In this document: positions 1 through 24,000 of the stretch, in pieces | How the letters are laid out: every line of letters begins with the position of its first letter | Position numbering within the stretch: position 1 is the first letter of the stretch | Assembly (NCBI GenBank): GCA_034660135.1 | Contig: JAYEIR010000165.1 | Location: forward strand, 16,291 to 40,290 | Direction: 5' to 3' | Source of the DNA: Thermodesulfobacteriota bacterium | GTDB lineage: Bacteria > Desulfobacterota > DSM-4660 > Desulfatiglandales > Desulfatiglandaceae | DNA: 24,000 nt | The notes under the pieces: generated by a model | The model's database searches: none | Told to the model about the DNA's origin: nothing | Seen by the model: the letters and a program-made list of their open reading frames with translations, nothing else | Made by a program: the position numbers and the translations under genes

Positions 1-717
<717 letters not shown>

Positions 718-764
718 ATAAAACTATTCCATTTATGCCCTTTGTTTGCATTCTCTGTATTTTA

Positions 765-806
765 AGTTTATTGAGTTTATTGAGTTTATTGAGTTTATTG
801 AGTTTT
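765..806 (+). repeat. Tandem 9-mer (AGTTTATTG) x4 plus a partial unit in the 23S-5S spacer
   Basis: Direct reading gives AGTTTATTG at 765-773, 774-782, 783-791 and 792-800, then AGTTTT. Confidence 0.95.
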
Positions 807-853
807 GACACAAGAAACACATCAAACCCGATAACCCCGTGACGCTTACAGTT

Positions 854-971
<118 letters not shown>

Positions 972-981
972 TTTATTTAAA

Positions 982-1009
982 AGCCCTTCGTTCTGCGAGG
1001 GGCTTTTTT
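982..1009. terminator. Hairpin terminator after 5S, probably bidirectional (also serves convergent pcm)
   Basis: GCCCTTCG / CGAGGGGC forms an 8-bp stem with one G-U pair and loop TTCTG. It is followed by TTTTTT on the + strand and by TTTTAAATAAA on the - strand. Confidence 0.7.
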
Positions 1010-1024
1010 GTCCCTGGGAATACC

Positions 1025-1678
1025 CTAATCCATCCAACCATGACGGCCTACCAAATCCACAAACCTGCAACCGCCAAGTTCTTTTTGGATATAATTCCGT
1101 TTTTGCCTCGTCACCTTAATGAGTTCCTGGCTGGACTTGTTACCCACAGGAATGATAAGCCGGCCCCCGTCTGCAAGCTGATCAAGAAAGGGTTGGGGAA
1201 TCTTGGGCGCTCCGGCAGTGACAATAATGGCATCATAAGGTTCATATTCCTTCCAGCCAATTGTCCCGTCAAATACTTTGAATAGAATGTTATGATAACC
1301 AAGTTCGGAAAGAATTTTCCTTGCCTTGACCATATGTGGCCTGATCCTTTCAATGGTGTAGACTTTATTGGACAATTCAGCCAAAATGGCTGTCTGGTAT
1401 CCGCTGCCCGTGCCTATTTCAAGCGTTTTTTCTTTCCCGGTAAGATCGAGAGCCTCGGTCATGTAGGCAACTATGTAAGGTTGGGATATAGTCTGTCTAT
1501 GCCCGATTGGTAATGGCCTGTCGCTATATGCCTCTCTTACAAGGGCCTCTTCAACAAATCGCTCCCTGGGGATTTCACCCATAACTGCCAAAACTCGAGA
1601 ATCGCTTATCCCACGCGCGATGAGTTGACTCTTGACCATTTTCTGCCTGGGCAGGCGGTAATTCAAAATATGTTTCAT
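1025..1678 (-). CDS. pcm: Protein-L-isoaspartate O-methyltransferase
   Basis: The ORF translation carries the SAM-binding [12 protein letters not shown] motif plus PIMT-typical [13 protein letters not shown] and [30 protein letters not shown]. The ORF-track start (1687) is a TTG. I set the start at the first ATG (1676-1678), and the ATG at 1637-1639 is an alternative. Confidence 0.9.
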
Positions 1679-1779
1679 GCTACTCAAAAGTTTGATTGTA
1701 ACTGGTCAGGTTACAGGTTATTAGCCTGAAGGATAATGCCGTTAGCCTATCCACCTGAGTAGAGCATTTTAAAATAGAT

Positions 1780-1823
1780 CCCTCTGTCCTTTATCCAGGT
1801 GGAAGCCATAATTAGAATTGCTG
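1780..1823 (+). repeat. Dispersed intergenic element, copy 1 (CCCTCTGTC...GGAAGCCATAATTAGAATTGCTG)
   Basis: It shares GGAAG(C/A)CA(T/C)(A/G)ATTAGAATTGCTG with 4604-4626 and 7501-7523. It also shares the upstream CCCTCTGTC box with 4590-4598. Confidence 0.85.
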
Positions 1824-1907
1824 TTAAATTAGACTTCTAATACCATATTTTGATTACGTTGGCATATTGAATAATCAGGTCTTTCAAATGTTTTTTGATT
1901 CAACCCC

Positions 1908-1935
1908 TTGACATCTGACAGGCTGTTGTTAATTT
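1908..1935 (+). promoter_or_regulatory. Candidate sigma70-type promoter (TTGACA-N16-TAATTT) carrying a 16-mer shared with 14676-14691
   Basis: TTGACA lies at 1908-1913 and TAATTT at 1930-1935. TTGACATCTGACAGGC matches 14676-14691 at 15 of 16 positions. It is ~330 nt upstream of groES, so the target is uncertain. Confidence 0.3.
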
Positions 1936-2177
1936 TCAGGAGTTGAGTTCTACAGATCCCATGCCTTGAAATGAGTTCAATTCACAGGGAAAGAGAAATT
2001 ATTTGTTTCAGTTGGACAGTCAGTTTTAGCCATTTTTTAGAACTCCGTATCCGTGAGCTGCCCCCGGAATTGTTTGGCTATATTGTATTTTGGAATCAAA
2101 CACCATTCAATCAATTATGATGCTTTCATAAGAAGGCCATCATCATAGGACGGTACAGTAAGAAGTTCCAAATGAAA

Positions 2178-2204
2178 GTTGAGCTTTGCGCAATCCCGCC
2201 ATGG
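2178..2204 (+). promoter_or_regulatory. Candidate sigma32-like heat-shock promoter for groESL
   Basis: GTTGAG-N13-CGCCATGG resembles the E. coli sigma32 pattern CTTGAA-N13/14-CCCCATNT. It lies ~65 nt upstream of the groES ATG. The match is imperfect. Confidence 0.3.
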
Positions 2205-2268
2205 CAATACAGATGGACTTTTTACAAACCTAATTATAATTTATTAATATTGGGAGGAGACATTTAAG

Positions 2269-2556
2269 ATGAAAGTGAGACCGCTGCATGATCGTGTAAT
2301 CGTACAAAGGATTGAAGAGGAGCAAAAAACAAAAGGTGGAATTATCATTCCCGACACTGCAAAAGAGAAGCCGGTAGAAGGAAAGATCGTTGCTATTGGT
2401 AACGGCAAGGTGCTTGAAAACGGAACCAAGATCCCGCTTGAAGTCAAGGAAGGACAAAAGGTCCTTTTCGGAAAATATGCTGGGACGGAAATCAACATTG
2501 ATGGTGAAGAACACCTGATCATGAAAGAAGATGATATCATTGCTATAATCGAATAA
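2269..2556 (+). CDS. groES: Co-chaperonin GroES (10 kDa)
   Basis: The 95-aa product reads [44 protein letters not shown], a classic Cpn10. GGGAGGAG lies upstream of the ATG. Confidence 0.97.
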
Positions 2557-2634
2557 ATGTTATCTGAGGAGGCAGTTTCAAAATGTTCAATTTTGCATGC
2601 CCTGTTAAATCTGCTATTATATTTAACTCGGTCC

Positions 2635-2730
2635 AAGGTCAAGGAAGGCGAAAATTTTAACCATAGGAATATTGTTGAATATTTCGATGATTAATATTTG
2701 AGCCTCATAAAGATTGGGCAAAAGTGGGCG
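2635..2730 (+). repeat. ~95-nt repeat element (family C), copy A, inside the groES-groEL spacer
   Basis: It aligns with 21180-21275. AAGGTCAAGGAA is identical (12 nt), as are ATTTTAACCA (10), AGGAATAT (8), TTGAATATTTCGA (13) and GATTAA (6). A looser AGATTG..AAAA tail follows. Confidence 0.8.
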
Positions 2731-2748
2731 TTTTGAAATTGCCTCTGA

Positions 2749-4455
<1,707 letters not shown>

Positions 4456-4522
4456 ATACATTCTCTGCTCATGACACACAAAATGACAGGGTCTTGTCCC
4501 GTCATTGAACTAAAAAACAAGA

Positions 4523-4571
4523 TTGTATCCGGAAAACACGAGCTTTTCTTTCTGGATACAATCTTTTTTTT
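4523..4571 (+). terminator. Rho-independent terminator downstream of groEL
   Basis: TTGTATCCGGAAAA pairs with TTTCTGGATACAA as an imperfect stem and is followed by T9 at 4563-4571. Confidence 0.7.
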
Positions 4572-4589
4572 GCCTGATAGACCGCACTG

Positions 4590-4626
4590 CCCTCTGTCGA
4601 AGCGGAAGCCATGATTAGAATTGCTG
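4590..4626 (+). repeat. Dispersed intergenic element, copy 2 (CCCTCTGTC..GGAAGCCATGATTAGAATTGCTG)
   Basis: Same family as 1780-1823. It lies between the groEL terminator and the epimerase gene. Confidence 0.85.
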
Positions 4627-4825
4627 GAATTTTGTGGCCTTTGTTTTGCGTTTTTGATATGAAACCAGAGTGCATGATGCATGCAAAAATCCCAAGGAGC
4701 AGGGACAAAGGTCAGCGAGTGCTTGCTGTTCTTGTGGCCGCGTCGCTTTTTTGGGGGTCATAAACTGAACGACCCTCGCATATAAGACGAGGGGTTTCAA
4801 CCATCCACGAGAGAGACACTGATCA

Positions 4826-5806
4826 ATGGAAGTTATCATGGCAAGGAATAATAAAGTCGTATTGGTAACCGGATCCGCGGGGTTCATCGGGTTTCATTTG
4901 TCCAGGAGACTGCTCGAGATGGGACATAAGGTTGTTGGGGTTGACAACCTGAACAGATACTACGATGTCAACCTCAAGACAAGCAGGTTGGAGATCCTGA
5001 AATCGTTTCGAAACTTTATGTTCCACAGAGAGGACATTCAGGACCTCGGCGCCCTTAAAGATATTTTCCGACAAAGCCATATCGACATTATTTGCAACCT
5101 TGCTGCCCAGGCTGGTGTCAGATATTCTCTGAAGGACCCGTTTTCTTATCAAAAGAGTAACCTGGAAGGGTTTCTAAATCTCCTCGAGCTGGCCAGGGAA
5201 TACCCCGTGAAGAATTTCGTGTACGCGTCCTCATCGTCCGTCTATGGACAGAACAATACACCCCCCTTTAGTGTCGATGACAGGGTTGACAGTCCTATTT
5301 CTCTTTATGCGGCCACCAAGAAGGCCAATGAATTGATTGCCCACTCTTACAGCCACTTATACGAGATACCATGCACAGGGCTTAGGTTTTTCACTGTCTA
5401 CGGCCCATGGGGCCGGCCGGACATGGCCCTGTTTCTCTTTACTGATGCCATTTTGAAGAAAAAGCCAATAAACGTTTACAATTACGGGAAAATGAAAAGG
5501 GACTTCACATTTATTGACGATATCATAGACGGCACGATCGCGGCAATTGAGAGGCCTGCGCCCTGTGAAATCTTCAACCTTGGCAATTCCGAATCAGTGT
5601 CTCTCCTGGATTTTATTCACATAATAGAACAAGAAATAGGACAGGAGGCCGAAAAAAACATGATGCCCATGCAGCCTGGCGATGTGGCAGAAACAGCAGC
5701 AGATATCCGAAAATCAAGAGAACTCCTGGGTTTTGATCCCAAGACCTCGCTTCATGAGGGAGTCAGGAAATTTATAGCGTGGTACCAGGAGTATTACAAA
5801 ATTTAG
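4826..5806 (+). CDS. NAD-dependent epimerase/dehydratase, UDP-glucuronate 4-epimerase-like
   Basis: It has the Rossmann motif VTGSAGFIGFH and the catalytic YxxxK (YAATKKANE). YASSSSVYG and RFFTVYGPWGRPDMA are typical of the GAE/Cap1J-type extended SDR subfamily. The ATG at 4838 is an alternative start. Confidence 0.85.
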   Translation: MEVIMARNNKVVLVTGSAGFIGFHLSRRLLEMGHKVVGVDNLNRYYDVNLKTSRLEILKSFRNFMFHREDIQDLGALKDIFRQSHIDIICNLAAQAGVRYSLKDPFSYQKSNLEGFLNLLELAREYPVKNFVYASSSSVYGQNNTPPFSVDDRVDSPISLYAATKKANELIAHSYSHLYEIPCTGLRFFTVYGPWGRPDMALFLFTDAILKKKPINVYNYGKMKRDFTFIDDIIDGTIAAIERPAPCEIFNLGNSESVSLLDFIHIIEQEIGQEAEKNMMPMQPGDVAETAADIRKSRELLGFDPKTSLHEGVRKFIAWYQEYYKI

Positions 5807-5876
5807 TTTAATTTCCCAATCTTTCAATAACTCTTTTTGCTCCCAACTCCCCTTCCCTACCAACCTCAGTACTCAC

Positions 5877-7280
5877 TCAAAAACTCACGTTTCCAGGTGT
5901 CCTTGGAAAAGGAATTACATCCCTGATATTTGAAAGGCCTGTCACGAACTGGATCAGGCGCTCAAATCCCAGTCCAAATCCAGCATGCGGGGCAGAACCA
6001 AATTTTCTCAGATCCAGGTACCACCAGTAATCATCCGGATTCAGACCCATCTCCTTAATCCGCTGCAAGAGTGTGTCGTAGTTGTCTTCTCGCTGGCTGC
6101 CACCGATAATTTCTCCGATCTTGGGCACTAACACATCCATGGCACGTACGGTCTTTTGATCTTTGTTCACTTTCATGTAAAAGGCCTTCAGGTCTTTGGG
6201 ATAATCCACCACAATTATCGGTTTTTTGAATACCTTTTCGCACAGGTACCTCTCGTGTTCAGACTGCAGATCATCCCCCCAGCTCACAGTAAATTCGAAC
6301 TTTTCATTAGCTTTTTCGAGAAATCCTACGGCTTCCGTGTATGTAATGGACTCAAAATCATGCAGGACCAAACTCTCCAGGGTCTCGATGACAGTATGAT
6401 CAATAAATCGATCAAAAAACTCAATGTCTTCTTTGCAGTTTTCCAAGACGTAACCGAAAATATGTTTTAAGAAATCAACTGCAAGACCCATATTATCCTC
6501 CAGGTCACAAAAGGCCATCTCCGGCTCAACCATCCAGAATTCCGCAAGGTGACGAGAAGTGTTTGAGTTCTCAGCCCTGAAGGTAGGACCGAAAGTATAC
6601 ACATCTCCCATAGCAAGGGCATAGATTTCTGCTTCAAGTTGCCCGCTGACGGTCAGAGTTGCGGGATCCCCGAAGAAATCCTTGGTAAAATCGGCTCTTC
6701 CATCCTTCTTGGGGATCTGATCCAGATCGAGAGTGGTCACCTTGAACATCTCCCCCGCACCCTCACAGTCACTGCCCGCAATAATGGGCGTATGGATATA
6801 GATAAAACCTCTGTCCTGAAAAAACGAATGAATGGCACAGCTCATAGCATTCCGCACCCTTGCAACCGCACTAAAAGTATTGGTCCTGGGTCTCAAATGT
6901 GCGATTGTTCGCAGGAATTCAAAGGAATGCCGTTTTTTCTGGAGTGGATAAATAGATGGATCAGCCCAGCCCAGGACCTCGATCTCCTCGGTCTTGAGCT
7001 CCACCTTTTGGCCCTTGCCCGGAGACTCGGACAAAATGCCCAAGGCCTTAATGGAACAACCTGTCTGCAATCTGATGACCTCGTCTTCATAATTAGGCAG
7101 TGTCCTGTCAGCCATGATTTGTAAACCGCTCAGACAAGATCCGTCATTAATGTCAATAAAAGAAAACCCTCCCTTGGAATCTCTCCTTGTCCTTACCCAA
7201 CCCATTACCATGAACCGGGATCCAACCTTTCCAGATGCGAGGATTTCAAAAATCCTCGTTCTTTTCAAAATCGATTTCAT
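5877..7280 (-). CDS. asnS: Asparagine--tRNA ligase
   Basis: Class II aaRS motifs are present: [30 protein letters not shown] and [13 protein letters not shown] moved the start to ATG 7278-7280 (MKSILKRT...), which has AAGGGG 7 nt upstream. The 65-codon extension in the ORF track (to 7475) runs into promoter/repeat DNA and is Cys/Arg-rich junk. Confidence 0.93.
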
Positions 7281-7470
7281 CTCAAAACCCCTTTTCTCGG
7301 CTCTTATACAGCCTGTCGAACATATTGTTATGCAAACTTTTTGACACCTATCCCTAAAAGCAAAGAGAGCTAATGTCAAGGCATTTGTCCTCGTAATTCC
7401 ACATGCTTCTGTTCGATAGCGCTTGCTTTTTAATTCCACCCGCCGCTTTATACAACACCCAAATCTTGCC

Positions 7471-7523
7471 GGCAATTCTAATTTTAACCTCTATCTAAGT
7501 GGAAGACACAATTAGAATTGCTG
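7471..7523. repeat. Complete palindromic copy of the dispersed element (copy 3)
   Basis: GCAATTCTAATT (7472-7483) is the exact reverse complement of AATTAGAATTGC (7510-7521), with a 26-nt centre. The right half matches the family-1 copies. The left half, read on the - strand (AGAGGTTAAAATTAGAATTGCC), matches the family-2 copies at 8568-8590 and 23363-23385. Confidence 0.9.
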
Positions 7524-7554
7524 AAATTTTACAAACATGTTGGACATAAAATGC

Positions 7555-7583
7555 TTGACATGGAAATTTTACTTTGCTAAAAG
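7555..7583 (+). promoter_or_regulatory. Candidate promoter for the ferredoxin gene (TTGACA-N17-TAAAAG with an upstream TG)
   Basis: TTGACA lies at 7555-7560 and TGCTAAAAG at 7575-7583, ~70 nt upstream of the ATG at 7652. Confidence 0.35.
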
Positions 7584-7651
7584 TCCGTCTGGTTAGTTTG
7601 AGCGTATTTATTTAAGCATTTTTATATTTATAATTCAGGAGGATAGGGTAT

Positions 7652-7840
7652 ATGGGCTACGAAGTAGTGGTTGACGCTGAAAAATGTATAGGTTGTGAAG
7701 AGTGTATTGAGGTCTGTCCCGTGGACGTCTATGAGATGAAGGATGAAAAATCGGTCCCGGTTAATGGGGAAGAATGCCTCGGATGCGAAAGCTGTATAGA
7801 AGTGTGTGAACAGGAGGCAATTACAGTCACCGAGGTATAA
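7652..7840 (+). CDS. 2x[4Fe-4S] ferredoxin (62 aa)
   Basis: It has two cluster motifs, CIGCEECIEVCP and CLGCESCIEVCE. AGGAGGA lies 8 nt upstream of the ATG. Confidence 0.88.
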   Translation: MGYEVVVDAEKCIGCEECIEVCPVDVYEMKDEKSVPVNGEECLGCESCIEVCEQEAITVTEV

Positions 7841-7911
7841 TCCTTTCGAATTACCCTGGGCGGCGTTTCATCTGTGTATCAGGTCAGTGCTCCTTATTGT
7901 CACAATCAAAC

Positions 7912-7946
7912 AAAAAAGCCGCCCTTATTTGAAGGGCGGCTTTTTT
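7912..7946. terminator. Bidirectional rho-independent terminator between convergent ferredoxin and cytochrome genes
   Basis: AAAAAAGCCGCCCTT-ATTTG-AAGGGCGGCTTTTTT forms a perfect 15-bp stem including the A/T tracts, so U-runs are produced on both strands. Confidence 0.9.
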
Positions 7947-7976
7947 GTTTGATGAAAGTTCACTCAAAAGATCAAA

Positions 7977-8402
7977 TCAGGATTTCTTTTGATGACACTT
8001 CGTACATTTTCTATATGGGGCATGTTTTGTCTTGTCGGCCTTACATATTTCTTTGTGGCAGATCTTGCAATTCCTGTGATAGGCCCTATTGAGTCTCATT
8101 ACCTTGCCCTGTTTTTTCAAAGGGTCATGGCATGCACTGCATTTCTTTACCGGATCCTCATCCTTCCAGACATTTTTACCATTCTGGTAATCATGATGGC
8201 AGTCGGTACAGGCGATTTTATAATCCACGATATGCTTTTTGTGGCTTAATAAAACCGGGCCCTTTCTGTCCCTCTTATAGGTTAAGTTTTGAATCAGAAC
8301 CTCATCCGGCGGAGCGACATCATTCGCACTCAGAATACCAACGGCCAAAAAAAACAGACCTGCAACCACAGGGATAAACAGGGTAAAAAATTTGTTCCTC
8401 AT
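7977..8402 (-). CDS. Tetraheme cytochrome c (class III / c3 family), secreted
   Basis: It has four CxxCH motifs (CTDCHH, CSACHD, CKICHK, CTKCHQ), extra His residues for bis-His ligation, and an N-terminal signal-like segment MRNKFFTLFIPVVAGLFFLAVGILSA. The start is set at ATG 8400-8402, with AAGGAGG 10 nt upstream. The ORF-track start at 8426 is a TTG overlapping that RBS. Confidence 0.82.
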   Translation of the reverse strand: MRNKFFTLFIPVVAGLFFLAVGILSANDVAPPDEVLIQNLTYKRDRKGPVLLSHKKHIVDYKIACTDCHHDYQNGKNVWKDEDPVKKCSACHDPLKKQGKVMRLNRAYHRNCKICHKEICKADKTKHAPYRKCTKCHQKKS

Positions 8403-8492
8403 TTCGGCTTTTACCTCCTTTAACAATAAAATAGGGGCCTCCTCACAATAAGGGGCTGGATTCGCTAACTACTAATTCTCTGTTTATTCTAA

Positions 8493-8521
8493 ATATAGTA
8501 AGCAGGGAGAGATGATGTCAA
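8493..8521 (-). promoter_or_regulatory. Candidate sigma70 promoter for the cytochrome c gene (TTGACA-N17-CTATAT on the - strand)
   Basis: On the minus strand, TTGACA lies at 8521-8516 and CTATAT at 8498-8493. Confidence 0.4.
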
Positions 8522-8553
8522 GAAAATAAATTCACCTGCTGCTCCTGTCTTTC

Positions 8554-8590
8554 AGTTAGAAAGGTCTAAAGGTTAAAATTGGAATTGCTG
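8554..8590 (+). repeat. Dispersed intergenic element, copy 4 (..TTAGAAAGGTCTAAAGGTTAAAATTGGAATTGCTG)
   Basis: It matches 23347-23385 and the minus-strand arm of 7471-7523. It sits 18 nt upstream of a -35-like box. Confidence 0.85.
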
Positions 8591-8607
8591 TTACGTTAAA
8601 CTTTTGC

Positions 8608-8636
8608 TTGTCAGAACAACACTTAAGATTTATGAT
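8608..8636 (+). promoter_or_regulatory. Candidate sigma70 promoter for the COG1900 gene (TTGTCA-N17-TATGAT)
   Basis: TTGTCA lies at 8608-8613 and TATGAT at 8631-8636. The ORF-track start at 8608 is the TTG of this -35 box. Confidence 0.45.
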
Positions 8637-8670
8637 ATTTATTTATGTACTATTGGGAGGTCAACTGAGC

Positions 8671-9861
8671 ATGGCGCAAAAAAAGGTTTCCAGAACTATT
8701 GAAGAAATCAATCGCAAGATAAAACAAGGCAAGGTTGTTGTTGTTACAGCCGACGAGATGGCCCATATTGTCAAAAGAAAAGGGGCGAAAAGGGCAGCAC
8801 GAGAAGTTGATGTTGTCACCACAGGGACTTTCTCACCCATGTGTTCATCAGGGGCCTTTATCAACTTCGGCCATACCAAACCTGCAATCAAGGCGTCACG
8901 CGTATGGCTGAACGGGGTGTCAGCCTATGCGGGCCTGGCAGCCGTGGATGTCTATATCGGTGCCACTGAACCTTCCGAGGATGATCCCTTGAACAGAGTT
9001 CATCCCGGCCAATTCAAGTATGGCGGCGGCCACGTTATTCATGATCTTGTGGCAGGGAAAAAGGTGGATCTGCACGCCACTTCCTATGGTACCGACTGTT
9101 ACCCAAATACTGAGATCAGGAAAAAGATTTCCCTTGCTGACATGCCTTATGCCACGTTGTTAAATCCAAGGAACGCGTATCAGAATTATAACTGCGGAAT
9201 CAATTTGTCCAAGAAAACCATCTACACTTACATGGGGGTTATCAAGCCGAACGGCGGTAACGCCAACTATGCCACATCCGGCCAGTTGAGCCCCCTTTTC
9301 AATGACCCTTATTACCTTACACTGGGTCTGGGCACGCGGGTATTCATCGGTGGCGCCAAAGGTTATATTATAGGCCCTGGAACCCAGCACAACCCTTATG
9401 CAAGAAGAGGTGATAATGGTGTCCCGGTAGACCCGGGGGGGACATTGATGGTTATGGGTGACATGAAAGAGATGGATCCCAAATGGATTGCAGGTGTCAG
9501 CATGCTCGGCTATGGTTGTTCCATGGCGGTCGGCCTTGGGGTTCCCATACCAATACTCAATGAAGAAATGGCACGTTTCACAGGCATATCCGATGAAGAC
9601 ATTTACACTCAGGTGATTGATTACGGCAACGATTATCCAAAAGGAAAGGCAACCAGTCTTGCTCAAGTAAGTTATGCGGAACTGAAGAGCGGTATGATAC
9701 GATTCAACGGCCGGGATGTCCCGACAGTACCCATATCTTCATATGTAAGGGCCCTTGAGATCGCCCATATCTTGAAAGAATGGATCGAAAAAGGCGAGTT
9801 CCTGCTCACACAACCACAGGATATGCTTCCTTCACCGATTCGGAATGGAACAGAATATTAA
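8671..9861 (+). CDS. COG1900/DUF39 (HcyBio) family protein, putative sulfur-incorporating homocysteine biosynthesis enzyme
   Basis: The strings KVVVVTADEM, VDVVTTGTFSPMCSSGAFINFGH and GVSAYAGLAAVDVYIG are as I remember for the archaeal/anaerobe COG1900 family. The start is set at ATG 8671 (MAQKKV...), with GGGAGG at 8655-8660. Confidence 0.75.
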   Translation: MAQKKVSRTIEEINRKIKQGKVVVVTADEMAHIVKRKGAKRAAREVDVVTTGTFSPMCSSGAFINFGHTKPAIKASRVWLNGVSAYAGLAAVDVYIGATEPSEDDPLNRVHPGQFKYGGGHVIHDLVAGKKVDLHATSYGTDCYPNTEIRKKISLADMPYATLLNPRNAYQNYNCGINLSKKTIYTYMGVIKPNGGNANYATSGQLSPLFNDPYYLTLGLGTRVFIGGAKGYIIGPGTQHNPYARRGDNGVPVDPGGTLMVMGDMKEMDPKWIAGVSMLGYGCSMAVGLGVPIPILNEEMARFTGISDEDIYTQVIDYGNDYPKGKATSLAQVSYAELKSGMIRFNGRDVPTVPISSYVRALEIAHILKEWIEKGEFLLTQPQDMLPSPIRNGTEY

Positions 9862-9911
9862 TTCCGATTACCAGAAACGATTCTCATTGGGAATAATGTT
9901 GAGCAGACAAT

Positions 9912-9926
9912 CAGCAATTCTAAAAC
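9912..9926 (-). repeat. Partial copy (copy 5) of the dispersed element core, reverse orientation
   Basis: CAGCAATTCTAA is the reverse complement of TTAGAATTGCTG (12 nt exact). It directly abuts a TTGACA box at 9927-9932. Confidence 0.6.
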
Positions 9927-10008
9927 TTGACAAAACAGAACGATTATATAATGTTAAAGATCCTGTTCTCTTAGAGGCCGCTTGTCAACTCTTAAACGGG
10001 GTGCCCTT

Positions 10009-10656
10009 ATGAAAGAAAATAGCAACTTTCCAGAAGACAGCAAAAATGAAGAGATTCTTGATCTTGGCTCCGAGGAAATGCCTCAAGGCGATACAACAAA
10101 TGCAAGTGGCGATTCCCCCAATGAAAAGGAGATCATTGATCTTGTCGATATTGTCGAGAAGGGGAAGCTGGTTCAAGATTCGGAATCTGATAAAACAGGC
10201 GAACTGTTTGATGAAGAGACCCTTCAAAGTCTTGAAAGAGTCCTCGATCATGAACCTGAAATGACAATATCATCTGAAGAAACAGATATCGATTTTGAAT
10301 TCCTGGAACAGGACACTGTGGGCATGACCCATGAAAAACCCGCAGAAAAAAGCAAATTTGATTTAAGCGACTTCATAGAACTTCAATCATCTGAGGCAGA
10401 TCTTGAAGTGCCGACAGCGGACATGGCGGCTGGACTTCCCATTGAAGATCTTAGCGATACACCGGATATTCCCAAAGTTGAATCCAAGGTGGAACTGGCA
10501 GGTATAACCGGGGAGAGAATTGAGGCTATCATTACCAAAGTGGTGCAGGATACTGTGGAGAGGGTAGCAAGGGAGGCCATGGCAACAGTTGCTGAGCAGG
10601 TAATTAAAGAAGCCATTGATGCGTTAAAGCAGAGCCTCGAATCTTCTCAGGATTGA
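10009..10656 (+). CDS. Highly acidic hypothetical protein with a conserved-looking C-terminal helical segment
   Basis: The ORF is long, with coding-like composition. It is very rich in D/E/S/T and low in hydrophobic residues until the C-terminal ERIEAIITKVVQDTVERVAREAMATVAEQVIKEAIDALKQSLE. The start is set at the first ATG (10009), because the ORF-track start is a TTG. A terminator follows. Confidence 0.6.
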   Translation: MKENSNFPEDSKNEEILDLGSEEMPQGDTTNASGDSPNEKEIIDLVDIVEKGKLVQDSESDKTGELFDEETLQSLERVLDHEPEMTISSEETDIDFEFLEQDTVGMTHEKPAEKSKFDLSDFIELQSSEADLEVPTADMAAGLPIEDLSDTPDIPKVESKVELAGITGERIEAIITKVVQDTVERVAREAMATVAEQVIKEAIDALKQSLESSQD

Positions 10657-10704
10657 TGTGCTATTTAAGAAACATTGGGAATCTGAAGGAAGTGGCTTTT
10701 ACAC

Positions 10705-10733
10705 GGGGTTGAGAACACTGCAACCCCTTTTTT
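10705..10733 (+). terminator. Rho-independent terminator after the acidic-protein gene
   Basis: GGGGTTG-AGAACACTG-CAACCCC forms a 7-bp stem and is followed by TTTTTTGTT. Confidence 0.7.
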
Positions 10734-10793
10734 GTTACATCCTGAGCCGGTTTCAAAAAGTCCGATGTTTACCTGATCATTAATACCACCTTA

Positions 10794-10936
10794 AAAATGC
10801 AATTAGCTGTTAGCTATTAGCTGCATAAAATGCAATTAGTTGCCAAGCAATACAGTTGCATCAAAAAATGCAAGTTTCAATTCAGCGTAAAGTTATACAA
10901 AGACTTGTAGTCTTTAAGCTAATGGCTAAAAGCTAA
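10794..10936. repeat. Structured repeat region upstream of valS (direct AAAATGCAATTAG boxes plus 21-nt imperfect inverted repeats)
   Basis: AAAATGCAATTAG occurs at ~10795 and ~10827, with the variant AAAATGCAAGTTT at ~10865. TTAGCTGTTAGCTATTAGCTG (10803-10823) pairs with AAGCTAATGGCTAAAAGCTAA (10916-10936), complementary at 18 of 21 positions. There is also an internal hairpin AAAGACT-TGT-AGTCTTT at 10899-10915. Confidence 0.75.
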
Positions 10937-11009
10937 CCGCACAGGTAGAAAGCTGTTACAGAACTTACGACTTCAAGTCAGCAAATCTGCTTTAAGGAAT
11001 TTTATATAA

Positions 11010-13661
11010 ATGAAAAATGAAATCATGACCAAGGGTTATGAACCTAAAGATGTGGAAGATAGATTGTATGAGTACTGGGAAAAGAACAATTTGTTTGTGG
11101 CGGATGCCCGTTCTGATGATGACCCGTTTTGTATTGTGATTCCACCTCCTAATGTGACTGGTACCTTGCACATGGGGCATGCCCTGAACAATACCCTCCA
11201 GGATATTCTCTGCCGCTATAAAAGGATGAAGGGATACAATGTGCTGTGGCAACCAGGCACCGACCATGCCGGTATTGCTACGCAAAATGTTGTTGAAAAG
11301 GACCTCACTTCAAAAGGAACCGACCGCCATGCCGTAGGCCGGGAAAAATTTGTGGGGATGGTCTGGGAATGGCGGGAGAAGTACGGCGGATTGATCATCA
11401 ATCAGTTGAAGAGGTTAGGGTGTTCGTGCGATTGGACCAGGGAACGCTTTACTATGGATAAGGGTCTTTCCGAGGCAGTCAGGGAAGTTTTTGTAAGTCT
11501 GTATGAGGAAGGACTTATTTACAGGGGTGATTATATTATCAACTGGTGCCCCCGGTGTCATACGGCCCTGGCTGAACTTGAGGTGGAACATGAGGAGACA
11601 GAGAGCCACCTGTATTATATTCGCTATCCGTTTGAAAAACATGACGGCCACCTCGTAGTTGCCACCACGCGGCCCGAAACCCTGCTGGGCGATACTGCTG
11701 TGGCTGTAAACCCGGAAGATAAACGTTACAAGGATTTATCAGGAGCTAATGTGCTCTTGCCTGTTCTTAATAAGCCGATTCCTGTTATCTTTGACAAATA
11801 TGTGGATACTGAATTCGGTACAGGGGCCTTGAAGATCACGCCGGCCCATGACCCTAATGACTTTGAAATTGGTAATATCCACAAACTGGAGAGAATCAAG
11901 GTCATTGATGAAGATGGGAAAATGAATGGTCAGGCAGGACCTTATGAGGGCTTAGACAGATTTGAGTGCCGCAAACGCATCTTAGATGATCTTGACGAGG
12001 CAGGCCTGTTGGAAAAAATAGAGCCCTACCGCAATGCTATCGGCCACTGTTACCGGTGCAAGACCATGATCGAACCGCTTCTCTCAAAGCAATGGTTTGT
12101 CAAGGTTAGCCCGCTTGCCGAAGAAGCAATGCAGGCCGTTAAGGAAGGCAAGACGAGGATACACCCTGCAAACTGGGAAACAGTCTATTTTGAGTGGATG
12201 AAAAACATCAGGGACTGGTGTGTTTCGAGACAGATCTGGTGGGGACACCGTATCCCTGCCTGGTACTGCCGGGAATGTGGGGAGGTCAGTGTGGCGAAGG
12301 TGGAGCCCTCAAATTGCAAGGCGTGCCAAAGTGACAACCTTGTGCAAGAAACAGATGTCCTTGATACGTGGTTTAGTTCAGCCCTGTGGCCTTTTTCCAC
12401 GCTGGGCTGGCCCCTGTTGACCAGGGAACTCAAGACGTTCTACCCTACCTCGGCTCTTGTAACCGGTTTTGATATCCTGTTTTTCTGGGTAGCGAGGATG
12501 ATGATGATGGGCCTCCATTTCATGGGTGATGTCCCTTTTAAGGACGTCTATATCCATGCCCTGGTCAGAGATGCAGAAGGCAAGAAGATGAGCAAGTCCA
12601 AAGGAAACGTTATTGATCCCCTTGTGATAATGGACGAATTCGGAACCGACGCATTCCGCTTTACCCTGGCAGCCATGGCGGCCCAGGGCAGGGATATCAA
12701 GCTTTCCGAAGAAAGGATAACAGGCTACCGGCATTTCGTTAACAAACTTTGGAATGCAGCAAGGCTGGTTCTCATAAATCTTGATTCCAAAGGGAATCTA
12801 AAGGTGAATGAGAGGATTTACAGCCTGCCTGACCTCTGGATATTGACGCGAATCGGGCAGGTCAGCGAAGATTTCTCACGTGCCATTGATGAATATCGCT
12901 TCAATGATGCTGCCGGCCTTTGTTATGATTTTGTCTGGCACGAGTTCTGTGACTGGTATCTTGAGATGGCCAAACAGGGCCTTTATGGAGCCGACCAGAC
13001 ACTCAGGGACTCGACCATGGCCACTGCCCAGGAGGTCCTGACAGCAGCCCTGAAGCTTCTACACCCATTTATGCCTTTTGTGACAGAAGAGATCTGGCAG
13101 AAGCTACCGGAAACACGGGGCAGTATCATGACAGCCAAATTCCCTGAGCCGGCTGATTTCGCGAGTGATGAAGATTCTATAGAGAAAATGGGTCTACTGA
13201 TGGGGTGCATCACCGGAATTCGTAATATCCGTGGCGAGATGAACATATCTCCTTCGACCAGGGTCAAGGTTGTCCTTGACGTGCATCAAGAGGACGAAGC
13301 TGATGTCTTACGCGATAATCTGGGCCATATACAGGCACTTGCCAAGGCAGAAGAAATAACCATCGGTTTTGGAATACCAAAGCCCGAAGGTTCTGCATCC
13401 GTGGTGTTTGGACATAACCAGGCACATGTAGTACTAAAAGGGCTTTTGGACTTTGAGCAAGAAAGAGAAAGAATAAGAAAAGAGATCGTGAAGATTGAAA
13501 AGGACATCAGCGCTTCCAACAAAAAACTCTCTAACAAGGGGTTCCTCAAGAAGGCCCCGGCTGAAATAGTAGCCAAGGTCAGGGAAAAGGTCGAGACCCT
13601 GTCCATAAAACTGACAAAACTGAATCAGAATCTATCTTTTTTTGAGGCGATCGATGATTGA
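11010..13661 (+). CDS. valS: Valine--tRNA ligase
   Basis: The 883-aa product has the class I HIGH motif (PPPNVTGTLHMGHA), KMSKS (KKMSKSKGN), a CP1 editing-domain region and a C-terminal coiled coil. Confidence 0.98.
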   Translation: MKNEIMTKGYEPKDVEDRLYEYWEKNNLFVADARSDDDPFCIVIPPPNVTGTLHMGHALNNTLQDILCRYKRMKGYNVLWQPGTDHAGIATQNVVEKDLTSKGTDRHAVGREKFVGMVWEWREKYGGLIINQLKRLGCSCDWTRERFTMDKGLSEAVREVFVSLYEEGLIYRGDYIINWCPRCHTALAELEVEHEETESHLYYIRYPFEKHDGHLVVATTRPETLLGDTAVAVNPEDKRYKDLSGANVLLPVLNKPIPVIFDKYVDTEFGTGALKITPAHDPNDFEIGNIHKLERIKVIDEDGKMNGQAGPYEGLDRFECRKRILDDLDEAGLLEKIEPYRNAIGHCYRCKTMIEPLLSKQWFVKVSPLAEEAMQAVKEGKTRIHPANWETVYFEWMKNIRDWCVSRQIWWGHRIPAWYCRECGEVSVAKVEPSNCKACQSDNLVQETDVLDTWFSSALWPFSTLGWPLLTRELKTFYPTSALVTGFDILFFWVARMMMMGLHFMGDVPFKDVYIHALVRDAEGKKMSKSKGNVIDPLVIMDEFGTDAFRFTLAAMAAQGRDIKLSEERITGYRHFVNKLWNAARLVLINLDSKGNLKVNERIYSLPDLWILTRIGQVSEDFSRAIDEYRFNDAAGLCYDFVWHEFCDWYLEMAKQGLYGADQTLRDSTMATAQEVLTAALKLLHPFMPFVTEEIWQKLPETRGSIMTAKFPEPADFASDEDSIEKMGLLMGCITGIRNIRGEMNISPSTRVKVVLDVHQEDEADVLRDNLGHIQALAKAEEITIGFGIPKPEGSASVVFGHNQAHVVLKGLLDFEQERERIRKEIVKIEKDISASNKKLSNKGFLKKAPAEIVAKVREKVETLSIKLTKLNQNLSFFEAIDD

Positions 13662-14523
13662 AAACCTCCTTTCACTGATGCCTGTGATTCGTTCTGCCCT
13701 TGATGAAGATCTTGGCCCTGGCGATATTACCACCAATGCCATTATCGACTCTGAAATAACCGGTTTGGCAGTTCTTATTGCCCGGGAGGAACTGGTCCTT
13801 GCCGGGCTCCCGGTGTTTGAGACGGTCTTCCTGGAAATAAGTCCCCGGATGGAGTTTGAAAGATATTTCCAGGAAGGGGACATCGTCCCGGCAGGAGCGC
13901 GAGTTTGCTCTATAACCGGCCCCTTATCACATATCCTTAAGGCAGAGAGAACTGCGCTCAACTTTTTGCAGCGAATGAGCGGCATTGCCACATTGACGAG
14001 GCAATATGTGGAAAAGGTGAGGCCCTATAAAGCCATGATTCTGGATACAAGAAAGACAGCCCCGGGCATCAGATCGTTTGACAAGTATGCGGTCCGAACA
14101 GGGGGAGGACTTAACCATCGTTTCGGCCTGTTTGACGGTGTTTTGATCAAAGACAATCATATTGTCGCAGCAGGCTCCATTTCAAGGGCAATTCAACTCG
14201 CCAAAAAAGGCGTACCGCACACACTAAAAATAGAAGTGGAAGTGGAAGATATGGCCGGTGTAGAAGAGGCCTTGCAGGCGGGTGCTGACGTTATTCTGCT
14301 TGATAACATGCCTCCTGAACAGATGACCAGGGCGGTTCAGTTGGCAAGTGGCAGGGTCATGATAGAGGCATCAGGGGGGATTTCTCTTGATACTGTCACG
14401 GGTGTGGCAAAATGCGGTGTGGACCTGATTTCAGTGGGCGCGTTGACCCATTCTCCAAGGGCGGCTGATTTCAGTCTGGAAATTCTCTCTAAGAACAACG
14501 AGGTTCCTCCCGGCTCTGCGTGA
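13654..14523 (+). CDS. nadC: Nicotinate-nucleotide pyrophosphorylase (quinolinate phosphoribosyltransferase)
   Basis: It contains ERTALNFLQRMSGIAT, ILDTRKTAPGIR, KYAVRTGGGLNHRFGLFDGVLIKDNH, ILLDNM and EASGGI. The start is set at ATG 13654, which overlaps the valS stop (ATGATTGA). The ORF-track start at 13642 is a TTG. Confidence 0.93.
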   Translation: MIENLLSLMPVIRSALDEDLGPGDITTNAIIDSEITGLAVLIAREELVLAGLPVFETVFLEISPRMEFERYFQEGDIVPAGARVCSITGPLSHILKAERTALNFLQRMSGIATLTRQYVEKVRPYKAMILDTRKTAPGIRSFDKYAVRTGGGLNHRFGLFDGVLIKDNHIVAAGSISRAIQLAKKGVPHTLKIEVEVEDMAGVEEALQAGADVILLDNMPPEQMTRAVQLASGRVMIEASGGISLDTVTGVAKCGVDLISVGALTHSPRAADFSLEILSKNNEVPPGSA

Positions 14524-14675
14524 AAGATGCGAAGAATCACTGCCTATCCGGGAGCAGCGCTCAGGCACTATTTAGTCCTCCCCGAACTATCAACCCCGCC
14601 ATAATAAACCACACAAAAGCAATCCGTGTTGCCTTCATTATGAAATGAGCTAAGATCGAAAACACCAACTTTGCA

Positions 14676-14704
14676 TTGACATCTGCCAGGCCCTGTTTTA
14701 CTGA
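14676..14704 (+). promoter_or_regulatory. Candidate promoter for the TolC-like gene (TTGACA-N17-TACTGA) carrying the shared 16-mer
   Basis: TTGACATCTGCCAGGC (14676-14691) matches 1908-1923 at 15 of 16 positions. The -10 box is weak. Confidence 0.3.
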
Positions 14705-14742
14705 ATGGTTACAATATTTGCTAACACATGGAGGGATAAGAC

Positions 14743-16080
14743 ATGAAGTTTAGAGCTTCATTGATTCTCATATGTTCGGCCTTTTTCCTGTCTACAATTT
14801 ACCAAACGAGTGAGAGCTTTGCGCAAGGGACGAAGGTCTACACACTGGAAGACAGTATTGCAGAGGCCCTGGCAAATAACTGGTCTCTTAAGGCAAAGGA
14901 GGAAAAACTCAACGAAGCGGCCTTTGTCAAAGACCAGGCCAGGGCCGAATTCCTGCCCAAATTGAGCACGTCTTATGGTTATACCCTGTTGAGCAAAAAT
15001 TCGAGAATACTCAAAGCCAATATCCCTGGGATGGGGGATGAGCCAATCGAGGTAGCCGCCAAGAACAATTATCAGTGGAAAGGCACTGTGACCCAGCCCG
15101 TCTTTACCGGATTTGCCTTGAAAAGTTCTTATGAGCTTGCAAAACTCGGAGTTGACCAATCCCAGATGGAGCTTGATCTTGAAAGGCTTGACCTGATCTT
15201 TAGAGTCAAAGAGGCCTATTATGACATCCTGGAGGCGGATAAGGCCCTGGATGTGGCCGAGAAAGCCGTGGAATCCCTGGAATCTCATGCCAATACGGCG
15301 CGCAGTTTCTATGAAGTGGGTATGACTCCAATTAATGATCTCTTGAGGTCGGAAGTGGAGTTAGGTGACGCAAAGCAGGAGTTGGTAAAGGCTGAACACG
15401 ATGCTCGTATGGCCCGTTCCGTATTTAATACCATCTTGGCCAGACCGGTCAATGCACCTGCAGAGGTGGATGATAGACTGGTTTTTGTGCCGGAACGAGG
15501 GGATTTTCAAGATTACCTCCAAAAGGCCTTTACGAACCGCCCTGAAATGAAGCTCATGGAAATCAATATCCTTCAATCAGAGCAGCAGATAAGGCTGGCT
15601 AAAAGCAAATATTACCCGGAAGTATCGCTTCAATACGACTATATCAAGGCAGGGGATACGCCGAACGTCTCTGGCAGCGAATTTCACGAGGCAAGCAGTT
15701 GGGAGGCCGCTGCTGTCTGTTCATGGACTTTTTGGGAATGGGGAAAGACACATTACGCGGTAAAAGAGAAAGAAAGCATCAGAAAGCAACTGACCAAAAT
15801 CAAGGAAGATCTGGAGAATAAAATAAGGCTTGAATTGAAGCGGGCACTTTTAGTCCTGGAAGCGGCAGAAAAGAACATTCCCACTACAAAGAAAGCGGTT
15901 GAGCAGGGCGAGGAGAACTTACGCGTCAATGAGGAACGTTATCGTGCGCAGGTAACCACTTCCACCGAGGTCCTTGATGCCCAGAGGCTCCTGAGCCAGG
16001 CAAGAATGAACTACTACCATGCACTTTACGCCCACTACATGGCCAAGGCCGGATTGCAGTGGGCCATAGGGTCATATTAG
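14743..16080 (+). CDS. TolC-family outer-membrane efflux protein
   Basis: It has a signal peptide (MKFRASLILICSAFFLSTIYQTSESFAQ), a length of ~445 aa, two-fold repeated helical/coiled segments and a C-terminal Y..Y..A.A.L..A.G pattern typical of OEP/TolC proteins. This is a family-level call only. Confidence 0.8.
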   Translation: MKFRASLILICSAFFLSTIYQTSESFAQGTKVYTLEDSIAEALANNWSLKAKEEKLNEAAFVKDQARAEFLPKLSTSYGYTLLSKNSRILKANIPGMGDEPIEVAAKNNYQWKGTVTQPVFTGFALKSSYELAKLGVDQSQMELDLERLDLIFRVKEAYYDILEADKALDVAEKAVESLESHANTARSFYEVGMTPINDLLRSEVELGDAKQELVKAEHDARMARSVFNTILARPVNAPAEVDDRLVFVPERGDFQDYLQKAFTNRPEMKLMEINILQSEQQIRLAKSKYYPEVSLQYDYIKAGDTPNVSGSEFHEASSWEAAAVCSWTFWEWGKTHYAVKEKESIRKQLTKIKEDLENKIRLELKRALLVLEAAEKNIPTTKKAVEQGEENLRVNEERYRAQVTTSTEVLDAQRLLSQARMNYYHALYAHYMAKAGLQWAIGSY

Positions 16081-16237
16081 TACCTTATTTCCAGGTTTTC
16101 TGTCATGAAAAACAAGAAAATCTTTAACAGGTCGAGCAGTCGAGTGGCGAAGCTTGAAACTCGAAACCGGAGGTTTAAAGCCCAGAGTCCGACACCCGAC
16201 AACCAATAACTGATAACTGATAACTGATAACTGATAA
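16077..16237 (+). repeat. ~160-nt intergenic repeat, copy A (partner 23137-23286)
   Basis: It aligns end to end with copy B. There are 2 mismatches in the first 60 nt, then identical blocks of 31 and 24 nt. The only other differences are indels of whole 7-8-nt micro-repeat units. Confidence 0.95.
16207..16237 (+). repeat. TAACTGA heptamer direct repeat, 4 full units plus TAA
   Basis: TAACTGA occurs at 16207, 16214, 16221 and 16228, followed by TAA. The array ends 26 nt upstream of the ftsE ATG. Confidence 0.97.
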
Positions 16238-16263
16238 AGGTTTTTTAAGAGAATAGCATAGGA

Positions 16264-16920
16264 ATGATACAGTTATTTCACGTTTTTCGAAATTTCGGTT
16301 CTAATGTCGCCTTGAGTGATATGGACTTGATAGTTGGCAGGGGCGAGTTTGTTTTTGTGACAGGACCCAGCGGCGCAGGAAAGACGACGCTGCTCAGACT
16401 GATCTTTGGTACTGAAAAACCTACAAGTGGTCACATATTAATCAACGGTATCAACCTCAACCGCATCAGTCGATCAAAACTCGATTTACTGCGCCGGGGT
16501 ATAGGTTTTGTTTTTCAGGACTTCAAATTATTGCCCAGGAAGACGATCTCTGAAAATGTGGCACTTGCTCTCGAGGTGACCGGCATGCGCCGGAGCTTTA
16601 TCCGAAAAAAAACCCACCAGTCGCTGAGGTTGGTGGGACTGGCAGAAAAGGAGAATGCCTTCCCCCTTTCTCTGTCCGGCGGGGAGCAGCAAAGGGTGGC
16701 TATTGCCAGGGCCATTGTGAACGACCCCATGATTCTTCTCGCCGATGAACCCACAGGAAACCTGGATTCGAGTCTCACAAAGGACATAATGGTACTTTTC
16801 AGAAGCATCAACCTGAAAGGCGCCACTGTGGTTGTTGCCACACACAGCCAGGAACTCCTCAGAGAAACAGGACAAAGGACAATTTCTTTGAACAAGGGAA
16901 GAATTGTCGGTGAAAAATGA
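16264..16920 (+). CDS. ftsE: Cell-division ABC transporter ATP-binding protein FtsE
   Basis: It has Walker A (GPSGAGKTT), the ABC signature (LSGGEQQRVAIARA) and Walker B (ILLADEPTGNLD). It is ~218 aa and translationally coupled to ftsX through an ATGA overlap. Confidence 0.9.
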   Translation: MIQLFHVFRNFGSNVALSDMDLIVGRGEFVFVTGPSGAGKTTLLRLIFGTEKPTSGHILINGINLNRISRSKLDLLRRGIGFVFQDFKLLPRKTISENVALALEVTGMRRSFIRKKTHQSLRLVGLAEKENAFPLSLSGGEQQRVAIARAIVNDPMILLADEPTGNLDSSLTKDIMVLFRSINLKGATVVVATHSQELLRETGQRTISLNKGRIVGEK

Positions 16921-17828
16921 GATTCAGGCTCTGTTGCTATTTCATCAAACAGGCATTGATAAATGTGATCAGCAACCGGGTTGTTCATGTCATCTGCCTC
17001 GGCACCATGGTCATATCAATGCTCATGTTGGCTGCTTTTCTTCTCCTGTTTGTCAACCTTAACTCATGGCTTCAGGAATGTGGGCACTCTTTGTCCATAT
17101 CTGTTTACCTCCAAGATGGAATCAGTAAAAACACAACGAATAGAATCGCCTCTGCCATCAAAGACCTGCCGGCTGTTGAAATAAAGAGCTTTGTTTCCAA
17201 AGATTCAGCATTAAAGGATCTGAAAAGATTTTTGGGGGCTCAGGCAGGCCTTATTGAAGGCCTGTCCAACAACCCGCTTCCAGCCTCTTTTGAGCTGGTT
17301 TTCAGGGATGTGGAAGGCCAACACTCAGATCTTCAAGAAATAAAAGGAGACCTCGAAAAAATTGAGGGCGTTGACGAAGTTCAGTACAGCAAAGAGAGAC
17401 TTAAACAGTTTGAAGGTCTATCAAGCATTGTCAGGACGTTCGGGCTTGTTGTTGGAGGCCTTCTTTGCACTGGAGTCCTCTTCATTGTCACCAATACGAT
17501 AAAACTGACCATCTATTCACGTCGACATGAAATTGAAATCCTGAAACTCGTTGGAGCCACTGATTGGTTTGTCAAGATACCTTTTCTGTTGGAAGGGGCG
17601 ATACAGGGGGTTTCAAGCGGGGCCCTGGCCCTTTTGATCCTTTTTTTCGCATATTCTTTGCTCTGCGCTGAAAAGCTGCATTTCTTCACCATTGCTGTGC
17701 TGGAATTTACGTTCCTGCCCCAGGAATATATTTTTATGATCTTTTTCTTGAGCGTCGCATTAGGATTGCTTGGCAGTTTTATTGCCACAGGCCGCTTTAT
17801 CTCAATAAGCCGTTTTTTTGACTTATGA
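16917..17828 (+). CDS. ftsX: Cell-division permease-like protein FtsX
   Basis: It overlaps ftsE by 4 nt. It has one N-terminal TM segment, a ~100-aa periplasmic loop and three C-terminal TM segments, which is the FtsX topology. The start of the C-terminal block, IEILKLVGATDWF, is FtsX-like. Confidence 0.85.
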   Translation: MRFRLCCYFIKQALINVISNRVVHVICLGTMVISMLMLAAFLLLFVNLNSWLQECGHSLSISVYLQDGISKNTTNRIASAIKDLPAVEIKSFVSKDSALKDLKRFLGAQAGLIEGLSNNPLPASFELVFRDVEGQHSDLQEIKGDLEKIEGVDEVQYSKERLKQFEGLSSIVRTFGLVVGGLLCTGVLFIVTNTIKLTIYSRRHEIEILKLVGATDWFVKIPFLLEGAIQGVSSGALALLILFFAYSLLCAEKLHFFTIAVLEFTFLPQEYIFMIFFLSVALGLLGSFIATGRFISISRFFDL

Positions 17829-18021
17829 TAGAGGCAGTCGAATGACAACAGGTCTGATTTCAGACAGCCTCCAAGTTCCATGTTCCAGACCCGCCTGCCT
17901 CGCCTGTCATGTACGGAACGGGCATATCCCAAGAGGTCGGCAATGGAGGGCAGGTTTGTGGGGATGTGGAAGCAGTCGATTTTCCCATACAAAACGTTTA
18001 CAAAATGATGTGATAAGAATG

Positions 18022-18053
18022 CAACCTTTGAACCTCTGAACCTTTGAACCCGT
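18022..18053 (+). repeat. Tandem 8-mer (GAACCYYT-like) x4, immediately upstream of envC
   Basis: The units are CAACCTTT, GAACCTCT, GAACCTTT and GAACCCGT at 18022-18053. The envC ATG is at 18066. Confidence 0.9.
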
Positions 18054-18065
18054 GATCGGTTACAC

Positions 18066-19292
18066 ATGTCCTTGCTTATAGATAATTGCCGCCCAACGAC
18101 TCGACTACTAAAACTGATATCAGGCCTCACCCTGATACTGTTCACCCTGCTTGCTGTCCCTTCCAATGCCGCTTCTGATGATGGATTAGAAACAAAGAAA
18201 GATCAGATAACCACAATCGAATTAAATCTCTCGACAGAAAAAGAAAAGCTTGACTCATTTGACTGTCAGGAAAAGGGGCTGATTTCCAGGTTGGCTGATT
18301 TTGAACAGGATGTAGCTGACACAAGACGCACTGTGCAGGAAATAGAGAGAAAGATCAGTCTTGCGAAGATTGCAATCAAGAATTCAAAGGCAAGGCTGGC
18401 AGATCTCAAGAAATCAAAAAAAGAAGCAGAGGCCCGGCTGGCGAGAAGGCTCGTTACATTATATAAATATGGCAGAAAGGGGCATATAAAGATCCTGCTT
18501 TATGCGGCAGACCTGGAAGAATTCTGGCACAGGATGAAATACCTCAAGGTCATTATGGCAGAAGATCAGGAAGAGCTATTCAGGCTGAGCAAAGAAGAAA
18601 GCCGGTACAGAGAGGAGATTTCGCGGGTCAAAGACCAGCTCTCTGAAGACGAGGCTATTAAGAACAAAGAAAATGTGCGACTGATATCTCTACGAAAAGA
18701 GCTTGAAAAAAAAGTCATTCGTCTCATGAAAATCCATAAAGAAAAGGAATTCTATGAGACATCAGTGAAAGAACTGGGGCTGGCAAGCCAAAACCTCAAG
18801 CAAGCCCTTGCAAAAATTGAAAAAAAGGACGATTATAGAGTTATACTTCCTTCTTGTTTTGCAGACTCCAAAGGCCGATTACCTTTTCCGGTCAAAGGGA
18901 GGGCAATTAGGCCTGATGAACTTTCTGCGTTTGCGAGGTTGGGTCTTCACAAAGGTATCTTTATTGATGGCACATCTGACGCCGGAGTAAAGGCCATTTT
19001 TCCGGGAAGAGTCGATTTCTCAGGACATCTCAAGGGCTATGGACAGATTATAATAATTAATCACGGTTCACGCTTTTTTACCATTTCAGCACTCCTCTCC
19101 GAAAGAAAGAAGAAAAAGGGAGATATGGTGAAAGCTGGAACAGTGATCGGATTGGCAGGTGGAAATAGACCTGCAAAAAGACAAATGCTCTATTTTGAAA
19201 TCAGAAGAGGCGGGGAAAACCTGGATCCTTTAGCGTGGATAGAGGTACATAGTCCACAGGGTAAGTGCTCCCTCCCGACAACCAAGAACTAA
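18066..19292 (+). CDS. envC: EnvC-like murein hydrolase activator (coiled coil plus degenerate M23/LytM domain)
   Basis: It has a signal peptide and a long coiled-coil region. The C-terminal LytM-like domain (HKGIFIDGTSDAGVKAIFPGRV, GYGQIIIINHG, MLYFEIRRGGENLDPLAWI) resembles E. coli EnvC as I recall it (SLYFEIRRQGQAVNP). The catalytic HxH motif is replaced by LYF. It lies downstream of ftsEX. Confidence 0.78.
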   Translation: MSLLIDNCRPTTRLLKLISGLTLILFTLLAVPSNAASDDGLETKKDQITTIELNLSTEKEKLDSFDCQEKGLISRLADFEQDVADTRRTVQEIERKISLAKIAIKNSKARLADLKKSKKEAEARLARRLVTLYKYGRKGHIKILLYAADLEEFWHRMKYLKVIMAEDQEELFRLSKEESRYREEISRVKDQLSEDEAIKNKENVRLISLRKELEKKVIRLMKIHKEKEFYETSVKELGLASQNLKQALAKIEKKDDYRVILPSCFADSKGRLPFPVKGRAIRPDELSAFARLGLHKGIFIDGTSDAGVKAIFPGRVDFSGHLKGYGQIIIINHGSRFFTISALLSERKKKKGDMVKAGTVIGLAGGNRPAKRQMLYFEIRRGGENLDPLAWIEVHSPQGKCSLPTTKN

Positions 19293-19309
19293 TAACACAG
19301 GAATTCATA

Positions 19310-20470
19310 GTGAACAATGACAACATACATAATCTTGTATTGGGTGACAAGGAAATCACCCTCATAGGCACGGCTCATGTGTCTAAAGAAAGCGCCGATC
19401 TGGTGAACAAGGTTATCGGAGATGAAAAGCCGGACACAGTATGCATCGAACTCTGCCAGTCCAGATACCAGTCTATGACGCAACAAAACAAATGGCAGGA
19501 TACAGATCTAATTAAGGTCATTAAAGAAAAAAAATCGTTTTTGCTCCTCTCAAACCTTATGCTTGCATCTTTCCAGAATAGGATCGGTAGGAAACTGGGC
19601 ATCAAGCCCGGAGAGGAAATCAGGCAGGCCATACAGGCAGCCAAGTCAGTTGGTGCCGATATACACGTGTCGGACAGGGATATTCGTACCACCTTGTCAA
19701 GGACTTGGAGGCTGATGGGCCTTTGGACAAAGATCAAATTAATAGCCCAGTTAGTTGTTTCCATGGGACAAGTTGACACCATTGAGGAAGAGGATATCGA
19801 GAAAATGAAACAAAGCGATATCCTTGACACCCTGCTCGCAGAAATCGGGGAAAAGCTCCCCGAACTCCGGCGCATCCTGATCGACGAAAGAGATCAGTAC
19901 CTTGCTTACAAAATCAGGACTGCCCCCGGGAAAAAGATAGTCGCAGTGGTAGGGGCCGGACATGTTCCCGGGATTGAGAAATACTGGAGAGAACCTGTGG
20001 ACCTGAACGCCCTGGAAGAAATCCCTCCAAAAAGCAGGTTTTCCGGTTTCTTTAAGTGGGGCATCCCAACTGTCGTCATAGGGTTGATTATCCTGGGTTT
20101 TTTTATGGCTGGTGCATCTGCCGGCACACATATGATCAAGTGGTGGGTACTCGCCAATGCGGTCTTCGCCGGGCTTGGTGCGGCAATTGCAATGGCCCAT
20201 CCCCTCACGGTCCTGTCTGCCGTGGTGGCATCACCCTTGACATCTCTCAATCCCATGATAGCGGCCGGCTGGGTCTCCGGACTGACAGAAACCCTTCTAA
20301 GAAAACCAAAAGTAAAGGATTTTGAGAATCTCCCCCAGGACATCTCAACTGTAAAAGGGTTTTGGAAAAATAAGATAACACGGATATTGCTCATTGTGGT
20401 ATTTACAAACATTGGCAGTTCCCTTGGAGCTTTTGTGGCCATACCCCTGATGGCCAGGGTATTTACATAA
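19310..20470 (+). CDS. TraB/PrgY-family protein with a C-terminal membrane domain
   Basis: It contains ITLIGTAHVSKES, IDERDQYLAYKI and AVVGAGHVPGIEKY, followed by ~4 hydrophobic segments. The start is uncertain. I chose the in-frame GTG at 19310, just after the envC stop, whereas the ORF-track start at 19265 is a GTG inside envC. Confidence 0.72.
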   Translation: MNNDNIHNLVLGDKEITLIGTAHVSKESADLVNKVIGDEKPDTVCIELCQSRYQSMTQQNKWQDTDLIKVIKEKKSFLLLSNLMLASFQNRIGRKLGIKPGEEIRQAIQAAKSVGADIHVSDRDIRTTLSRTWRLMGLWTKIKLIAQLVVSMGQVDTIEEEDIEKMKQSDILDTLLAEIGEKLPELRRILIDERDQYLAYKIRTAPGKKIVAVVGAGHVPGIEKYWREPVDLNALEEIPPKSRFSGFFKWGIPTVVIGLIILGFFMAGASAGTHMIKWWVLANAVFAGLGAAIAMAHPLTVLSAVVASPLTSLNPMIAAGWVSGLTETLLRKPKVKDFENLPQDISTVKGFWKNKITRILLIVVFTNIGSSLGAFVAIPLMARVFT

Positions 20471-20495
20471 TCATAAACAAAAAAGGAGGGCAGAC

Positions 20496-21146
20496 ATGGA
20501 AAAAGTCGAAGTCAAGTTCGGTGAGTGGATTGAAGCGGGATTTAACCTGTATAAAGACAACTTCGGGACCCTGGTCTTGGCCTCCCTTATTGCCTGGGTA
20601 CTCAGTGTCGCGACCTTTGGCATCCTTGCCGGCCCCATGTTTGCCGGTCTTCTGCTGATTACCCTGGCACTGTTCGACAAAAAGGAACCAAAGCCGGAGT
20701 TCAAAGAGGTCTTTGACGGCTTTAATTATTTTCTCAATTCTTTTCTCTTCATTATTGTATGGGGACTCGCGCTTCTCGTTGTATCGTTTCTTCTTGCCCT
20801 GGTGCCCTGTATCGGCCAAATCGCAGCGATCCTGCTGGTCTATGTGGCCCAGGCCTTTCTGATGTTCGGGCTATTTCTTATAGTGGATAGACAGATGGAG
20901 TTCTGGCCGGCCTCCATGGAGAGTTTTAATAAGGTCAAGACCAATTTATGGCCTTTCCTGGGGCTGTCTGTCATATCAAGTATTATCGGCTGGATCGGGT
21001 CAATCGCATGCGGAATTGGCGTGGTTGTCACCGGCCCCATATATGCGTGCATACTGACTGTGGCCTACCGTGAAGTATTCGGTCAGGTCGTGAGGCCACC
21101 CATAGATGTAACAACCAGCGCTGATAATAGTGCACAGACAAATTAA
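20496..21146 (+). CDS. Hypothetical polytopic membrane protein (216 aa)
   Basis: AAGGAGGG lies upstream of the ATG. The protein has 5-6 hydrophobic segments, and I recognise no family. Confidence 0.65.
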   Translation: MEKVEVKFGEWIEAGFNLYKDNFGTLVLASLIAWVLSVATFGILAGPMFAGLLLITLALFDKKEPKPEFKEVFDGFNYFLNSFLFIIVWGLALLVVSFLLALVPCIGQIAAILLVYVAQAFLMFGLFLIVDRQMEFWPASMESFNKVKTNLWPFLGLSVISSIIGWIGSIACGIGVVVTGPIYACILTVAYREVFGQVVRPPIDVTTSADNSAQTN

Positions 21147-21179
21147 GTAGTGTCCGTCCAGAAATGAGATAGTTTTCGC

Positions 21180-21275
21180 AAGGTCAAGGAAAATGAGGAT
21201 TTTAACCACAGGAATATATTGAATATTTCGAGGATTAAAATCCGAATCTAACACAGAGATTGCGGAAAATAGCCA
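21180..21275 (+). repeat. ~95-nt repeat element (family C), copy B
   Basis: It aligns with 2635-2730. It contains a perfect 9-bp inverted repeat, GGATTTTAA (21198-21206) and TTAAAATCC (21234-21242). Confidence 0.8.
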
Positions 21276-21285
21276 TTTATGGATG

Positions 21286-21443
21286 GGCACTAAGTAGTCT
21301 CTGAACGAAAACCTCGAAATGAAAACGAACACAACATCAATCATGAGGCTTTACTGAGTTGGGATTGATTCCATTAATCCAAAACCTAAAATCCAAAATC
21401 CAAAATCGTGCCTGAACAGGGTTTTCGTTCAGGCACTAAGTAG
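21286..21443. mobile_element. MITE-like unit: 132-nt core with 13-bp terminal inverted repeats flanked by 12-nt direct repeats
   Basis: The direct repeat GGCACTAAGTAG lies at 21286-21297 and 21432-21443. The inverted repeats are CTGAACGAAAACC (21301-21313) and GGTTTTCGTTCAG (21420-21432). No ORF is present. The right end also folds on itself as GTGCCTGAAC-AGGGTTTTC-GTTCAGGCAC (21408-21436). Confidence 0.5.
21381..21408 (+). repeat. Tandem heptamer AAAATCC-like x4 (AAAACCT, AAAATCC, AAAATCC, AAAATCG)
   Basis: This is a direct reading. The array lies inside the MITE-like unit, 45 nt upstream of the DUF2752 gene ATG. Confidence 0.9.
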
Positions 21444-21452
21444 CTTTCTGGA

Positions 21453-21929
21453 ATGGATGTCACCTTACTGAAGAAAACCTCATCCAGGCTGTCTAAGCAA
21501 TTCCTGTTATTATCCCGCCCACCGTCTTACTGGGATGTTGCAGGAGCACATCTGCCACTGGCCCTTGTGACGGGAATTGCGTTGTTTCTTGCTAACTGGG
21601 TCCCATGCGAGCTTTTGCCTTTAAGACACTGCACGTTTCTCCAGTTCACGGGTTATCCATGTCCATTTTGCGGCTTCACGCGCTCGTTCTGGGCAATAGC
21701 TGATGGGGACTGGGCCTTTGCAATGCAGAACTGTCCTCTGTCCTGTCTGATCTATATTGCAACTGTCCTCGTATTTGGCTGGAACACAACGGCCCTTCTT
21801 TTTAATGTCAGGATCAGGCGGGGCCCCTTACTGAGGCTAAGCAGGGTTCAGGCTCGTTTGGGTATCTATTTTGTTATTATGTTATTTGTCCTGAACTGGA
21901 TTTACAGGCTGAGTAACGGCCTCAAGTAG
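21453..21929 (+). CDS. DUF2752-family membrane protein
   Basis: It has a Cys-rich CTFLQFTGYPCPFCGFTRSFWA motif between TM segments, as in DUF2752 (from memory of the family signature). It has ~4 hydrophobic segments. Confidence 0.68.
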   Translation: MDVTLLKKTSSRLSKQFLLLSRPPSYWDVAGAHLPLALVTGIALFLANWVPCELLPLRHCTFLQFTGYPCPFCGFTRSFWAIADGDWAFAMQNCPLSCLIYIATVLVFGWNTTALLFNVRIRRGPLLRLSRVQARLGIYFVIMLFVLNWIYRLSNGLK

Positions 21930-21995
21930 TGACCGGGGCCTGTCTCGTATGCCGCGAATTATTGAGCTGTTACCTTTTTTCACAAAACTCAATTG

Positions 21996-23090
21996 TTAAC
22001 TGTCTGATCCGCCATTTGCCAGCATCATTCCAATAACAGCGCACTCCAGACCAAACGGCAGATAGCCCGCGTAACCTAAAATTGGCATCTCGAAGATCTT
22101 ATATCGTTCCACAAAAGGTATTGCATACCCCCATTTGGCTAAGCTGTAGTAATTCCACATCTCCCAGAAGAACCCACAAAACAGGGCAGCCAGGGCAGAT
22201 GAGACAGCCATGCGCCAGTCACCGTGAGTGATATCCTGAAGTACATGGTGCTCTCCCAGCAGGGTCTGGAGGGATACGATGATCAGGACAGGAGAAACCC
22301 AGACCAGCGGGAAAAGATAGTCCGGCCAGACACCTATGAACACTAAGCCGGCGCCGGATGCAACCAAAACAACCCATGCCAGGCCTGTAGGTCGAGGAAA
22401 TTCGATCGGGAAAAAGTTCCCGAATCCTTTTTCGAACCAGGAAAAACCGAGTATCAATTCGCGCATTCCCAGAACCGCGGGAAGGACTGTTGAATAGCAC
22501 AAGGTCGCATACCAGAAATATTCCGAGGGACTGAAAAGAACACCGGCATAGTACCAGTTCTGAACAAACCGGTTCAGGTATTCAAAAAACCACCAGAAAG
22601 CCGCACTTGCTGGAAAAAGCAAAAGGAAAATACCTGGTCGATCCACCATCATGCAGTGCCCGTCTCTTCGATAGACCAGGGCATTAATGAACAGAATCAA
22701 AGAGAACCAAAGAGGCGTAAATGTATGTGGCTGAAACCTCTCAAACCAGCTGAAACGTGTCCAGGCCAATATCCAGGCGAGAACTCCCATTGCAATTCCG
22801 ACCCATCCCCACCAGGGAAACCGAAAGCGACTCGAACGCCGCACCTTAAGCCGGCTGATAGAGCGTATTGCTTTTAAACTCAGGGGAAACGCTACAGCGA
22901 GGATGAAAATCCCACAACCTGCAAATGCAAGCCACGAGAAAGGGGCATGTTGCACATATCTCGTCTCAGGCGGGAACTCAAGGTACCTGCTCACCGGAAG
23001 GCCTTTCAGAAAGACTCCAGATAGAGGAAGCCCTATCAACATCCCTGTTAGAATACAAAATTTTAGAAAAAAGCTTTTCATATTGCTCAA
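21996..23090 (-). CDS. Hypothetical polytopic membrane protein (364 aa), aromatic/Trp-rich
   Basis: This is a long ORF with ~9-10 hydrophobic segments. It has recurrent W/F/Y motifs (FWWFFEYLNRFVQNWYY, FFWEMWNYYSLAKWGY, KIFEMPILGYAGYLPFG). I recognise no family. Confidence 0.7.
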   Translation of the reverse strand: MSNMKSFFLKFCILTGMLIGLPLSGVFLKGLPVSRYLEFPPETRYVQHAPFSWLAFAGCGIFILAVAFPLSLKAIRSISRLKVRRSSRFRFPWWGWVGIAMGVLAWILAWTRFSWFERFQPHTFTPLWFSLILFINALVYRRDGHCMMVDRPGIFLLLFPASAAFWWFFEYLNRFVQNWYYAGVLFSPSEYFWYATLCYSTVLPAVLGMRELILGFSWFEKGFGNFFPIEFPRPTGLAWVVLVASGAGLVFIGVWPDYLFPLVWVSPVLIIVSLQTLLGEHHVLQDITHGDWRMAVSSALAALFCGFFWEMWNYYSLAKWGYAIPFVERYKIFEMPILGYAGYLPFGLECAVIGMMLANGGSDS

Positions 23091-23136
23091 ATTTTCGATT
23101 CAAAGCAAACAGGAAAAAGAGACCCCTCTGTTACTG

Positions 23137-23286
23137 TTAGCACCTTATTTCCAAGTTTTCTGTCATGAAAAACAAGAAAATCTTTAACAGGTCGAGTAAT
23201 CGAGCAGTCGAGTGGCGAAGCTTGAAACTCGAAACTGGAGGTTTAAAGCCCAGAGTCCGATAACCAATAACTGATAACTGATAACC
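23137..23286 (+). repeat. ~150-nt intergenic repeat, copy B (partner 16077-16237), ending in TAACTGA x2 plus TAACC
   Basis: See copy A. TAACTGA lies at 23268 and 23275. The array is followed by the palindrome CCGTTAACGG at 23285-23294. Confidence 0.95.
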
Positions 23287-23346
23287 GTTAACGGCCTTCA
23301 GCGTATTTTAGCTTGTCTTAGGCACTACTCTGGGTTGCGTATGGCC

Positions 23347-23385
23347 CACCTTAGTAAGGGCTAAAGGTTAAAATTAGAATTGCTG
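23347..23385 (+). repeat. Dispersed intergenic element, copy 6 (CCACCTTAGTAAGGGCTAAAGGTTAAAATTAGAATTGCTG)
   Basis: It matches 8554-8590 and the minus-strand arm of 7471-7523. It lies 79 nt upstream of the orn start. Confidence 0.85.
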
Positions 23386-23463
23386 TGAAACCTGTATTTC
23401 ACTGGCAAATCAGTTTACCTTTATGCTATATTTAAAGTTTTCAATACATACAAGGAGAATATC

Positions 23464-24000
23464 GTGAAGAACCATTTGATCTGGATAGACTTGGAAATGA
23501 CCGGCCTTGATCCTGAAAAACACGTCATTCTTGAAATCGCCTCCATTGTGACCGATGACCGCCTTGATATTGTTGCTGAAGGGCCTGATATCGCCATCAC
23601 CTATCCTGAACATGTCTTTTCTGCAATGGAGGACTGGAGCGCTACGCATCATCAATCATCCGGTCTCCTGGATCGCTCAAGGGACTCATCCTATGACTGC
23701 TATAGTGCAGAGATGGAAACACTGAAGTTTTTGTCTGCATATTCCAAAAAGGGTCAATCCCCTCTTTGCGGTAATTCTATTTGCCAGGATCGGAGGTTCC
23801 TTATAAAGCATATGCCAAAGCTGGAAGGACTCTTGCATTACCGCAATATTGACGTAAGCTCCATAAAAGAGCTTGTAAAAAGATGGTACCCGGCCCTTCC
23901 CCGTTTCAAAAAACAGGAATCCCATCTCGCCATGAATGACATCAGGGAATCCATAATGGAGCTGAGATATTATCACAAAAAGGCATTTTTGATCAGTTAG
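23464..24000 (+). CDS. orn: Oligoribonuclease (DEDDh 3'-5' exoribonuclease)
   Basis: It contains LIWIDLEMTGLDP, PLCGNSICQDRRFL, HYRNIDVSSIKEL and SHLAMNDIRESIMELRYY. It uses a GTG start with AAGGAGAA upstream. The stop TAG occupies the last three bases of the window. Confidence 0.92.
   Translation: MKNHLIWIDLEMTGLDPEKHVILEIASIVTDDRLDIVAEGPDIAITYPEHVFSAMEDWSATHHQSSGLLDRSRDSSYDCYSAEMETLKFLSAYSKKGQSPLCGNSICQDRRFLIKHMPKLEGLLHYRNIDVSSIKELVKRWYPALPRFKKQESHLAMNDIRESIMELRYYHKKAFLIS

Follow-up and report, generated by a model that had tools for sequence, protein, structure and literature searches.

Two near-identical non-coding stretches of 150-160 bases, copy A (16077-16237) and copy B (23137-23286), lie in the 24-kb window (the whole stretch of DNA analysed here) of an uncultured, sulfate-reducer-type Thermodesulfobacteriota from a brine metagenome. 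Each is a modular spacer in which a conserved head of ~55 nt is followed by a ~75-nt body, a decayed 7-base array, and a tail in which TAACTGA is perfectly repeated head to tail. The best explanation, and probably the correct one, is that this is a slippage-prone heptamer-repeat spacer that is native to the tolC-ftsE junction, was lately copied upstream of orn, and possibly serves as a leader free of a Shine-Dalgarno (SD) sequence. Judged by its repeat unit and its placing, the tail falls in the class of intergenic TAACTGA and heptamer-repeat assemblages of MacGregor (2015).

Anatomy of the two copies

The two copies align end to end on the same strand with 138 matches and 4 mismatches (97.2%), and with gaps of 8, 7 and about 12-14 nt; blastn gives 87.8% identity over 156 columns (E about 1e-43 to 1e-45), which is far beyond chance. 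The parts of the two copies, the stretch that separates copy A from ftsE and a third, partial tail module are as follows.

16077..16129, + strand: copy A head, which starts TTAG, with TAG the stop codon of the TolC-like gene, and has an AU-rich hairpin, GGTTTTCTGT...ACAAGAAAATC
16130..16206, + strand: copy A body, a decayed array with a 7/8-nt period
16207..16237, + strand: copy A tail, TAACTGA x4 and then TAA, oriented to ftsE
16238..16263, + strand: 26-nt stretch from the element to the ftsE ATG, the native ftsE-proximal leader, with no usable SD core
19274..19296, + strand: third, partial tail module, CCCGACAACCAAGAACTAATAAC, with 2 mismatches to 16195-16217
23137..23189, + strand: copy B head, 56 nt past the probable ATG (23081) of a divergent membrane-protein gene
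23190..23267, + strand: copy B body, GGTCGAG TAATCGAG CAGTCGAG
23268..23292, + strand: copy B tail, TAACTGA x2 and then TAACCGT TAAC, with the orn start (23464) 171 nt downstream

Reading and alignment bear out every detail that the original prediction had observed in the pair: the end-to-end, same-strand match, two differences within the first 60 nt (16081 T/C and 16094 G/A, the two positions at which the heads differ), identical blocks of 31 and 24 nt thereafter, and length differences that are all made of whole units of 7 or 8 nt. The additional 8-mer that it placed in copy B is TAATCGAG or TCGAGTAA depending on register, the additional 7-mer in copy A is indeed CACCCGA, and the TAACTGA counts of four and two are those at 16207-16234 and 23268-23281. 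The borders also agree: the TAG stop of the OEP/TolC-like gene (14743-16080) marks the start of copy A, 26 nt separate its end from the ftsE ATG (16264), and copy B sits inside the predicted 373-nt gap (23091-23463).

The copy A body can be divided into the units GGTCGAG CAGTCGAG TGGCGAAG CTTGAAA CTCGAAA CCGGAGG TTTAAAG CCCAGAG TCCGACA CCCGACA ACCAATA, relative to which the copy B body has one 8-nt unit more and one 7-nt unit fewer. The notion of concatenated short tandem modules is supported by autocorrelation against shuffles, in which the non-perfect body of copy A (16131-16205) is self-similar at lag 7 (z = 3.9; z = 2.1 at lag 8), as is the body of copy B (lag-7 z = 2.5), and no lag-7 self-similarity was found in the 5' 54 nt. 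TRF describes the copy A tail as period 7 with 4.6 copies and 100% matches, and a regular-expression search agrees.

Plus-strand TAACTGA occurs six times in the window, always inside the two elements. The stop of the M23 peptidase gene (19292) falls within the partial module, and 14 nt beyond the module comes the traB start (19310 by the Logan gene call); a scan for the tail module at ≤3 mismatches gave 0 matches when the window was shuffled 100 times. Searches of the element gave no ORF, no Rfam match and no covariation, and neither a promoter nor a terminator.

Unit turnover and copying

The arrays gain and lose whole units between copies, within a natural population and between close species. 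Against 4 substitutions, copies A and B show 3-4 indels of whole units. A Logan contig (L001) differs from the window over 1.76 kb solely in the tail, where TAACTGA TAACCGT TAACTGA stands in place of the four TAACTGA units, and this is the kind of VNTR polymorphism that the original prediction had proposed to look for; the variant unit TAACCGT is common to this allele of copy A and to the tail of copy B. The relative L167 (95.2% DNA identity) has yet another unit count, TAACTGA x2 plus variant units. Whole-unit gain and loss is what replication slippage is expected to produce.

Recent copying or gene conversion had also been proposed, and the comparison with L167 upholds it: because copies A and B are more alike (97.2%) than are the copy A orthologs of the window and L167 (94.0%), their near-identity has been kept or made by recent duplication or gene conversion. 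The divergence between the orthologs is about neutral, at 94% identity against 91.3% for the third codon positions of ftsE in the same two genomes, albeit in a small sample.

The tolC-ftsE junction in relatives

The synteny of tolC and ftsE is present in 65 of 80 metagenomic relatives, and phased YAACNNR heptamers stand upstream of ftsE in L171, L142/143 and L150. Phased pairs of this pattern, which was picked after the sequences had been viewed, number 12 against 0.05 expected, and 8 against 0.04 when the window and L167 are left out. A periodicity of 6-9 nt is significant in 6 of 40 intergenic regions, and the ftsE leaders of most relatives have no array. Because several distant relatives have YAAC-type heptamer arrays immediately before ftsE, we infer that copy A is probably the original, with copy B and the 19274 fragment as secondary copies. 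The 26 nt between copy A and ftsE are homologous to the final ~22 nt before ftsE in element-free L168. This relative (FtsE 94%) and L085 (TolC-like 92%), the nearest relatives that are element-free, have neither head nor tail in this spacer, so that the full element may have arrived there lately instead of being ancestral.

Slippage leaves one feature unexplained, the conservation of the head across distant genera. Using nhmmer we found homologous heads of ~45-60 nt in two distant Desulfobacterota contigs, at 7313-7379 of L105 (E 8e-16) and at 10962-11024 (1e-13) and 11412-11443 (0.02) of L045. These heads are ~80% identical across organisms whose TolC-like or ValRS proteins share just 56-57%, and their contexts vary, following tolC in the window and in L105 and nadC in L045, where two lie within 450 nt. 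Every head begins with or follows TTAG or TTAA. Neither this conservation in distant relatives nor the identity of copy A as the spacer native to tolC-ftsE, in a gene cluster that is itself conserved, had been recognised in the original prediction.

These properties could also be those of a non-autonomous mobile element (MITE-, REP- or IS200/IS605-PATE-like), to which we assign an appreciable but clearly minor chance. The head would then be an end recognised in trans by a transposase, the arrays would have come along as passengers or grown after insertion, and insertion directly 3' of TTAG or TTAA would often leave the element abutting a stop codon. The persistence of the head in varied contexts, the tetranucleotide at each of them, a subterminal hairpin ~17 nt from the left boundary and an orthologous spacer that is empty in the 92-94% relatives L085 and L168 and filled in L167 are all consistent with this. 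Contigs that end within the head or element (L082-84, L001, L167 and L045) point the same way, but weakly, since Logan contigs break at non-repeat positions too. However, the element showed neither terminal inverted repeats nor a target-site duplication, and its right-hand limit is undefined, fading into the array; the left end alone has a hairpin, which is weak and AU-rich. The window has no transposase gene, the copies number only two to three in 24 kb, and within 1.9 Mb of relatives' loci just L105, L045 and L167 have the element or its head. Moreover, relatives without a head still have heptamer arrays upstream of ftsE.

At the other extreme, the pair might stem from a single local segmental duplication that placed the tolC-ftsE spacer at a second site 7 kb off, with neither family nor function, and with variation amounting to neutral microsatellite noise. 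The window does contain just two full copies, close by, on the same strand and 97% identical; the divergence from the ortholog is near neutral; and exact matches to the unit are absent from public collections, at 22 nt in genome contigs, at 28 nt in metagenome contigs and at 19 and 21 nt in viral contigs. We nevertheless regard this account as unlikely, given the third tail fragment at 19274, the heads in L105 and L045, the retention of the element in the L167 lineage, the recurrence of YAAC heptamer arrays at the same leader in distant relatives, and the orientation of the TAACTGA arrays, which face start codons as in published cases.

Several other candidates and searches bear on the extent of the family. 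A third copy was suggested by left-hand contigs that stop at 16104 or 16107, where ~16124 is expected with copies A and B alone, and was set aside as weak, as contigs of the same organism end at non-repeat positions too. Copies A and B as attL and attR of a 7-kb island were rejected: the interval holds ftsEX, the M23 peptidase gene and other core genes, and no integrase. A degenerate head pattern gave one match in viral contigs, in a phage coding region, which we took as chance. No TAACTGA doublets were found in the 1.9 Mb of relatives' loci, and loci of GTDB representatives anchored on ValRS were too distant (best 74%, in a Ca. Desulfacyla MAG), with synteny lost. The flank of copy B was not recovered from Logan assemblies with the membrane-protein gene (3 alternative starts) or the DUF2752 gene as queries.

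The ftsE leader and known repeat systems

An SD core is absent upstream of ftsE from all 45 distinct leaders, and present for tolC at the same loci in 40 of 43. The ftsE of the window likewise has no SD core at a spacing of 3-11 nt; orn has a good one (AAGGAG), and traB, beside the partial module, has one too. The ftsE leader folds to -8.7 kcal/mol over 93 nt with an essentially open centroid, and shuffled versions of it are no more structured (z = 0.1). The idea that it is unusually unstructured for its composition was accordingly rejected (z about 0). The spacer may act as an unstructured, SD-free leader. On the ftsE mRNA, the A/C/U-rich, low-structure array would probably be a platform for SD-independent ribosome loading or for protein binding; copy B, at orn, may have no role, and the head might form a hairpin at an mRNA 3' end or supply the end that is recognised in copying.

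A different role for the array would be that of a contingency (phase-variable) locus, in which the number of heptamers in the promoter or 5' UTR switches or tunes ftsEX and orn in the population. Unit number is indeed polymorphic in one natural population in otherwise identical sequence, and intergenic simple-sequence repeats drive phase variation in Haemophilus influenzae, according to PMC12721329. Like those repeats, the spacer places short tandem units of varying number in a 5' region, but ftsEX and orn are housekeeping genes rather than surface or restriction-modification genes, and we saw no sign of repeat number changing promoter spacing or RNA processing. The array is not flanked by promoter hexamers, and spacing effects are therefore not evident; moreover, the distance from the last unit to the ATG is constant at any copy number. 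Phase variation is consequently quite improbable. Readings of the head and body by eye as sigma-54, sigma-28, ECF or sigma-70 promoters failed on wrong spacing or missing key bases, and a consensus scan found none.

The independent structured small RNA that the original prediction had offered as an option found no support, and a riboswitch-like cis-regulatory RNA in two paralogous copies fares no better; we think either very improbable. The intergenic position would fit, and the minus strand of copy A forms a long imperfect hairpin (-38.5 kcal/mol, z = -2.2), but this is destroyed by the indels of copy B (z = -0.4), so that fold z-scores range from -0.4 to -2.2 with no structure common to both copies. 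There is no Rfam family even at E <= 10, promoter and terminator consensus are absent, and the RNAalifold consensus of the heads reaches -1.5 kcal/mol with 0 compensatory pairs. The chance of a small protein gene is close to negligible. Both copies do have a 34-aa ATG ORF on the plus strand, and a minus-strand 9-codon micro-ORF in the head (MTENLEIRY) keeps ATG or GTG in A, B, L105 and L045, between which several differences are of synonymous type (read by eye). But the plus-strand ORF is frameshifted between A and B, as had been predicted, and its ATG is replaced by CAC in the L105 and L045 heads, in keeping with the predicted conservation at the nucleotide rather than the protein level; the micro-ORF lacks an SD or a consistent downstream gene and varies in length (6 aa in L045b, read-through in L045a); and a search of 5.8 billion proteins with the translated unit gave no homolog.

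We return to the reading of the spacer as a slippage-prone heptamer array, for which there are published parallels. TAACTGA direct repeats have been described in marine Beggiatoaceae, cyanobacteria and some Bacteroidetes, with function unproven (MacGregor 2015, Front Microbiol 6:1397; PMC4679880). They occur in sets of 2-6 units forward to start codons, the downstream gene usually has no canonical RBS, and sets per genome number tens to hundreds, well above related heptamers (PMC4679880). Sets may be 'split' by a related 7-mer, differ by 7-nt indels between strains and end contigs, and near-identical intergenic regions with larger heptamer assemblages are known, for example in Elizabethkingia anophelis (PMC4679880). 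The distance to the start is most commonly 1 nt in Ca. Maribeggiatoa and 1-214 nt in Microcystis (PMC4679880).

The window shares much of this description. Exact TAACTGA units run head to tail in both arrays, which are intergenic and on the strand of the next gene, 26-29 nt from ftsE and 171-182 nt from orn; they are split by TAACCGT in the L001 allele and at the end of copy B; steps are of 7 nt, with a differing count in L167; and the units are embedded in a larger heptamer assemblage with near-identical intergenic regions and assembly breaks in the repeats. The ftsE of the window lacks an RBS, as is usual for such sets, whereas orn and traB have an SD. Other differences are the host, Thermodesulfobacteriota being a phylum absent from PMC4679880, the distances of 26 nt (ftsE) and 171 nt (orn) as against the 1-nt mode of Ca. 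Maribeggiatoa, though inside the range given for Microcystis, and the conserved, non-repetitive 55-nt head. Related heptamers (YAACNNR) also form arrays at this locus in relatives, which they rarely do in Ca. Maribeggiatoa (PMC4679880). The original prediction had not recognised the tail heptamer as the TAACTGA repeat of the literature.

Tandem intergenic heptamers near start codons are also a feature of cyanobacterial STRR-type repeats. The STRR class of cyanobacterial heptamer repeats was reportedly described by Mazel et al. in 1990. In Nostoc PCC 7120, contiguous heptamers (TTTTGAA, GAC(C/T)AAT) lie near start codons or promoters, with a proposed binding partner and effects on transcription or translation (bioRxiv 10.1101/2022.06.06.494920). 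The spacer differs in phylum and in its units, and no head module is described in Nostoc.

A short, dispersed, non-coding intergenic unit with one tandem-variable module, often directly after stop codons, also recalls other modular repeats. Pneumococcal BOX (boxA-boxB(n)-boxC), enterobacterial REP/BIME and Neisseria Correia elements are modular intergenic repeats with strong palindromes or terminal inverted repeats, and occur in tens to hundreds of copies. Here, by contrast, neither inverted ends nor a stable conserved hairpin was found, two to three copies were seen in 24 kb, and the variable modules are 7-8 nt rather than 45 nt.

TAACTGA repeats have an oddly patchy distribution among Beggiatoaceae, cyanobacteria and a few Bacteroidetes. 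The window adds a case from a fourth, unrelated lineage, the brine Thermodesulfobacteriota, together with direct evidence of unit turnover inside a population and evidence of concerted evolution or recent copying of a whole spacer. It also adds a comparative anchor in the ftsE leader, where an SD core is absent in all relatives examined and related phased heptamers are present in distant ones, and which thereby offers a concrete conserved locus at which the translational-leader hypothesis can be tested. Even if the arrays are neutral microsatellites, the case shows how modular intergenic spacers come to be assembled and duplicated. A more speculative and, in our view, rather doubtful extension is that phased YAACNGA-type arrays, of which TAACTGA would be one homogenised form, constitute a conserved signal for SD-independent initiation or regulator binding that is read by a dedicated single-strand nucleic-acid-binding protein. 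Such a signal would be ancient at the Desulfobacterota ftsEX leader and form one system with the TAACTGA networks of Beggiatoaceae, cyanobacteria and Bacteroidetes, the head-plus-array cassette being its spreading vehicle.

When the unit was compared with plasmids by BLAST, the tail alone matched, to arrays in Microcystis, Nostoc, Planktothrix and Bernardetia. The (CTGATAA)n array of a Microcystis plasmid ends ...GGTAACCGTT, and copy B ends alike, ...GATAACCGTT.

A modular spacer in two copies

The feature is a real, modular, slippage-prone intergenic spacer, with two copies on the same strand and a third, partial tail module between them.

Copy A: 16077-16237, + strand, from direct reading and alignment
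Copy B: 23137-23286, same strand as copy A, from direct reading and alignment
Head, ~55 nt: 16077-16129 (A) and 23137-23189 (B), + strand, one AU-rich hairpin
Body, ~75 nt: between head and tail, + strand, GGTCGAG CAGTCGAG TGGCGAAG CTTGAAA CTCGAAA CCGGAGG TTTAAAG CCCAGAG TCCGACA CCCGACA ACCAATA
Tail: 3' part of each copy, + strand, perfect TAACTGA repeats
Partial tail module: 19274-19296, CCCGACAACCAAGAACTAATAAC, 2 mismatches, 0 expected by chance

As originally predicted, the copies align end to end; the alignment has 138 matches, 4 mismatches (97.2% identity) and gaps that are whole units (BLAST E ~1e-43 to 1e-45). The detailed differences were all reproduced on alignment: two in the first 60 nt (16081, T/C; 16094, G/A), then an extra 8-nt unit in copy B, a 31-nt identical block, a C/T difference at 16167, a 24-nt identical block, an extra CACCCGA in copy A, and four perfect TAACTGA units in the copy A tail versus two in copy B. 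The predicted gene context also holds, in that the first bases of copy A include the TAG stop of an OEP/TolC-like gene and 26 nt separate its end from ftsE, and copy B lies in a 373-nt gap flanked by orn and a divergent membrane-protein gene. The window begins with the end of 23S rRNA and 5S rRNA, followed by groES/EL, valS, nadC, tolC-like, ftsE, ftsX, an M23 peptidase gene, traB-like, DUF2752 and orn; the partial module overlaps the M23 stop codon, 14 nt upstream of the traB start called at 19310.

A lag self-similarity test gave a lag-7 signal in the body (z = 3.9 in copy A, 2.5 in copy B) and no short-period signal in the head. The body is a decayed tandem array.

The closest ValRS among GTDB representative genomes belongs to a Ca. 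Desulfacyla MAG (74% identity), and other Desulfobacterales-type MAGs rank next. Runs SRR26901925, SRR26901929 and SRR26901930 yielded Logan contigs that match the window at 100% identity; a neighbouring run in that series, SRR26901926 (PRJNA1042791), is a brine metagenome according to PMC13172421.

Unit turnover, recent copying and alternative readings

The copies change length by slippage. A Logan contig from the window's own population (L001) equals the window over 1.76 kb except in the copy A tail, which reads TAACTGA TAACCGT TAACTGA; because TAACCGT is also present in copy B, the four perfect units of the window look like a homogenised derivative. A close relative, L167 (FtsE 97% identical in amino acids, 95.2% in DNA), has the element at the equivalent position, with units TCCGACG CCCGACA CCCAATA AACAATA ACTGATA x2. 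A slightly more distant relative (L085, TolC-like 92%; L168, FtsE 94%) lacks head and tail, and its homology to the window spacer is limited to the last ~22 nt before ftsE. Copies A and B are more alike (97.2%) than copy A and its L167 ortholog (94.0%) or ftsE third positions (91.3%), so duplication or homogenisation of the paralogs postdates the L167 split, through recent copying or conversion within 7 kb. These identities suggest that the element drifts at a roughly neutral rate.

Ranked second is the reading of the head as a mobile or otherwise functional module, for which the main argument is conservation across genera that slippage does not account for. A head profile matches locus L105 at 7313-7379, directly 3' of a tolC-like stop, in a spacer that also has CTGAAAC CCGAAAC GTGAAAC and CCGATA units, and matches a Desulforhopalus MAG (L045) at 10962-11024, directly 3' of the nadC stop, and at 11412-11443, where the contig ends. 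Every head starts with TTAG or TTAA. Any role of the head is putative. The mobile reading is placed second because inverted ends, target duplications and a transposase were all looked for and not found. In L045 a different repeat body, made of ~27-30-nt tandem-like units (CCYYTCAAGGGG...ATTGAAAAG) that lie between its two heads (11030-11300), is joined to a similar head.

A recognisable structured RNA was rejected: searches at gathering score and with the threshold relaxed to E <= 10 matched no Rfam family. Folding gives weak z-scores; the sole good hairpin (copy A minus strand, z = -2.2) is broken by the copy B indels, and the consensus fold of four heads reaches -1.5 kcal/mol with zero compensatory pairs. 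Consensus scans found neither a sigma-70 promoter nor a terminator. A protein-coding gene was also rejected, since the plus-strand mini-ORF does not stay in frame from one copy to the other, as predicted, and its ATG is CAC in related heads; the translated unit matched none of 5.8 billion proteins. On the minus strand, the head contains a micro-ORF (16077-16106; ATG ACA GAA AAC CTG GAA ATA AGG TAC TAA, MTENLEIRY*) with counterparts at 23137-23166, L105 7317-7346, and L045 10967-10995 and 11414-11443, starting with ATG or GTG by copy and with several synonymous-type changes (CTG/TTG/CTA, GAA/GAG, AAC/AAT). It is probably a coincidence, as the sequences are few and the downstream context is inconsistent.

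The TAACTGA tail and the ftsE leader

Plasmid BLAST with the whole unit gave matches confined to the tail, with arrays in Microcystis, Nostoc, Planktothrix and Bernardetia. MacGregor 2015 (PMC4679880) counts 169 TAACTGA sets in Ca. Maribeggiatoa, each with 2-6 units; most are intergenic and oriented toward a start codon, usually without an RBS, and some are 'split' by a related 7-mer; Cyanothece strains differ by 7-nt indels in the repeats, Elizabethkingia has larger heptamer assemblages in near-identical intergenic regions, and some contigs terminate within repeats. The window tails match these sets in sequence, location, orientation, split units and 7-nt indels, and on those features the tail belongs to this class. 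The paper gives the distribution as Beggiatoaceae, Thiocystis, 15 cyanobacteria and 5 Bacteroidetes and mentions neither Desulfobacterota nor Deltaproteobacteria; the window shows the class in a new phylum. TAACTGA doublets occur in the window, and none is present in the 1.9 Mb of DNA fetched from its relatives.

One plasmid array, (CTGATAA)x11 in Microcystis aeruginosa FD4 (NZ_CP046974.1, 12800-13145), directly follows an IS630-family transposase gene, and its end (...CTGGTAACCGTT) is like that of copy B (...CTGATAACCGTTAAC). Perfect heptamer arrays of at least 3 units are common in some unrelated fetched loci (L060, L078, L028, L076, L023), including five in 22 kb of a Nitrospiraceae MAG (L060) and AACCTTG x5 immediately 3' of valS in a Geobacteraceae locus (L023).

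The tolC-like, ftsE, ftsX, M23 order is kept in 65 of 80 metagenomic relatives, and where it is conserved the tolC-ftsE spacer is 3 to 372 nt long. In several distant relatives, phased heptamers of the YAAC type seen in the tail lie directly upstream of ftsE: in L171 (CAACCCG CAACGCG TAACCAG TAACGTG), L150 (CAACAGA CAACAGA CGACCGG CAACGGA), and L142 and L143 (CAACAGG CAACCGA CAACGGA). Phased YAACNNR pairs number 12 versus 0.05 expected, or 8 versus 0.04 excluding the window and L167, for a pattern picked post hoc; 6-9-nt periodicity is significant in 6 of 40 spacers. Of 45 distinct leaders from relatives, none has a Shine-Dalgarno core at normal spacing before ftsE, versus 40 of 43 for tolC at the same loci.

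ftsE leader: 16244-16263 in the window, and leaders of L086-L164, without a Shine-Dalgarno core at normal spacing

The leader with the array has a weak fold in absolute terms, no weaker than those of its own shuffles. The array is probably native to the tolC-ftsE spacer, with copy B and the 19274 fragment as secondary copies, and it may act as a leader or binding platform. A preprint describes other contiguous heptamers close to Nostoc start codons, with effects on expression (bioRxiv 10.1101/2022.06.06.494920). In some relatives the tolC-ftsE gap is just 3 nt (TAAATG / TAGATG).

Other repeats in the window

AATTAGAATTGCTG motif, 7 intergenic sites: 1810-1823, 4613-4626, 7470-7483(-), 7510-7523, 8577-8590, 9912-9925(-), 23372-23385
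Second intergenic family, ~80 nt: 2634-2713 and 21179-21257, 77-90% identity in blocks
AGTTTATTG x4.6: 765-805, 23S-5S spacer
TTAGCTG x3: 10803-10823, non-coding DNA
AACCTTTG x3.5: 18023-18050, ending 15 nt before the M23 start
AATCCAA x4.6: 21376-21407, upstream of the DUF2752 gene
Perfect 22-bp inverted repeat AAAAAAGCCGCCCTT / AAGGGCGGCTTTTTT: 7905-7953, between convergent genes

The AATTAGAATTGCTG motif (0.35 sites expected by chance) could be either a site for a regulator or one more family of small repeats. It includes longer subfamilies, one with three copies of 50 nt (1774/4577/7474) and another with two copies of 36 nt that are 92% identical (8556/23351); one inverted pair lies in a divergent intergenic region, one copy adjoins a TTGACA-N17-TATAAT promoter, and one is in the L085 nadC-tolC spacer (2853-2902) and absent from that of the window. 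In the second family, the 2634-2713 copy is within an unusually long groES-groEL spacer (240 nt), and the other comes after gene 20496-21146, with two Logan contigs stopping exactly at 21179. The 7905-7953 inverted repeat looks like an ordinary bidirectional terminator. L167 has about two fewer AACCTTTG units, and an ftsX-M23 spacer of ~40 nt versus 237 nt.

Follow-up and report, generated by a model that had tools for sequence, protein, structure and literature searches.

The two TAACTGA arrays in the 24,000-nt stretch of DNA analysed here (the window) are the tails of 90–94% identical copies of one element, a mosaic of ~170–215 nt in which the array forms the 3' part of a degenerate heptad tract in each copy. 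It exists in several copies, entire copies occur in some strains and are missing from others that are ~95% identical to them, and heptad number and sequence vary between strains at the one site common to all. In our reading, the arrays are probably a slippage-prone heptad microsatellite carried on a non-autonomous small mobile mosaic element of an uncultured Desulfobacterales lineage; the TAACTGA repeats here are not yet evidence for a shared regulatory code. The presence/absence pattern bears out the suggestion in an earlier note on this DNA that the heptamer is linked to a larger modular element.

Heptad tracts as parts of a mosaic element

On the + strand, the arrays read (TAACTGA)x4 plus TAA at 16207–16237, 26 nt upstream of the ftsE ATG at 16264, and (TAACTGA)x2 plus TAACC at 23268–23286, confirming the sequences and the gap given in the earlier note. 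Both are intergenic, between ORFs, and both were picked up by Tandem Repeats Finder, which also returned AATCCAA and TTAGCTG heptad arrays. The doublet TAACTGATAACTGA matched four times on the + strand of the window against 0.02 expected from 100 dinucleotide-preserving shuffles, none of which gave four, and the single heptamer was found 8 times where 2.56 were expected. Perfect period-7 arrays with two or more units numbered seven, compared with a mean of 1.2 and a maximum of 4 in 200 first-order Markov simulations, and TAACTGA was the sole period-7 unit found at two sites within the window. Lineage B has TAACTGA x2 at two sites. The ftsE-side tract is also present in the independent ENA assemblies ERZ25073599, ERZ25746724, ERZ26661670 and ERZ23499000 and in the Logan assemblies SRR26901930, SRR22302353 and SRR18936872. 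Assembly artefacts are thus not the source of the arrays, the tract being seen in seven or more independent assemblies; short-read assemblers carry a general risk of mis-sizing tandem repeats, but this recurrence and the excess of doublets effectively refute chance or artefact, the exact unit counts being those of the assemblies.

Copy 1 lies between an outer-membrane efflux gene and ftsE:

14743–16080, outer-membrane efflux (OEP) gene; its stop codon TAG (16078–16080) is part of the TTAG junction
16077–16080, + strand, TTAG junction 5' of element copy 1, which it directly abuts
16081–16125, + strand, 5' module of copy 1, TACCTTATTTCCAGGTTTTCTGTCATGAAAAACAAGAAAATC; 94% identical to 23141–23185
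16131–16146, + strand, octamer pair GTCGAGCA GTCGAGTG inside copy 1, from the alignment
16147–16188, + strand, middle module GCGAAGCTTGAAACTCGAAACCGGAGGTTTAAAGCCCAGAGT, from the alignment; specific to this species cluster
16189–16237, + strand, heptad tract 1, seven units: CCGACAC CCGACAA CCAATAA (CTGATAA)x4
16238–16263, + strand, spacer from tract 1 to the ftsE ATG, AGGTTTTTTAAGAGAATAGCATAGGA
16264–16920, + strand, ftsE, downstream of tract 1
16917–17828, ftsX, next after ftsE

A profile of the 5' module (nhmmer) matches 16081–16125 at E 4e-16. In the register of the tract, which runs CCGACAC, CCGACAA, CCAATAA and then repeated CTGATAA, the general unit TAACYRA is written CYRATAA, and (TAACTGA)x4 plus TAA is the other register of the CTGATAA units in tract 1. 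Octamer units number two in copy 1 and three in copy 2 and in the lineage-B copy c3; copy 1 has no 3' module at all.

Further heptad-bearing features lie downstream:

19275–19295, + strand, degenerate solo tract CCGACAA CCAAGAA CTAATAA
21151–21443, + strand, 293-nt insertion of a second type, likewise with a heptad tract; not in lineage B
23137–23140, + strand, TTAG, left junction of copy 2
23141–23354, + strand, copy 2 of the element (214 nt); not in lineage B
23257–23291, + strand, heptad tract 2: CCGATAA CCAATAA CTGATAA CTGATAA CCGTTAA

Copy 2 runs through the 5' module, three octamers, the middle module, the heptad tract and a 3' part composed of a CCGTTAACGG palindrome, a AGGCACTA motif and the end GGGTTGCG...CCCACCTTAG; its array stands 177 nt before the start of orn (RNase T family) at 23464. 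The solo tract agrees with that of copy 1 at 21 of 23 positions and supplies the final codons and TAA stop of the M23 peptidase gene (18066–19292); in lineage B, an inverted element copy directly follows its CTA. Within the 293-nt insertion, an AATCCAA-type tract (21376–21407) is followed by a hairpin, CCTGAAC...GTTCAGG, and then by the end CACTAAGTAG.

Several readings of the element as a gene or signal were rejected. As a small-protein gene (MKNKK...), it fails because the octamer count differs and the short ORF starting in the 5' module therefore shifts frame between copies; ORFs in other MAGs are unrelated. A structured RNA, promoter or terminator was set aside as well: no Rfam 15 model overlapped the elements up to an E of 5 (in the window, the gathering score is passed by the 23S and 5S rRNAs alone), folding was no better than that of shuffles (z −1.55 as single-stranded DNA, 0.02 as RNA), and simple scans of the element found no sigma-70-like promoter or terminator. 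On inspection, a sigma-54 reading of the recurrent AATTAGAATTGCTG motif was discarded for its wrong GG-to-GC spacing.

Presence and absence of whole copies between strains

Strain comparisons covered ~31 kb of the species cluster, as two deep lineages plus short contigs. Copy 2, on the orn side, is missing from sequences L002, L144 and L145, where the clean empty site has TTAG at its end. When filled, the site reads ...CTGTTACTGTTAG, then the insert CACCTT...CCCACCTTAG, then TAAGGGC, and the empty site in lineage B joins ...CTGTTACAGTTAG directly to TAAGGGCTAAAGG; the BLAST gap sets window positions 23130–23351 against L002 positions 16754–16768. The 293-nt AATCCAA-tract insert occurs in the window only, its empty site reading AATTAG followed at once by CTTTCTGG. 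Two inserts are confined to lineage B. One is a third copy of the element, inverted between the M23 peptidase and TraB genes, whose 10-unit tract (CCGACAC CCGACAG CCGACAG CCGATAA CCGATAA CCAATAA CCGATAA CCAATAA CTGATAA CCGTTAA) holds one CTGATAA and nine other units; the other is a tract-bearing insert of ~230 nt with different 5' modules, between asnS and a ferredoxin gene. Short Logan contigs begin inside the element, as expected at a repeat. Precise deletion instead of insertion could in principle produce such presence and absence.

In the clean filled/empty comparisons, the insert comes after the TTAG of the empty site, and its own last bases are (Y/A/G)TAG. For copy 2, TTAG stands at the left flank and again as the last four bases of the insert, which reads either as a 3–4-bp duplication or as a target site plus the element's own end; the 293-nt insert likewise has GTAG/AAGTAG at the flank and at the insert end. 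TTAG also precedes the 5' module in all 9 aligned copies, from several Desulfobacterota MAGs, the module beginning at the junction with TACCTTATTTCCAGGTTTTCTGTCATGAAAAACAAGAA. Using a genome-contig scan with a 20-mer of the module, whose matches did not include the source species, and the nhmmer profile, we located this 45-nt module in MAGs labelled Desulfobacteraceae, Desulfatiglandales, Desulfohalobiaceae and Desulfobulbaceae. The interiors next to it differ between Desulfobacterota groups, as do the repeats, and several relatives' copies have a common 3' end, TTGG(G)TTGCGG-loop-CCGC-TTAG (TTGGGTTGCGG...CCGC-TTAG). The 3' hairpin in relatives is G+C-rich (GCGGGCGAAGCCCGC and similar), and the 5' end has a weak A+T-rich stem only; in a Desulfohalobiaceae MAG, GTGAACC x3 stands directly before the conserved 3' hairpin.

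Other searches with element parts were negative. All 14 matches to the middle module GGCGAAGCTTNAAACTCGAAA in a metagenome scan were an unrelated coding gene with N = C, copy 2 had no match among plasmids (PLSDB), and the 5' module had none in IMG/VR. ValRS relatives at 78% identity showed no tracts and no 5' module in ~50 kb, with gene order lost after nadC. No transposase is encoded in the window or related contigs, the inverted-repeat list held no terminal inverted repeats (one end, CACCTTATTTCC..., is no inverted copy of the other, ...GGCCCACCTTAG), and no convincing terminal hairpin pair was found in the element, all of which speaks against our preferred explanation. Since it has no terminal inverted repeats, the element is not a classical MITE; a true MITE with terminal inverted repeats and an 8-bp duplication is also present in this lineage, and its appearance is quite different.

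The site upstream of ftsE is occupied by four alleles among related strains, with 1–4 perfect CTGATAA units (the low end being one-plus-one). The window has (CTGATAA)4; the others are CTGATAA CCGTTAA CTGATAA, CCAACAC CCGATAA CCAATAA followed by (CTGATAA)2, and CCGACGC CCGACAC CCAATAA ACAATAA followed by (CTGATAA)2. In lineage D, the place of the tract is taken by a MITE end 20 nt before the ftsE ATG, with the sequence from GAGAATAG on kept. A distant relative with the same OEP-ftsE-ftsX-M23 order has a 96-nt spacer containing a tandem array of 9-mers. A reconstruction of an ancestral 7-nt OEP-ftsE junction was dropped because lineage D keeps GAGAATAG beside the MITE end and because of the length of the distant relative's spacer.

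Relative to the next start codon, the five tracts lie at 26 nt, 177 nt and ~240 nt, in inverted orientation, and overlapping a stop codon. The placement just upstream of start codons, given in the earlier note for the Beggiatoaceae repeats, is true of one of these five tracts, five sites being too few for a distribution. Passive carriage fits these positions better than a start-codon-linked function.

If the preferred explanation holds, the heptad tract would be one module of a non-coding, non-autonomous element of the size given above, mobilised in trans by an enzyme encoded outside the window. The TAACTGA units would be the most recently amplified part of a TAACYRA heptad microsatellite, with presumably older, mutated units (CCGACAC, CCGACAA, CCAATAA) on its 5' side and identical CTGATAA units on its 3' side, and unit number would change by replication slippage or unequal exchange. 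At ftsE, the tract would be carried as part of the transcribed leader, where, as unstructured, A/U-rich sequence with stop codons in all three frames, it would be tolerated and may help.

Regulatory and other readings of the tract

A regulatory role of the tract at ftsE is possible. Following MacGregor's model, TAACTGA units in the ftsE leader would bind an RNA-binding protein (S1-, Csp- or CsrA-like) or form a ribosome standby site and so set ftsEX translation, the element having merely delivered the units. We regard this as unlikely. The array is forward, 26 nt before the ftsE ATG, and the spacer offers no well-spaced Shine-Dalgarno sequence (AGGA abuts the ATG; AAGAGA lies 11 nt upstream), and canonical ribosome-binding sites were rare in such regions in MacGregor's study (PMC4679880). 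The tract 1 region is mainly unpaired in the predicted RNA fold, the distant relative has its 9-mer array in the corresponding spacer, and a Nostoc preprint describes altered regulator-dependent reporter activity after deletion of other heptamer repeats. In addition, the ftsE-side copy is kept in three diverged lineages (A, B and C), forward and close to the start; a selected function would also fit this retention, which counts against our preferred explanation. However, just one tract in five stands near a start, three of the inserts that carry tracts are strain-specific, perfect units at ftsE vary from four down to one-plus-one, and a fourth lineage has the MITE end in place of the tract. 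Variant units are TAACYRA here versus mostly NNACTGA beside TAACTGA arrays elsewhere, which argues against one shared binding specificity.

A broader proposal, to which we give a small chance, is that TAACYRA/YAACYGA tracts, instead of being host regulatory sites, are a signature module by which a widespread class of tiny mosaic mobile elements can be recognised, the Desulfobacterales element being the first case of TAACTGA arrays caught moving, through its filled and empty sites. If true, this would provide the mechanism that has been lacking for the patchy occurrence of the heptamer across Beggiatoaceae, Cyanobacteria, Bacteroidota and Desulfobacterota. Units of ~140 nt in IMG/VR, present in several copies per contig and with two arms that are inverted (TAACCGA)x3 arrays, would then be relatives with heptads as termini.

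The heptads could instead be the element's own cis sites, that is, subterminal binding sites for a mobilising protein, by analogy with the subterminal repeats of some transposons and with heptad iterons bound cooperatively by small DNA-binding proteins. Different element types place the heptad tract alike, just inside the 3' terminal module (the CTGATAA type in copies 1–3, AATCCAA in 21151–21443 and GTGAACC x3 in the Desulfohalobiaceae MAG), and the inverted arms in IMG/VR show that such heptads can form element termini or operator-like pairs. We nevertheless hold this to be improbable: tract unit sequence and number vary among copies that all seem to have moved, copy 1 is without a 3' module, and the element contains no inverted partner array.

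Very improbable, in our judgement, is a contingency locus, in which changes in unit number would switch or tune expression of ftsEX (or orn) as in phase-variable genes. Unit number does differ between close strains at ftsE, and the AGAT tract of Moraxella UspA2, cited in PMC4679880, gives a precedent for 5'-UTR repeats that tune expression; but ftsEX is a housekeeping cell-division system and not a typical phase-variable target, unit numbers are low (1–4), and 7-nt steps shift no reading frame here and involve no promoter spacing in a simple scan.

Host lineage, known repeats and significance

The contig belongs to a MAG labelled Thermodesulfobacteriota (NCBI protein labels), and its best named ValRS relatives, at 75–78% identity, are Desulfobacterales, Desulfobacteraceae or 'Deltaproteobacteria' MAGs. 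The label and these relatives place the host outside the lineages listed in 2015, as the earlier note had supposed from a sulfate-reducer-like gene content that is itself upheld by Pfam domains Cytochrom_CIII, HcyBio (COG1900) and Fer4 on orthologous genes in L002. The paper named there proved to be correctly cited and its content correctly given: MacGregor (2015; PMC4679880) reported 169 TAACTGA sets in BOGUAY and further repeats in Thiocystis, 15 Cyanobacteria and 5 Bacteroidetes, put forward S1, Csp and CsrA as possible binding proteins, listed repeats overlapping gene ends as a class, and saw no evident transfer mechanism. The text of PMC4679880 contains neither 'Desulf' nor 'Deltaproteobacteria', and a literature search for 'TAACTGA' with 'Beggiatoaceae' returned nothing concerning Desulfobacterota.

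The sets described by MacGregor (2015) and those found here agree in the exact TAACTGA, in tandem runs of 2–4, in intergenic position sometimes split by related 7-mers, and in that one set lies forward near a start codon without a well-spaced ribosome-binding site. The identity stressed in the earlier note is weakened in one respect: the heptamer is exact, but TAACTGA here is just one of several related heptamers that make up a degenerate tract. Unlike the BOGUAY sets, those in this Desulfobacterota lineage are embedded in longer TAACYRA tracts, mostly not beside start codons, and sit inside a defined multi-module element with insertion polymorphism. CCGACAC, CCGACAG, CCGATAA, CCAATAA and CCGTTAA are repeated in the same tracts here, whereas related heptamers are rarely repeated in BOGUAY (PMC4679880). 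The sets known here number two, in 24 kb.

In IMG/VR, (TAACTGA)x3 occurs in 107 stretches of GC 0.28 to 0.63, against 12, 14 and 43 for three control heptamers, a 2.5- to 9-fold excess. The spread of the heptamer is thus wider than the 2015 survey indicated, and one more lineage is less surprising. This excess also means that something favours the unit and that neutral slippage alone is insufficient; together with the identity of the exact heptamer to that amplified in Beggiatoaceae and cyanobacteria, it weighs against our preferred explanation. The further idea that the element might be a vehicle for spread between phyla gained no support: no element module lies beside (TAACTGA)x3 arrays in IMG/VR contigs, and elsewhere in Desulfobacterota the 5' module adjoins different interiors (GTGAACC x3 in one case). 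That the unit is identical to the heptamer of Beggiatoaceae and cyanobacteria is more likely due to convergence on a favoured unit, or to an old common pool of heptad repeats, than to recent transfer on the element.

According to the summary in PMC4679880, Mrazek et al. (2007) reported that in most genomes heptanucleotides outnumber other long simple sequence repeats (LSSRs), and proposed a preference of polymerase slippage for units of 7 nt. Like LSSRs (units of 5–11 nt), the tracts are short, mostly non-coding tandem heptamers whose strain-variable number fits slippage; unlike LSSRs, described as free-standing, the tract here belongs as a fixed module to a dispersed element, and entire tract-bearing segments come and go. 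Pneumococcal BOX elements (boxA-boxB(n)-boxC) and enterobacterial BIMEs, which are mosaic intergenic repeats, are often co-transcribed with neighbouring genes. They share with our element a small, non-coding, dispersed and intergenic character, with conserved end modules around a variable tandem middle. They have no sequence similarity to it and differ in their tandem unit (~45 nt against 7 nt here), and our element has end modules common to MAGs labelled as several Desulfobacterota groups, with unrelated interiors, and an apparent TTAG junction rule.

Cyanobacterial STRRs are heptamer repeats into which small dispersed repeats insert in Nostoc. The 7-nt tandem intergenic repeats, tiny mobile modules and mosaic nesting are similar here; unit sequences and lineage are not, and the copies compared gave no evidence of modules inserting into the tract itself. 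Insertion next to a fixed tetranucleotide is the target choice of IS200/IS605-type elements. The TTAG before the 5' module (9 of 9) and the empty sites ending in TTAG resemble such targets, although duplication gives the same pattern. Like PATEs (IS200/IS605-type, non-autonomous) and MITEs, the inserts are 150–300 nt, non-coding and multi-copy with presence/absence polymorphism; unlike PATEs, they show no convincing subterminal hairpin pair and no partner transposase in the window or related contigs.

The role and scattered distribution of TAACTGA repeats have called for an explanation since 2015. At this locus, in one lineage outside the known set, the arrays ride a small element gained or lost between near-identical strains, and the unit evolves fast in number and sequence. 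Proximity to one start codon should accordingly not be read as regulation. The 45-nt 5' module, common to MAGs labelled as several Desulfobacterota groups, is a handle for finding the mobilising enzyme, and the question of regulatory code or selfish DNA becomes testable with existing metagenomes.

TAACTGA arrays and their host lineage

The two TAACTGA arrays described in the earlier note lie where it placed them and are a real, non-random feature of the window:

16207-16237: (TAACTGA)x4 then TAA, ending 26 nt before the ftsE ORF (start 16264)
23268-23286: (TAACTGA)x2 then TAACC

The TAACTGA doublet occurs 4 times against 0.02 expected, and both arrays were also called by Tandem Repeats Finder. 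Perfect period-7 arrays number 7 in the window (1.2 expected), with TAACTGA the sole unit found at two sites. Because the ftsE-upstream tract is present in at least seven independent assemblies, we ruled out an assembly artefact for it. Two other short arrays are:

765-805: perfect 9-mer array (AGTTTATTG)x4.6, in the 23S/5S rRNA spacer (23S 3' end, 1-719; 5S, 855-971)
18023-18050: (AACCTYTG)x3.5, within the 237-nt ftsX/M23-peptidase spacer (17829-18065)

In L215, a relative's contig with 94% FtsX identity, the latter spacer is ~190 nt shorter and holds only 1.5 AACCTYTG units; in the more distant relatives L216 and L217 the two genes overlap.

The 2015 paper by MacGregor on marine Beggiatoaceae (PMC4679880) exists, with the content given in the earlier note. 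It does not mention Desulfo- or Deltaproteobacteria, and the four papers found to contain both 'TAACTGA' and 'Beggiatoaceae' include nothing about Desulfobacterota. GroEL, ValRS and FtsE of the window are identical to proteins from an NCBI MAG that bears the label 'Thermodesulfobacteriota bacterium'. Among named relatives, ValRS matches best, at 75-78% identity, to MAGs of Desulfobacterales, Desulfobacteraceae or 'Deltaproteobacteria'. Sister-strain orthologues carry Pfam Cytochrom_CIII, HcyBio and Fer4, supporting the reported cytochrome c3, COG1900 and ferredoxin genes. Judged by ValRS relatives, MAG label and gene content, the host is an uncultured Desulfobacterales member beyond the groups in the 2015 list.

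A multi-copy mosaic element with insertion polymorphism carries the arrays

Both arrays are tails of two copies of one small non-coding element, 90-94% identical in alignment, which bears out the proposed tie between the heptamer and a larger modular element:

16081 (start): copy 1, directly 3' of TTAG
23141-23354: copy 2
19275-19295: third, degenerate tract, standing alone, CCGACAA CCAAGAA CTAATAA, giving the M23 peptidase gene its last codons and stop

The outer-membrane efflux gene upstream takes its stop codon, TAG, from the TTAG before copy 1. A 45-nt 5' module is followed by two or three GTCGAGYA octamers, a ~42-nt middle module and the heptad tract; copy 2 further has a ~63-nt 3' part ending in CCCACCTTAG. 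The tract reads CCGACAC CCGACAA CCAATAA (CTGATAA)x4 in copy 1 and CCGATAA CCAATAA (CTGATAA)x2 CCGTTAA in copy 2. Read this way, TAACTGA is CTGATAA in shifted register, and among the units of the degenerate tract it is simply the one amplified most. The window scan matched no Rfam family at the element, folding was not better than in shuffles, simple scans found no sigma-70-like promoter or terminator, and the reading frame differs between copies, with no conserved ORF.

We compared ~31 kb of species-cluster sequence in all. Within lineage B (contigs L002, L003, L144 and L145) identity is 99.8-99.97%, against ~95% with the window, which represents lineage A; the differences concentrate in intergenic insertions. 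Copy 2 is absent from lineage B, where the empty site reads ...CAGTTAG/TAAGGGC (slash, junction) against ...CTGTTAG/CACCTT...CCCACCTTAG/TAAGGGC in the window. Lineage B has an extra, inverted copy, flanked by the M23 peptidase gene and the TraB gene, in which CTGATAA is just 1 of the 10 tract units, and a ~230-nt insert between asnS and the ferredoxin gene (...TAACCGA TAACAAA TAACTGA TAACTGA TAACCAA) with quite different 5' sequence. A 293-nt insert in the window (21151-21443), absent from lineage B (empty site AATTAG/CTTTC), carries an AATCCAA-type tract (21376-21407) and a hairpin, CCTGAAC...GTTCAGG, and ends in CACTAAGTAG. Sequence from the insert's 5' part is found again at 2634-2713, in the unusually long groES-groEL spacer. 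In clean filled/empty cases TTAG precedes the insert, whose own end is TAG after T, G or A. Several short contigs start within the element; a repeat would be expected to give such contig ends.

No terminal inverted repeats were found at the element, unlike a genuine, classical MITE in lineage B (L144 3070-3316, groEL/epimerase gene), where such repeats (GTAWCWGCTCAATAAG) are present together with an 8-bp duplication (GCGGAAGC). This MITE is absent from the window at 4609, but its terminus also lies in the window near 21960-21990 (region about 21942-22007).

The arrays are hypervariable. The ftsE-upstream site, the one tract site common to strains, has four alleles:

Window: (CTGATAA)4
L001, a relative's contig: CTGATAA CCGTTAA CTGATAA
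Lineage B: (CTGATAA)2, 5' units altered
L215: (CTGATAA)2 preceded by an extra ACAATAA

In L219, a fourth lineage, the end of an unrelated GTAWCWGCTCAATAAG-type TIR-MITE (1-30) adjoins the ftsE leader, 20 nt before the ATG. L217 (64% FtsX identity) keeps the OEP-ftsE-ftsX-M23 order, and its 96-nt OEP-ftsE spacer (3252-3347) combines a 9-mer array of GTGCCTAAA type with TTTAGTCAC in inverted orientation. Reverse-complemented, the AGGCACTA motif of the element's 3' part is similar to this GTGCCTAAA-type unit.

Relatives of the 5' module and other recurrent motifs

A 20-nt stretch of the 5' module, scanned against a genome collection, matched 7 Desulfobacterota MAG contigs (labelled Desulfobacteraceae, Desulfatiglandales, Desulfohalobiaceae and Desulfobulbaceae), the source species not among them. 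A further ~20 nt beyond the query, TTAG/TRCCTTATTTCCAGG, is conserved there too, and the adjacent interiors are unrelated to that in the window. Several of these copies end TTGG(G)TTGCGG-loop-CCGC-TTAG, in one case directly after GTGAACC x3. The module had no match in IMG/VR or among PLSDB plasmids. On L117, a Desulfatiglandales chromosomal contig, a 332-aa ORF (656-1654; partial second copy 3001-3516) adjoins a module copy and by eye resembles the Rpn/YhgA-like putative transposase family, of which it is a candidate member.

A separate motif, ending AATTAGAATTGCTG after GGAAGCCAT or AAAGGTTAAA, recurs in the window some tens to ~200 nt upstream of gene starts:

1797-1823
4601-4626
7472-7523 (palindromic pair)
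8567-8591
23362-23386

Several polymorphic insertions lie inside or adjoin it. Possible readings are a site tied to a regulator or a promoter, or a further mosaic module.

Heptad arrays in IMG/VR and the origin of the tract

We found (TAACTGA)x3 in 107 IMG/VR stretches (GC 0.28-0.63), against 12 for (TAACCGA)x3, 14 for shuffled (ATATCAG)x3 and 43 for (AATCCAA)x3; TAACTGA is thus favoured there, yet heptad arrays are generally not rare. Near-identical contexts (L005-L111) vary in unit number (3, 4 or 5), and related flanking units occur in 70 of 79 distinct contexts, mostly NNACTGA versus the TAACYRA variants of the window. No element module lies beside these arrays, leaving the suggested vehicle for spread between phyla unsupported within the searched data. 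Many of them lie upstream of an opposite-strand gene, whose leader would read TCAGTTA.

The (TAACCGA)x3 matches are ~140-nt units whose arms are inverted heptad arrays (TAACCGATAACCGATAACCGATTG ... CAATCGGTTATCGGTTATCGGTTA), several per contig on contigs of differing GC:

L147: 4829-4967
L151: 2007-2129 and 13918-14040
L152: 937-1076
L153: 2503-2642

Such units might be small elements that terminate in heptads, or pairs of operator sites.

Overall, the window's arrays probably represent a hypervariable heptad tract, subject to slippage, on a mobile mosaic element, tolerated or mildly useful at ftsE. Slippage would alter unit number, and the element would be mobilised in trans, TTAG being a possible target. 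A lack of structure and stop codons in each of the three frames may be what lets the ftsE leader tolerate the tract, or mildly profit from it; MacGregor noted the stop codons of TAACTGA repeats too (PMC4679880). The main rival, a predicted regulatory binding array at ftsE, draws on a site kept in three lineages and on the absence of a well-spaced Shine-Dalgarno before ftsE, and we consider it unlikely. That the heptads are predicted binding sites of the element itself is more doubtful still, and phase variation is the least probable. In the hypervariable tract and its element, a heptamer repeat already known is met in a new phylum and on a carrier with demonstrable presence/absence polymorphism.

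What the first reader, a model, noticed from the sequence alone, without database searches (positions are those of the whole stretch)
23347..23385. Dispersed ~40-50-nt intergenic element with invariant core AATTAGAATTGCTG at six loci in 24 kb
Copies occur at 1780-1823, 4590-4626, 7471-7523 (both arms), 8554-8590, 9912-9926 (partial, reversed) and 23347-23385. There are two half-types. Type 1 is CCCTCTGTC..GGAAGCCATAATTAGAATTGCTG. Type 2 is CTTAG.AAGG.CTAAAGGTTAAAATTAGAATTGCTG. Every copy is intergenic. Five of the six full or half copies point toward the downstream gene (groES, epimerase, ferredoxin plus asnS, COG1900, orn) and lie 20-130 nt upstream of -35-like boxes or 80-450 nt upstream of start codons. 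One copy per ~4 kb is a very high density. That fits a REP/BIME-like genome-wide repeat, a binding site for an abundant DNA-binding protein, or a promoter-upstream module. It does not fit sigma54 spacing and it is not an array.
Basis: seen in the sequence. Interest (0 to 1): 0.65.

Follow-up and report, generated by a model that had tools for sequence, protein, structure and literature searches.

The report
Tiny transposon parked upstream of promoters
The repeated AATTAGAATTGCTG motif is the end of a very small, non-coding jumping-DNA element (a MITE) that has spread through this sulfate-reducer-like genome and, unusually, sits a fixed 17-18 bases upstream of the -35 box of ordinary gene promoters.

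Summary
The 14-mer occurs 7 times in the window against 0.35 expected, always between genes.

The two "half-types" are the two ends of one element: CAGCAATTCTAATT, a variable interior, then AATTAGAATTGCTG. This is a 14-bp terminal inverted repeat (TIR). Window 7470-7523 is a complete 54-nt copy. The other copies keep only one TIR.

About 35 further complete elements from unrelated metagenomes share the TIR but have different interiors. They are flanked by 9-bp direct repeats, perfect in 7 cases. Close relatives of the window organism show filled versus empty sites, and two of the empty sites lie in this window. So this is a MITE, not a REP/BIME element and not a fixed operator.

The new point is position. 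In 24 of 71 independent element ends, a sigma70 -35 hexamer starts exactly 17-18 nt beyond the TIR (P about 3e-14), with a -10 box 17 nt further on. The empty alleles already carry that promoter. In three loci a second element entered the same 9-bp target.

My best reading is promoter-directed insertion. The main rival is retention as a promoter-upstream module. The parent transposase was not found, and nothing here is experimental.

The parts
7470..7523 (.). Complete 54-nt MITE copy in the divergent asnS / ferredoxin intergenic region. Left TIR is CGGCAATTCTAATT (7470-7483) and right TIR is AATTAGAATTGCTG (7510-7523), around a 26-nt interior.
   Evidence: The TIRs form a 13-bp stem (z = -5.0). 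It is an internally deleted version of a ~285-nt element at the orthologous site in relative L307 8042-8326.
7461..7469 (.). Left copy of the decayed 9-bp target-site duplication of the 7470-7523 element (AAATCTTGC). The right copy is 7524-7532 (AAATTTTAC).
   Evidence: 7 of 9 positions identical. The same 9-bp rule gives 9/9 matches in 7 metagenomic elements.
1778..1823 (+). One-TIR copy (TIR 1810-1823) between pcm and groES, with the TIR pointing towards groES.
   Evidence: It is conserved at the same site in L307. A possible TSD is TTAAAATAG / TTAAATTAG (8/9, weak).
4590..4626 (+). One-TIR copy (TIR 4613-4626, GATTAGAATTGCTG) just after the groEL terminator hairpin and upstream of the epimerase gene.
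   Evidence: In L307 the orthologous copy carries a 247-nt nested insertion of a different MITE family.
8545..8590 (+). One-TIR copy (TIR 8577-8590, AATTGGAATTGCTG) between the divergent cytochrome c3 and COG1900/HcyBio genes.
   Evidence: It is conserved in L307 and in L311-L314.
8608..8636 (+). Sigma70-type promoter TTGTCA-17-TATGAT of the COG1900 gene. The -35 hexamer starts exactly 17 nt after the TIR end at 8590, which is the canonical geometry of the family.
23351..23385 (+). Right part of the orn-upstream one-TIR copy (TIR 23372-23385). These are the coordinates of the finding. TGGCAA-18-TATATT follows at offset 17 (23403-23432).
23116..23140 (+). Left part of the same orn-upstream copy (AAAGAGACCCCTCTGTTACTGTTAG). 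It is separated from the right part by a 210-nt insertion (23141-23350) of another repeat family, with TTAG duplicated.
   Evidence: Relatives L315, L317 and L318 have the uninterrupted copy; coordinates.
9910..9932 (+). Empty target site: 9-mer ATCAGCAAT (9910-9918), 8-nt spacer, then TTGACA (9927-9932).
   Evidence: In L311 a ~390-nt element with the family TIRs is inserted here, with TSD ATCAGCAAT / AGCAGCAAT. Its end is 17 nt from the same TTGACA.
14659..14681 (+). Empty target site upstream of the TolC-like gene: 9-mer AAAACACCA (14659-14667), 8-nt spacer, then TTGACA (14676-14681).
   Evidence: L307/L308 carry two tandem elements here. The younger has TSD GAAATACCA / AAAATACCA, and both ends lie 17 nt from the pre-existing TTGACA.

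Best explanation
The motif is the 14-bp terminal inverted repeat (outer end CAG...; CAGCAATTCTAATT / AATTAGAATTGCTG) of a family of very small non-autonomous transposons (MITEs, 44 to ~450 nt).

Shown: the elements have TIRs and a non-coding, variable interior. They are flanked by 9-bp target-site duplications. They are present or absent at orthologous sites in close relatives. They are dense in this Thermodesulfobacteriota-like lineage, and the same TIR occurs in many unrelated metagenomes.

Inferred: a transposase encoded elsewhere binds the TIRs, makes 9-bp staggered cuts, and chooses its target relative to sigma70 promoters. The 9 bp that get duplicated lie 8-9 bp upstream of the -35 hexamer, so the inserted end comes to lie at about -54. 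The transposase would be a DDE type (an inference; no transposase was found); an IS4/IS10-like relationship is only a guess resting on the 9-bp duplication. The cue could be the -35 sequence itself, or RNA polymerase holoenzyme (sigma region 4 / alpha-CTD) bound there. Because the promoter-side copy of the target is regenerated, the site can be hit again, which builds tandem elements 9 bp apart.

After insertion the copies decay, are internally deleted, or are invaded by other MITEs. This gives the one-TIR 'half types' seen in the window.

Sub-confidences: it is a MITE, about 0.9. The promoter geometry is real, about 0.9. The geometry comes from target choice rather than from selection, about 0.55.
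For: - TIR pairs with variable interiors occur in about 35 unique elements from unrelated samples, with locus GC of 33-63%, and in MAGs labelled Anaerolineales, Desulfobacterales and Gammaproteobacteria.
- 9-bp flanking repeats are 9/9 in 7 elements, 8/9 in 1, and 7/9 in 4, including window 7470-7523.
- Filled versus empty orthologous sites: window 14659-14681 against L307, and window 9910-9932 against L311.
- Promoter geometry: TTG starts at offset 17 or 18 in 20 of 62 ends (P = 1.4e-11), and in 24 of 71 ends when relatives are added (P = 3e-14).
- Aligned on that TTG, the flanks read TTGACA, and an unselected TAxxA signal follows 17 nt later.
- 18 of 20 such ends have a same-direction ORF within 600 nt.
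- There is no enrichment for promoters in the opposite orientation. There is none among chance matches to the same TIR sequence (17-mer scan hits) in viral contigs, where 1 of 41 shows it.
- The geometry is seen across at least 7 interior subfamilies and in elements with perfect TSDs, which are young insertions.
- The empty alleles already contain the TTGACA.
- The same 9-bp target was used twice in L307, L222 and L190.
- TIRs of orthologous copies diverge by 5/84, against about 12% for their flanks, which is not significant. So there is no clear purifying selection on the TIR.
Against: - No autonomous element or transposase with these TIRs was found in any fetched locus, viral contig or plasmid.
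- Only about one third of ends, roughly 60% of elements, show the exact geometry. In the window itself only 8577-8590 fits perfectly, 7510 and 23372 fit partly, and 1810 and 4613 do not fit.
- Promoters are predicted, not mapped.
- Fixed insertions have passed through selection, so target choice and selective retention cannot be fully separated from sequence alone.
- Two targets (window 9910-9932 and L130) resemble the TIR itself, which hints at self-targeting.
- The recurrent one-TIR architecture with the shared left motif AAAGAGAYCCCTCTG is not explained.
Confidence: 0.6

Rival explanations
1. It is a MITE, but insertion is essentially random within AT-rich intergenic DNA. The 17-18-nt spacing reflects selection: only copies that place the TIR at about -54 to -67 are kept, because the TIR is bound by a transposase-derived or host protein, or changes upstream DNA shape, in a way that benefits or regulates the promoter. 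On this reading it is a mobile promoter-upstream regulatory module.
For: - The TIR centre at about -60 is near the classical class I activator position (established knowledge of CRP-type class I promoters).
- The promoter-side TIR is intact in one-TIR copies while the far TIR is missing.
- All observed insertions are fixed alleles that have passed selection.
- Copies are conserved at orthologous sites across relatives 87-96% identical.
Against: - Young elements with perfect TSDs already show the geometry.
- Re-use of exactly the same 9 bp in three loci is hard to obtain by random insertion plus selection.
- TIR divergence between orthologues is not significantly below that of the flanks.
- The TIR lies outside the UP-element window of -40 to -60.
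- There are no intermediate offsets such as 28 or 39 that would keep the same helical face.
Confidence: 0.2
2. It is a MITE whose transposase targets its own ends or TIR-like sequences (IR-targeting, as described for some IS families). The promoter association would be secondary, for example because the first copy landed near a promoter and later copies pile up beside it.
For: - Tandem elements lie exactly 9 nt apart in L307, L222 and L190.
- The targets at window 9910-9932 and in L130 look like degenerate TIRs.
Against: - It does not explain why first or solitary insertions sit 17-18 nt from the -35 hexamer in about 20 independent loci with no neighbouring TIR.
- The empty site 14659-14681 has no TIR-like sequence.
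Confidence: 0.1
3. It is a REP/BIME-like element spread by a RAYT (HUH) transposase, or a static operator motif of a global regulator. In either case it would not be a transposon with TIRs.
For: It is short, intergenic and high-copy, and the complete copy can form a hairpin.
Against: - 9-bp target-site duplications and filled/empty sites are present.
- The distance between the two TIRs varies from 16 to about 420 nt.
- One-TIR copies have no hairpin.
- The copies lie on the 5' side of genes rather than between convergent 3' ends.
- The same TIR occurs in organisms with GC from 33 to 63%.
Confidence: 0.03

Closest known systems
Prokaryotic MITEs mobilised in trans by IS transposases, e.g. MITEAba12 / ISAba12 of Acinetobacter (PMC6382973)
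   Same: Both are short non-coding elements with 14-16-bp TIRs that are the best-conserved part. Both make 9-bp target-site duplications, have many copies, are mostly intergenic, and keep intact TSDs in only a fraction of copies.
   Different: The TIR sequence is unrelated (GGCTTTGTTGCACAAA against CAGCAATTCTAATT). MITEAba12 shows only AT-rich target preference and carries its own outward promoters. Here the promoter is in the target and lies at a fixed distance. No parent IS has been identified here. Elements can be as small as 44-54 nt.
IS4-family elements of the IS10/IS50 type (own knowledge of ISfinder family traits)
   Same: Both have a 9-bp target-site duplication, short TIRs, and ends that begin C-x-G.
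   Different: No transposase was found and no significant TIR similarity was shown. IS10 has a symmetric target consensus (NGCTNAGCN) that is absent from these TSDs. The family assignment is only a guess.
Correia elements (CREE/NEMIS) of Neisseria
   Same: Both are small TIR elements in intergenic regions that are tied to promoters and gene expression.
   Different: Correia elements are 100-155 bp with 26-bp TIRs and a TA duplication, and they create promoters with their own sequence (own knowledge; cited in PMC11602168). Here the element brings no promoter. It lands beside an existing one.
REP / BIME / REPIN elements with RAYT transposases
   Same: Both are very short, abundant, extragenic repeats, and some occur as inverted pairs.
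   Different: REPs are single imperfect palindromes without target-site duplication, mostly 3' of genes. This family has TIRs around a variable interior, 9-bp TSDs and a 5' promoter-proximal location.
Eukaryotic promoter-targeting retroelements and transposons (Ty3 at Pol III start sites, Tf1 at Pol II promoters, mPing/P element 5' bias; own knowledge)
   Same: Both place insertions at or next to the transcription machinery's binding site while sparing coding sequence. Ty3 does this with nucleotide-level spacing.
   Different: They differ in enzyme class, domain of life and tethering factors. For the bacterial element the tether is only inferred.

Membership tests
MITE (non-autonomous TIR transposon) | Terminal inverted repeats at both ends | tested here: met
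   A 14-bp TIR pair is present in window 7470-7523 and in about 35 unique elements elsewhere. Four window copies retain only one TIR.
MITE (non-autonomous TIR transposon) | Target-site duplication of fixed length flanking the TIRs | tested here: met
   9-bp repeats: 9/9 in 7 elements, 8/9 in 1, and 7/9 in 4 including the window copy. Also 8/9 in two filled sites whose empty alleles are known.
MITE (non-autonomous TIR transposon) | Small size and no coding capacity | tested here: met
   Elements are 44 to ~450 nt, and no ORF is possible in the 44-78-nt forms.
MITE (non-autonomous TIR transposon) | Presence/absence polymorphism at orthologous sites (mobility) | tested here: met
   Window is empty and L307 filled at nadC-tolC. 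Window and L307 are empty and L311 filled at COG1900-hyp.
MITE (non-autonomous TIR transposon) | Autonomous partner with the same TIRs that encodes the transposase | tested here: inconclusive
   No TIR pair at IS-scale distance and no recurrent transposase-like ORF in about 130 loci. None in viral contigs. The plasmid search gave only a chance CRISPR-repeat hit. The genome itself could not be scanned.
REP/BIME (RAYT-associated) | The unit is a single imperfect palindrome (hairpin), with no target-site duplication | tested here: not met
   One-TIR copies do not fold better than shuffles, and 9-bp duplications are present.
REP/BIME (RAYT-associated) | Cognate RAYT gene flanked by the repeats | not testable with these tools
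   Only about 40 kb of this genome and 35 kb of a relative were accessible, and neither holds a transposase-like gene.
IS4 family (IS10/IS50-like) derivative | 9-bp duplication plus a DDE transposase of the IS4 type that recognises these ends | tested here: inconclusive
   The 9-bp TSD is met. No transposase was found. The IS10 target consensus is absent from the TSDs.
Sigma70 UP element | A/T-rich alpha-CTD site between about -40 and -60 | tested here: not met
   The TIR ends 17-18 nt upstream of the -35 hexamer, so it spans about -54 to -67. The intervening 17 nt show no conserved positions.
Rfam RNA families / structured RNA | Match to a curated covariance model, and transcription of the element | tested here: not met
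   Only 23S and 5S rRNA hit in the window. The elements lie upstream of the promoters they accompany.

The most novel reading that the evidence does not exclude
This would be a bacterial transposon family whose integration is guided, at single-nucleotide precision, by sigma70 promoters. The transposase would recognise the -35 hexamer, or RNA polymerase holoenzyme bound to it, and cut 8-9 bp upstream. The element would therefore colonise genomes by stacking just outside promoters without breaking genes or promoters. That is a prokaryotic counterpart of Ty3/Tf1-type promoter targeting, and a natural 'promoter-seeking' integrase.
Probability: 0.45. Interest if true: 0.8.

Novelty: new variant of a known kind. 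Interest (0 to 1): 0.62.

Why it matters
As a MITE alone this would be ordinary. What is unusual is the fixed 17-18-nt spacing to pre-existing -35 hexamers. That spacing holds across many unrelated hosts and interior subfamilies, and the same 9-bp target is re-used.

I know of no bacterial IS or MITE reported to choose targets this way, and four of the five full-text searches run (one exact-sequence, three topical) found none. The fifth surfaced only the related but distinct 'mobile promoters' concept (PMC3575422).

If target choice is the cause, three things follow:
- It shows a safe-haven strategy for transposons in compact genomes.
- It offers a possible promoter-directed integration tool.
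- It gives a free computational marker of true promoters in uncultured bacteria.

If selection is the cause instead, the element is a mobile cis-regulatory module.

In either case it explains why assemblies of this lineage break at these intergenic regions, and why its intergenic regions differ in length between close relatives.

Tried and rejected
- Sigma54, CIRCE, IHF, Fis, LexA and Fur-type site comparisons by eye gave no fit (reasoning only).
- Rfam found only rRNA, and there are no tRNAs.
- Look-ups of the window's own proteins to extend the genome failed for 4 of 5 proteins. Only relatives and a 6.9-kb Logan contig were reachable.
- The genome-contig scan with an 18-mer gave 62 loci, mostly chance. 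Only L129, L130, L131 and L133 carry paired TIR matches (complete elements in L130/L133; wider-spaced inverted TIR pairs in L129/L131).
- Viral contigs: the 14-mer and the 17-mer give chance hits only, with no promoter geometry (1 of 41), and there are no TIR pairs. I used these as a negative control.
- Plasmid BLAST gave a single hit at E = 6, which turned out to be a CRISPR repeat (ATTCTAATTATGGCATGTTGCCATTAAGAT) in a Chondrinema plasmid. I treated it as chance.
- All-vs-all clustering of ORFs near TIRs gave no recurrent transposase.
- The 224-aa ORF downstream of the TIR-like site (9982-10656) is not a recognisable transposase.
- I first read the left end of the 1778-1823 copy as a decayed TIR (9/14), and ATGGCCCACC at 23341-23350 as MITE interior. 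Both readings were dropped after comparison with relatives.
- An exact-sequence literature search returned only unrelated eukaryotic primers.
- The reading 'the promoter is part of the element' is rejected, because the empty alleles contain the TTGACA.
- The reading 'the TIR supplies an outward -35' is rejected, because the hexamer 17 nt downstream of the TIR's TTGCTG is a -35 box, not a -10 box.

Full report
OBSERVATION

The core AATTAGAATTGCTG (up to 2 mismatches) occurs 7 times in the 24-kb window, against 0.35 expected from shuffles. The positions are 1810+, 4613+, 7470-, 7510+, 8577+, 9912- and 23372+.

The window encodes the following, in order:
- the 3' end of 23S rRNA, then 5S rRNA
- pcm(-)
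- groES and groEL
- an NAD-dependent epimerase
- asnS(-)
- a 2x[4Fe-4S] ferredoxin
- a cytochrome c3(-)
- a COG1900/HcyBio protein
- a hypothetical protein
- valS, nadC, a TolC-like protein, ftsE, ftsX, an M23 peptidase, and traB
- three small or hypothetical proteins
- orn

All seven hits fall in the roughly 16% of the window that is intergenic. Gene content and the names of the best homologues point to an uncultured Thermodesulfobacteriota / Desulfobacterota organism.

ANATOMY

Window 7470-7523 is a complete 54-nt copy.

A scan of one genome per species with an 18-mer returned mostly chance hits. It did return complete elements of the same subfamily in two contigs of an Anaerolineales-labelled MAG, and inverted TIR pairs 94-210 nt apart in Gammaproteobacteria- and Desulfobacterales-labelled MAGs respectively.

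A metagenome scan for TIR pairs 20-50 nt apart gave 63 loci. Two groups of these are conserved coding-region coincidences produced by the degenerate pattern. After removing them, about 35 unique elements remain. They come from lakes, sediments, marine, soil and gut samples, with locus GC of 33-63%. The 14-bp TIR is nearly invariant, while the interior falls into at least 7 unrelated subfamilies and ranges from 16 to 50 nt.

IT IS A TRANSPOSON

The 9 bases on either side of the TIRs are direct repeats. They match 9/9 in 7 elements, 8/9 in 1, and 7/9 in 4. The last group includes the window copy (AAATCTTGC / AAATTTTAC). The chance of a 9/9 match is 4e-6 per element.

Close relatives of the window organism could be fetched through its COG1900 and hypothetical proteins:
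- L246 is the same organism (99.8% identity).
- L307/L308/L315 are about 95-96% identical and syntenic.
- L311-L314 are about 87-91% identical.

These relatives give filled and empty alleles.

First case. Between nadC and the TolC gene, the window reads ...AAAACACCA-ACTTTGCA-TTGACA... (14659-14681). L307 has two elements in tandem at this spot. The younger is a 130-nt element with variant TIRs, CAGCAATTCTCATT...AATGAGAATTGCTG. It is flanked by GAAATACCA / AAAATACCA.

Second case. Between COG1900 and the next gene, the window and L307 read ATCAGCAAT-TCTAAAAC-TTGACA (9910-9932). L311 carries a ~390-nt element there, flanked by ATCAGCAAT / AGCAGCAAT.

Third case. The 54-nt window copy at 7470-7523 corresponds to a ~285-nt element in L307. 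It is therefore an internal-deletion derivative.

A more distant relative (85% aa identity in COG1900, L247/L248) has no TIR in 32 kb. L307 has 9 TIR hits in 20.8 kb. The expansion is therefore lineage-specific.

These results meet the definition of a MITE on every point except one: no autonomous partner was found.

THE UNEXPECTED PROPERTY

Outward from the TIR ends, many flanks show a TTGACA-like hexamer at the same distance. Among 62 de-duplicated ends, TTG starts at offset 17 or 18 in 20 of them. The background rate is 2.5% per position, giving P = 1.4e-11. Hexamers matching TTGACA at 5 or 6 of 6 positions occur at these two offsets in 14 ends. Adding the relatives gives 24 of 71 ends (P = 3e-14).

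The flanks were then aligned on that TTG. The next three positions read A, C, A. An unselected T-A-x-x-A signal appears 23-27 nt downstream, which is a -10 box after a 17-nt spacer. The 17 nt between the TIR and the -35 hexamer show no conservation.

Further checks:
- 18 of the 20 ends have a same-direction ORF of at least 100 aa starting within 600 nt.
- Promoters pointing into the element are not enriched.
- 41 chance occurrences of the same 14-mer in viral contigs show the pattern only once.

In the window, the 8577-8590 copy fits exactly (TTGTCA-17-TATGAT at 8608-8636). The 7510 copy (TGGACA) and the 23372 copy (TGGCAA-18-TATATT) fit partly. The 1810 and 4613 copies do not fit.

Both empty alleles in the window already carry the TTGACA 8 nt beyond the 9-mer that is duplicated in the relatives. 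So the promoter pre-exists and is not delivered by the element.

In L307, L222 and L190, an older element end and a younger complete element are separated by exactly the 9-bp duplication. Both the older and the younger end are, or were, 17-18 nt from the same -35 hexamer. The same 9 bp were therefore used twice.

INTERPRETATION

The element end lies at about -54, and the duplicated 9 bp span about -53 to -45.

The simplest account is target choice guided by the promoter. The guide could be the -35 sequence or RNA polymerase bound to it. This account explains four things: the single-base precision, its presence in young copies with perfect duplications, its independence from the interior subfamily and the host, and the re-use of the site.

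The main rival is random insertion followed by retention of copies that put the TIR at about -60, where a bound protein could act on RNA polymerase. Orthologous TIRs differ at 5 of 84 positions between the window and L307/L315. Ungapped flanks differ at about 12%. The difference is not significant, so there is no clear evidence for selection on the TIR.

A third possibility is targeting of TIR-like sequences. Two targets suggest it, but it cannot explain solitary insertions.

REP/RAYT elements, operators, UP elements and RNA elements all fail specific tests.

WHAT REMAINS UNEXPLAINED

Four window copies and several copies in relatives retain one TIR only. In place of the second TIR they share a left-hand motif, AAAGAGAYCCCTCTG. 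That motif is homologous to the subterminal part of a different MITE family, which is found nested inside the epimerase-upstream copy of L307. These copies look like fragments of a composite master copy. How such fragments reached several loci is not clear.

The transposase family is unknown. IS4/IS10-like is a guess based only on the 9-bp duplication.

All promoter calls are computational.

The literature held here has no paper with this sequence. It has no report of a bacterial MITE or IS with this target rule. The nearest documented analogue with 9-bp duplications, MITEAba12, has unrelated TIRs and only an AT-rich target bias.

VERDICT

The finding is real. Its REP/BIME reading is wrong, and its 'promoter-upstream' reading is on the right track. 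It is a previously undescribed MITE family, so it belongs to a known kind. It has an apparently new and testable property: precise positioning 17-18 nt upstream of sigma70 -35 hexamers.

Noticed in passing
window 16077-16224 and 23137-23292 (insertion 23141-23350): This is a second repeat family (90-94% identical copies) carrying runs of GATAACT/GATAACC heptads. At 23141-23350 it is an insertion into the orn-upstream MITE copy, with TTAG duplicated, and relatives L315/L317/L318 lack it there. L307 has an extra copy between the M23 peptidase gene and traB. It is probably another small mobile element. The GATAAC runs resemble Fur-box-like hexamer repeats, but this was not tested.
   Followed up: partly
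L307 4925-5172; interior of L311 4958-5358: This is a third MITE family with long imperfect TIRs (GTAWCWGCTCAATAA...ACAGGCAYCGGGATCTCTT). It is nested inside copies of the main family, with GCGGAAGC duplicated at the L307 site. Its subterminal sequence matches the shared left motif of the one-TIR copies.
   Followed up: partly
window 2634-2713 and 21179-21257: An 80-nt sequence in the groES-groEL spacer is repeated (77-85% identity) upstream of the DUF2752 gene. L307 2967-3054 also matches the second copy. Its function is unknown; it could be a shared leader or translation-initiation region, or another repeat.
   Followed up: no
window 757-805: There are four tandem 9-nt units (GTTTATTGA) in the spacer between 23S and 5S rRNA.
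   Followed up: no
window 18023-18054: There are three tandem 8-nt units (AACCTTTG / AACCTCTG) just upstream of the M23 peptidase (EnvC-like) gene.
   Followed up: no
L306 3476-5156 (Chondrinema litorale plasmid NZ_CP111062.1): A CRISPR array next to cas3'/cas4/cas1/cas2 has the repeat ATTCTAATTATGGCATGTTGCCATTAAGAT. The repeat shares 14 nt with the MITE TIR plus its adjacent bases. The BLAST E-value was 6, so I treated it as coincidence.
   Followed up: partly
window 5877-7475 (asnS): The longest ORF (532 aa, TTG start) overlaps the left TIR by 6 nt. However, family models align only from residue 72, and relatives are called at 467-500 aa. The true start is probably near 7280, and the 532-aa gene call in public data looks over-extended.
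   Followed up: partly
L222 4831-4925; L190 8650-8760; L307 15490-15672: Tandem elements separated by exactly one 9-bp duplication show repeated insertion into the same target beside a promoter. The inverted TIRs facing each other across 9 nt form a near-perfect palindrome, which may be a deletion hotspot.
   Followed up: yes
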